A stretch of DNA of 64,000 bases from Eutreptiella sp. 'Long Island Sound 2002' (Eukaryota > Protista > Euglenida), in the NCBI GenBank assembly GCA_964036045.1, contig OZ038378.1:172360001-172424000 (forward strand), given 5' to 3'. Numbering within the stretch: the first letter of the stretch is position 1; each line of letters begins with the position of its first letter. A program made the position numbers and the translations under genes. Shown here one piece after another: positions 1 through 64,000 of the stretch. Below the pieces are notes generated by a model that was not told the DNA's origin, did no database searches, and saw only the letters and a list, made by a program, of their open reading frames with translations.

Positions 1-1204
1 GTCCCTGATTTGCCCAAAGCAGTGTGGGCCGGGTGCAGCCAGCAATCAAGGCACAGCCCAGGGCTGACCTCTGACTGATATGCATGCCTGATCCGGTCGA
101 GTCCCAAAAGCCAGAAATCCAGACCAGTCAGTAAGCACCAGCGGAGCCAAAGCCAACGGACAGGGGACAGGGTGTGATACAACTACCGAACACAAAGCAC
201 ATTGATGGCGCTGGTGGTTGGCGGACTGGACAGTGGGCGGTGAAGGCTGTGGGGAGCAGGCGCGGCGGGAGCCTGATGCGGACATTGCAACCTGACCATA
301 GCCACTCTCACTCCACCCCGCCATCTTCGGTTGACCCCAAGTTGAGCCACTCCAAAGCACAGGCTGCTGGTTGTGGGCCGGTGCTCCTTGTAGGGGACCA
401 GAAAGCAGGCCCGAGGAATGCATGGTCACAGCAGCAAAGCTCTGTGCGATCATGTGGGAGGGCCCAGCACACAAAACGCACAGCGAAGGTGATACTAGAA
501 TGGAGCCAACCCGTGCGGCATTTGGTGAGGCAAACCATGCCCAGTCTCGCACACGTACCCCGCAATCCACCCGAGTCTCCTTCACAACCAACAATGGAAC
601 AAGGGTGCGAAACCACCAACAATATCAGGAGGGGGCAATTGCTATTTGCCCTCACACGGCAAGGCAGTCCTGTATTTTGTGCTACCGCTGGTCCATGCCA
701 TTCCCCTGGAGGTAGTGCATACGGGCTAAATTTGAAGCATTTTAATGCTAATAAATTCGAAGGGTGGTCTGCATGGAAATTTAGGTGAGCGCAAACTTAC
801 AAAAAAGATACCACTTTTTGATTAACTCTAGGCCAATGATTGTGCAATGACGCAAAATTTTCATTAATCGCAAAAATTCAATTAATTTTGGTTGCGCCTC
901 TTTGTTTGTACAGCTGTTTCTTCAGGATGTTCACCATGTAGCATTTCTTCCCCATTATTCCTGACGAGTCTGCAGAGTAGTGGTATCTGCACAAAATGAG
1001 CGTTTTGCGAACGAAGGGTTTTGTTGGGGACTGGTGATGGGTGCTATCAATGCTGCAGTGATTGCCATTGTTCTTTGAGCATTACTCAAGCATGATTAAT
1101 GCTAAGGAATTATATTCCAGAATGTGTCCATGTACTAGCCTCTTCTTTGTGTTCAGACTGGCCTCTTCATGGTGTGTTTTGCAGATGTATGGTCCAAGGT
1201 TGCA

Positions 1205-1435
1205 ATCAGGAATTCACAGCAAGCCACCAAGAATTGACAGCAACTGTCCAAGAATTCACAGCAGCCCTCCCGGAATGAACGACAATTCCCCAAGAATGAA
1301 GAGCGCTCCATCAGGAATTAACAGCAACCCATCAAGAATTAAGAACAAGCCTCCAAGAATGTACAGCAAGCCACCAAGAATTCCAACCATCAATAGTAAG
1401 CCTGCAAGACTGGACATCAAATTACATCACCAGGA
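1205..1435. repeat. Degenerate ~21-bp minisatellite (ccaagaattcacagcaagcca-like)
   Basis: About ten diverged copies visible; it produces the repetitive ORF 1062..1544. Confidence 0.75.
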
Positions 1436-2298
1436 ATTATCAACAACGCAAAAATCAAACAATCGCAAGAAAAGAAGTGTTTTTGGACTTGTCAATACAG
1501 TTTCTCACACACAAAAAAGGCAAACAATCGCCAAAAAAAATTGATTCTGGTAAAGCACCCACTGCAAAAAATGGCATTCTGCAAATTTTTCAAATGTAGC
1601 CAGTACAGCCTTTGAGCGCATCATACCCCACTTCCTCCTTGTCATCAGGCTAGCCTGATGAATGACCCACGCTTGCCGCTCATTTGCACATGCAGATGAG
1701 GCAGATGTGCAACCCATCCAGCCCCCGCAGACCACAGTGTGATGTAGAACAAAATAGGGAGGCAAAGTCAGTCATGGTCAGAGCAAACGATCCTGATGTT
1801 TAGAACTCCGTGAGTTGGGGTGAGCATCACTCAGGGGACCTCCCCTTCATCCCCTCACCACTCTCAGGTGGGATTGGGGCCTCTCTATTCTCGAGGACAG
1901 CCTCCCAGCCCGTACAAAACGGTCAATGCAGTCACTGGTTACCGTCAATGCTTGTCAGTTAAGTGTGCTCAAGCACCGTCAGTTAATTGCCTACCGCTGT
2001 CGGTTGCTTGCTGTCCCAGACCTCTTGTCCCAGACCAGCCAGACACTTTTGGTTTTGTCCTGTAACACAATGTGTTGACACACTCAATTGACACGCCCCA
2101 CCCCCCCTCACCACACTCCCTCTGGTGCTGTGCACCACGGCACCTCCAAGCGAGTCGGTAACCTATTCCACAGCTTCTGGCTTCTCTGCATGCGCGAAAG
2201 TCCCCAAAACACGCACAGAGGGGATGCCGTTGGATGCTTTCTGCCCCTTTTTGTGATGGGTGCATCGGTAGATCTCATTGCCCCTGTGCGCTTCGCAG

Positions 2299-2372
2299 AT
2301 TACCTGAATGGGTTTCTCAAGTACCCACTGCGCGGTGACCGGCCCTACTGGGTTTCCGCAGATTTCATGCAG
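2299..2372 (+). CDS. Glucose-6-phosphatase-like PAP2 phosphatase, first located exon (C1 motif); model join(<2299..2372,2988..3073,4820..4882,5529..5826 or 5913)
   Basis: After the cttcgcag acceptor it reads (D)YLNGFLKYPLRGDRPYWVSADFMQ, which is the K-x6-RP motif and resembles G6PC DWLNLVFKWILFGQRPYW. It ends cag|gtgtga. Upstream exons were not located. Confidence 0.8.
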
Positions 2373-2987
2373 GTGTGAGCTGAGTGGGGGTGTATCACTA
2401 GTGTGAGGGTGTGGACTGAGTGATGATGTGGCATTTGTATTAGAGTGCAGATGATGTGTGGGACTGGCTTTGTGGGGATATCATTACTGTGAGAGTGTGG
2501 GTTGTGGTGGGTGTCGTGAGGGTAAGGCTCTGTTCTGCCTCCAACGGCAGCGCGGTGTCTCAGCGTGTGACGCCATGTGGAGCCACCAGAGCCTTGGGGC
2601 TCGAGTAACCACTGTAGTCTGGTCCATTGGTTGGGCATCCTCTCAGCCTCTCATCCTGAACCCAAGCAGCCATCGATTTCAAGGGTTTTGGGCAGTGCAC
2701 CCTGTTGTCAAGCCTTTTTCAACACAAAAGTAGTACTAGCCTACTACAGCCAATGGGGGTTCCGAATGTAGTGTTGTACGTTTGTCACTTATGTATGGCG
2801 CACACACCACGCATGGTACACCCCCTTGACTGACATCATTCCCTTGGACCCTGAGCGGGGTCTCAGCCTTCCAGGGCATCTTGGGTGTAACCTCTGGCCG
2901 CAATCGGTACCCGCCAAATGCCGCATCCTTTTGAAGTTTTGTCAGAACAGTTGAAGTAGAACTGAGGGATGCCGCGCTGCTGTTCAG

Positions 2988-3073
2988 GTGGATTTGACGT
3001 GCGAAACAGGGTATGGCAACCCCAGTGGACACATGATGGTCACCTCCGCCACATGGATCTACCTCTGCTGCAG
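2988..3073 (+). CDS. G6Pase-like PAP2 phosphatase, exon with C2 motif
   Basis: ttcag|GTG...AG|gtcatt, reading VDLTCETGYGNPSGHMMVTSATWIYLCC (G6PC has TCETGPGSPSGH). Phase 0 start matches the previous exon. Not in the supplied ORF track. Confidence 0.85.
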
Positions 3074-4819
3074 GTCATTACACCTTCATCACCTTGACCC
3101 TCAATCCAACACACACTGCGGACGGCAGAGCAATTTTGGGGAGGGTCGCTGAATGCGCACTGGCAAATCCCGGCCGCATCAGTTGCAAACCCCTCCTATG
3201 CGCAGCTCTAGATTTCTACTGTGTTTTTTTTTAGCAAACATTCCTCTCATTTATTTTGCACTCCATTTGCAGTACAATTTGTCTGTTTTTGTGCAGCCTG
3301 TTTTATGTAGCCATTCATGATTCTGACGGCAACAAGTGGTATGATCAAAGATTCGCCGTCAGAGGTCGTGCCATGGATTGGTGGGGCGCTACAATTGTGA
3401 TGGTGAGTCAACAATTCAGAATTGCAAGTACAGTCCTGTGTGTTATTCACCCCTAAGCGTACAGCAATATGATTTGAGCTTCCAATAGTGGACTGCAAAC
3501 AAACAGTGGCCGCCATCGCATGCAGTTGCTGGAGTATGATCTCTTTCTTGGCATGAGAAAAATTTTGCTGCATGAGGTCACCGGCTAGTACTTCATACCT
3601 TTTGGAGATGCAACACTAATTTGCCTCTGAATGAGGGGAAGCAGATACCCGCAGTACAACTGAGCGCAGAAGCCGAGCAGCCAGCCTTAGCCAAAGGAGG
3701 GACCACGGACACAACTGAACCAGAATTTGCGAGTGGATGGGCTGTAGCACTTATTCAATTGAACTGAGAGTCATAAAGGCCATGAGATGGCGGGACCACC
3801 AGGAACTGCCTGACCCATGGCACACGGAGCGTACTCCACGAGCAACACTATGCGCAAACTGCAATGCACCACTAGTACGTAACAATTGGTGACACAGAAC
3901 CCCCTTGGCCCTGTGCCATTTCCTACATCAGTGGTGGAGAGTAGCACCCGCCAAATTTCACGGTGTGGGAGTGACTGAATGTGAAGCCCATTTAGGGCCA
4001 TTAACAGAGTGGACACGATGACAGCAGCAATTGTGATTGTGGGTGGCAGTGGAACACATTCCACTGCCGGCCACAAAACACACACGCAGTCTCTTCTCTC
4101 CACACACACGCTCCACCCTCCCCCCCTCACCCGCATAAACACACTCCTGAAACTGACCTCAATCATGCAGGGTCATACAAACGACATGGCATTAGCCACT
4201 GGCACGACATCAGTCAATTTCTGTTCAGGGGGGGGCGGGGGGGGCAGGCTGTTAGGGTGGGTGGGGCTGGCAAATTCCACTGTGTCTGTCTTGCAGTAGT
4301 AAGGTTTTTTTGTGGCGATGCCCAAATGTGCTTGGGGGAAGGTTGTGTTATGCAATCCCCACCCCTCCCGCGGGAGGAGGGGGGGATATCACCTATTAGA
4401 ATTCCGGAAACAGGCAAACAGGATGAAGCGAAAGCGGGTTCCATGACTGTGACCAGAATTTTTGTTTGCACCTCCACCAAGATCTTTGCAGCGAAGCTAT
4501 TGAAACGCCAAGGGGTCCCACGGGACGCCATTTAATCAACCACCCCGTTGCCAAGCAAATGACTGCATGGAATGGCATTGGGTGGTACTACACAGTATTC
4601 TACCAGTCTTTGTGGAACACCCTCTTGCGTGCTGGCTTTGCTATTTCACCGTCAGAGCAGACTCCCTCCTGCCAAGCGACATACCACCACCACCACAACT
4701 ACAACCAGCCAATCAACCATTCACTTCACGATGAAAACATGACCACACATGCACACAGATTTCTTGCATGTATGTTGCCAATTGGGTTTTTGTGCTCTGC
4801 CTGGCCTTATTGCTTGCAG

Positions 4820-4882
4820 ATTCCGCAGCTGGCCATTCAATATTTTTGTTGCAATCCTCCTGTGCCTCGTTGGCATATCCAG
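4820..4882 (+). CDS. G6Pase-like PAP2 phosphatase, exon leading into C3 motif
   Basis: ttgcag|a ttc cgc agc tgg...tcc ag|gtgtgt, reading FRSWPFNIFVAILLCLVGIS(R). Phase 2 at both ends joins 3073 to 5529. An alternative in-phase acceptor exists at 4828/4829. Confidence 0.7.
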
Positions 4883-5269
4883 GTGTGTAGTATGTTGTGT
4901 GCAATGGACTGTCATCTGCCTTGTCGGCGAATCCATATGTGCAGGGTGCATGTGAGGTGTGCAGGGTGCTTTACAGCCGTGCGGTGTGCGGTGTGCTGTC
5001 AGGTGCGCTGAAGGTGAGTGTGCGCAGGTTTGTGACCCGGCCAATATTTCAACGGGTGCAGTGCACCCCAAATCTCAGAATGTCGGTGCCATTTTTCACG
5101 ATGTCGCAAGGGCTCTGTTCTTATGGGTTTTGTCCACTTTTTCTGGTAGAAGCATCCCGTTCCCACGTGTTCTCGCTGCACCCAGTCTCTGCCAGACATG
5201 TCTGGTTCTTCCCATTGTATCGAACCCCACTTCCCATCGACCTGTGTCTGTTGGAAGAAGGCTCTTAAA

Positions 5270-5322
5270 GTCAGTGGTCTTGCTTGATCGTTAAACAAAG
5301 GGTACCGGTTCGAACCCCAGGA
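5270..5322 (+). repeat. tRNA-derived (SINE-like) head, degenerate
   Basis: agtggtct (A-box part) and ggttcgaaccccagg (B-box) are shared with the copy at ~9141-9205; no complete cloverleaf. Confidence 0.4.
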
Positions 5323-5528
5323 TGGTCAAGTACCATGCTGTCGTTTGCCCGCAAACGACTGTTGTGTGCTCTGGCTGTCAATCACCCTCTCCTGTCAGTT
5401 ACCCATTGACAGGAGGACATTGGAGGGGGGTTGATAGCAGTTGGGGGCAAGGGGCAGCCTATATTATTCCGGGCATACAGCTGCTCTGCCATGTGTCGGG
5501 CCTGACCCCCTGTCCTCCGTCTTCACAG

Positions 5529-5913
5529 GGTGTATCTAGCTGCTCATTTCCCGCACCAAGTCGCCCTTGGGTTGGTCATGGGACTCGCTTTGGCGTACGT
5601 GCAGCAGTCACAGGATCCAGGGCTGAGCAACTCGCTCCCAATGCTTGCCCCCGCATCTCCCACGAGCCTGGAGAGCCCTGCTGCACCCGCTGTCCTCACT
5701 GCCCCGGTGACGCCTCGTACCACGTATTGGAACGTGGTGGACTGGTTCGAGCGGGGCCCGGCCTTCACTGCCGTGGCTGCAGCTGCGGTCTTTGCACTAT
5801 CCGTCGTCGAATACAACATGCTGGAGGTTTTGGGTGTGTGCCTGTCGCATGTGTCACGCCGGGAAGGAGTTGCATCTGCGTGCATTGCGGTGCTCGCCAT
5901 TGGCTGTTCCTAG
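5529..5913 (+). CDS. G6Pase-like PAP2 phosphatase, exon with C3 motif
   Basis: cttcacag|g gtg tat cta gct gct cat gives (SR)VYLAAHFPHQVALG, matching G6PC SRIYLAAHFPHQV, followed by hydrophobic helices. The frame is open to TAG at 5911-5913, but a gag|gt donor at 5826/5827 may be the real exon end. Confidence 0.8.
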
Positions 5914-8063
5914 AATTGTCGGTCAGGCCCATACGGGGCATCGTTTTCTGGTTTCTGGAATGCTTCATTTCTTTTGTCTCAAACGTCCACTGCCCCCTCT
6001 ATTCCCCCCGCCCCCAAAAAATTAACGTGAACCCGCGTTGCTATGAGGAAAATCCTGGGGGAGCGCCTGAACCCGGCATGCGACCCTCCGAACAGTGATG
6101 GTGCTACTCCTCACCTCCACGCTCTCTATCCCGATACCGCAGGGGGTATGCAGTAAATGTTATGTTCAGGAGTACACTATGGGGCTACAGGTACAGGACG
6201 TCTACTATACAGACTTCCACCGTTTTGGGTACGTATGCCTTGTGTGGCGGATCCTGCCTTCATTGAAAGCGACCCAGATGAGGGACCAAGGATTTTGTCC
6301 CCCGTTTCTGCCTTTCCCCCCCCATTTAGCCCCTTTTCCGACTGTGTTTTGGGCCCAAAATGACTCAAAAATGACCAATTTTTCCGTCATACTCATGGCT
6401 CTTGATATTAGTACATATGCATCTAGTTGACCCCCCCCCCTTCCTCAAGGAGGCATCAGCGACCCCTGGCCGAGGGCATTTTGCCACCCACTCTTCTCAT
6501 GGAGCCTTGCACACCCACACTGCAGAGTGGTCCCATGCTATCGCTGTCCGAGGTTGGAGAGATATGCGCGAAATAGAGGCGGGGGGGGATGCAATGTCCA
6601 GCCCTGCCAGTGCTTGGCTGCAGGCTTGGTGGCCAACCACTGCTGTGACCCGAGCGGGCAGGCAATGAAGGGCTATCTGACCCCTGCTACATCGGGGCAC
6701 CCCAAGCGGAGAGACAACGAATTGCGGCAAAACCCCTGCCAGATGCTTTGTGGGTCGGTCGCTGTATGGCCAGTCCACCCCCCCCCCCCTGGGACACACA
6801 GAAATTTCAATAGAAAGTCTACGCAACAGCAGCAGACAGGCACAAATATGATGCCCCAGCCAAGTACAACATTCCGGGTTTTATTGCGCAACTCAAATGG
6901 GGGGGTCCCGGATGCCTGGTCCACATTCATGACCCCCCCCCCCCCCACACACACACACATCCCACATAATTGGTGGCGAGCACCCGCAACATCATGGTGT
7001 GGGGACGGACGCCACGAAGGCAATGGCTGCAATTGTGAGCAGTGTGACAGGCATTCCACACTCACACACAAAACGGTCCCTCCTCCGTATTTTCCCCTCA
7101 CACACTCCCCAACCAACCAACACACGCAACAACAGACAGCCCGGAGGCACACATCCACAAACCAGCAATTTTCTCCACCTTTTCATGGTTCAACCGCCCA
7201 ACCATCAGTCACGGACCCCCACCCCACCTTCCCCCATGGTTGGAGGGTGTCTTGCATGGTGATCATAAGAACCTGGGCTTGCATGCATGAGAACGGCTGG
7301 AAGCCATGGCAGGAAGCCCCCCCCCCCCGGGTCCTCCGCACCACCTCCTCCCCTTCTCATGCGTCATCCAGGCCAGAGTTTTCTCGCGGCCTGTGGCCGC
7401 GGAGGACACCATCCATCATGTCTTCTGCCGTGTTGTTTCGTGCCGCATGCCACGTGGAGCGTTTTGTCGTTGTGAAAAGGGCATGGCTCAATGTCACCGC
7501 CGAAGATCTCATCAAAAGTGGGATGTATTTTCAGTGGACAGATTGTGCCAATGGTAAAGCCGATCCCAGCCCGGCCTCGGGATGGCAGCGACCAGCGAGT
7601 GCAGAGTTCGAGGGCTGCAGGGGTCGGGTCCCTCCCTCGGATCACAAGGGCAGACCGTCCCTGACCAGCATGAGCCACGAGGAATTGTGTGAATTCCTCT
7701 TCTACCACTTTGGATGGTGACAATCAGATTACTGTTTAGTTCGGGGGCGACCTGCTGTACACAAAGGAAAGGAAGAGAGGGTGGGGAGGGGGGGGGGGGG
7801 GGGGCTAATGATGACTTGACTTTGGGGGGGGGGGGGGGTTGTGACAAGGAAGTTTAGGCCGTAAGGCATTGGACACCTGGGCTCATGCCTGCATCAGAAG
7901 AGAGGCACCTCCAGATTGTTGCTGGTAATTCTGGAAGGCCTCTGGATTGTTGTGCATGCACCATTCCCTGCAACAAAATGCAGTTGGTGTGGCAAAATGC
8001 ACACCAGCTCACGCCCCCTGGACATACGCTCACACATGTGGAACTCAATGATGTCTGTCTTCC

Positions 8064-8122
8064 ACACGCACACACACACACGCCCACCCACACGCCCACC
8101 CACAAACACAAACACACACACA

Positions 8123-8169
<47 letters not shown>

Positions 8170-8175
8170 GCGCGC
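8064..8175. repeat. (CA)n microsatellite running into (CG)n
   Basis: Directly visible. Confidence 0.9.
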
Positions 8176-9140
8176 CTAGTACGGTCAGCTGCGCCGTGCG
8201 ACAATTTGGGGTGAGGCCTAACGGAACACTTTTTTTTTTCATGATGGATTGTCCTGTCCCTCGCATTATGGTTTGATCGAGGCATGGCCATGCCCACCCA
8301 ATCTGTGGCTATGCAAAGATCCCTCCCCAGCCCGGGGTCACGGGTGGTTGGAATGGCGGTTTTCAGTTACAAAACGGTTGGTGGACCCCTTCAAGCACAT
8401 TGCCTGCCCCCTCTCCCAGGTTTTATGGGCGCAGGCCTCGCACAAGCCGGCCAGCAACTTCCAATAACCTCCAGCCATCTCCAGCATCCAGGGGGTTGTT
8501 CCTGGCACGCACCCTACCCGCCACCCTTTCTCACAGGTCTAGAGCCTCTAGGCTCCATTCCCAAGGCAAGGGCGGCGTGCAGAGCAGGGGAGAAGGGCCT
8601 CGGGGCGACTGCTTCTCCATTTCAAGGTCTGCCTGTCTCCCGGTACCTGCACGTTGAGTGGGTGCCTTCCTGGGGTCTGTCGGGTGACTTTGAGTGTGGA
8701 CAGGGCTGATGGAGGGCCCGGGTCTGACCACAAAAGGCAGTGAAGCACAAGGGGGACGCGATGGTTCATTGACGGCGGCCGTTGGGTATCTCGGACGCAG
8801 GAGTGCCTAAGGACCACGCGCCGAGCGGGGCAACCCGACACCCAACCTCAATGAACTATCGACCGCTGTGTGAACCGCCAACTGCCATTCGCGGGATTCC
8901 AAACCGCCGTCAGACACTGACCAACGCCGGCGGTCGTTCTCCTGGACACCGAAGAGCGACAGAAAGCAACTGTGGAGGGCCGTACAGTATTCTGGGGTGG
9001 GGTGTCAATTGACAGGGCACCCCTGCCTCCCTTGGGCACGTGCAGGGCCCAGAAATTCCAGTGCCCGCGTGGAGTGTAGCGAAGACAGGGGGCAGTTTAC
9101 GGGCAACCCACAAATATATCAATACCTCTTTGAAGTGACG

Positions 9141-9205
9141 TGGGGGCGGCGGGGAGTGGTCTGAACGCCGGCCCATAGGCCGTGGGTTCGAACCCCAGGT
9201 TTGAC
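9141..9205 (+). repeat. tRNA-derived (SINE-like) head, degenerate
   Basis: ggagtggtctgaacg...gggttcgaaccccagg; same family as ~5270-5322. Confidence 0.45.
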
Positions 9206-9494
9206 GCCGAGGGTTGGAAATACGTCCAGTGGCCGCAGCGGTTGCTGGTCGGCGGACAACCTTCGGTGAATGGGAGTTGAACGGGGGCAGACCGAGTCGA
9301 ACGACAGAAATGGACTGGGGTTAATGTAGTCGGTTTGGTGCGCGACAGACCGCCCTGTCCTGTGCCGCACGCGCTGCGTGGCGTTCCACAGGGTTGACAA
9401 GGGACGTGACGTTCGTAATCATGTTTTCGCTGCTGCACTCCAGACTGTGCTCCGTGTTGGTCAAAGGTCTGCTCCCATCCCCCTGCAATTCAAG

Positions 9495-10235
9495 CGCAGG
9501 AGGAACTAAAACCTCTGCACTGCCCGAGGAGAAACGAGCTCTGAGCCTCCTGTCACCGGGAACTGTTCACCCTTTCGGGACCTGCCTCAGCCAGTGGGGG
9601 AAAGATGAATGCCCACTTCTCACACACCCCACGACGACGCTGGTGGTCAGTTGTGGCCCTGAGCCAAAGCTCCGGGCCGTAGTGGCCGACGTGGTGTCAC
9701 AGCACGTCAGCGTCCGGACGTCATCCCACCTCCTCTGTGTGTCCGTGGCATCTGCAGGCGCTTGCGCTCAGCCTCAGTTCTTTGCACCAGCGGCCACCAG
9801 TTTGCATCCTCGTGCTGGAGACTTGAATGCGTCGCAGGGCACCCCATGCCTGGGCACCCCCATGGCGCATCCCTGGCAGGAAGGGAAGCGCTGGGGGCAC
9901 AGGCAAGATGGGCAGGGGCAGGACACGCCTTCTTTGCTGGAAGCCAAGGTGATGGTCTACCGGAGCTGCAACACAGCGCGCGCCGAGCACTGGCGTGTAC
10001 TTGGGGGTGGATGGTGGTGGTGGTGTTGGTGGTGCGTCAGCAGGTCTTGCACCTGCACTGGAATTGCGCACCACAATTGACCACCAGCGTCGTGGGGCGT
10101 GTCAGAACTGGGCATTCACTTTTCCCCCACTGGCTGAGGCAGGTCCCGAAAAAGTGAGCGGCCTGGTGGCAGGCGGCAGAGGTCTCGTTTCTCCTCGGGC
10201 AGCCCACAAGTTCCGGAGGTCCTAACTCCTTCTGC
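9495..10235. mobile_element. Foldback/MITE-like element with long imperfect terminal inverted repeats
   Basis: 9521-9656 is the reverse complement, with a few substitutions and indels, of 10071-10201 (e.g. tgcccgaggagaaacgag...tcgggacctgcctcagccagtggggg). Weaker pairing extends about 25-35 nt outward. Confidence 0.7.
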
Positions 10236-13200
10236 CAAACACGCTAGTGAGGCCCACAACGAACTGAGTTGTCCCCTGTCACCCCACTTTAACGAGGGGT
10301 GGAGCCGCGCTAGAGCAGCTCCTGTGACTCCCATGGGTCGGGATGCACCCAAGGACAGCACTGCGAGGTAGAGTCGGGGTCGAGGTGCACCTCTGATCAC
10401 AGCAGGAGTAGCTGGAGAAACAGGGTCATCCTTCTCCGGTGACATTATGAAGCAGTGGTTGTGTGGCCCTGTCCTCACCCCCAGTCCCTACCTGCTCTCG
10501 CACAGCGGCCTAAGGGAGTGCTGTGGATACTCACAGCCATTTTGAAACATGAAGCTTCCTACTCAAAGTTACAAACCAGGAACCCGCCGACGCCAAGCAT
10601 TGGCAGGGCATAGACACGGGTGGGGTCCACAGTGCCCACCAGGGGACACCTGGGCACTGCAGGGTGAGGGGTGTGATGGGCCCATGTATTATGAGGATGT
10701 GGCCTACCCTTGCAAAATTTCCCACACGGTTTTGAACCATTTTTCTGGCGGCGGGTCCGGTCTGTTTGGCGCGCTATTTATGCCTGCAAGTGAGATTTTG
10801 GTCGCCGTTGAGAGACACTGCTGTACATGCTTTTGGCATGCAGCCTCCTAGCGTGTAGCTGCGTGGGCACCAGGTTCAATCCTTGGACACCGAGGTCCAG
10901 CAGTACACTCGAAACCTCGTTGCTGGCTGGATTGTCTTCGGCCACACAAAGCGCTCTAAAAGTTTGGTGGGAAACGAAGGATATGTGCTCCAACCCCCAC
11001 GGCCCCCATGTGGTGCAGCAATGTAGCACACGAGGTCCACACCCCACTGTCCCTTGGCATTGTGGGGGTGTAATGCAGGTTCCCACTTCCCACTGCCCCC
11101 CGGGTAGTGCGGCAATATGCTGCACGACTTCCAGTTCCCAGTGCCTTGGTCCAACTAAAAGCAGCATTTTCAAGTTCAGTCAAACATGTGTAAGAGTGCT
11201 ATTGCAACAAGCCGAGGTGCTGGACCGAAAAGTACAGAAAATGCTTGCCATGCACACAAGGCAGAACGATTGTGCCTGACATTATCTGTTTGAATCGCTG
11301 TAAAATCGGTTGGAACTTGCATTTGCCTTTGGGAACAACCCCAAGAGCTGGGCGCTTTTCTCAAGTCCGCCAGCACGAGTGGGTGTACATACAGGCTTCC
11401 CTGCCCAGTATGCCGCAACCCTCTACCCATGCCTCCACTGCATGTACTCTCCCACACGGGATGCAACAAGGGGGGCTGTGTGATGAATAGCGACAAGGCC
11501 GCGAAATGGGGGAGGTGGGACACATTTCAATGGTACCTCACAGCCCAACCGCCCAATCCAGTATCGGGCTATCGAGTGAGCCTTTGAATGGTGGGTCCTA
11601 TTGTGTGATGATTGTAGGTCATACGGGTAGGTAGGTATTAAGAACCCTATCCCATGTACGCCAGCTATTCAGAAAAGTTTATGGGTTGCACAAAGTACAC
11701 ACGTGATAGAAGGAACGTCACGTAATTCCACTTACCAGAATCAGGGTTTTTCTTAACCATTGGGGGGGGGGGGGCGGGGGGTGATTTGACCCAGATTGTT
11801 GGCAAACCCCCAGACCCACAAATGTCCCACCCCCACGGGGGGGGGGGGGGGGGGCTATTGGATGCCCACCCACCCACCCACCACAGGTTATCCAGCCAAC
11901 TACCACAGGCAAAATGCCCTGACCAGCGCCTTCGGTGCTGACCCAAAGTCCCCCACAATGGCCTACCCTACATGGGGAGGAGGGAGGGCGGTTGGAAACC
12001 CACGCACCGAGAAATTCTGGCAACCCCCCCCTCCCTGTTCGGGTAGGACACACCAAGAAGAACCACCAGATCTTGTTACCTGAAAAACCTCCTACCGTTT
12101 TGTCATCTACCGGTGCTTCTTCATGCCATGTAGCGGTTTTCAGCTCTAGACAACCAAAAGGCTGGATCAATAATACGGCGACACCCAGTGGACACATGGC
12201 TCGACAGGCGCTATGGTGGGTCTTGTTTTCCTTTTAGGGGCTGTCCACAGCTTTCAAGTCACACCTCTCCTCAGACACGGACAGGCATGTGTGATGTCAT
12301 GCAATGCAATGTCACGTGACATAATGTAATGGACGTGCTGCCGCTGAAGCGTAGGTCTACCCCCCCCCTCCCGCTTCCCAGACCCCCAAACCTATTCCCA
12401 AGGGGAGCAGCAGGATTTCCCCCCAAACAAAGAATTTTCAAACATTTTCGAATGCATCTGGACAATTTTTGAAAAGTTACCCCCATTCCTGTGCAGTGTG
12501 CAGTCAAAGGGTTCAGAGATGGGAAATACAATTAGGCCAAAAACAGCAGCCAGAGAAACAGACCGCCCTTCCGGCTCGCCACCGTGGGTGTGAACCAGCC
12601 CCCCTGCCCCGCATCCCCCTCGGGTGGGTGGGTTGCCGCCCTAGGCCATCTCTCTGGGGACCGCTGTGCTTCTGGGCGCATCCTGCATCCATGGCATTGT
12701 CGTTGGCAGATAAATTCCGATGGAACACAGCGCAGCACAGTGTGAAGATGCGGGCAGTGGCGTGCATCATGGGGTTTGTTGGGCTTGTGGGCATCAAACT
12801 GGCTTCGCCCTGGTTGTCGCCCACGAACGCCTGTCGAGAGGCGTTGGTACGTGACGTCTGCGACTGTTTGTCAGCCGGAGTCCTCTATTTCCTGTACGCC
12901 GTGTGGATTGTGGCCGTGCGTTGGGGCATTCAGTCGTGCAGCAGCAGCTTCAAATGCCTTGATTAAGGCGACAGTGCCCTCTAGCGCAGTCGCCCAGAGA
13001 CAGTCTGCTGTCCGTCCATCTTCTCTGCCAAGCTATTATTAGCGACGGTGGCATCCGCTCTACCCCAGCTGCTGCTGCTGAGGCAAGCCAGGCAAAAGGG
13101 AATCGCACGCTGCGATGGTGGGTCTCCTTGCAAGTGAGCCACCTGGGGAGCACATGACGTGGTGCGTGGGCGCAGAGCAACTGGGGGCAATCTGGCAGGA

Positions 13201-14785
13201 GTGTCTATTTCGCGGAAACTCGGTTTGCCAAATTGGCCGCCAAATGAAGCGCTTTTTTCAGGGCAAGGACACCCCCATTTTCCGGCATTGGCAAGTGCTG
13301 CTGCAGTTGTTGGCAGTTCCCTTTGGGTGGAGATTTGATCGTTGTCGAGCTTGGAAGGTTCATTCACGGGAAAATAACACCACTGATTTCGACACTGTTT
13401 CCTCGTCGGGCCGGCTGTGCATGCCCCCTGTCAAGTTCAGACACCCGTCAGGACCCGAGACCAACTTGACCCTCATCGCAGAGGGGATGGCAAAAGGGCT
13501 GCGGCGAGCCCGGGAGCCATGAACAGGAGCACAACTGAAAGTCCCAGAGGAGGCGGTCGCTATCAGAGCAAGAGATGCAATGGGAAGGGGGTGAGGAGAG
13601 ACCATGGGGTGTCCCCAGCCACAGTGTATCACAACTGGTGGTGAATGATGCTACGCCCAAGTTTGTTGTGTTTCTCCTTCTTAACACCACGATGTCTTGC
13701 GGGCGCCAGCCATTGCAGCCCCAACGCGACTAGATACTTGCTGCAGCCCTGCACCATGTTCCATGTGTTGTCCCCCACTGGCAGCATCATCCACTGGGTA
13801 CCTCGGGGCCCCTCTCCTTCCCCTACATCCTCCACCGTTGAAACAAGCAGATTTGATGTCGGGGACAGGGGGCGCAGCCCAACTGGGGGCCCCACCCACG
13901 GCCATTGCTTCAGAGTATCTTTGCCTTTGCCGCATTGTCCCCATGTCTTGTTGCGGTGGTGGCTGAAAAGCCGGGCGCGCAATTACAACGGTTTTGGTAG
14001 GGTGTGGCGACGTACGCACAAGTGGTTGGGAGGTTGCAGTCGTATGCCCAAACACTGGCTCAAACAACGAAGGACGACATTCCATGCACAGCGGCTTGTT
14101 GGCAGCAGTTCATGAGGTTCAAACACTCTACATCACCCGTGCAGTGTTGATATGGACACCCCGGGCACATGGCCCACGCCTCCCCATCGTGCAGACACTA
14201 CACTGTCCACAACTGTGGACCCCCAAATCCAGCGTCCCGGGTACCAGTGGCAGACCCCATTTTAACATTTTGCTGTGAGTGCACATTGCAACACGCGTTG
14301 TTTGAACAGCGCGTGGTTCAGGACGAAAACGTCTCCGCTGTTGCATGGCAATTGTGGCGTTACACACAATTGGCAACACTGCCCAAACAATAACCGTTTG
14401 GGTTCAAGTAACGGCTTACAATAACCCCCGCTCTCCCAGCACGGCATTGAACTCAGGACAAAACATGCTGGTTCCCATGGGGAACGAATGCCCCTGTGCA
14501 ATTTGGGACCCAAAGGCAGGGATGAGCGCGCCCACGAGGCGTTGCCGAGTGGGAATAGCTGCTCTGGCGCCACACGCGTGTTGAGTGATGGACATTGCTT
14601 TGTGTGCTGTTGCTTGGATGAAGTTTGTGCCCCTGGATCCGACACGGCCTTTTCCCCCAGCTTCGTCTGCTCATCAGGTTTGCGTTTGCTGTGCCGTGCT
14701 CATATGTGCTGTGCATCGACGCAGTGGTATCAAGTGCAAAGCGCGTTTGGTCCCTGTTTTTGTTTGGAAACGTGTAGGACAACAA

Positions 14786-14857
14786 GTGGTCATAGTTCAG
14801 TGGTGGAACGTCTGCTCAACACGCAGAAGGTCGTAGGTTCGATCCCTGCTGACCATA
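14786..14857 (+). tRNA. tRNA-Val(AAC)-like gene or pseudogene
   Basis: Folds fully: acceptor GTGGTCA/TGACCAT, D-stem GTTC/GAAC, anticodon stem TCTGC/GCAGA with loop TCAACAC, T-stem GTAGG/CCTGC with loop TTCGATC. Position 33 is C rather than U, and there is no oligo-T terminator immediately downstream. Confidence 0.65.
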
Positions 14858-17658
14858 CTGTATTGTTCGCACACACTTGGCAGCTGTTGAATGCTTGCCT
14901 CCACTCCAAACTCTGCATGGGCACTCGTTCTCCGTTCCGTTACGCGAGGTTCTACGAGGTGCTTTGTGCCTCGTAGCACCGCCTGCAGAGAAATCTGGAC
15001 TGGCCCTGGACGCTGGGGCGCACGGATTCCATAGGTGGTCGCAGCCGAATGTCAGCTTGCCAAGGTGTGGGTGTGTGCCGCGGTATGACAGCAGTGGGTT
15101 GCGCCCGGCGACAGTCCGCCGAGGATTTCACCCTCCCGTTTGTGCCGAAATCAGCCACTTCATTGCTCTTTTGCTCTGTTCTGCTCTGCTTTTGCAAGTT
15201 TAAATCTGCTGGTTTGTATGAGCGCTGGTCCCTGCAGTTTGTCTGTACAACGGTTCTGTGACCTTCATCTTCAATCCGCGATATGTCCACTTTTTTTGCG
15301 GGTTTTGCGATTTTGGTTCTGTGGGGCATCCAACTGGGACAGTGGTGTTTTAGAATAAATGTTCTTTGGGAGCAGCCCAGCAGCCAATAGAGTCAGAAAA
15401 TCACTCATCAGTCATTGTACGGTCAGCCCTGCTACGGCCACACAATACAAGGCTAATCTGTGTCTGAAACACGGTGTTTTTGCAGTAACAATACTCTCCA
15501 CACATAGCACGGAGCTCATAGGGTCTGTTATTCGCTTCCCCACCGCCCTTGTGATGGGCACACGATTCACCCCATTGCCTTCCTCTCCTTGTGCCTGTGG
15601 CACATGAAGGCACTCATGGTGAAGCCCCTCGCAATCTTGCTACCACCCAGCGTTGTGTTTACCAAATGGTTACCCACGGTTTTAATCCGTGATCGGGGAT
15701 CTGTGATGTGGCAGCGTGAATGCTGTACATCTGGCGTGCTTAATGAGGGCCATGGAAGTGGAAGTGGGCGAGTGAGACTCAGCCGCTGCTGTTGCCTCTT
15801 AATTGGTTCATACATAGCTCAACAGCAAGTCCCCCCCCCCCCCCACCCGTTGGTCCCGCGTCCAGTTCTGTGTTGTATGTGTGGGGTCAATGTGTTGATT
15901 CCCAGCCTGGCTTCATGTTCCACGGTGGATCTATCTGTTGATGCTGTGTAGGACCATGCGCAACGGAACCACATGCGAGCCCCTGACTGCACAACACGCT
16001 ATGAAGGGCCTTGTGCTCCAAGTTGCAGGTGCAGGCCGGCAGTTTTGTCCTCACAGGCACGGTTGACTGCTGGGTTTGTGGATTCAAGGAAACTGTGTAG
16101 CATGCGTTGTCTGATTATAAGTACCATGTGGTAGCCTTTGATATGTTACATATTTTGTGGGGGGTAACGTGGATGTTGGGGTCTGTTAATGACCCAGTAG
16201 ACCAGTAGATAGCAGACCAGTTTGATATTTCGTCCAATTTGGTGAAGGCGTTTTTCAAGTGCTTGTCTGCCCTAACTGGTGGTGGGGAAACCAAAGCTTC
16301 CGCGGGTGGCTGGATTCTTTGAGGCCAGCGATACAAAACACCTTGGCCCTCCCGAGGGGCCTGTTCCAACCACCATGAAAAACATGGGTTGTGACATCTA
16401 TGGGTGCGGAACTGAACGTTTTTTTGTGGAGCATGACTATACACATCACATCTCGGACGGCCCACAGCCCCAGCTCCCTACCGGGGTGGTGGTGGAGGGG
16501 GATGGTGATCGACCAGGGGTGAGCAGGATATCACCATGGAGCGTGCAGGGCAGTTGACTCACAAGCGGGAACATACACCTGGGCCGAGATAAATCTTGCT
16601 TTGGTTGGGGCTCATGGAAATGGGCACCCCCATAGACTCAGACTAGTGTGGCCAGGAGGGGGTATCGTCTGAGTCGGATGTCTTGGGCACGGTAACACAC
16701 AGGGGACCTGGGTGATGGGGATGCTGACTCAGAGGGGCAGCAGTCTGATCTGGAGTACAAACTAGATGTGAGGGACACCAAGCTCCACAAGAGAGCTAGG
16801 ACGAACAGTATGCACGCAAGCTAATGTGGTGACGATCATGGGGTGTTTTGGGGGTACAGGGGATCCAGCCAGCGGTTCGGTAAGTTTGGGCACTAACATG
16901 GTGTGCAGCGGCCCACTCCGGCGGTAGCTCACTTAATGGGCGCGGCAGTCAAGGGTTCTATTCCGTACCGGGTGTTGTTGTGTTGGGTGGGTTTGTTTAT
17001 GTGGTTGATGAAAAACTACGAGTCATTGCTGATCTTCCCGTGCCTTCAAGCTAACAAATCCCCCATTTCGGTTTGCTTTGGTACTTGCTTGGGTGTGAGG
17101 GCCTCGGGGACATAAGGGTATGGCTGGTGTGGGGGGCAGCTCGCTGACGAGAGTTGACCTTCCCACAGCCAACCCCAGCCAACACTCCTGAAATCTTGCC
17201 CAGCCCGTCATAAACGGTGGCCCCACAAAAGCGGAGATCAAGGGGCAAGCCCTAGTCTCTACCATTATCATCCAATGAAGCAACATTCTGGCTGGGAGAC
17301 ATTCAAGGAACATTTTGACTGGACTCGAGTGATTGGTGAATTGAATCATGGCCCGAATTCGAGCCTTCATGGCACACACACACACACCTTGAACGGCATG
17401 ATGTTTGTTTTGCATTGTTTTTTGCATTATCTTTGAGCCTGGTATGAAAGTGTCAAGGGGTTAACACTCCCACAACCATTGCCCTTCATTTGCTGCTAGA
17501 TTAATGGAGGGAGTGTTAGTCCTCAGGGCGTGCGCAAGGCAACTTTTTGGGCTACTTCTGATTCCTACCCCTATTTTCGGGGGTGGATTCTACCTCTCGG
17601 GTGGGTGAGTGGGTGGGTGGGTGGGTGGGATGGAGCGATTTGGGATGATCTCCCCTCA

Positions 17659-17790
17659 TGGACTTGCCCCTTACCAGTTGGGGATGTGGACCTGCCCCTT
17701 TCTGACCGGCCCCTTTCCAGTTGGGATTATGGACTGGCCCCTTTCCGGTTGGGGATATGGACTGGCCCCTTTCCAATTGGGGACATGGAC
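17659..17790. repeat. ~26-bp tandem repeat (atggactggcccctttccagttgggg)
   Basis: Four to five degenerate copies abutting the transposase relic. Confidence 0.75.
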
Positions 17791-18900
17791 TAGGATTTGG
17801 TATGTGGACCTTTGGAATCCAAAATACGCGGGTCACATTTTCAAGGTCACCGTAGGCGTTGATATGTTGGGCAATATTGTATGGATTTGTCTTTTGGCTC
17901 CTCGCACCTCCGCCGATATATTGATATGGGATGGTTATGGACCTTCCTGTACACGAGGAGATTTCTTTGGGTTTGAGGTTGGTAGCCATGATGGAGCCTA
18001 CAAGGGCTGTGTGCATGTCATTGTGCCGTTCATTGGGCTGAAGAATGACAACCTTTCGGCATGGCAAACATCTACTGATGTGCATGGATGGTAGAGGGCC
18101 CGAATTGAGCAACTGTTTGCTCATTTGTGGCATTGGGGTTTATTTCAGAACATTTGGTCTCTTGGTCCCAACGAGTTGCATCAATCAGTGTGCATTTTGT
18201 TACACTTTACCCAGTTTTGCATCCAGAGGTAGGTGTGTTACCCTCCCTGTGGACTTTCCCCCTCATGTTTGGAAGAGCACGGAAGCAACCGTTGAGGATG
18301 CCACACAAGATGATGTCGGGGATGATGAGGTTGATATATGTGCATTGTGCTGTCAGAAGCACACTACGGCAATATGCGGTGAATGTGATTTGAATTATTG
18401 TGCGAAATGTATTGACCCGTACACCTGTGGGGAGAAGACTGTTTATCGAATAGTCTTGCTTGTTCAATTTGAGTGAACAAATTTGGTGGAACAAAGTTGT
18501 GAAGGTGACTTAGGTATGCTTTTCCTATTCAATGTTGTGCAGGGATGGTTTGTCGCTTCATTTGGTGGGCAAGAGGCATCTGTTGGTCTACTTGGGGGCT
18601 TTATTGGGTAGCGGTGAACTTGGGGACTGAATCTGGGAAAGTCATGATAAAAGTTGCACGCAGGGCGCGTGCAGGGCAAACAGTCCCCCGTGGCAGTTGT
18701 AGTGGGAGGAAATAGGCATGCTGCTCTTTCTGTGTGTGACAACCATTTTCCATGGTTTGCCTAGAAAAGGATTTGCTGTAAACTCACCACAAAGAAAAGG
18801 CTGGTAGGTAAGAGACCGGAGCGCTTGGGGTGCAAACAATGTTCCCCAGATGGACAAGCGCAGAACCACGATTACGTAGTAGGCTGAACCTTTCTGCCTT
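17790..18900 (+). mobile_element. DDE_Tnp_4 (PIF/Harbinger/ISL2EU-like) transposon relic, copy 1
   Basis: PKYAGHIFKVTVGVDMLGNIVWICLLAPRTSADILIW...HDGAYKG...RARIEQLFAHLW with stops or frameshifts, followed by a Cys-rich segment CALCCQKHTTAICGECDLNYCAKC. Homologous to 48160-49130. Confidence 0.65.
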
Positions 18901-19832
18901 CCATGCTCTTTGTTGCCACCGACGGGATGCTCTCGTGCACATTGCACACAACAGCCTCCACTGCACACTACTCTGCTGTGGCCAACATGAAGCATACAAT
19001 GCTGAAAACAGTACCCTCTGCAGTACAGCAGCGCTTTCTCTGCCCCCCCCCCCCCCTTTTTATGTTGGAAATGGTCAGGAGGGTACCCAGGTTGGTCCAA
19101 AGTGCATTTTTAAGTTTGCTCTTGCAGAAAACGATGCACAGGCTGATCTTGTGGGTGGGATTAAAAGCCCAGTGGTTGCTGCCGTGTGATTGTCAGGGGC
19201 CCTACAAGGGTGTTGCACGCACTGTGTGTGCACCGTGCAAGGTTTTCGTCTGTCCGTTGATATGGGCGCTACATTTTGCCACATTCTAGGCTCAAAGGTA
19301 CATTGTTGTGGTAAGGCGTGTGTGATGGGGTGCCTGCAACTGCATATTAAACTCCTACCACCTATTTATGCATGTTGTTGTGACCCTCATGGTCATTTTT
19401 ATTGTCCCTCAGCTCAGAGTTACTATGTCTTTGTCCTGGGCCACCCGTGCTATGTTTTCTACATGTTTCTGCATGTTTTGTACCATTGTATGAGTATGGG
19501 TGAGCTGCTTCCAGCCATTGTGTTGGGCTCTTCACCACAGCCCAGGGACTTTTTGCAGGTATCACTGTGCACGAAGTGCAACCCCCTGACCTGTCCATGG
19601 AAAGTAGCGCATCAAAGAACCACGGCAAGTGACAAAAATGTTACAACCTCTTCGCCCTTGCATGTGGTGTGTTAAGTGGTGGGTGGTTTGGGGGTTGGTT
19701 CCGGAACGGACACCCTGATGACGCTGTGCACGCTCTGTGTGGCAGCGCCCCCGAATTGACGTGCATGTGCGCGCACCACCCTTTGCACGAATGGTATGGG
19801 TGTTGGGTGATTTCGCAATGTGTGTGTTTGCC

Positions 19833-19851
19833 AGTGTCTATTTTTTTCTCG
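19833..19851 (+). other. Relict spliced-leader (SL) sequence and probable trans-splice acceptor upstream of aspS
   Basis: AGTGTCTATTTTTTTCTCG versus the 3' end of the Euglena gracilis SL (ACTTTCTGAGTGTCTATTTTTTTTCG, from memory): one inserted C. It ends 5 nt before ATG 19857. Confidence 0.8.
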
Positions 19852-19856
19852 GCCAC

Positions 19857-22250
19857 ATGTCTGAACACATGTTGTTGGCTGCCCCACATGGCTCCCAACG
19901 GTTTGACCGGACCTCAGTCCCCATCGCAACAAGTCTGGTGCTGGGGCTTGGGGTTGCTGCGGCCTTGGGGCTCGCTACTCTATGGACGCAGGGAGTCGAC
20001 CCTCGGCAGCAGTGGTCAGTCAGCGGCGTTGCCATGCAAACACGACCGATCGTTGCGCGTCCCCACACACTCCCTCCGGCCCATGGCACGCGCGACGCAG
20101 CGGTGCATCACATCCGCGCGACGGACGCCACCCCTCCCACAATGCACGGGCGCCCTTCGCAATACGACCCGAACCGTCCCCCCATCGACGCCACGACTGG
20201 CGGAGCTTTGGCCCCGCTGTGGCTCATCGTCCCGGCATTTGTGGGAGCCGTTTGGATGTGGCTGAGAAGGTCAAGAGCTGCAACTCCGACCGAACAGCCC
20301 ACGCAATTAGCGATGTGCAGTGTCACGGGGGCCTGCACTCGCCCGGATCCTCAGGCCCGAAGGGCACGTCTGATGCAGTTGAACGCAGTGCAAGAAGAGG
20401 CCCCGGACCAGGCGGCAGAGCCGCTGACCATTGTACAGCCGTCCGATGCCACGATTGGAGGCGCGGACCTGTCGAAGTTCTTGGACGCCAGCAAACGGAC
20501 CCGCCTCAACGGGCAGTACCGCGGGACCCACATCGGGGAACAGGTCACGGCCTACGGGTGGGTCCAGGCGTACCGCAATCAGGGGGCCATCATCTTCGTG
20601 GACCTGCGCGACCGCGAGGGCGTCGTGCAGCTGCGCTTCGACGCCGGCGTCGGGGACGGCTCCGCCCACGAACTGGCCAAACAGCTGCGGGCGGAGTGGG
20701 TCGTGGCGGCCACGGGCGAAGTGGTGAGCCGCGGGGCGAACGTCACCGACAAGATCCCGACGGGCGAAGTGGAGATCCTATGCTCCGATCTGGTGGTGTT
20801 CAGCGACGCCTGCACGCCGCCGTTCGAGATCAAGGACGAGGTCGAGGTGCAGGAGGTGCTGCGCCTGAAGCACCGGTACCTCGACCTGCGCCGGCCCCGC
20901 CTGGCCCAGAACCTGATCCTGCGCTCCAAGGTCAACCTCCTGTCGCGGCAGTACTTTGCGGACAACGGGTTCCTGGAGGTCGAGACGCCCATTCTGGGGA
21001 ACCCGACGCCCGAGGGGGCCCGGGACTACCTGGTCCCCAGCCGCGTGCACCCCGGCAGCTACTACGCCCTCCCGCAGTCCCCGCAGCAGTTCAAGCAGAT
21101 GCTGATGATGTCCGGGGTCGACCGGTACATGCAGATCTGCCGCTGCTTCCGGGACGAAGACCTGCGGGCGGACCGGCAACCGGAGTTCACGCAGTTGGAC
21201 CTTGAGATGAGCTTCGTCACCCCCGCGGACGTGCGCGCGCTGCTGGACGGGTACGTGAAGCTGATCTGGAAGGAGGTCTTGGGGGTGGACGTCCCGACGC
21301 CGCTGCCCCAGATCACGTACGCCGAGGCCATGGAGAAGTACGGCATCGACCGCCCGGACCTGCGCTTCGGGCTGCCGCTGACCGACTGCACGGCGCTCAT
21401 GCGTGACCGCGTGGACTTCGTCGTGTTCAAGAACGCGCTCGCGGCCGGGGGCATCGTCAAGGCCCTGTACATCCCCGACGGCAAGGCGTTCTCGCGGAAG
21501 GACCTCGACAAGTCGTTCCCGGCGGAGGCGCGGCCCTTCGGGGCCAAGGGCGTGGCCTGGGCCCGCGTCGGGGCGGAGGGGGCGTGGACCGGCCCCGTGG
21601 CGAAGGGGGTGTCGGAGGCGCTCCGGGCGGACCTCAACGCGGCGCTCGGGGCGGCGGAGGGCGGGCTGGTGCTGTTCTGCGCCGACGCGCCCGCCGTCGC
21701 GAACGCGTCGCTGGCGCGGCTGCGGGTCTACGCCGGGGAGCGCCTGGGGCTGCTGGACCCGGCGGCGTGGGCCTTCACGTGGGTCGTCGACTTCCCGATG
21801 TTCGAGTACGACGCGGAGGAGGGGCGGTACTACGCGATGCACCACCCGTTCACGAGCCCCCGGGCCGAGGACCTGCCGCTGCTCGCCACGGACCCCGCGA
21901 AGGTCCTCGCGCAGGCCTACGATCTCGTCCTCAACGGGACGGAGCTCGGGGGCGGGTCCATCCGGATCCATCAGTCGCACGTGCAGGACACGGTCTTCCG
22001 GACCCTGGGCCTCGCGGAGGCGGAGGTGCAGGACAAGTTTGGCTTCTTCCTGCGGGCGCTGCAGTACGGCACCCCGCCCCACGGGGGCCTGGCCCTGGGC
22101 CTGGACCGCATGCTGACGTACCTGTGCGGCGTCGACAGCCTCCGCGACGTCATCGCGTTCCCCAAGACACTGCGGGCGACGGATCTGCTCACGGGCAGCC
22201 CTTCGGAGGTCGACACCGAGCAGGACCCGGCGAAGGCTTTGGCGAAGTGA
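19857..22250 (+). CDS. aspS: Aspartate--tRNA ligase, bacterial type, with euglenid class-I bipartite plastid-targeting presequence (797 aa, intronless)
   Basis: IFVDLRDREG OB-fold, RLKHRYLDLRR, motif 1 GFLEVETP, ARDYLVPSR, YALPQSPQQFKQMLM, motif 2 FRDEDLRADRQPEFTQLDLEMSF, GAD insert, and motif 3 PPHGGLALGLDR. The N-terminal ~210 aa have two hydrophobic segments (SLVLGLGVAAALGLATLW and ALAPLWLIVPAFVGAVWMWL followed by RRSR) separated by a T/A/P/R-rich tract. Start chosen as the first ATG after the SL relic. Confidence 0.95.
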   Translation: MSEHMLLAAPHGSQRFDRTSVPIATSLVLGLGVAAALGLATLWTQGVDPRQQWSVSGVAMQTRPIVARPHTLPPAHGTRDAAVHHIRATDATPPTMHGRPSQYDPNRPPIDATTGGALAPLWLIVPAFVGAVWMWLRRSRAATPTEQPTQLAMCSVTGACTRPDPQARRARLMQLNAVQEEAPDQAAEPLTIVQPSDATIGGADLSKFLDASKRTRLNGQYRGTHIGEQVTAYGWVQAYRNQGAIIFVDLRDREGVVQLRFDAGVGDGSAHELAKQLRAEWVVAATGEVVSRGANVTDKIPTGEVEILCSDLVVFSDACTPPFEIKDEVEVQEVLRLKHRYLDLRRPRLAQNLILRSKVNLLSRQYFADNGFLEVETPILGNPTPEGARDYLVPSRVHPGSYYALPQSPQQFKQMLMMSGVDRYMQICRCFRDEDLRADRQPEFTQLDLEMSFVTPADVRALLDGYVKLIWKEVLGVDVPTPLPQITYAEAMEKYGIDRPDLRFGLPLTDCTALMRDRVDFVVFKNALAAGGIVKALYIPDGKAFSRKDLDKSFPAEARPFGAKGVAWARVGAEGAWTGPVAKGVSEALRADLNAALGAAEGGLVLFCADAPAVANASLARLRVYAGERLGLLDPAAWAFTWVVDFPMFEYDAEEGRYYAMHHPFTSPRAEDLPLLATDPAKVLAQAYDLVLNGTELGGGSIRIHQSHVQDTVFRTLGLAEAEVQDKFGFFLRALQYGTPPHGGLALGLDRMLTYLCGVDSLRDVIAFPKTLRATDLLTGSPSEVDTEQDPAKALAK

Positions 22251-22260
22251 GGGCTGTGTC

Positions 22261-22305
22261 ATGCATGACCTATGGCCATGCATGACCTGTGGCCATGCAT
22301 GGCCA
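22261..22305. repeat. 17-bp tandem repeat (x2.6) containing a perfect 16-bp palindrome
   Basis: atgcatgacctatggcc atgcatgacctgtggcc atgcatggcca; tggccatgcatggcca at 22290-22305. Confidence 0.85.
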
Positions 22306-24095
22306 TATAGTCTCGCAGAAACCATCGTCATGCGTGACCAGGGTCAGCTACCTGTCCTCTCCCTCCGTTGGCCTTTAAAAGGGCGGTGCAGCGCGCCGGC
22401 GGGGCCAACCCATTGCCCTCCCGCCCCCCGAAATCAGTGCCGTCACGCTTTATGCCACTGCCTGTGGGGCCGGGTGAGGGACGACAAGGGACAGCACGCC
22501 GAGGCAGGGCTGTGTGCCCGCAGGCCAAACTCAGGGGAGGGGCTGCCCACGGAGCTACTCCCGCCCCAGAGGGGCCCTCGACCGGCCTCGCGGCCAGACC
22601 TCTCCCCTATTTCCCCCGCACCACGACCGCTTTGGAGGGGGAGACTGAAGTGCAGTGGGCAGCGACGGGGCTGGGGAAACGGAGGGGCGGGTGCCGTCGG
22701 GCCGTGTCGTCCGTGAACACGCTGCTGCAGGCCCAAAGGGCTGGCGGGCGGCGGCGGGATGAGGCGCCCCCGATCAGTTTTGCACGCCCTCCGTCTTTGC
22801 TCAGGACCAACGGCGTGTACGCGGCGGCGGGGCTGAGCTGCTCGATGCGCTCGTCCTGCGGCTTAAGGGGCCTTTTCCGTGTCCGTTTGGGCCGCATCGC
22901 TGGACCACGTGGCTCCCCAACGCCCGTTTGTGGGGGTGGAGGGGGCCACGGGGAGGGCTTTTCGGGGGGGGTTCCCACCGGAGGTGCCTCACGGGGTCTG
23001 TGAGTGTGGGGGAGGGGACGCACCGCCGGGGGCCGGCCGTGTGCAGCCACCGATGAGTGTTGTCGGGGACACAGGGGACTAGGGGGGGAATGATGTGCGG
23101 GACGGGGGTGTTTCATTGGGAGGGGACCGTGTGGCATACCGAAATCCGACGCCACATATTTGGTATGACTGGCTGGTTGGCAGAGATCATTTCTGGGGGG
23201 AGTGTGCGCGCGCGGGGTGGGGGGGTTCGTGGCTGAGCGTAGGGTGTCCGTCCCATTGCTGGCGATTGCACCCGTGCGTTCCTGCCCCAGTCGCGTGCAC
23301 TCCGCTGCCAGCGCTCACAGAGGCGCTGACAGAGGCGACACACACGCCAGACATTTGGAGGGTGCGCCCCACGACATGCGATATGGGTCACAGAGCCAGA
23401 GGGATCCGGATCAACGAGTGCTGCCCATCGGGACTGCGCTGTATTCCCAGGCGTTCTGCCCGCGGGGTGAGCCCCGCCGACCATAGGTCAGGCGGGTCAT
23501 GAGGATTGTGTGCTCGGGCTGAGGATCCGTGGGCCCTGGAGGCGGCGTGTGGAGCCTGGGGGGCGGGGGGAGGGGGGGGCAGCGGCCAGGGTCGTCTGAT
23601 TCCTTCGCTGACCCATGTGCGCACAGCGCTGTGCCGGCGGGTGTTCCCAAGGCCATGCCCTTTGCTTGTCCTGTCCATCGCCCCAGTAGTGGGGCCTACC
23701 CTGAACCTGCCGGGACCCTGGGAGTCCGGTGGCCACGGGGGCTCAGGGTCCAGCGGACAGTGATGACGGATGCAGAGTGTGCCCGAGGATTCCCGGCTCA
23801 CTGGGCCCGTACCCCACGGGGGGCAGTGCCGCCCTCTCCGTGGGCGTGCGCAACTGCCCACGATGCTTTCGGTTGGGTCGCCGTGGGAGACCGGCGTGTT
23901 GTTCCGCACTGCCGTGTTGTGGTTCATGCGGTTCTCATTGTGTGTGTGGGTGTGCGCGTGTGAGTGTGTCTTTCTGAGAGTCTCATTTCTTTTCGAAAGG
24001 CGCGGAGTGCGTGTCATGAACTGGCGGGTTTTCACACGTGCCTGACGAGAATTCTGCACTCAGCGCTTTTCTAAGTGCCTGTTTGTCGCGTACAT

Positions 24096-24096
<1 letters not shown>

Positions 24097-24145
<49 letters not shown>
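24097..24145. repeat. (GT)n microsatellite
   Basis: Directly visible. Confidence 0.9.
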
Positions 24146-24639
24146 GCTGAGCACCAGCCACTGTTTGATGTTGTGTCTGTTTTTATATATCATGGGTTCT
24201 GCACTGCCATCAGATCCACATCATTGCGCCTTGTCGCTGTGCGGGCGGGATGCCCGCACCTCGTTCAAACCGTGTCTCCGTGGCCACCCAGGTGTTGGTG
24301 GTCTAACTCCAGCCCATGAAGTGGGAGATTCGGTAGGACTGGCCGCGTACCCCTCCTGTCCCATTTCTGCCAGTGGAAGGGTGACGGTCAGGGTCTCAGA
24401 AAAGGGCACTCAGGGGTCCGCCGACACTCAGGAGCGCCTGAACACTTCACCTCCTCCTGTCACCCTGTCACTCAGAAAGGTGCCTAGCCCACGGTTTCTT
24501 CACCCTCCCGTGTCTGCCCCAACAAGAAAGTCGATTGTCCAGTGCTCTGCTTTGTTGCCTTTAGGGGGGGTGTTTGGGTGACGATTGTTCCTTCATTTGT
24601 TCATGTGCGTGCTCCAGCCCCCAAGCCTTGTCTTGTGAA

Positions 24640-26740
24640 GGTCCGTGATGCTGAATCCGGGTGTGGGGGTCTGAGGGCAGGTTGTGGTCCAGGCAAGGGA
24701 TGCAAGATGTGCTGGCCCAGTGCATCACACCTCAACAAACGGGATTTATCGGGGCAGAAGCATTTTGCGACACATGTACGCGGTCTCTGTGGGAGTCCTT
24801 TTCTGTGGAGGGTGGGGCGGCACTCAGCATTGATTTTTGCAATGCATTCCTGAAGCCACGCTGAGAGTCATGGGCATACCAGTGGAAACGGTAATCCTGA
24901 TACTTCACCTGTTGCATGATACTTCACCTGTTGCATGATACTTCACCTGTTGCATGATACTTCACCTGTTGCAGGCATCATTTCTTTTTCCGGTGGGCTC
25001 CGGGTATGTGCCAGACATCCAACACTGCCCGGAGTTGGGAACACGTCAGGGTGACCCTTTCTCACTGGCCTTATTCTCTTTGGTTGTGTTGTTGCTAATC
25101 CACTCCATCAAGCGCGTTTGCCCGGATGCCATCGTTTTAATGTATGTGGACGACGTGATCATCTCCTTTCTAGGGGCGGGGGATGCTCACAAATGAACGT
25201 CAGTGCTCAAAGCAGTCCATGAGTTTGCGGAGTTTTGAGGCCTTCGCATGAATATGGGCAAAAAGCTAGGAATCATCTCGAATGAACGGCCGGATGCATG
25301 CTGGTTGGCTATGCGGGGGAGGGTATTGATGTAACACACTTCATAAAATAGCTCGGGATACAGGTGGGCAACGTCATCACACACAACCAACAGGTGGACG
25401 GTTTGATGGGCCTCAAGCGTTTCGCTAGCCATACAAGAGTCCTTTCGCGGGGCACGGTTTTTGTCCACATGGGATACAACGCTGCTAGAAAGATTGTTGT
25501 TCCTGAAAATATGGGTTCTCCCTATCATGGCCTAGATGGCCAAAGCGTACTTCCCCACGTGGTCAATAGTGCACCAGTTGACTCTCATTTGTAAATTGGC
25601 CCTTCGGGAAACGGATAGGGGTCTCGCGATGCCCATCCTCTCACAACTAGCAGAACAGAGAGGGAGGGGGGGGAATTTGGCCTTGCCGCAGGTGTTCTTG
25701 TAGCACTAGGCAATGTCCTCTTTGTGCATATGGTCAATACGCCAGAGCACTTCCCGACAACAGTCAGGCCCCAATTCCATGAGTGGTGTGATAGATTGGG
25801 CTTCTCCTATAAGCCATGGCATCTACCCTATGTCCTGCTGGGGATGGTTTGCACAACAGCCCTGTCCTTCATGGTGTTGTCGGCGAAAGCTTTCTCCCTT
25901 TTGCGCCGACACCCTGGTTAAACTGCCAGATGCACTTGAGGACATGCCTATTTGGCATAACATCTACTGCCGGAATTAGTACTACTGTTGCACACTAATC
26001 TAGCCAGGGGTGCAAACCTGGGGCCAATTTTTTGGTGAGGACCACCCAGAAACCACAAGGCCCTTCCCCTAACTTGGAAGCTGGGTTCCAGAGCGGGGAG
26101 ATGAATTAAGACCTCCGTCGCACAACAGGGCGAATTTGATTTACCCTCAATGTGGCTTGCCTGTTGGGGAAAGGGTTTGCTCCTTTGGTTTGTCAGCCAA
26201 GACCCAACAGTAATGACGTGACAATTGGATTGGGTGTGGGAAGAGTGGGCAAGGGCCAAGCTCCACCCCACAACAAAAGAAATTGTTCAAAGGGCTCTTT
26301 GGAGCAAACTGATGGTCCATGACCGCATCTTTGTTCTGTGTGGAACAGTGGACTGCCCGCTATGTGGCAAGCGGGAAACGGTCCAGCATGCCTTGTCAAC
26401 ATGCTAATTCTATCCGGTCATTTATAAATTTCTTCACAAGACCTAGGGGGTTACAAGGGCCTTGGGATGGGTAGATGACCTGGAGGATGGTAGTGTAGGT
26501 CCTGTGACAATGCAGCAGCTGGACTGTCAAGGTCGGCAGGTCCACACTTTCATGGAGCCCCTTGGGCACCTCCTGTGGGTGGCATGGAAGGCACAGTGGG
26601 TCCTCCAATGGTGTGCTAAAGGCGGGGGGAAGACCACGCTAGAAATCTTTCTATCTATATGGATCCAAATGCTCGTAAAATGGGCGTCCATGATTGGGGG
26701 CAACATAGGTGGAAAGCGTGGATCAATGAATTCAGACTAG
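24640..26740 (+). mobile_element. Degenerate non-LTR retrotransposon (L1/Tx1-like LINE), RT plus C-terminal zinc finger
   Basis: ITPQQTGFI, LSIDFCNAF, GTRQGDPFSLALF, LMYVDDVII, then LHPTTKEIVQRALWSKL...CPLCGKRETVQHALSTC (zf-RVT type CCHC). Many stops and frameshifts; 5' truncated. Confidence 0.85.
24898..24973. repeat. Perfect 19-bp tandem repeat x4 inside the LINE RT
   Basis: tgatacttcacctgttgca at 24898, 24917, 24936 and 24955. Confidence 0.95.
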
Positions 26741-27573
26741 CGCTACAGGAAAACTTGGTGCACCCCGTGGGCCTCATGACTGCTCCCTAGCCAATGATAC
26801 CGCAGGATGCGCGACGACGGGACCCGGGGCACGGAGGGGAGGTGGGGGAAGAACAAGCTGGGCGACTCCCCTCCCAACACAGTGAAAGCACGCCAAAGAA
26901 GGCCAAGACACAACCAATAGTGGAGCTGGCCCAACAACAAGTTTAACAAGCAGCGGAGGAGGGGTGGCGACTACATACTCGGAGTCCGACACAACAGCCA
27001 GTTTTGGCCCTCATACTTGCTGCAGCATTTGTAGCCCCCCCAAAATTTCTGCTACATTGTTAGTTTGTCTGACATTCAAAGGCAACGGCTCTGAGATTTG
27101 TATTTCCGGGGAGGTGGAGTCTGCCTGCCTGCGAAAACATGCCAAACCCTCCTGCCTTGTGCTTGCTCCCCTTCCACAATTGCTTGGACGACCCATCCAC
27201 ACTTACTTACTTACTTACTTACACATACACTTGATCATTAGGGCGCAAGGGAAAGTGCAACAATGGCAGGGCACAGCGTGGGTGGGCGGGGGAGGGGGGA
27301 CCATCAGCATTATAGTCATAGTCATAGTCATAATCACTCATCATGCCGCCTAATGGAGTCATCAACAGCATTATATCCATCAACATTATACCCGTTTGGG
27401 AAGAGTTGCTGGGAGAAGTTCAGCGAGCGGACAGAGAGCTGTGGTGGCTATGTGCAACGAAACCGCCCACCAACTGTCCGTAAAAGGCATGTGCATGAGT
27501 GGGATGTGGGTCCAGTCACACACGTTTTTTGCAACGGAGCGGAGTGGGCAACACCTACACGCATCGGAACATT

Positions 27574-27647
27574 CACCGGAACCATAGGGGCATAGCTCAC
27601 AGATCCCGGACACCGGAACCATAGGGGCATAGCTCACAGATCCCGGA
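27574..27647. repeat. Perfect 37-bp tandem duplication
   Basis: caccggaaccataggggcatagctcacagatcccgga x2. Confidence 0.95.
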
Positions 27648-27874
27648 AACAGGTGTGGTGCAAGAGCCCATGGAGACAGAATTGCAAATGCGAGGATCCG
27701 GGCTCAATCTGGCTTTTGTTAGGCCTCATTGAAATGAGTGAGCAAGACACGGAAGGAAACAGTTGTGGTGGGGGTGAAATTGGCACAACACAAGTACGAG
27801 GACTGCAGCTAACAGATTCTGCTTCGGAGGGGGCGTCAAACGGATGTCACTAACAACGTCGTCACTTAATCCCC

Positions 27875-28411
27875 ATTGAGTGATGAGCTGACCCAAGCCA
27901 GCCTAAGAAACATTCGATAGCCAGCAGGCGAACTCAAGGCAACATTCAGTATTGGTTTGGAAGTGCTGCAGTGCAGGAGAACATTGATGAGCAGTGACCG
28001 GTTGCCTGTGACACGGGTGCGTTCGGTCGCTAAGTATCCCTTGCTTCATGGCCCTCCAGGGCGTGAGTAGTGCGGCAGATTGGTGGCTCCGCTGCCGGGA
28101 CTGAGTGTTGTCTCAGCCCCGCCTGCTGTTCAAAGAACTGCTGTCTAAAGAACAGAGAGAGTGGGGAAGCATAGAGATAAGCCCTAGGTGCATGGTTCAT
28201 GGCTAATCGGCGCCAATGGGAGGGTGACCCACACAGCCAGGAAACATTCGATAGCCACCTCGTGTAGTGATCTCAAGGCAACATTCGGCCCTGGTCTAGT
28301 TTGCGCTGCGGTGCAGCAAGGCAAAACAATGCACCAAGAGAAATGTGACCATATGCCTGTGACACGGGGGTTATATGCGAGCTCTGTAGCCGTTGCTTCA
28401 TGGCCCTCCAG
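27875..28411. repeat. Diverged tandem duplication (~350-bp period) upstream of the ABCG start
   Basis: ~27875-28059 and ~28215-28411 share gaaacattcgatagcca, ctcaaggcaacattc, tgcctgtgacacggg and ttgcttcatggccctccag. Confidence 0.75.
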
Positions 28412-28467
28412 CATTTCACAGGCACACTCTCACACCACCTCTATGTCAGTGTGCATTTTTTGGTACA

Positions 28468-29022
28468 ATGTACACGGGGAGCCCATACTTCCCATATACA
28501 AATTCTGGCGTCTTCGACGCGCCGCGGCCGCTCTCTCCAATTTATGCTTCGCCATACGGGAGTGCACCTGCGACAGTGCCCAGCCCTGAGCCGGGCTTCT
28601 ATGGCTATGGGCAGCCGCTGGCGCAAATGCCTGCAGCGTATGGCGGACATGAATTCTATCCAACGTATGGGCAGCCTCAACAGAATATGTACAGCACGGC
28701 AGCCCCTTGGCAGACCTATGCAGCCCCTCACAGCAAAGAGAAGATCGAGCGTGGGCGAAACTTGGAGAGGGACCAGGAGCCTGCGCCGGAAGTTAGAGGG
28801 CGCGCGGGCATTTTCAGCATCATTTCATATCTGCTGAGCCGGAGGAAGGAGGGCGATGAGCACGAGGAGCTCGTGGGAAAGGGCTACGAGCGGGACGCCA
28901 AGCTCTATCTGGAGGAGTATGAGAAGTACATACAGCAGGTGGGGATCCAACTGCCCAGCATTGACATCGCGTTCAAAAACATGCGGTTCACCGTCAAGGA
29001 CAAGAAAAGCGGGCAGGAGAAG
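28468..29022 (+). CDS. ABCG (White-family) half-transporter exon 1; model join(28468..29022,31035..31259,33796..34002,34533..34904,39063..39467,40592..40989,46098..46281), 781 aa
   Basis: MYTGSPYFPY... P/Y/G/Q-rich N-terminus, then LPSIDIAFKNMRFTVKDKKSGQEK, ending aag|gtcctc. All seven exons join in frame through GT-AG introns (2346 nt). Confidence 0.8.
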
Positions 29023-31034
29023 GTCCTCGTCCTTCCCCTTCGGCCCGCCACATTCCTCCGCTTTCCCTATCCTTCTCCGACTGCTGCTCGCTCTCTTGAC
29101 CCTGGTCCAGTCTTTTTCCCATGTCCCCTCCCACCATCTCCATCTCTTCTCTGATTCCGTTCCCCAATACCGCCACCCCCTTCATCCCCGTTGGAGCGTG
29201 CATTGCAGGTAATAGGATTGGAGGTTTCTCTGGCAGACGAGAGTGCCTCAGACTGTCTTCGTTCACTGGCAGGAGACCTGCATCTTGCTATGCATGAGGA
29301 CTCCGTCATATCTGCCGATGATGCTGATGAGGGTGTCAGCGAGCAGCACAGACTCAGAGATGTTGAATTGACCCATTGTAGACTAGGAATAGGAGGTGGT
29401 GGCATGAACATTCACAGAGTGAAAGCCCAAGTTGAGGATGCCAGCTACAAATCCCCCCCCCCCCCCGTGGCCAATGGATGCCTTGTCCAACGAACTCTTC
29501 TGTTCAGACTGTATTTGTTTTGGGACCTACTCAATTAGGAACCAGGTTCCAGAACCGAGGTTTCAGGCTAAAGGATTGGGGAAATGAGGGGCTGTTGTAA
29601 TGCATCTTGCAATAATGGTGGGCAAATTTGTAAAGCAGGGTGTGAGGGAATGGTATCACTCAACTTCGGGACCTCTATTGCCCACCATGACTGATTCTCT
29701 ACTTGCACCTGGCCACGAAGTGCTGTAGCTTGTAGAAGCAACAATTCTTGGGCCTTCCACGGAAGGAGACGATTTTGTACGCCTGAAGTATTCGAGAAAT
29801 GGGCAGGACTATGAGAACCCAGCAGCCCCTGTCAGTGCTGTGCAGTTTCATTTGCACTCACCATCACGGGGGAGCATGTTCAACTTTTTAGCATGAAGCG
29901 GGACCACGACAAGGGCTTCTACTCTGAAAGGTGCGAATTGGAAGCCTCCATCGTATTGTGCTTTGAATGGGCTGGGTAGCTGGGTATCTTTTGCTTAGGG
30001 ATGTGTTACTGGAGTTTCACAACATTGTTGCCGCACCGAATGGTGTGTCCAGCAAACACACCTGTTCGCACCGTATTTTTTGAGGACTTTATTGTTCGCT
30101 GGACACCGGGGGGGGGGGGGGCTTGGTATACACGACTGTGGTGGTGTGCATGTCTCCTTGAGGCGGACAAAACTGGTGCAGCAGTAGCATCAGCTGTAGA
30201 GGGTCAAGAGTAAGGGAACAGCGGAATGATGAGGCGGCACAGATGACTGTAAGTATCTTATGGTAAAGATGGGGAGTAAAGACTCTAACGGAACTGAGCG
30301 CCTATAGTGCGAGAATGCATTTGCCTGCTGTAGTCCCGCTCTGTGAATTGAATGTGTTCTGCAGTCTCACGTTTTCGCCCCTTTTGTCTATGCCCCTTGT
30401 CATATGGTCTTTAACATTGCCGGTGGCGCGGGAGGCGAAAAGCAGGAGGTTGTCTGATTTGACTCAGAGGCGGAGAGAGTGCATGATGCCTGGCGGTGTG
30501 CCATCCTACATCATGACACCGGGGGTGGAGACCAGGGCTGGTGCAAGCCCGTGCACATTGCTCCATTCCAGGTGAACCAGTGGGCGTGACGCCCTTGCGG
30601 TGGTCAGGTAGGGTTTGCAAGAACGCTGGTGGTATTTTAATGTGATCCCCCCCCCCCCCCCCAACCCCACCCCTTTCGCCTCCCTCCTCCAGTCCCAGCC
30701 CCGAGGGCTATGGCCTGTGAATAGGCCCAGAACGGGGGGAACGTTGTGTACGCATCTGCCTTGGCCGCACACCCCTTGTGAGTGGAACTGGCGTTTGAGC
30801 CCCAAAGGCTGAACGAAGGTGCTGGTCCGAATCCTAATGTGATGCCCTCTCTTTCTGCCTCTGCCCCTGCCGGTTACTCCGCCACCGCCGTCACTTACCT
30901 GCCACTGTCATGAAAAACTCGAGGAACTCCGGCCCTACCCCATTCTCCAGATGTGTCCCAGGAGAACCTTCCTGTTAACCCCCCCCCCCCCCCCACATGT
31001 CTCCCATCGCCCCCCCGCCCCTCACTTTGACTAG

Positions 31035-31259
31035 GTGCTGCTCGACAACGTGAGTGGCGTGTTCGAGGCTGGGACGATGGTCGCCATCATGGGGCCCTCC
31101 GGGTGTGGCAAGACCACCGTGATGGACTGCATTTCCGGGAAGAAGACAGCAAAGTACACTGGCGAAGTCCGTGTTAATGGTCGGGAGCTGGACAAGAAGG
31201 CCTTCCGCGATATCAGCTCCTACGTCCCACAGCAGGACTATGGCTTCGCAAAGTCAAAG
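31035..31259 (+). CDS. ABCG half-transporter exon 2 (Walker A, Q-loop)
   Basis: ctag|VLLDNVSG...MGPSGCGKTT...SYVPQQDYGFAKSK|gtcaac. Confidence 0.92.
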
Positions 31260-32255
31260 GTCAACTCAGCCTCCTTCAGGGCCGGTTTTAAGGAGACTCT
31301 CTCTTGATTCATCGTTATTAACCATCAGCTGTGCCTTGGCCGATAGCGGCTGACCAGCACCGCTAGTGCTAGCGGCCTTTGATTTTCCACGGCCACTGGT
31401 TGGCCCCCAACCGCAGCTATTGGAGGCATCCACTATTGCTTCACTGCCAAGAATTGTGTTGCCCGCTTTCTTCTAGATAGTGCTACGGTGGCGGACAGCG
31501 TAATTCTTTTTGCTTTCTGACATAGCACCGGTGCTTCCGTTTCCGGAAGACTGTATAGTCCCCATTGAGAAGCCTGCTCCACCCCCGATCAAGCCCCTTC
31601 AACATAGCGGGCTTGGCTGGGGATGAGGGAAGAGGCTGAGACAAGGGGGGGGGGGGTTCTGATGCCATACGTGCACAGCACATGTGGAGTGCAGGTACAG
31701 TGCAAGTATTTCTGGATGCAGCTGCTCGAAGGATGGGCAGTAGCAAGTCCCAGTGGTACCATGGGCTCAGGTGGTCTTTGGGGCATGCGTGTCACCCGCC
31801 TGAGTTGCCCCTGTCACACCAGTCATTACCGTTATGGCAGGCCTTAAGGAACTGTGTGTGCCCAAGATTACCCAAGAGAACCACAACTTGGCGGGAACAA
31901 CAGGTGTTCCCCTGAGAGACAGGGTCCGGCGGGGACATGGGTACTACCCGCCATGGACTGGAGCGGGTCCTGGGTACCACTTCACCCCCCTCCTTAGAGC
32001 AGACCATGGGGGGTGCTCGATAAAACCCAATGCCAGCAGCGGGTACCCAGGACAGACTTCGGAGGGGGGGTATGCACAGGCGTGTGACCTCCGTGGAATT
32101 GCCGCCGGTGCAGGGCATTCTTTGCTCTGCCAAAATGCATTTTGAGGTGGGTGGGTGCAGTTGGGAGCAAAGTTGTCATCGGTCTCTGGCAACAGTTTTA
32201 GTTGCTTCCAGCAGCCTCCGGCAGAGGCATGAGGTCACACCTGGTGACTTGCAGC

Positions 32256-33165
32256 ATGAAGGCTGGACCAGCGCCTAGCCCCTGAGGGGGCTTCTTTAGC
32301 GCAGTGTGTGCAGTGCAACTATTTGGGCACTTGACTGTACTAGAAACCCATACTTTGTGATACTAGAGGCTTATTGTTGTTTAACAACAAGTTTTTGATG
32401 CTTCTTTGGCATTAGGGATATGGCCTATTTGGGGTTTCACCCAACTTCACCCAACTTCACCCATTTTCACACATTCCTTGTTCATTTTCGCCACATGGTC
32501 TCTTTTCTAGGTCAATTTCTCCCCACTATGGGGACCCTTGTTTTGCTGCTACTAGTCCACTGACTAGCTACTCTCATACTCTGGTTTTCTATGCGGGGTG
32601 TGGAACCCCAATTGGTCTATGTACACCTCCTTATGCTGGTTGCAGTCCCTTCATATGCAGGACATTCTCTTCCCCATTCCACTCCAAGGTGGGAGAGAAC
32701 ACTGCCCAGGATTTGAGACAACTCCCACCAACTACACTGAAATCGCTGGTGAGCTTGATCCTGATGAAAGAGAACCCCCAGCTTCTTAGCAATAGGTGCA
32801 ACAGCCACACTAAATGCGGTACCATTATGAAAGGGTGCAAGCACAAGTATGTTAAGAAGCAAGTCAAACAGACCTTGAAAAGATGCCAAGATGTTGGTGA
32901 AGTCGTGATCACTTTGGAAACCTTGTACCCGACGTTAGAGAGGGACCTCAGCATGAGAAAAGATATCAAGACTTTCATGGCCTGTTCCATTGTGCATGAC
33001 ATCTTAGGGGAAGGGAAGGTAGCGTGCAATTGTGTCCAGCTAGGGTGGTCGGGGTGGCCCAATTTTGAGGGCCTTTGGAAATGGTGTGGTTGGGGCTCTT
33101 TTGGGGGAAATTTGGTCTCAAAGTAGCGCATAGTGCACGTGCAGTGCAAGTGCAAGGATTCTTCC
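32256..33165 (+). repeat. Dispersed repeat, copy 1 (in ABCG intron 2); homologous to 53360-54097
   Basis: Shared ends: gcagtgcaactatttgggc...acccatactttgtgatactag at the 5' side and aagtagcgc...gcagtgcaaggatt at the 3' side; the middle is diverged. Confidence 0.75.
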
Positions 33166-33795
33166 GCAGAAGCTTGAACCGACATGTCTGGGAGGGAGAT
33201 GGATGCAGAGATTTGATAACATCCACCACCTCAGCATCCGAAGGCAGCTGTGGTCCATGAAGCAGATGAGGCCCTCTTCCTTCGAAACCTTGGCGCTACG
33301 CAGACAGTACTGTGCTGGCACGTAGAACTGGTAAGCTCCAGCAAGAGGGTGTGTTTACCCCCAGCGGACCCGGCATGTCCAAGTCTAGCGGCGTGGATGG
33401 TCCGGTAGGATCGGGCGCCCAAACACCCTTTTGGAGGTCTGCTCTTACCCTGATCCCCTCATGGAAGGGTGGGTGATGGTGGTGGAAGCCGAATGCAGAG
33501 GTGCCGGGTTGGCATGGCTTTCCTCTTCGCCCCTGTCCGGCGCGCAGTCCGAGCAACACTGAGGGCATCGTCCAGAACACGACAACACAATGAAACCCAT
33601 CCGGATGTCTTAAAAGTCTACCGACCCCTGTCAAAGTCATCTCATGCACTTCCCTCTGTGCCTTGTTGACGCCCTCGTTATTGGCCAGACCCTCGGTTTG
33701 ACTGCCCTAGTTCCACAGAGCCTTGGTCACCAGCTCTAGTTCTTCGTCGGGTGCCATCAAGCGGCTCCTTGCTTGTGTTCGTGGCATTGTTTCAG

Positions 33796-34002
33796 GTGAT
33801 CGAGGAGCTCCGGTTTGCCTCACAAATGAAGGGGCAGGACGGGTTTTTTGCGTCAAAGAGGACGGAGGCCCAGCAACGGAATCAAGATTTTGAGGTGATG
33901 TTGCACGCCGTGGGCCTCATGAAGGTGCGGGACAGCTTTGTGGGCAACCAGCTCGTCCGCGGGATCAGTGGGGGTCAGAAGCGGCGCCTGACGCTGTGCA
34001 AG
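33796..34002 (+). CDS. ABCG half-transporter exon 3 (ABC signature)
   Basis: ttcag|VIEELRFASQMK...VGNQLVRGISGGQKRRLTLCK|gtatgc. Confidence 0.92.
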
Positions 34003-34350
34003 GTATGCCTGCGGTCCTGCCAGGAACGTGGGGTGTGTGTGTGTGGAGTAGGTGGTGGAGGGGGGTTAGTACTTCGGTTTGACGCGCCTGGTTGTGTTTT
34101 GAGGAGGTGTGCCTCTGGGCTGTCTGTGGCTGTGTGTGTGTGTGTGTGTGTGTGCGTGCGTGTATGGGGGGCAACATACCGGTAACGGTGTGCTATGTCC
34201 ACAGTGCTGCTTGTACTGCTGTGCCGTGTGTACTGAGCGACTGGGCCGTTGGTGCAGCGGCTTACCCCTCCAAGAAGTTAGCGATGTCAGTGAGACGTCA
34301 CACCAAGGTGCTCCCTAATGGAGAGGGATGGCTTGGCTGAACCCAAGTTG

Positions 34351-34478
34351 CACAACCCTCCACAACCCTCCACAACCCCCGACAACCCTCCACACTCCAC
34401 ACCCCTTCCCAACCCCCCACAACCCTCCACAACCCCCCACACCCCTCCACAACCCTCCACAACCCTCCACACCCCTCC
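34351..34478. repeat. 10-bp minisatellite (cacaaccctc)n in ABCG intron 3
   Basis: About a dozen degenerate copies visible. Confidence 0.85.
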
Positions 34479-34532
34479 GAAACCTGGTAATAAAGGCATC
34501 CATATGCAGCAGCTGAATCGCACGTTTGGCAG

Positions 34533-34904
34533 GGGCTCGTCACAGACCCCTGGGTGGTCTTCATGGATGAGCCCACGTCCGGCCTCTCGTCCTCCGATTC
34601 GGAGATGGTTATGAAGAGCTGTAAGCTCATCGCACAATACTTCGGCACCACCATTATTACCGTGATCCATCAGCCCCGCGCCACCCTCTTCAACCTGTTC
34701 GACCACGTCATGCTCATGTGCGAGGGCCGTGTCGCCTACAACGGCCCCAGGGCCGACCTGGAACGGTACTTCGCCGGCCTGGGCTTCCGATGTCCCCCTT
34801 CCGACAATCCCGCGGACTACTACCTCGACATCATCACCCCCGGCGTTGAGGGGGCGGAGCCGGAGCGCATCTTAGACGCGTGGGCCGCGAACAAGAACGC
34901 GGAG
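34533..34904 (+). CDS. ABCG half-transporter exon 4 (Walker B, H-loop)
   Basis: ggcag|GLVTDPWVVFMDEPTSGLSSSDS...TVIHQP...NPADYYLDII...NKNAE|gtatca. Confidence 0.92.
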
Positions 34905-36062
34905 GTATCAGCCCAATGCCCTCGTCGTTGCCTGTGCGTCTGTCGCAGAGCCTTGCCCCAGCCCTTGCTCCAACGAATGCCACAGCCCTGGGCCCCATGC
35001 CTTGCAGGGCCCCATCCCCCCCTTGTCCAACCCAGGGCGGTTCTTGAAGACAGTCAACGCTGGTTTTCTTTGCATCAAGGACCACCCCCCGGGACCGCTC
35101 TACTCACCGTCGGTCACCTTTCAACCGCCGTCGGTTACCCTCCATACGTCGAGCTGGGTTTGGGACGCCAGCAGTTTTTTTTTTTTTGTGTCGAATGACC
35201 GCCCTGGTCCAAACCCCCGCCCCTTCCCTGAGGGGGCTGATCCTGTCTGCTAAACGCTTGTGGACGAACAGATAGTGGAGCATCCCACCCAAGAAGGGGT
35301 GACAGTTGTTTGGTGATAGATTTCGCGCTGACGGTGTTTTGGCGGGGACGTTCACTCAATCAGACCGACCATTGCCCCTCCCGTCCCCACCCTCCTCCGG
35401 TCCAACAGAAAGTGTTCAGCTGAAAAAGGCAAATGCTTTTTCAAAAAAAAAAGCATGTGGGCTGTTTTTGGTGCGCGAACCCTCATGTCCCAGACCCCTC
35501 CATCGCCTTCCCCCGGCCCATGTTCCAACGCATGTATGTTCACGACGTCCTGTGATGTCTACTTGCAACAAAAACTGGTGTTTTAGTCCCATGAGAAAGT
35601 CCAAGGTCTGGCACCCTCTCCTTTGCTCCTTTGGTATCATATTGTTCTGTGTGTATTCTGAGCAGGACCTCCCCATCCCCCCACCCCCACGCTAGTCCCA
35701 CAGCAGAATCCTCATCGGGAAAACTCACTTTTCATTTGAGGAACTATCCACCCCCCCCCTTTGGGCTATCTCTGGTGCACAAACACTTGGGTCTCAGACC
35801 CTACACCCCCTTCCCCCCGCTCAGACTGCCGCTGCTCCTGCCTGCTACCACTGCCAGCGCCCTTTGTGCCTACTCCATGACCACGCCCCAGCTCCTTATG
35901 CCAGGCCCCTTCCCCTGTTCCTGCCCTCACCAGTCCCTTGCCTCTCACTTGTTTGTTGCCTCCACCTTTTGCCATGGCCCTTGCCTCTGCCTACACTGGG
36001 CCACTGCTCCTGCTGATGCCGATGCGCTTGCCCATGCCCCCGCCACTGCTCCCGCCAAGCGG

Positions 36063-36132
36063 TCCCGGTGGCGCAGTGGTTGAGCACATGCCACAGACCT
36101 GTAGATTCCAGGTTCGATTCCTATTGGAAGTC
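36063..36132 (+). repeat. tRNA-derived Pol III head (pseudo-tRNA/SINE) in ABCG intron 4
   Basis: A-box tggcgcagtggt and B-box ggttcgattcc at tRNA-like spacing, but the acceptor and anticodon stems do not pair. Confidence 0.55.
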
Positions 36133-37967
36133 AGGGTCAAATCCTAAGCCTCCGGAGGGGGAGGCGCTGGGTCCGGTCTGTGGATGTGGCCCCCTCTTCG
36201 CTTTTTGAAAGTCAATGGCCCAGTGGCTCCCAAGAAACCCCACAAGAAGGGTGGTTTTTTTTGGGGGGGGGGTTTACCCTGTCCCTCTAAAATTTGTCCC
36301 AAAACTGATCATCGCAATGAGGCAGGTGTTTTGTGGCACACTGTAGTCTGTGGGTAGGGCCGCCCAGTCTCTTGTGCGGGAGGGCGCCAAACCCCTGAAA
36401 ACCATGGGCAGGGGGGGATGCACCCCCCCTCTCCCCAAAAGCAATGAAGGCCATGGGGCACGCACGGCTGGAGCGACAGTGGCGGGTCCACACCTGACCA
36501 ATTGCGCCCCCCCCCCCCCCCCCACAAGCAAAACGCATGCACATGCTGTGCACCACAAATGTGTGCGACTTGCTGACCCGGAACCCCTTGGCGCTGTATG
36601 ACATGAGATCCCAAATCAGTGGCAAAATACCCTCCAAACCTCAAGATTTTGTGTGCAACATTGTTAGAGGCGGCATATGTTACATGTAAGTCGCGTATTC
36701 TTTTTTTCCTGTAGGTTGCGTGCCTTTTTTTTTTTTTTTGGCCTAAGCCGTGTGCGGAAAAAAAAATAACCAACAATGCTATGAGTACGCTACCTACAAC
36801 CCCTCCCCCAAAAATCCATCCAGATGCTCTTCACTCGATTTAGCGCTGATGGACGATGCAGAAGGGGAGCCCTTGGAACCAAGCTCCCTACGCTTTATTG
36901 CGCTTTATTGCGTCAGTGCACTCGATGGTGTGTACTATAACTTGCAATAACCCTAAACTGCAGCTGATCGCAATGGAGGACTTTGACCGGCTTCACTCAC
37001 CAGCTGCTCCGAGAAGCCTCACAGCAAGCAGACCACCCCTTGTATGTTGTATGCAAGTAACCTCTGAACCGGGCTTCGGACCAAAATTGAGCTTGATCTC
37101 ACCGAGTGGGGCCACCCAAAGCACGCCGGAACTTTATAGAATCCTAACAACCGCAACCCAAGCCATTCAGGGAGGCAGCGCACGATAGAACACATCGGTG
37201 GACCTGAATGAATGGGAAGCCAGAGTGTGGATAGTAGGCGGCGACCTCCCAAATGGGGGCGGGTCCCTAGAGTTGAGGCTGGTGAGGATTCTCAAGCTAT
37301 CGGCTCCGAGGATGTAGGTTGCGTAGAAAAAAAAAGTGTAAGTAGAGTAAGAAAAAAAAAGTGTAAACCACCGACTTTTTGGGGGGGGGGGGGGGGATGG
37401 TCCGGTTGCAATGTCTACATTAGGCTCCGGCTATGCCTGCTCCCCGTGACTTTCAGGGCAAAGGATAATGTTGATGCACCCACCCCACCCCACCCCGCAC
37501 CAAGGCACAGTTGCCTCCTATGATCCTACCACAAATGATTGTGCCCGTCAGTACGTGTCCATCCCTGGGAAGCAATTCCAAGTCCTCGAGGGGTATCCAA
37601 AGGATGCAGGGGGTTGGTTGGAGCGCAACCAAATGTTTATTGACGAGTTGACCAAGGAAATAAAATGGAATCTCTATTAGGCTTGTGTTTGGAACACCAA
37701 CTATGTGCAAAGCCTAAGCTATCAGACTCGAGGTCTGATTTCATCTACAAACATGTATTTGCTGACTTCTTGTTGTTGGTGCATGTTTTGTAGCACATCC
37801 TCCTCCTCTTTTCTCTCATCCCCTCTTCTCTCCTCTCCTCTCCTCCCAAGTCACCTGCTTGCCATGGCTCCATTGCTTTACCAATGCCTGAGGCACCCCA
37901 AATGTCCGTGGGGGCTATTTGCTTCACCTCCTCCGGTAGCCATGGCAATTGTTGGCTGGTTCTTGTG

Positions 37968-38009
<42 letters not shown>

Positions 38010-38307
38010 CCCCCCCCCCCCCCCTCCCCTCTCTCTTTTTTAAAGATTTTTTCGCAACTTACACCAAAAAAAAGTGCATGCAAATATGCCAATTTTTTTG
38101 TCATTTATTTCCATACGCGACCTATGCCGACAAAAAAAGTGCATGCGTCTTATGCCGAAAAAACCAGTACACGACTTGCACTTTTTTCCACACGTGACTT
38201 ATGATTTCCTCTGCCGGTGTGGGAGGGATGGCAAGGGGCGGAAGAAGCATCATTTGTGAACAAAGGGACAACTGTCCCGGTTTCCTAAAAAATACTTTTC
38301 CCATGTG

Positions 38308-38645
38308 GGCTGCAGCATTAGGGGGCCAGCCCCAATCAGCGTGGCTGCAGTAGCAGGGGCCGGCCCCAATCGGCGCGGCTATAGCAGCAGAGCCCAGCCC
38401 CAATTGGCGCGGCTTCAGCATGAGGGGCCCAGCCCCAATCGGCGTGGCTACAACAGTGCATAGTTTGTCGACATTGTGCCCATACGTGCATACATGTAGA
38501 CACTGTGCATAGTTTGTAGATACTGTGCATAGTTGTAGACATTTTGCACACTTTGTAGACACTGTGCACATACACGTTTATCTGGGTATAGTTTGTAGAC
38601 ACTATGCACCACAAGTAGACGCGGCCTGCTAATTGTAGACACTGT
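38308..38645. repeat. Two abutting minisatellites (~34-bp GC-rich x4; ~20-bp gtgcatagtttgtagacact x~8)
   Basis: Units with the core agccccaatcggcg.ggct at 38308-38450, and gtgcatagtttgtagacac units at 38456-38645. Confidence 0.8.
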
Positions 38646-39062
38646 CAGCGTTTTGTGGACGTGAAGAGACAATATTGGGGAAGGAGGCCGAAGGCCCCCT
38701 TCCCTGAAAAACGGTCCGCTGGCATCGTTTACCGGCGCCCATGGGTGTGTCTCTCGAGCAGGCAAAGTGAGCGAGGAAGGCGCATGGGGGGAGGTGTATA
38801 TGCGCTTATACATGTATACAAATATGCCTTCATACGTGACATATATATGCATTTGCGCGGATACGTACAGCCCTCGCGCTTTGTGGTGGTTGCTGGGCTT
38901 ATGGGGCGTGCCTAACGGGCAGGTGCGTGCCAAGGGATGACACCCTGCCGACCCCTGGTGGCCCTGTTCATATGATTGCCTTGCTGCTGCCCCTATCTGC
39001 TCAGGCCCCTGCCTCTGCCCTGGCCCCGGTATACCTCCCGCCTCCGGCCCTGGCCCTTGCAG

Positions 39063-39467
39063 GTGATGCAGAAGGTAGAGGCCAGCTTCCGCAACGAAAA
39101 AGGCCTGGCCTCAGTTGAAGAGCAACAGCAGCAGTTGAATGCGTCGCTGATGCGCCCGCAGAAGAAGCGGTCGTTTTTCTTCCAGTGGTGGATGCTGCAG
39201 AAGCGGGAGCTGCTGATGCTGCGCCGCAACATTGACGAGACGATGGTCGGGATCTTCAACTCTGCTTTTCTGGGGTTCATCATCGGGGCGCTGTTCCTTG
39301 ACATCCGCAACAAGACCGACAGCGACGGCAGCGGCCTGGCCAAAGAGACCGTGAACTACCAGCTTTCCTTCGTGTTCATCATCACCCTCACCGCCGCGAT
39401 GCTCTCCTTCGAGTTCGTGCCCATGCTGATCAACGAGCGCGTGGTGTTCCTCAACGAGCGCGCGGAG
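39063..39467 (+). CDS. ABCG half-transporter exon 5 (ABC2 membrane domain start)
   Basis: ttgcag|VMQKVEAS...SFFFQWWMLQKRELLMLRRN...GFIIGALFLD...ERVVFLNERAE|gtgtgc. Confidence 0.9.
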
Positions 39468-40591
39468 GTGTGCGCCGTGCGGAGGGTGTGAGGGTGAGGG
39501 CGCTACCAGGGGCGGGTCATTGACAACCGTACCCCCCCCCCCCCCTCCCCCCCCCCTCTCTGGACCCCCCATCTCACACCACGGGGGCTTGGGTTCTACA
39601 TTACACCTCATGCCCCCCCTCCCCCCCCTGCTTAGACTTGCAGAATCAGATCAAGTGATCGCCCTCCCGCCTGCAGCCCCAGGTGGCATTCATCAATGTG
39701 CCTGCATGGGAACCAATGAACCAAACTTCATGAACACCCACCAAGCACCTTGCCTCTGCTTCCGCCACCACCGCGAGGATTGTGGTCCCCAGCAAAACAT
39801 TTCATTACTTCACGTGTGTTTGCCTACCAGTTGCAGGCAGCCATACACATGAACTTTCAAGTGTTCACTGCGGACATTGGATAAATGAGGGCTCCTTCAA
39901 ATAGTTTTCTTCTTGTCAGGGATTGACTGGGCTGCAATCACTGCCAAGCTGCCAACAGGGAACACACAGGGACCAGGGAGCGCCGTAGGAGTGCCACAGC
40001 TATTGTAGCCCGTGCTCCGGGTATCCATTGCCTGAGCCGCGATCCGCAAGGCCCAGGCGAGACAACCCATCACCGACGCATTCCACCTGTCGCTCCTTCC
40101 ACTCGCTTTCTTCCTGATTCGCTCGCCTCCTCTGCGACAAAGGGACGTGTGCGTAACTGGCGCGGGTCCGTGAACAGCCAACCGTTTGGGGGCGGGGGGT
40201 TGGCGTAGTCAACATCTACCGGCGCTGGCGTAGGCTGGCACGTTAGGCCTATGCCTGTTGCGTCCGTTGTGCAGACATGCGCGCGTGCGTCTCCTACACA
40301 ATTGCTGGATGGAGCCGGGGCGTTGCAATTGCGGAGGGGCTGTGCCACCTCGTCCAGCCCGTGGGAAGCTAACGGACCGATGGACGACTTCACGCCACGA
40401 CGGGCGAGCTCATTTGCAGTTGAGCTGATGCGCAGTCGCAAGCTTCCAACGCAAGGCCGTGAATCTGAGTCACTGCGAATTCCGACGAAAGCCAAACTTG
40501 CAGCGGAATACTCGGAACCAGGGCTTCCGTGTGCGTGCCATGCGTGCGCCCAGCGCCCTCCCCTCGCCGACATCATGCCCGCCTTCCCCAG

Positions 40592-40989
40592 GGCCTGTAC
40601 GGCACCGTCCCGTACATGCTGACCAAAATGCTGACGCGCCTCACCCTGGGGGCCATCATGATGGTCATCATCACCGCCATCTCTTATTTCATGGGGGGGT
40701 TCGAAGTGGAGCACTACGCCTTCTTCCTGCTGACCGTTGCGGCGTCGTTCGCGGCCCTGGACGGCACCCTCGCGTTCATCAGCGTCATGTCCCCGACGCA
40801 CGAGGTCGCGAACGCGCTCGCGGGCACGTTCTTGACCCTGTGCTCCCTGTTCAACGGGTTCACCAGCAACAGCAGGAGCTCGCCCGACTGGATCATCTGG
40901 ATACAATACGTGTCTGTGGCTTACTACAGCTTCGTTGCGGTGGCAGGTGAGCTGTTCGAAACATACACCCGCTACCCGTGGGATTGCAG
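40592..40989 (+). CDS. ABCG half-transporter exon 6 (membrane domain)
   Basis: ccccag|GLYGTVPYMLTK...LFNGF...PDWIIWIQYVSVAYYSFVAVAGELFETYTRYPWDC ag|gttgtg (phase 2). Confidence 0.9.
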
Positions 40990-43900
40990 GTTGTGCATGT
41001 GCTCCTGGCGGTGCCGTTGCCCATGTTCCCACCCTTCTTTCTGCCTCCCTTCAGCCTCCATCCCATCCCTCTGCCCTCCCCCCCCCCCCCCTGTCCCGGC
41101 ACAGTCCTGGGGCGGCTCAGCAGCGTGTCCCTGTAACATGCAGGCTACGAGCCCCGGCCAACATCTCCCCCCTTAGTGCAAGACTCCCCTTCCTCCCCAC
41201 CGCTACCGGTTTTGTGTGGTTTTGGGGCAGCTTGCATGTGGACAGAGTGTGTGTGTTGGGAGCAGAAGGTACGGGGGTGCAGTTTGTGGGTGAGAGCCGG
41301 CACGCCAGTTCCACTGCCCAAATCGCAGCTTTCTGCCCTCATGGCGTGCACTCTGCTGTAGACCATGAAGCTTGGGGGACCGCCTCTTCAAGGGCGCCAA
41401 AGGAACAAATTCTATAGGACAGCAGGGGGGGGGAGCGAAGAGTCAGACACAGCAAAAGATCACACATATGTAACCCGGGGCCAGCGACACCACAAGCAAA
41501 ATGCTTGCAGATGTAGTCTGCCACTAATGTGTAATACTTGGTGCCCCTTGGCCTTGCGTTACAATTTTCCACGATAATGTTGGAGAGCACCCTCCACAGA
41601 GACACTTGGGTGGGATTGCGGTGAGGGGTTTGTTTTCCCGTTCTTTGGTGCTTGGTCCAGTGTACTTGGCATGATCTGTTGGTTGTCAGGCTAATTTGAT
41701 GATGATTTGATGGCCGGCGCCACTCTTTGGTGAGTAGGTCGTGTGTCCTTGGTCCCCATGCCTTCTGTCGTAGTGCCACTCTTTGGGGTTTAGACCGAAT
41801 GGCCCCACAGCAATTGTCTCTATCCACCTAACTAGTGGAAACATTCATGAGTTTAGCCTTGGATGCAGCACCCTAGGAGCAATATGCCTTCCGGACGGCA
41901 TGGGCTTTGGTCTGCAACAATGAGTGCCACACGTTAGTTTTTCTACTGCCCGGGCTGAGTGGAGCAGTGCACTGCTACATGCTAGTGGAAGGCAGCCAAG
42001 GGAACGGGGGGGCAAACGAGTAATAGAGATGAACCTGCATCACATTCTGATTCTGATTCGGATTCCCCAACATTTTTCAATGCTCAACTGATAGTGAGCA
42101 AGTCACAGAAGCCATCAATGTGTTCAGTCTGTGGTACATCTCCGGGGTTTGTCAATTTGTGTGTGATTTTGTTTTGTGCCATGGTGAGTGAGAGCCTGCC
42201 TTACGCACCCAGCCGATGCATTGCCTGGGGGCAAAAAGTGGTTGGGTGCCCTTTGGATATGAGCCCTCCACGGGGTCACAACAAAAAACAGCTTTCGTCA
42301 ACAGGTTGGAGGCACACCTTCACAAGACACAATGAATTGTCCTCAACTGGAAGCACCGACCAGCAAACCCCTCCACTGCTGGTTGCTTGGCACAACGAGC
42401 AGTGTGCTACTTTTTGCACCATGTTGCTTCTACTCCATCATTGAATCTGGTTCTTCGCTGCATGACCCGAAGATGGTAACGCTTTTGCAAAAGCAATAGT
42501 CTGGTTTGCGTTTCTTGCAAGACCTGGAATCTTGTCATCTCCAGAGGAACATACATTTTGGGCAATTTTGGAATCTGGCCCACGCTCATGGTTGGTATGC
42601 GGCACCGAAACTCTTACAACAACCAAAAGTGGTCCTCTTTCACTTGCATAGGACCTTAAAGAGTTTGGAAGGCTGATGCATGGTATAGCATATGGGGGCA
42701 GTCCACATGACAATTAGTGTAGCCTAGTTGATGCAAAACAAAAAGTCCAATGCACTATGCCATCCAAGGGAGCCTTGGTGCATTAGATGACTGTTTCTTG
42801 TTTCTGTTAGAATAGTTTGGTGGACATCATTTACCCCACTTGGCAGGGTATCCGCTCCTCCAAGATAGGCTTGCTTGGACAACGGCTGGGCGGAGGAAGG
42901 CTAAGGCATCCATCTTGTGCAGATAGCACCGGCGGCACCCAGGGCAGGGAAATACTCTCTGCGCCCTAGGGCCCCTCCACCTGCCTAGGGTACACCCTAG
43001 GTCGTGGGGAACTAGACCCAGCCCGCGTGGCAGCACTACTTGTGCTGAAGGCAGTCAAGGAGCGCGGATCTGACCACACACGTGCCACGTACCACGGCCT
43101 TCCCGTGCCGGCAGGCAGTCGTGGAGTGGTTGGGTAGCTTGTCTTTGTGACATTGAGGTTGCGAGTTCAGGCCCACATCTCCCCCGGTGGGCTCAGCGTC
43201 ATGTGCTCCAACCTCCATGCCAGGGCCTGGAGCACCAGGCACACACTTCCCCGCGCCACGTGCGCCAACGCCGACCAATAGTTGAGCAAGCAAGTGTGTC
43301 ATGACCCCCCCCCCCCTAGACACACAAGGGCACATACACACAGGCATGGCGGCATCTCCGGCCTGTGAGCACCACCGCGGGGTGTGGGGGCAGTCAACAG
43401 TCCGGACCTTGTGCCTTGTGACCGGACACCCACGTGTGGCTGCCCAGTTGGATCCTGCAGGGAAGGCAGCGCGGACTGTGGGTTGGTGACTAGCTGAGGC
43501 CTTGACCCAACCCAACCCAACCCAACCCACCCCCTTGAGAGGAGGCAATGTAGGAGACTACAAGTTGTAGGAAGAGTCCAAACGAGTGCCAAAGAGGGCA
43601 AAGGGGTAGGGGGCTCTGATTGTCAACATCCCCAGGAAGAATCCTGAGTGAGTCATTAGGTGTGGCGACTACAATCACCAGCTTAGTGGCCGGTCACTAC
43701 TATACCGGGGGTGGATGGGTGGGTCGGAGACCACACAAAAGTTTGTGTCCCCAAAATTGCCCTCCATTCTCTGGCCCCTTTAGAAGATTTCATTTTTTCC
43801 CCGGGGAAATGTTTTCTGATCTGGTGGGTGGTTGGGTCGGCCCAAATCCGTTGAAGGTCAAGTACCCAAGGTCAGAGTCCCCCCCCCCCCCCCCTCCAAA

Positions 43901-46097
43901 GTATCAATAAGCAATCCCCTGACACGGACACACTGCTTGTTCACCCGATAGGGGAGGTCTAGGTGGCGTTGTCTACGTTGCAGTGACCCCTATCATGGAC
44001 AAGGTTGCTACTACACCAAATCTTGAGGGGCTGCCTAATTCCAAGCTTATCTCGTTTTGTTGCCTGCCCATGGCAAATTTGTCCAAAAAGAAACAGCTCA
44101 AGGTGGGTGATGAAAGGACTTGGTACTCAGTGCGGCACCATTTGTGTCGATTGGACAGTCAAGGAGTGCCCCTTCATCCCTAAGGCCTCAGCCCTTAGGT
44201 CCACCCATGCACTTGTGGGGTCGTAGGCACCAGCGCAGCCCCGTGCATGTATCTAGTTCAATTGTGGGTTCGCATCAGAAGCTTGTTGGCCACCCAACCC
44301 ATAACTCAACTGGCAGCCTCTGTGGAGGTCTTCTCAAGTCCCAGTGTTTGGGCCCGGAGCACCGGCATCCGCCTCCTTAATGACCACCACAATAGGAGCA
44401 ATGAGGTGTGCTAACATGGGAAACCCACCTAGCTCTGCTTGCCCTCCATGCTTGCTGCATAGGGCAGATGCTCCAAGTTGAAGTAGGGTAGCAAGACCTG
44501 CCTTTGGCTTGTAGAAGGATAGGTCCCCTCACCTCGGACACAAGCATTCCGGTATCTCCTGCCCACGCGTGCTATCGTGGGGCTTGGGGACTGTCATGGA
44601 CAACTTGGTGCCCATTGTGTTTTGCAAGGATGGTGCTGTGACCCTGGGCCTTGTCCCCCTCCCATTTTCTCATGGCACATACCCCCCCCCCCCCCCAACA
44701 AGAAGTGGCATGATCCGACAGTGAGTGCCAAGGAGACCAAACTTAATTGAAGCCGCCCGGTAAGAGTACACGGTGAAACACTCCCCTCTGGCGCACACGT
44801 GCATGCACACACACATCCACACATACACTGACTGAAACCAGGACACTGTCAAATGGGAAGCCGTCCTCTTGGAGAACAAGCCTAGGGGCCAACGGGGAAG
44901 GCCACCACACGGGAGCAAGCCAGGGTGGAATGGAGGGGGGGGTTTTGCCGGACCCACCACCAGCCGCAGTCAGACTGCCATTGGCAGCCAGAACCAGCAG
45001 TCTCCAAGCATTGGGAGGTCTAGTGAGCTGCACTAGGCAGATCTCAGAGAGGTAACTGATGGAGTAATGAGCATAGGAGTAACGGGCAAATTCTCTGACA
45101 ATGGAGGCCCTGGATCAGTGGCCCCCTTCCCCTCCCGCCCCCGAACCAACCCACCCACACCAAGCACCCCCCCCCCCCCCCGCCCCCTTCCCGTCCACTC
45201 GTCTTCCACTTGAAAGCAAGTTTTGCTCACATTCGATCACACACTATTGCCCTTTGGGTGTGGACAGCCTTCTTCCACCCTCACGAAAACGGCGGTAGAT
45301 GCTCACACTTCTCACACAAGCCATGAAGGGCACCCCTTTTCCCAACCCAAGAAAGGCCAACCACCCAAACAAAAAGTATTGGCAACACCAACCAGGCCTC
45401 TACGCAGTGGAAAGCGCCACAGAGCAGCCTTAGTGACGTGTGTATTCCAGAAGCCACACACAAGTTAAAATGGACAGCAAAAAAAAAGTGTAGGCAACGC
45501 CGCCTTGGCCTCCTCAGCAGCGCAAAGCGCCACAGGAGTGGCTTCAACGGTGTGTGTCTATACTGCCCCCCCCCCCCCCCCCACATCCCCACCGCCACAC
45601 TCAGTCCTGAGGTATGTCTCCATAGAACACAAACAACTGCGATTACATATAACTGGAAGTACCATGTGGCACACCCACTCCACCATTCTGGTTACCATAA
45701 GGGTGGCCAAGCTACTCTTGCTTTCCCCAAGAGGCAAAATGCCTGGAAACCACTGGCAGGTAACACTTGGTGATCCGGAACCCGCTGGCCCCGGTGAAAT
45801 TTTCCCGTATCAGTGGTGATGAGCAGTCTCCAACAGTCTCCTTCATGGTCTCAGGAAAGCATCCGGTGAGCATGCTGGCGCCAGCATGAGAGGCACGCCC
45901 AGGGCACCAGCAGCACCTGTGAGCAGAGGCGGACAGCAGACCCACTCTCACATGCCAAGAACAAACAATGCAAACAATTTCCTCGAAAGCCCACAGCAGT
46001 GCGGAAATACCGGGAACACCGCCATGCATTTACTGAGCCCTTGTGCCCCCTTCCCACCCCCCATCGCTGGTGCCCAGGCACACCTCGTACCCCTCAG

Positions 46098-46281
46098 GGT
46101 GACACAGCCGACACCGGAGCTGACGCAGGCCTGCGCGGATTTGGACGTGGGGATCTCGCAGGCGTACGACCTTGACGCCGATTTCAAGTGGCCCGCAGTC
46201 GGCATCCTCTTCGCATTCGCCGTGGCATTCTGGATCCTCGCGGTCGTGTGCCAGAGCGTCTTCGTCAAGCTCAAAAAGTAG
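46098..46281 (+). CDS. ABCG half-transporter exon 7 (last TM helix, stop)
   Basis: cctcag|g gtg aca...(R)VTQPTPELTQAC...WPAVGILFAFAVAFWILAVVCQSVFVKLKK*; the phase 2 start fits exon 6. Confidence 0.85.
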
Positions 46282-46422
46282 GCCAGCACGCACGGCCACA
46301 GGGGTCCCCTCAGCTGTCTGCCGGTCCAAATAGACCCCCGCAGTCTGCTCGTCGCATGAAGGCGCTCTTTTCTCACCCGTGCCTTCCCCCCCCCCCCCCC
46401 GGTTTGCGCTCAGGAGCGCCGT

Positions 46423-46480
46423 AAAATAAAACACAGGTGCACCAAGCATGGGTTCGGGTGGCCTGAGCCCTAAACCCCCC
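46423..46480. repeat. ~58-bp dispersed motif, also at 59981-60040
   Basis: aaaataaaa.acaggtgcaccaagcatggg...gggtggcctgagcccta.a.cccc at both loci. Confidence 0.8.
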
Positions 46481-47464
46481 AAATGGCCATGAGAACATCA
46501 TGCAGACAACGAAGAAAAATTTAATCAGGGGTTTCTATTTTGTGTTTGAACTTTTCCGGAACAATCTGCCCCAGTAGATGCCCTCAACCGCCGTCGGCCA
46601 CAGCTCAACCACCTTCAGTTACCCGCGACCGTTGTTTTTCTGAATTTTCGGGATTGCAAGAGCCCCGTCACGTTCATGGATGGCTTGCAACCGCCTTTCC
46701 ATGTCCTGTAGCTGCACTCTACGTTTCCCTTTCGGTCTAAAGGGCTCGATTCTTTCGCACGAGCCCCAGCTCTGCCCAACCGAAACGTTAGCGCTGAAGT
46801 ACTCCTTCAAGCCCCTTCCCCCCTCCCTTGTCATGCCCAACCCCACGTCGGGGGTTGGGCAGGAGGGGGGGAGGGGGGCAGGGGTACATTAGAAGGGAAG
46901 TGACCTGAGAGGCGGCCCCGGAAGCGTTTAGACTGGCGGTTGGACGAGGTTGCCAAAGCGGTTGGGGGTGGTTCCTGTCGGTTACAAATGCCATTGAAGC
47001 TGGCCGTCGGAGACTGTGGCTTGGCGTAGGCTGGGCGCCCTGGAAGGCGGGGGCTTACCTCCCCCCCTTCCAATGCATCCCTGGGGGGGGGCGTCAACTT
47101 GTTGACCACCAACAAGCGGTAAGGGCAGGTACAGTTGTATTTCAACTGTGACCTACCAGAAGATGAGCCACTGTCCCCTGTGTGTGTGTGTGATGGTCTG
47201 ACAGGGGTTACTTTTGAAGACGCCCTTCACACCGATGGTTCCTGGGGAAGTCTTGTGCTCACTGCCATTTATTCAAGCGTGTCTTTCACCACAATTACTT
47301 GACAGGCCAGTGTTGCCTTGCAGCCTGGAGAATGCTTGGTGCAACTCAGGAGAGGCTGGACGCCTTCATTTCCAATCTGCCTGGGCAACTAGTTTTGTGG
47401 CCGTGTCAAACCAAGGGGAAAGTGCGTGTGTACAATAACACCGTCAGTGTCTTAGGAGGGGGAA

Positions 47465-47528
47465 GAGTCGCCGGATTCGAACCTGGGACCTCTGATCTGG
47501 AGGTTACCAGCCTCGAGACCGTTCTGGG
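47465..47528 (-). repeat. tRNA-Trp(CCA)-derived degenerate head
   Basis: The reverse strand reads ...ctccagatcagaggtcccaggttcgaatccggcg (Trp anticodon loop plus T-arm); the 5' half is decayed. Confidence 0.5.
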
Positions 47529-48159
47529 TCTAATTTTAACTGTGGACTGAACCCTCTCAACCTGCTGTTAATAAGATTGCGAAGTTTTTTCAGATATGGC
47601 TTGAACTTTTTTTTGAAGTTCCTCCGACGGGCTGTTTTGCTCACAGCCGTGGGTACCCAAAGGCACGACTAGAGCCTTTGCACCCCCAGTATTTCGACGC
47701 ACAACCCACAACCGGATATTCAGGATCTGAGTTCATAAATGTACATTCATTTGAGTGACACTCATATCGGAAACGTGATAGTCTGTTATGTACAGTGATT
47801 ATAGTAGAAGCCACAGAACTAGCGAGCAGCTGATTGTTCACAGGACGCAAGACGGTGGGTGAGGAGTGCAGTTTGGGTGCCCGAGCTGATGCAAGGGGGT
47901 TGGGGACACTGTTTGTCATTTGGAGTCAGTTTCCTCCAACAAACCAATTCTCAACAAATTTTTTCCAACAAACAATTTCTGCACCTTCTTATCCAACAAA
48001 AATGTTCCAACAAAAAGTTCACCGAACAAAAAATAGCACATGTCCAAGGGGTCTTGATCAGAATCTCGTCGCTGGTGGTCTTTTCCTGCAACTACAGGGG
48101 GAACGTTAGTGCGCCGGGCGCGCGCGGGCGCGCGCCGAGCATCTTTTGTGACCCGTGCC

Positions 48160-49130
48160 CCACCGGTGGACTGTTGCCGTTGATATGTTTGGCAACATTA
48201 TATGGATTTGCCCCTTGGCCCCCGGGACATCAGCAGATGTTTTGATTTGGGATGGGTATGGACCTTCTCGTACCCGAGGTGATTTCTTTGATTTCGAAGT
48301 TGGGGGCCATGGTGGTGCTTATAAAGGCCGGATTCATGTCATTGTGCCATTCATTGGAAGAAAGAATGGCACTTTGACAGCCCGCCAACAATGTTATAAT
48401 GACGTGCACAGGTGGAATAGGGCACGCATCGAGCAGCTGTTTGCTCGGTTGTGGCACGCAAGATGAGGCAGAGGATGAGGCAGATGTTTGTGTGTGTGTT
48501 GTGTTGCCAGAAGCGCTCCACCGTCGCAGTTTGTGATGAGTGTAAGGAGCACTATTGTACTGAATGTATTGACACCCACACTTGTGGGACCAATGTTGTT
48601 TCTTAAGTACAATACAGATGACAGTTGGAGTTGCTGAATTCACAGATATTGCTTTAGTTTGTAACGTGCTTTGCAGGTTGCAAGGTGCGCAGTCCATCAT
48701 GGTCTATTTGGGGGGCCTTCTCCATCAGAGGGCGAATCTCGTGCTGAAGTCGGGATAGTTAATAGAAAGGTAGCGCGCCGGGCAAACATCCCCCCACAGT
48801 CGGCATTCATTGCACATGTGGCAACAGCACATTTTCTATGTGCAGGAAAATTGTTTTGAAACTGTTTTTGCGCCTAAAACACCGGGTTTGGCTATGTGTA
48901 AGACCATTCCAAATATGAAAGGAGTGTGTTGTGGTGCGCACGGCTGTGGGGACACTCTTGTGCATGGCTGGGGATTGTTCGAGGACCCCGAGGGGCACGT
49001 GTCACCCATGGTCACACGAGAGGGTAAGGATTTCCTTGCCCTTGAGTACTGGCAAGATGATAAATTGGTGACGAAACGTTCAGCTACTCTCAACCGGGCT
49101 TTCTTCATTCCCCATCCCTGTCTCTCCTTC
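48160..49130 (+). mobile_element. DDE_Tnp_4 (PIF/Harbinger/ISL2EU-like) transposon relic, copy 2
   Basis: VAVDMFGNIIWICPLAPGTSADVLIWDGYGP...GAYKGRIHVIVPFIGRKNGTLTARQQCYNDVHRWNRARIEQLFARLW, then the same Cys-rich segment and downstream sequence as copy 1. Confidence 0.7.
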
Positions 49131-52100
49131 TAAGGCTCGTTCACACTCACCGTCCCCCCCCCCCCCCCCTGGCAAGCATGGCGCTTGCATAAGCACGGTG
49201 ACCGCATGCTCATATTTTTTCTGACCACAATTCTTGCGGTCAAGAATGTGACGTGACGTGGTTGTGTGGTAGTTGTAGAGGGGGCTGGGTCATGCCTGTG
49301 ACAGCTAATCATGACAGTTTGTTGATGTTTTGACAAGGGCAGTGTTCTCACAAAGGGGGTATATTGCACGTTGTGCCCGCGCCGTGCGCGCGTTGTGCAC
49401 AAAGTTTGTATCGGACCATACCCAAGGTAGGTTGGTAGGTATCTTCATGTGCTTGGGATGCCTCTTTTGACATTGCTAGAAGAAGGAAGAAGGGGCAACC
49501 ACCCCTCCCACTGCCCTATGCAATACGTCTCACAAAGCCGCACCCGCAGGTGACTTGGGAAGGCATGATCGCGGCCACCCGGTCCATGTGTGCCGCTCAA
49601 GAATATCCACCCAACTGGTCTCTCTTGGGCTCGTTTGAGGTGGGACTTTCGCAGGATGATGCAGAACGAAAGTGGGGCAAGAGTTTGAGACCATAACATG
49701 CTACCTATTTGGACCAACATGGGTTTACCTTAAAAAAAAAAAACAACCAAATTGCACCAAATCCATGTGAACATGAATCGCCCATTCAAACGACCACGTA
49801 ACCTCCAGTCATGAAGGGTACCCCAGCCAATTTAGTGCCCCCGGGGGTGGGGTGGGGGTGGGGTATTGCGAATTTGCAATTTCTGGGTTCTCAGGGGGGG
49901 GCTGTTAATCGAGGGGTATTATTTGGGTGGGATTGTCAAGGTCCTCTGCCGTTTGCTGTGTATTGCAGTCACTATGGGGGGAGCGGCACACACCGTGCGC
50001 ACCACGCATCTTTTTTAGTTAGATAATTTACTTGACGCCATTGTTTTGCTTTGTTGTTGCCCAATGAGGTGTTGTGTTGGTGAGCTAGTGCCCCATTTCA
50101 CCTTGTATGACCTGAGGATTGCATTGTGCATGCTATCCCGTCTATAGCTCAACAACACAATGTCTTCATCTTGGGTTCGAGCCGGTACCCTTGTCTTCTA
50201 CAACCGCAGCAGTGCAAATGAGCGGGTCCCTTCTACTATTCCAGGTTCCTCACAACGCCTTGGTGATTACCTAACCATACAATATGAGGTGAATGTGAAG
50301 GCGGTGATTCATGATGCTGTTGTGTTGGGACTCCTTTTAAGGTGACAGTGACTGTTGATTATGCGGACAATATTTTATGGTGAGCATCGTTGCTCAGCTT
50401 CATGCATTTGGATCTCTATATGTTGTACATCCATGATTTTGCTGTGTACAATCCAGATTCAATCCGGACCGCAAGAAACTCATGTGATACCCATTTACTG
50501 GTTGTTTTCTTGGTGCAAATGTTGCTGCCTAGTACCTTTCTGTGAAGGTCCAATTGGGGGGTGAAAGGTATGTAATTGCCCCAAACGGTGCGCACCATGC
50601 ACGCACCGTGCGCGCACCGTGTGCGTATTGTGCACCCTTTCCCACATGGTAGGTACTGTGTTGCCAAGCATTCACTGTGTCGCCAAGCATTCACTGTGAG
50701 GATGATGATGTCCTCAACGTGTCTGATAGTGAGAGCATCTCTGATGGAGATGCTGCAAATCTGAGCAATTAGCCTCCAGCCAAGTGTATGAAGCAGGCAA
50801 CCATTGCTACATTTTCCTTGCCCTATGATGGTGCCAGCTACAACTCTAGCTCTTCCTCTTGCTAGAGGACTTACTTTTCACCAACATGGGGGCGGGTTAT
50901 AATGGGGTTGTTACATGCATGTGCTTTTGACTACCTTGTGCGGTGGTGTTAGGGTTGAAATTCGGGGCCTTGAGTGGCCTAGGGGGTGGGGTTGGGTGAA
51001 ACATAGGGTTGTGGGGTGTAGTATGGTTTGTGTCGGCAAGAATATTGCTAATTGCCATGCAAATACCAGTTTCTCCCTGTAAAGTGCGCGCCGTGCCCGC
51101 GATACACAACCCCCCCCCCCCCAAGCACAGCCTTTCTTGTCAAAGCACCACAACTTTGTGCTACCGCTTTCCCCGTGAGTTTGCCTCTCCTCTTAAACAA
51201 CTGCACACGCCTGCCTTTTAGAGTTGAGGATGGACCCGGCAGTGTGCTACGCACAGACCGCAATGTATCAGCAGTTGTGGTAGCCTTTCAAGCTAGCGAG
51301 ATGCCTAGGTCTTGGTGGTGTGCCACCAAATGGGCCCCATACGGCTAGCGCAGAGCAAAGAGATTATGTCTCGCCTCCTCACACCACAACACTGCACTTC
51401 GCTCATCATGCGCATGCAGTGTGACTATTTGATATGGATGGCATATGTAGCATCCACGCAAGGGACAACAGGTGCCAAGCAGCTTAGGAGCATAGGGAGG
51501 GGTAGGAGCGGCAAGTTCGCACGTTGTATGTACATACTAAATTTTGAGGTGTTTGTGAGGCGCGCTTTGCACCTGACCACAATCCCCGCATGGTCACACT
51601 ACCATTGTAGGAGTGGGCATGTGTCTTGTTGTAGGCTTTGCACAAGCTCCAACAACGCATTCTCTTCGGGTAGTTACTACATGGGGCGTAGACGGCACAA
51701 TGCCCCTCTTTGCTTCTGCTAGGGGCCGGCAAAGCTTGAGTCCTACCTCGCGCCCCTACTTTGCGGCATAGGGGAGCATGCTGGTAATGTTGAGGCGGCT
51801 GACCTTCTATTGCACACACTCATGGCTCCAGCACCTATGGGGCCCATATTGTCGCCTTGGACGCCCGCATGCTACAGGCGGTTGGGGCCCGTGAGGCCAC
51901 CCAAACCTTGAGGGCCCCGTAAAACTGCTGCAGCCACCTTGACAAGGACCCCCCCCCCCCAAGCCTTGTGATCCCACGTGCTCACCACCAAATGTATATA
52001 ATACAGACCTCATGTCATACCAAGCCCATAGAAGCTTGTGCATATGCGGCAATCTGTCAAGGGGGTGTTGACCAGTGTGTCAAAGGGGTGTCGACCCGCG

Positions 52101-53359
52101 ACCTTTGGCTCGTCGTGAATGCTTAGCCCATAATCAGACGGCTTTGTGGAATTGCATGGAAGAGGGGGAGAGCAAGGAGGAGGAGTAGGAGGAAGGGAAG
52201 AACCCTGATGGCGCAACGGATGGGGACAAGGATGAAGAGAAGAAGGATGGAGCAAGGGAGAAGGCAGAGGTGGTGGGAGTAGTTGTGGCGAAGAGGTTGT
52301 GGGCGACTAGAGTGAGCCAAGGGGACCCCCTCCCACCTAGGATTAGTAGTCCTAATCTAGTCTAATCCACTGATTGATCTAATCTCTAATTTCTCGTCCT
52401 GTAATCCACCTCAATGTTGTACAATGTGTGTCAGTTGTGGATGCATTGTAATGGTGAACACTGCTTCATACCTTGTGCAAACATTTCTAGTGCCGTTTCG
52501 TGCTCAAGAGGCAGGGTGTTGATGCTAAAAAAACATTGGTCAGGTGGTGTTCTAACTAGGAACGTTAGAATGTTCCAATGGGTGTTCTAGTTAGTTCTAC
52601 CCCCCTGTGGTGCTAACACGGGCTTGACAGCGACCCTGTGCTTTTGCACCATTGTGCCGTTTTTGGAACCACCGTTTCTCCCTAGAGTGACACGAGTTGC
52701 ACACTACGAATTCTTTGTTTTGTGATTGGTATTGTGGCTATCAGAAATTTGTTACAAAACTTTCAAGGCCTTCTTGTGAAGGTTTCATTTTTGCCTGCAT
52801 AGGCCGCGTTCACTAGTGCCTGCTTGGAACCACTTCGACGGTATACGCTTCAAGAATAGTGCTTTTGGCTGTGTCGGGATCTATGGAGGACTCCATCGGT
52901 TTTGAGGACTATCTCCTTGGGGGAGTACATGAAAGCTTCGTCAAGGACATTGACAAGAAGATGTGGGCACGAAAGAAAGCTGTCCCTGCGTGATCTGGGG
53001 GACTGTCACAAGCTTTGGTTGCGCAATTTCGCTGCATCAGTGTCGTTCTCTGGTTCCGCGGAGGAGTTTGTTGAACGTTTCGTGGGGTATACAACCGTAA
53101 AGCCGGTCGCTTTGGATGCAAAATCGGGATCCTTCCGTCGCCTGCCACAACCAATCTAGACACCTCCGTCTTTAGATGGTATGCCTGATTGAAGACCAAG
53201 GAAATTCAATTAAATAGCTCACATCCTAGGGCTGGGGCCTGTTTGAAGCCCCGATGTAAGGAAAAGAGCTAGAACCCCCCCCCCCTTTTCTTTCTTTCAA
53301 AGATGCTGAAGCAGAGGTCGCAACTAACCACCCCCAGCGGGTGTCTAGGGCACTGAGGA

Positions 53360-54097
53360 TATGAAGGCCATCCTCCTAGGGGGCGCCTTAAGCGCAGTGC
53401 GCGCGCAGTGCGGGCGCAGTGCAACTATTTGGGCGTCTAGCCGTACTGGAGACCCATACTTTGTGATACTAGGGGGCATCATTGTTGCCCCTAGCGTATG
53501 TTTTGATGCTTCTTCCACATTGGGGATATGGCATTTTTGGATTTTCACCCACTTTCACCCATTTCCACCCCTTTTCACACTTTTTTGCTCATCCCCACCA
53601 TGGACTCCCACACTTTGGTGTGGGCCCTTGAGTTGGGGTGACAGACTACCCGGTTTTTGCCTGACCACAATCGAATGCCCTATGCGAGGCCGCATCACTG
53701 CTGATAAGGATGCGTGGTTGTACCACAAGTGGAAACCGGAGTTTGATGTGGATTCCCTCCTACAAGCCACTTTGCCCCACGGTCCAGTGGAGGATGAGGT
53801 GGACACATATGAGGCCTTGGCACTAGCTCGTAGGGTGAGTGAGCTTTCAAATGCCGCCACTCCGAAGCATTGTGATTTTGTATTTAATTGACAATTGAAC
53901 AGAAAAGAAGATATGTGTGTGTCTTTCTGCATTTTGCATGATGTCTTATGTGAGGGGGAGGTAGCTTGCATTTGTCTTTAGCTAGGGCAGTTTGGGTGAC
54001 CTAAAGTTGGGGGCATTTGGAAGGGGTGTGCCTTGGGGTTCTTTAGGGAGGACCTACTCTAAAAGTAGCGCGCAGTGCGCGCGCAGTGCAAGGATTC
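53360..54097 (+). repeat. Dispersed repeat, copy 2; possible 5' terminal region of the YR retroposon
   Basis: See 32256-33165. Both ends carry gcgcagtgcgcgcgcagtgc. Confidence 0.75.
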
Positions 54098-54099
54098 CC

Positions 54100-54530
54100 C
54101 CCTAGACCTCACAGCCGACGAAAAACAGAATGCGGCCCTGTGGATTTCCCGATCACCTCTTGGAACGGATGGAGACAACGCCGTGAAGGACTCTGAGGCA
54201 GTGTCGGACCGGTTTGTGGGGCTTGTCGAGGCCTTGCGGACCCTGGTCGCTACCTCCACCTCCATGTACAAAGAAAGGTACGAGGGCTCCTCCTCTTCGT
54301 CAAGTTCTTCTAGGGGCAGGCATGAGGCCGGGATCCGTGATGAGGCGGGCTTAACGGAGGCTGGGAAACGCCTTAAGCGCGTCATGCGCAAGCGCTTCAA
54401 ATACGTTGACGGGCAAGAGTATTTCGAAAAAGACAATGGCGAATGGGTCAAGACGACGGAGGACCCCGTCGGGTTGTGCAAGACATGTAGGAGTCGGGGT
54501 GAAGTGATGCGCCACTAGATCTTGTGCTGG
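54100..54530 (+). pseudogene. Gag-like ORF remnant ending in a CCHC-like knuckle
   Basis: ...RKRFKYVDGQEYFEKDNGEWVKTTEDPVGLCKTCRSRGEVMRH*ILC (C-x2-C-x8-H-x3-C with a stop). Confidence 0.45.
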
Positions 54531-55199
54531 GGCACCCCCCCATGCCATGGCAACCCCCCTTCTTTGGGACGCCTCCCTGCCGTAAGGTTGCCTGGCATGG
54601 GAGCCCCCCCCCGCAAACACGAAATTTGTCGTTTGCAGACAATTTTTGACTTTTAACAATTTTCACAAAGGGTTGTTTATGGTGCCGTAGGGCAGGAGGG
54701 GTTTATTGTGCCACCGCCCGGTACTAGGCTTGTTTTGTGCTGCCACATGGCAGCAGGATTTCTCTGCGGTTCGTCGGAGTGGCAGGTTTTTTTGTGCTGC
54801 CACGTGGTGTTATAATTTGTTTTATTTTTTTTTTGCTGCCACCGGGCCGCAGGGTTATGTAAACTGCCACAGAGTTGTGTCTTGATGTGGTGCTTGTGGC
54901 GTCTGTGCATTCTGCATTTTTTTTGCTTTGTGTGGAGTGGAACAACAATCTATATCATTCTTGACTTTTTGTGTTTGCTTTCCATGGTACATGGGTTAAT
55001 GGTGGGCATTGAAGCTTCGCCTCACCACAAGATGTTCCCATGGGTTGTATGTTGTCATGCAATCCATCGACTGCCTTGCTCAAAGCCTATGCGCCACGGA
55101 AGTTTGTCTTCAATATGTCTATGCAGATGAACTCCCTCAGTGGGGTATCCAACAGCCTCCACCAATAAACAACAAACAACCAAAAACATTCAAGAATCT

Positions 55200-55630
55200 T
55201 TCTTAGGACAACAGCCATCGAAGGCGCACCACAAAATATCAACAACCATCCGCGGTGCACCACAAAATAACAGAATCGGGAAATAACAGCAACCATAACA
55301 GCACCCATCCAAAGCGCACCACAAATTGGCAGCGCCCATCCAGAGCGCACCGAGAAATCACAGCGACCATCCAGAACACACCACAAAATACCAGCAACCA
55401 TCCAGAGCGCACCAAGAAATAGCAGCAACCTTCCGGAGTGCACCAAGAAACAACATCGCCCATCTAGAGCGCACCAGGAAGTAGCAACAACCAACCAGAC
55501 TGCACCAAGAAATAATAGTAACCATCCAGAGTGTACCAGGAAATAACCGCACCAAGGGCCAGCCCCATGTACAGAGCACGAAGAAATATGAGCAACCATC
55601 CCAAATGCACCAACAAATCATGGCAACCAT
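55200..55630. repeat. Degenerate ~30-bp minisatellite (cagcaaccatccagagcgcaccaagaaata)
   Basis: About a dozen diverged copies; the source of the repetitive minus-strand ORFs 55087..55630. Confidence 0.8.
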
Positions 55631-56379
55631 CTAGGGCCCTTTGGGACTAACATTGTTTATCCAAACCAATAGCAATGTCCATGACGGACTTTGGACGTTG
55701 GCCTGCACAAAAGTACAATTTTTGTGGAGAGTTGACAGCAGTCATGCGGAAGGCATCAGAACTAAACGCTAGGAGTATGCAACCGTCCGACATTGGGTCA
55801 TTTCAAGGGTGGCCACCTCTGCCCTGTAACTAGCTTGGGCTGTCACCACTGACCCCCCCCCCCCACTTGGTACCCCCGCCAAAGTAGTGCATCTCCATGC
55901 AGAGTCCCCCCCCCCCCCGCCAACCAACCAAACGCCTTGAGAAGGGAGGAAACGGGCAATGATACCTTTTGGGTTTGGGGGCGGGTACCTTCCATACCTT
56001 GCTCCTTAAGGGGGTGGGGGGGTGGGGGGGGGCTTATGGGGGGGGGGCGTTTTGCCATGGCATGAAGGGCCCGAATCTTTGTAACCGCAAACCGTAGTTG
56101 TGTCGTGTGCCCTTCTTCCATGTGTTGACCAGGCATGATTGGACGTCGTCGGCAGGGTGCCCATATCCTAAGTCACGCCAAAGGCGCCCGATTTCAACCC
56201 AATTGATGGTGGCCCCCAACCAGCGGTCACCGAGGGGTGGGGCTGACGAGGCCATCGGGGCCCAGGAAACCGGTGATGACTCCCCCAACCCCCCCTGAGG
56301 CGTCGTGTCATGCGAGGTGTGGGCAGGGCAAGCACCAATTCGCGTTTACGGGGGGGAGGCCTCCCCACGGTTCCACTCT

Positions 56380-57000
56380 AGCTTCGAAGACCCAAAAGGT
56401 GGTTGAGGAGATCCTAGCATTGCTATTCAAACCAGGGTTCCATCCTGCCACGCTCCGAGGGGCGGTCTCGGCCCTACGGGCAGTCCATCTATACCAGACT
56501 TGGAATGTAGCCGCCTTTGGCGCCTGGCAAAAGCGCTAGTGGTTACCGCGGGAGAACGGGCATACACAGGACCGCACGTCTTGCAGGCTATGGGGAGGCA
56601 TGCGGGTTGACTCTGGACTAGTCCATATATGCTGCATCCGTCATCTCCTTCTCCTGTTTGGCCTGGGTCAGCGAAGTGGCTTCGTGTCTTATTGAGGAGT
56701 CAAGCGTGGCGAGCGGTGGATTGCCACAAAGGTGAGCAGGTACACGGGCCAGTGGATTCTTTGGCTCCGGAAGATGTACCCAAGCCGAGAAGTACTGGTG
56801 AAGGTATGGCTTGCCTCCTCCAGGGCAGCCCCTATGTAGAGTACCGCTGGCACAGCTGGCGCGGCGCGGGGCGTTCCTACGCTGGTGTGGCCTCCCGTGG
56901 CGGTTTTTATGTTGGTGGGGGAGGTGGGCCAGCGTGCGCATGGCCCAGTGGTACGCGGCAGCCCCCGACAACTTCGTCTTCCACGGTGTGTCTCGCATCC
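56380..57000 (+). mobile_element. Tyrosine recombinase of a YR retroposon, decayed
   Basis: TLRGAVSALRAVH (N-terminal SAM-like region), FSCLAWVSEVA (box I; Arg to Trp by CGG>TGG at 56664), YRWHSWR (56851, H-x-x-R), then after a frameshift LCWWGRWASVRMAQWYA (catalytic Tyr at 56952). Confidence 0.75.
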
Positions 57001-57896
57001 CATGGCCCACGGCCCCCGGATTCAAGTGGATTCAAGTGGGCTCCAGTCTCAGTAGCGGACTTCTGGCCAAGATCCCTCGCTAACCTTTATGTCCTTAACG
57101 AAAAGCGTGAGTGTATCTTGTCCATGGGAGAAAAGATCTTGAGCTAACAGGCCAGAGGAGAATAACGACTCGGAAGGGGGCGCAAAACCACCCCTAGGAT
57201 CCTCCGACGTACGTCCCTGAGCCACCAAGAACTCCCAGATCCCCAGGGTGCTTTCTTCCAAATCCCGCAAGATGATCCTTGGTCCCGCGCAGCCGAAGGA
57301 TCCGCATCCCGATCCGAAACAGCCTTCTGTCTCCTCCGCAACCGCTTCTTCCACAACCCCCTCCATAGGCAGAGTCTCCATAGCCGCGTAGTTCTCAGGG
57401 CGCGATCGGGGTCTGGCCACAAGAGCCCGGCCTTGTCCCCAGAAGTCCATCGGGAAGTTCTTCTGATAGGCCGTGGGTTTTGCCAAAGGACGAGGTCGGT
57501 GGTGGCTTGGGCTTGCTCACACCACCGAAGGCTTGCGGCTGCCGTTGGGAGGGGGGGTCCTTCTGTGATCTTGTCTGCGGTTATTGATCTTACAGGGTAG
57601 TGAAGTGGTGGGGTCCCTGGGGGTTTTGGAGGCGTTGGACGGCTTGGTCCCGGGGGTATGGGCGGTGGTTTTCAAAGAGTCCATGTCGCCTAAGCCCCAG
57701 TTGGTCTTCCCGACCCGCGAGGTCCTAGAGCAGAGTAGGGGACATTTGGGCGATAAAGGTTCCTGATTTTATTTGGTCGGCTGTTGTTCTTGAGGAGGTA
57801 GCTGGATGGGATTCGGCCTGTTTCGGGCGATGGCCTTGTTACGGCGAGGGCCCTAATTAGGGATGGGGCCAGGTTTTACTGGCGAATGGTTGGCTG

Positions 57897-59100
57897 TTCC
57901 CGGTGCCTAAGAATACTGAAAAAGCTTCGATGATCGTCCACTTGGTGAGTTTTAATAAGCAGCACAAGGCCAAGCGTGCTTCTTTTTTGCTCCGTGTGGC
58001 TGAGGACCTCGCTATTCTGATTGCTGTGCACCGTATGGGTTCCCCTCTAGGGGTTCTTTCTCTGCCCCCCGAATTGCTTTGTTACTTCGACGACCCTTTT
58101 TGGCGTGCTTTGGAAACGCTACGCCTTGCCGCTTCCCCAGGTGAGAGCCTTTTGGCTTGCCATGTTGATTTGAAAAATGCTTTTTAGTCCCTGAAACTAC
58201 CGCCCCAATTCCAACATGCTTTTCGGGTGTGTGTGGACGGTGTTATTTATGGCTTCCATTGCTTGCCTTTTGGATGGCGGTTTTCCCCTGCCATTCGCCA
58301 AACCGTCCTTGCATATATCTTGGACGGGCTCAATTTTGTTTCTGTGTTAGTGCTCCACTACCTTGATAAGACATTGATGTGCACGAGTGCCAATCAGCTT
58401 GAGTTCCTGAGGGCTTTATCATTCTGCCATCAGTAGCAACGATGGGCGGTGTGTATAAATGGCAGGGACATAATCTGTGCAAGCTGATGACGTGCACATA
58501 CCAGGCATTCCTTGTTCATGACAGGAGTGGTGTCGGCGTTGCTCTGGCTGGTGCCGTGTGTGCGGGCTGTGTGATTTTTGCGTCCGGGGTCGGTGGCGTT
58601 GGTGACGGTGGTGTGTTGGGGGTCGGCGCCGGTGGTGACGGTCCGATGGTGAGGGTGCCGGGGACGTTGGGTGGGTCCGCGCTGTTGGGCCTTCTCCTCG
58701 CAGTGATAGGCCATGGCAGTTCTAATGTACAATCTGCAGCCCATTAGTTGTGCCAAACGCTACGTGCTGAGGGGGCTATCATTAGCCTGAAGAGCATCCT
58801 TGAGCCTATGGAAGAAGTTGCGTGGTTGGGTAAACATCTGGTGCTTTCTGGGTCTGGTGCTAGGATTTCACAGTCGCCTGGTGGTTGACAGATGCTGGTG
58901 GGTTTGTGGTTTAGGATAGCAGTCTTGCCTTTGTCTAGAAAAGAAGCACGTTGTGTGGTGGGCCAATTCTCTCAGGCCCTTCAGCCACAGCTAGGTTCTT
59001 GCCCCTTTTTTGGCGGGCTGGTGCTGCCATATCCTCTGGGGCTCCACTTTCCCTCCGTCCTGCCCCCCGAGCCTCATCTGAAGCCTTTTGCATTGTTTGG
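57897..59100 (+). mobile_element. DIRS/VIPER/TATE-type reverse transcriptase, decayed and split by a ~380-bp insertion
   Basis: FPVPKNTEKASMIVHLVSFN...HVDLKNAF*SLKLP...YGFHCLPFGWRFSPAI...VLHYLD (58359-58367), resuming at 58751 with CQTLRAEGAIISLKSILEPMEEVAWLGKHL. Confidence 0.8.
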
Positions 59101-60426
59101 TCATGACCAGTAGGGGTCGGAAACCCCCGATTCTGCTTCCACCCTCCGCAGCGGGCCGTGGCTTGATGGCGGTGAACGAATCATATGGCTGCCTTTGAAT
59201 TTGTTTTGTTTTGTATGTGAAACATTTTTTTTTCTCCGGGCCCAATACTAAGAGAATGTGGGTTGTGGTTTTCAGGAGCGGGCATTTGGGGTTAAAGTGT
59301 TGGTGTAGCTGGTCATCCATGTGGTGTTGATTTCTGGTCTGTATGCTGACCTGTTGGGCATCCCTTTGTAGTCATGAACATTTCTCTTTTTTCTGTTGGA
59401 TTGCCTGTGACAAGCTTGTGACAAGGCGGAGGTGAACAAGAAATTGGACCGTGAAGTTGAGGAATTGTTCAACCCTTGGGTCATCCATGTGTGTAAAAAC
59501 TTAAAGGACTTAAAGGACGCTGAGTTCTTTACAAAAGACATTGTGGATGACAGTTTTAATCCCAAAGATAAGAAACCCGAGTTTGTTCCTCAACCAGCCC
59601 GTAAGCCAGCCCCTAAGCCAGCCCCTAACTCAGTCTCAAAAGGCAAGCACGTCCAGCTCTTCAAGATGAGGTGCAAGGTGGGCAAGGGGTTCTATTTGGT
59701 GCCTGTCAATCAGAATGCAAGCAACTGAGTGTGCACATAAATGCTTCGTATTGTCGTGTTTCGAGGAGTAGGGTTGGCTTGCGTCTGCTGTGAGTGTTCC
59801 GTGGGATGTGTCGCGTGCAAACACTGGACTGTCCAAACATCACAACCCTGTGTTTCTGCTCTTTTACTGAACCCAGCCCGTGTTAGTGCAACGGGAGTGG
59901 GGGGAGGGGTACTTAGTTGGTTCTAGTTCTAGTCTATTGGCATTGCTAGAACACCACGAGAACAAAAAAGCAAGGTTTCAAAAATAAAATACAGGTGCAC
60001 CAAGCATGGGCCTGGGTGGCCTGAGCCCTATAGCCCCCAACTCTCACACGCCTCTCACCCACCACTCTGTACTACTGCCCCACAATGCCCACTCCTTCCG
60101 CAGGGCTCCCAGTGTGGTGCTTTTTTTTGGTTGCTGGACCTGCCTGATAGGAACAAGATCAAAGGGATGAAGACCAGTGCGGCCCTTCTGCAGAATAACA
60201 TCATGTTGTCTGAAGTGCTGCTGTCAGTACACAGTGAGAGACCGTGATACACGGTCCAACGGACTTAAATGATGTGGACAATTGCATCATCACAATTTTG
60301 TGATCTCGTGGCATGTAGGACCCAGCTGATAAGCTTTCCTATGAACCATGAATGTCACTGCTGTCTACTTGATCTGCCAACCCCATCCTCTTGTCCAGTC
60401 CATGTTCTGACCATTGTTTTTTTCAC

Positions 60427-61599
60427 ATGAATATGACAGAGAGTAGCGCTGCACTCTGGAAGACTGCAGGCCTCGCCATATCTGCATGTGTTGCTGTTCG
60501 GATGATGGCCCAAGTAATGAGAACCAAGAAGAAGGATTTGACTGCCTCTTTAGGAAGCCAGCTGATCAGTCGAAGGACTGGGGTTTTATTAGTGAACACA
60601 GGAACCCCTGACAGCACGGCTGTGAAGGATGTGAGGAAGTATCTGAGACAATTCCTGAGCGATGAGCGTGTCATTGACATACCCTTCATTCCGAGGTGGC
60701 TCCTTGTAAATCTTATCATTGCGCCATTCCGCAGCTTTTCCTCTTCCAAACTCTATCAACGAATTTGGACTGCAAGAGGCTCGCCATTGAAGTTTCATGG
60801 GCAGGACCATGCAGCTCTTCTGCAGCAAGCATTAGGAGACGACTACAAGGTGTCATTTGCCATGCGATACCAGAACCCCAGCATGGATGTCGCTCTTGAG
60901 GATATGTACCGCAGTGGAGTGGACCATATCATTCTCATCCCTTTGTTTCCACAGTACGCATCTGCATCAGCTGGCTCAGTGATAGATCGATTCATGAAGA
61001 TTGTGTCCGGCTGGTGGCGGTTTCCCCATATCAGCATCGTGTCAGCTTATTGGGAGGATGAGCACTATTTGAGGGCATGGCAGGAGATTGGGCAGAAATA
61101 TCTTGATGCTGAACACTACGACCATGTGGTGTTCAGCTACCATGGGGTCCCAGAACGGCATGTCCTGAAAGGGGATTGCGGACAGTACTGCAAATTGAAT
61201 GATGCCTGCTGTGGGACCTACAATGCAAACAACAAATTCTGCTACCGAGCTCAGTGCCTGCAGACTTCTAGGGCCCTTGCACAGAGATTTGGACTCAAGC
61301 CAGATCAGTATGAGACTGTCTTTCAGTCTCGTTTGGGCAGCCAGCCATGGCTCAAGCCTTACTTCCAGGACAAGATTGATGAGTTCGTGGCACAGGGCCT
61401 GAAGAAGGTGCTTGTGTTCTCTCCATCATTTGTTGCTGATTGCCTAGAGACCTCTGTAGAATTGGGAATGGAATATAAGGAAGAATTCATGCAAAAAGGT
61501 GGTACAACATGGACACTTGTCCCCAGTCTGAATACAAGCCCGCTATTTGTGCAATGCTTGAAGGAAATGGTGCTCAAATTGGATCAAGCCCGACGCTAG
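60427..61599 (+). CDS. hemH: Ferrochelatase (protoheme ferro-lyase), 390 aa, intronless, with N-terminal hydrophobic extension
   Basis: GVLLVNTGTP, YLRQFLSDERVID, GSPL, AMRYQNP, PLFPQYASAS, VFSYHGVP, FQSRLG..PWLKPY and PSFVADCLET. Start taken as the first ATG after the ttgtccag acceptor-like site. Confidence 0.95.
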   Translation: MNMTESSAALWKTAGLAISACVAVRMMAQVMRTKKKDLTASLGSQLISRRTGVLLVNTGTPDSTAVKDVRKYLRQFLSDERVIDIPFIPRWLLVNLIIAPFRSFSSSKLYQRIWTARGSPLKFHGQDHAALLQQALGDDYKVSFAMRYQNPSMDVALEDMYRSGVDHIILIPLFPQYASASAGSVIDRFMKIVSGWWRFPHISIVSAYWEDEHYLRAWQEIGQKYLDAEHYDHVVFSYHGVPERHVLKGDCGQYCKLNDACCGTYNANNKFCYRAQCLQTSRALAQRFGLKPDQYETVFQSRLGSQPWLKPYFQDKIDEFVAQGLKKVLVFSPSFVADCLETSVELGMEYKEEFMQKGGTTWTLVPSLNTSPLFVQCLKEMVLKLDQARR

Positions 61600-63119
61600 T
61601 GTATTGCTGGTCCATAAGAGGACACTGTGAGTCTCTAGTTGTGGATATGTGGTGCTGCTGAACATGTGAGCCACAGTACAGTCCACAAGGCAGTGACAAC
61701 CCAGGAAAGCACTCTCGTTGGATTCAACACAACCCGATGGACAAGCGGTCCACGATTGTGCGGCATGCAAATTGGGGATACAATGCACATTTGGTGATGC
61801 ACAGTGTGTGCTCGGAGCATGGTGCGTACAGCAAGTTTTGCACAGATGGGAAAGATGGAGTCTAGGGGCAACATTTTTGAGGTTTGTGTCCTTGGCAGTT
61901 TCATGCATGTATGTGTTGCAAGAACATTGGACAGCCTCCTGCACCTCCACCTCTAATTGATTCCATCAGGGAATGTCTACGTTGCACTTTCAAGCTGATA
62001 TTGACAGGGTGATAAATCGGGTGTATGGGGGAAGGGCGTATTATTCCCCTCCAAGTCTGTTTTTCTTTTTCAATTCTGTTACCTGGTGGGGGGGATTGCA
62101 CCCTGCGGGAGATGGAGATCTTTTTTGCCACCTCACGGATATGGTTTGTCGATTTTTTTGGGGGGGTTTCATCTGCTGTTTGTGCTCTGGCACCGATAGC
62201 GACGGATTATAGCCCTCCAGCGGGTGCAACATGATAAGGCAGGGGCTATATGGCCATGATGGGGGGGGGTTAACAAGTGGTTTTCTTCTCCTGGGGGGTT
62301 TTTTTATCACGCACCCCCCCCCCCCCAAGGGTTCATCACCCTTTCTTGGGTGTTTTTGCACTGACTACAACTGCTAGTCTTGTCTTTTACACCACGCTCC
62401 ATCTCAATCTTTGGATGTGCTTGTCATGGGCCCTTATCACGTAGTGAGCACTGAGTGACCATCAAGTCTCTGCTAGGTGGTGCTGAGATGATGGCGAGGC
62501 AGCCCTCTCCGGGGTCAGGTTCCGCATTTACAATGGGTCTCTAAAGCCACGTTGAACCATATGCGCTGTTCAACACCAGTTATGGTTGGCTTGTTGGCAG
62601 TTGTTCGAACTCCAGAAAACTCAAGTCTTGTCAGTAGTGTGTTGGGTGGTGAGTGGCATCACACACCATAATGGCACGTTGTTAGAGGCAGGAGGGAGCC
62701 AGTGACAAGTCAAGGGGGTGGGACTATAGGAATTGTACAGCTTTTGTCCAACAATATTGATAAACTTCTACTAATGCAATACCACAAGATAGTCCACTGT
62801 TAGGTCTACTGCTAGATACCTTGATAGACGTTCACTGCGTGAGGTTGAGGGGTTTAAGGATTTGGTTCTTTGGACATTTCCTGCTGGTGAGAGATGCAAC
62901 ATAATAAAGCAAAAGGCTGGGAAGCGTACACTAGGGTGTCAGGACACGTGCATTGTGAGCAGTTGGGCAGCAGGTAAGCAAGCAATTGTGATAGCCTAGG
63001 AGGGGTTGGGTGAATGGGTCATGTTTCCATGTGGGTGCAATAGTATGTTCGTAGGTGTGTGCATGTTTTGTACATGGTCATGGTGATAAAACCACACCCC
63101 AGCGTTTTTTTGGCCATTT

Positions 63120-63245
63120 TGGACACCTGGGGTGGTTTTATCCCACCTGGGGGTGGTTTTATCACCCGAAAGGGGTGGTTTTATCCCCCGGGGTTTATCG
63201 CCTCTGGGGCTGGCTTTATCCCCCCGTTGGGGAGGGGGGGTATCA
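63120..63245. repeat. ~21-bp degenerate tandem repeat (ggggtggttttatccc core)
   Basis: Five to six copies visible. Confidence 0.7.
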
Positions 63246-64000
63246 CTGTCGTGGTTGCGGTTGAAGAGGCGTTGGCTTTATCCTGGTCATCCAAGTAGTT
63301 CTCGCTGTACTGCAGCACACGGGCTTGCGGCGGGGCGTGGGCGCTTCCTCCAGGACTATCTTCCGGCACCACTTGCGGGGGAGCAACACCTTGGCCGTAC
63401 CAACGAGCGATGCGGGCGCCCGCCGACCAGTGCCCAAACTGCCACCGAAGGGCGCCCCCAGGGCGGCGCCTGCACAGAGACTGGGCAAAGGCCGCAGGTC
63501 CTCGGGGCGCTCTACAAAGCGCATGGGGCCCCTTCCTGCCCCAAGTTTTGGGCCACAGGCTGTGGAGTGTCCAATGCAGGTATGGCGATGCGGGACAACA
63601 ACACGTGGAAGGATCAAAGGGCTCGCAAGGCAGTTCTTCCTGTGGCCTGTGGCGGGGAATGCTACACCTGGTACCGGTGGCCATGGTGGATGGGGCAGGG
63701 AGCCCCACTACCGGTGGCCAGCGAGGCACGGGCAGCAGCACTGCGGCAGGACATGGGGGCTCGTCAGGATCCGTGAGGGGGGGTGGGCAGGTCTGCAGGG
63801 TCATTTGAAGGCCGGAGCAGGTGCACAGGGTGAGGTGCAGTTGCGCGGGTGGTAGGGCCAGTGCAGGCCGGTGAGGGCTAGAAAGGACCCTACTGACCAT
63901 GGGTGTCATGCAGGGGTTTTCATACCCAGCTCCCCCACCGATGACAGGGGCCGGGGCAGAGTCAGCGTCAGCATGTGATGGGGCATTGGCCCCAACGGTG

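Follow-up and report, generated by a model that had tools for sequence, protein, structure and literature searches.

A spliced-leader relic ahead of an intronless plastid aspS gene suggests mRNA recycling in a euglenid genome

The DinoSL-relict retrogenes of dinoflagellates were reportedly described by Slamovits and Keeling in 2008 as the outcome of "mRNA recycling". This recycling, in which spliced leader (SL) relicts mark retrogenes, has since been reviewed for dinoflagellates (PMC6050394, PMC5585692). A candidate case has also been put forward for Paulinella micropora, where genomic SL sequences less than 100 bp upstream of genes were read as the product of reverse-transcribed, trans-spliced mRNA, with only 6 verified genes (PMC9311404). 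The process is so far documented mainly in dinoflagellates, and in the literature that we searched neither SL relics nor retrogenes are reported for euglenids, in agreement with the initial annotation of the present locus, which was not aware of the process being established there. Here we examine an aspS gene of Eutreptiella sp. 'Long Island Sound 2002' within a window of 64,000 nucleotides (contig OZ038378.1), the whole stretch of DNA analysed. We consider that aspS descends from a trans-spliced mRNA that was reverse-transcribed and integrated, the AG of its relic being used today as splice acceptor, a reading to which we assign a probability of roughly 0.8.

The SL of the species was read from the SL-RNA genes of this genome, in which the exon ACTTTCTGAGTGTCTATTTTTTTTCG, 26 nt in length, is followed by an intron starting GTATATAC; a 5S rRNA gene lies about 500 nt from the SL-RNA gene. 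Compared with this leader, positions 19833 to 19851 of the window (AGTGTCTATTTTTTTCTCG) are a relic of the species' own SL in sense orientation. SL positions 9 to 23 are matched exactly, at 15 of 15 bases (19833 to 19847). Beyond the 15-mer the T-run is modified a little, the relic reading TTTTTTT-C-T-CG where the SL has TTTTTTTT-CG. Such a CTCG ending is uncommon, the whole genome containing 9 copies of it. Five nucleotides (GCCAC, 19852 to 19856) separate the end of the relic from the aspS start codon (ATG, 19857 to 19859), and the UTRs between SL and ATG of other SL-headed ORFs are equally short. The SL-like stretch just before the ATG that the initial annotation had pointed out is thereby confirmed against a leader taken from the genome's own SL-RNA genes, which disposes of its concern that the SL of the species might be unrelated. 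The features of the locus, in window coordinates, are these:

19819 to 19832, forward strand: end of the outron, a TG-rich stretch then TTTGCC just 5' of the acceptor, where SL bases 1 to 8 would be expected
19833 to 19834, forward strand: trans-splice acceptor AG, equal to SL positions 9 and 10, from the joint in the X9 contig
19835 to 19851, forward strand: truncated SL relic TGTCTATTTTTTTCTCG, retained in the mature 5' UTR, from the sequence and the X9 contig
19852 to 19856, forward strand: original 5' UTR of 5 nt, GCCAC, from the sequence
19857 to 20432, forward strand: presequence of about 190 residues, from a Kyte-Doolittle scan and from bacterial homologues, which align from near residue 203
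20433 to 22250, forward strand: mature bacterial-type AspRS and stop codon, from Pfam, bacterial identity and dN/dS
22251 to 22394, forward strand: unique sequence, possibly 3' UTR, with no A-rich tract; dispersed-repeat similarity starts at 22395

Within the window the 15-mer AGTGTCTATTTTTTT has a single occurrence, to which a tolerance of 2 mismatches adds no other, against a mean of 0.06 in the shuffled-window control; a 21-nt stretch of the SL (positions 6 to 26, CTGAGTGTCTATTTTTTTTCG) has no match within the window with up to 3 mismatches allowed. The genome has one SL 15-mer for every 344 kb or so (6,638 in 2.28 Gb), and by simple arithmetic the chance that one falls close to a given ATG, no more than about 25 nt away and on the right strand, is roughly 4e-5 per gene. 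Mismatches to the SL are unevenly distributed around the AG, with 5 in 8 positions upstream versus 1 in 18 downstream (Fisher test, p=0.0045). Because SL bases 1 to 8 are unrecognisable upstream of the AG, where the match (3 of 8) amounts to chance similarity, a full-length SL at the aspS locus is undemonstrated. The alignment of SL TTTCTGAG with genomic TTTGCCAG proposed in the initial annotation stands as a reading but falls to chance level once the AG is left out, and the proposed mutation of an SL-internal GAG to CAG cannot be shown from these 8 nt. The outrons of E. gracilis have as their consensus a pyrimidine tract rich in C, together with CAG (PMC11170887).

Splicing at the relic is seen in one Logan contig from a 2013 run, X9, whose RNA label is a guess. 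This cDNA-like contig aligns to positions 19834 to 20214 and carries 12 unaligned SL letters in front; its 5' end is the 3' end of a variant SL (CTATTTCTTTTC, then G), a leader for which this genome has SL-RNA genes. The G at 19834 is possibly the last base of the SL, and the joint is taken as 19834|19835. Since aspS is present in single copy, the contig does not come from another genomic locus. With the limits of one contig and a guessed label, the mature aspS mRNA therefore carries a fresh SL and then the truncated relic, precisely the arrangement that had been predicted, with a new SL at 19834/19835 followed by TGTCTATTTTTTTCTCG. The position of the splice site identifies the ATG at 19857 as the true start of the protein, and not that at 19791, where the stored gene model P0001 (819 aa) begins, reading through the relic. 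Public transcript assemblies gave no record for the exact protein or for its E. gracilis homologue P0002. No SL was seen in a related euglenid transcript (L084, from P0003), but this sequence is cut at its 5' end and is thus unable to date the relic.

The ORF that follows the relic (19857 to 22250, forward strand) runs uninterrupted and intronless through 797 codons (2.39 kb). Its Pfam matches, PF01336 (tRNA_anti-codon OB fold), PF00152 (tRNA-synt_2; E=5e-115, 384 bits) and PF02938 (GAD insert), have the domain order of AspRS, an OB anticodon-binding domain and then a class II catalytic core with GAD insert, and the AspRS core motifs are invariant in the homologue alignment. The closest non-euglenid homologues are bacterial, several of them named as Myxococcota or Deltaproteobacteria MAGs, and identity between the mature domain and bacterial AspRS is about 70%. 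Class I euglenid leaders combine a signal-peptide-like hydrophobic segment with a second, stop-transfer segment about 60 to 70 residues on, a spacing that Durnford and Gray reportedly gave in 2006. The Kyte-Doolittle scan places hydrophobic segments at residues 19 to 45 and 114 to 136 of the presequence, which appears to be a plastid-targeting leader of this class; the product is presumably imported into the plastid. The E. gracilis homologue has an analogous leader and an AspRS that is only 76% identical, from which it follows that the genome does not belong to the E. gracilis strain whose transcriptome has been published. These results bear out the earlier description of an intron-free 2.4-kb aspS complete with plastid leader. 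Compared with another euglenid's transcript, dN is 0.19 and dS is 0.98, and the dN/dS of about 0.2, together with the intact ORF, indicates that aspS is functional and under purifying selection.

The gene is the sole plastid- or bacterial-type AspRS gene in this genome. The initial annotation had called for a search for an intron-containing parent, which came back empty: no intron-bearing parent or paralogue of aspS was found in the genome. Given its identity to bacterial AspRS, the gene perhaps never had introns, in which case their absence adds little to the argument. The earlier statement that introns are usual in nearby genes holds for ABCG, the one gene verified. Its start lies at 28468 and it is split over about 12 kb, parts of the ABC_tran and ABC2_membrane domains falling in different open frames (31035, 34494, 38976 and 40469). 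Six nucleotides 5' of the ATG of this intron-containing gene there is a weaker SL-like motif, AGTGTGCATTTTTT, and a similar one is found at 18187. With 35 genomic copies versus 3 in the control, the ABCG motif could not be established as an SL relic.

The perfect 26-nt SL has 2,588 copies in the genome versus 0 in the control, and among the 6,638 copies of the SL 15-mer only 34 carry the SL-RNA intron motif. In most of the other copies all 26 nt of the SL are preserved, among them the 8 bases that precede the AG. At 104 sites (0 in the control) the 3' end of an SL is joined to TGTCTATTT, forming a tandem SL|TGTCTA junction in which the full leader is followed by the same truncated unit that constitutes the aspS relic, TGTCTATTTTTTTCTCG. 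These tandems reach up to four units and typically stand ahead of long intronless ORFs. ORFs of at least 250 aa starting no more than 300 nt from an SL were found at 18 of 41 sampled loci versus 4, 2 and 0 of 41 in three controls, in a sample that includes repeated families and whose loci are therefore not independent; many SL-headed copies in the genome belong to such families. On balance, these patterns incline us to the view that euglenid genomes undergo mRNA recycling on a large scale and in the dinoflagellate style, in which thousands of trans-spliced RNAs of host genes and transposons are copied back, some of them repeatedly, and of which aspS would be an orphan retrogene.

The hallmarks that define a LINE-type processed retrocopy, a poly(A) remnant with target-site duplications, were looked for at aspS and not found. 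No 15-nt window with at least 9 A occurs in 22251 to 24100, and no convincing target-site duplication was seen, the only word shared with the 5' flank being the low-complexity TGTGTGTGT (19819 and 23939); the initial annotation had likewise reported neither scar. Among the SL-headed ORFs elsewhere, an A-rich tail was found only at L013, in the form (A6-16 TTCC)n, within the 1.5 kb flanks examined. The GC-rich block of 1.7 kb 3' of the aspS stop has no Pfam match and consists in part of old dispersed repeats, with similarity from 22395. An SL-headed repeat lies at 23968, only 4 kb away from the aspS relic.

In the history that we favor, the source mRNA would have begun with the SL and 5 nt of UTR and continued through the plastid presequence into the AspRS body. 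This mature mRNA would have been reverse-transcribed and integrated into the genome, probably by a LINE reverse transcriptase acting in trans, and the integrated copy would have come to be transcribed from upstream sequence. A new leader would then be spliced on at the AG within the inherited SL (19833 to 19834), giving an mRNA composed of a fresh SL, TGTCTATTTTTTTCTCG, GCCAC and AUG. We infer both the reverse-transcription and integration event and the loss of the parent gene. The sense SL upstream of the gene, the addition of a leader at the relic's AG and a process at work throughout the genome are features of an SL-relic retrogene.

Other histories must be weighed against this one. The cDNA of the aspS mRNA could have recombined with the original locus and erased introns in place, with no retroposition to a new site. 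This would agree with the absence of a second aspS copy and with the lack of poly(A) and target-site duplication, and Kinetoplastea, the sister group, provide documented precedent for intron loss mediated by reverse transcriptase (PMC11613528). However, homologous recombination would not bring a non-homologous SL to the 5' end, most dinoflagellate retrogenes are parentless orphans as well (PMC6050394), and the thousands of dispersed SL-headed copies show integration at new sites to be the common route; we regard replacement in place as unlikely. Somewhat less likely still is that aspS is intronless because it was transferred horizontally from bacteria, with the SL-like 19-mer being a fragment of an unrelated SL repeat that supplied an acceptor. 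The bacterial affinity of its nearest non-euglenid homologues (about 70% identity) and the abundance of SL-headed repeats, one of them at 23968, speak for such an origin. Yet a sense relic 5 nt from the ATG is expected by chance only about 4e-5 times per gene, and no SL-headed-repeat sequence follows the relic, the ORF beginning at once. A transfer would also have to be old, given the comparable presequence of the E. gracilis homologue (76% identity), leaving time to gain introns, which the neighbouring gene does have.

Rather than being a historical relic, the SL-like sequence could be an acceptor or 5' UTR context shaped by selection or convergence. This finds some encouragement in the weaker motif before the intron-containing ABCG gene and in its counterpart at 18187, but that motif has only 35 copies (control 3), where the true SL core has 6,638. 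Moreover, elsewhere in the genome copies include the SL bases on the outron side, most of them the full leader, and exact SL|TGTCTA junctions, and such junctions can enter DNA only by splicing and subsequent reverse transcription; a general acceptor context, which the initial annotation had named as grounds for rejection, is accordingly highly improbable. Since a sequence that has no introns and starts with an SL resembles cDNA, we also considered contamination by cDNA or an error of assembly, and found nothing in favor of this. Short-read contigs from three runs and two samples, one contig per run, span 19518 to 24090 with 0 differences and include 315 nt of upstream non-coding sequence, and the same protein is found on a 2.1-Mb contig (P0001). 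The genomic sequence, unlike cDNA, is without SL bases 1 to 8 and without poly(A). The earlier worry about an artefact can be set aside as having a negligible probability. Descent of aspS from a recycled mRNA thus remains the preferred explanation.

If this is true, each copy arrives ready for trans-splicing, an AG acceptor being built into the SL, and this internal AG could explain how new retrocopies without signals of their own are processed. Even an essential single-copy organellar gene, plastid aspS, would be an orphan retrogene, and retroposition would rank among the main ways in which genes of this lineage are duplicated, relocated and stripped of introns. The finding bears on the origin of intronless genes in an intron-rich genome. 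The SL relic is a built-in tag of retroposition that does not depend on introns and that lets events be dated and counted directly in a 2-Gb genome with poorly understood gene structures. The same process would have originated independently in dinoflagellates and euglenids, unrelated lineages that use SLs, a case of convergence.

The locus shares features with several known systems. Like the processed retrogenes and pseudogenes produced by LINEs in animals, aspS would be a mature mRNA turned into an integrated copy without introns, probably by a LINE reverse transcriptase; the poly(A) tail and target-site duplication that define animal retrocopies were not found at aspS, where a 5' tag identifies the copy instead. 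The protein resembles bacterial-type (class IIb) AspS in its OB fold, its catalytic core with GAD insert and the roughly 70% identity of its mature part, but differs in its eukaryotic presequence of about 190 residues and in being made from a nuclear, trans-spliced mRNA. Compared with the 6 verified genes of Paulinella micropora (PMC9311404), this genome has thousands of SL copies and 104 tandem junctions. The closest likeness is with dinoflagellate mRNA recycling. The lineage here is Euglenida (Discoba), the SL is 26 nt long and T-rich, the relic lies 5 nt from the ATG rather than the 50 to 100 nt upstream reported for dinoflagellate relicts, the genome is otherwise intron-rich, and many SL-headed copies are repeated families. 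However, in both the organism's own SL is encoded in the genome ahead of genes and the relic's AG serves as acceptor, and aspS, like most dinoflagellate retrogenes, is an orphan with no identifiable parent. In both, a fresh SL precedes the truncated relic on the mRNA, and tandem relics represent repeated cycles.

The region in front of aspS, an intronless gene for a plastid-type aspartyl-tRNA synthetase (AspRS), reads in order ...GTGTGTGTTTGCC, AG (19833-19834), TGTCTATTTTTTTCTCG, GCCAC and the ATG at 19857. The 15-mer AGTGTCTATTTTTTT occurs a single time in the window even when up to 2 mismatches are allowed (shuffle mean 0.06). The spliced leader (SL) was defined from the SL-RNA genes that this 15-mer picked up in the same genome, in which the exon ACTTTCTGAGTGTCTATTTTTTTTCG is followed by a conserved intron starting with GTATATACTCGCTCC. 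The exact 15-nt match described in the initial annotation is identical to positions 9-23 of this leader, which is the species' own, and is followed in the relic by one change within the T-run. The resulting CTCG ending is best read as a mutation, given its rarity (9 genome copies).

Features of the window
14786-14857, + strand: tRNA gene (Rfam RF00005, 60 bits)
18187-18200: near-copy of the SL-like TCAGTGTGCATTTT
19833-19851: SL relic
19857-22250: aspS open reading frame
23968-23996: second, degenerate SL copy (CTTTCTGAGAGTCTCATTTCTTTTCG)
28448-28461: TCAGTGTGCATTTT, SL-like, 12/14 core bases
From 28468: ABCG gene

A 5S rRNA gene lies ~500 nt from an SL-RNA gene, a linkage of the kind known from Euglena. 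SL-RNA genes with an adjoining 5S rRNA gene were located at C1:29 kb-458 kb and C13:43 kb-390 kb (L001-L012, L014), near the starts of these contigs and spaced ~10-56 kb apart, not in tight 0.6-kb arrays.

The reuse of the relic as an acceptor is recorded in a single 393-nt contig from X9, a 2013 sequencing run, presumably of RNA, with the same organism label. This contig aligns to 19834-20214 with 0 differences, and the 12 letters ahead of the aligned part, CTATTTCTTTTC, mismatch the genome; with the G at 19834 added, they read as the 3' end of a leader that has one T-to-C difference. This variant leader (TTTCTTTT in the T-run) is real, having 44 genome copies (control motif, 0) and being encoded by SL-RNA genes with a normal intron on contigs C9, C20 and C23. 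With aspS present as a single copy, no second place in the genome could have given rise to this contig. It must be a cDNA of a trans-spliced message, its SL joined at 19834/19835 and followed by TGTCTATTTTTTTCTCGGCCACATG, precisely the tandem SL that had been predicted. It shows, furthermore, that the first AUG in the aspS mRNA is the one at 19857. The stored model P0001 (819 residues) starts at the in-frame ATG 19791 and translates through the relic; it is 22 residues too long, since the trans-splice site removes ATG 19791.

The aspS locus is no artefact. Three runs of 2024, made from two samples, each yield one contig that covers 19518-24090 with 0 differences, 315 nt upstream of the relic included. 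These runs are almost certainly genomic DNA, given the ~0.9-1.3 Gb of short contigs in each, and possibly the same data from which the assembly was built. Of the 31-mers sampled from 19300-24200, the estuary metatranscriptomes X5, X6 and X8 contained 9-17%, so those estuaries may harbour this organism or one very closely related to it.

Downstream of the relic, the frame runs for 797 codons uninterrupted by a stop, and Pfam assigned it an OB anticodon-binding fold, a class II catalytic core (E=5e-115) and a GAD insert, that is, a bacterial-type AspRS. Its first ~190 residues have no bacterial counterpart and contain two hydrophobic segments (residues 19-45 and 114-136), an arrangement that follows the class I pattern of euglenid plastid presequences. 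The gene is under purifying selection, as dN is 0.19 and dS 0.98 in comparison with L084, a transcript of another euglenid. Searches of the 2.28-Gb genome with the protein itself and its E. gracilis homologue returned this locus and weak paralogues only, and none was a parent copy. Introns are normal in the region, since the ABC_tran and ABC2_membrane domains of the neighbouring ABCG gene lie in separate open frames over ~12 kb.

The lack of introns admits another explanation. Mature AspRS (20433-22250) is ~70% identical to AspRS from bacterial metagenomes, the named matches being Myxococcota or Deltaproteobacteria MAGs, and by identity these, not cyanobacteria or green algae, are its closest matches. 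Bacterial ancestry follows from this, and aspS may have lacked introns from the start. A comparable presequence is already present in E. gracilis EG_transcript_3395 (76% identical), which makes the transfer old; the sequences suggest horizontal acquisition before the split from E. gracilis. The relic is stronger evidence for retroposition than the absence of introns. At the 3' end, renewed search of the flanks agreed with the initial annotation in finding neither poly-A scar nor target-site duplication: no A-rich tract follows the stop codon, and TGTGTGTGT is the only word that the downstream region has in common with the 5' flank. The 3' flank consists of 144 unique bases followed by old dispersed GC-rich repeats.

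The two sides of the relic AG are unequally preserved. Upstream, SL bases 1-8 are absent, 3/8 bases matching the SL, which is chance level; downstream, a single base of 18 has changed (Fisher p=0.0045 for the contrast). Possibly the copy is 5'-truncated, or drift or selection has brought the outron side closer to the C-rich CAG acceptor consensus (PMC11170887); constraint on the UTR side could also account for the contrast. Conversion of the SL-internal GAG into a CAG acceptor, as originally proposed, is plausible.

The recycling process proposed for aspS proved widespread. The SL 15-mer has 6,638 genome matches (reversed control, 10), of which only 34 copies carry the strict SL-RNA intron motif; the perfect 26-nt SL has 2,588 (control, 0), dispersed along chromosomes. 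The tandem junction of TTTTTTTTCG with TGTCTATTTTTTT was matched 104 times (control, 0); its only route is that a new SL is spliced at the AG within an older SL already encoded in DNA and the product then undergoes another round of reverse transcription. Reuse of the leader's own AG is common in this genome. In the 30 loci sampled, the tandem layout is a full SL and one, two or three truncated units, with a short UTR leading to an ATG. At 18 of 41 non-redundant loci, an ORF of at least 250 aa started within 300 nt of the SL, against 4, 2 and 0 of 41 in three control placements, many of these ORFs belonging to repeated families, so that the 41 loci are not independent events. Host-gene-like examples encode one C-type lectin domain and one 2OG-Fe(II) oxygenase domain. 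An ORF with a 2OG-Fe(II) oxygenase domain behind an SL and tandem relic (L062:262-1491, minus strand) is part of a very large family, whose 72 clusters at 90% identity come entirely from Mb-scale contigs in the ENA source and 0 from any other source.

Other SL-headed copies differ in form. L013, ~190 nt long, ends in (A6-16 TTCC)n, the only A-rich tail among the sampled loci, and is SINE-like or a retro-pseudogene. Long C-runs or G-runs directly precede many copies (L021, L023, L026, L049, L065-L067, L074), and telomere-like CCCTAA repeats lie ahead of a truncated SL in L064; candidate causes are bases added without a template at the 5' junction, preference for a certain insertion target, or membership of a larger repeat. 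In the window, the copy at 23968-23996 (also L025), with a TG-rich tract before it and AAAGGCGC... after it, heads a short high-copy repeat whose genomic-contig depth is ~50-90x that of the unique flank. Other loci share this SL-plus-AAAGGCGC head. The SL-like 14-mer in front of the ABCG gene, 6 nt ahead of its ATG, has 35 genome copies (control, 3) and may be an old relic ahead of a gene with introns.

Taken together, a processed aspS mRNA would have been reverse-transcribed and integrated, and the retrocopy would be transcribed from upstream sequence; the relic AG serves as 3' splice site for a new SL, as the X9 contig shows. The parent gene would have been lost, or replaced in place, and the presequence points to import of the AspRS into the plastid.

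The literature searched, including the E. gracilis draft-genome, chromosome-level-genome and intron papers and the Rhabdomonas paper, yielded no report of mRNA recycling in euglenids. A small-scale parallel has been proposed in Paulinella (PMC9311404). The features that define mRNA recycling in dinoflagellates recur here: the SL is encoded in the genome and its internal AG reused, relics stand in tandem, and retrogenes are orphans (PMC6050394, PMC5585692).
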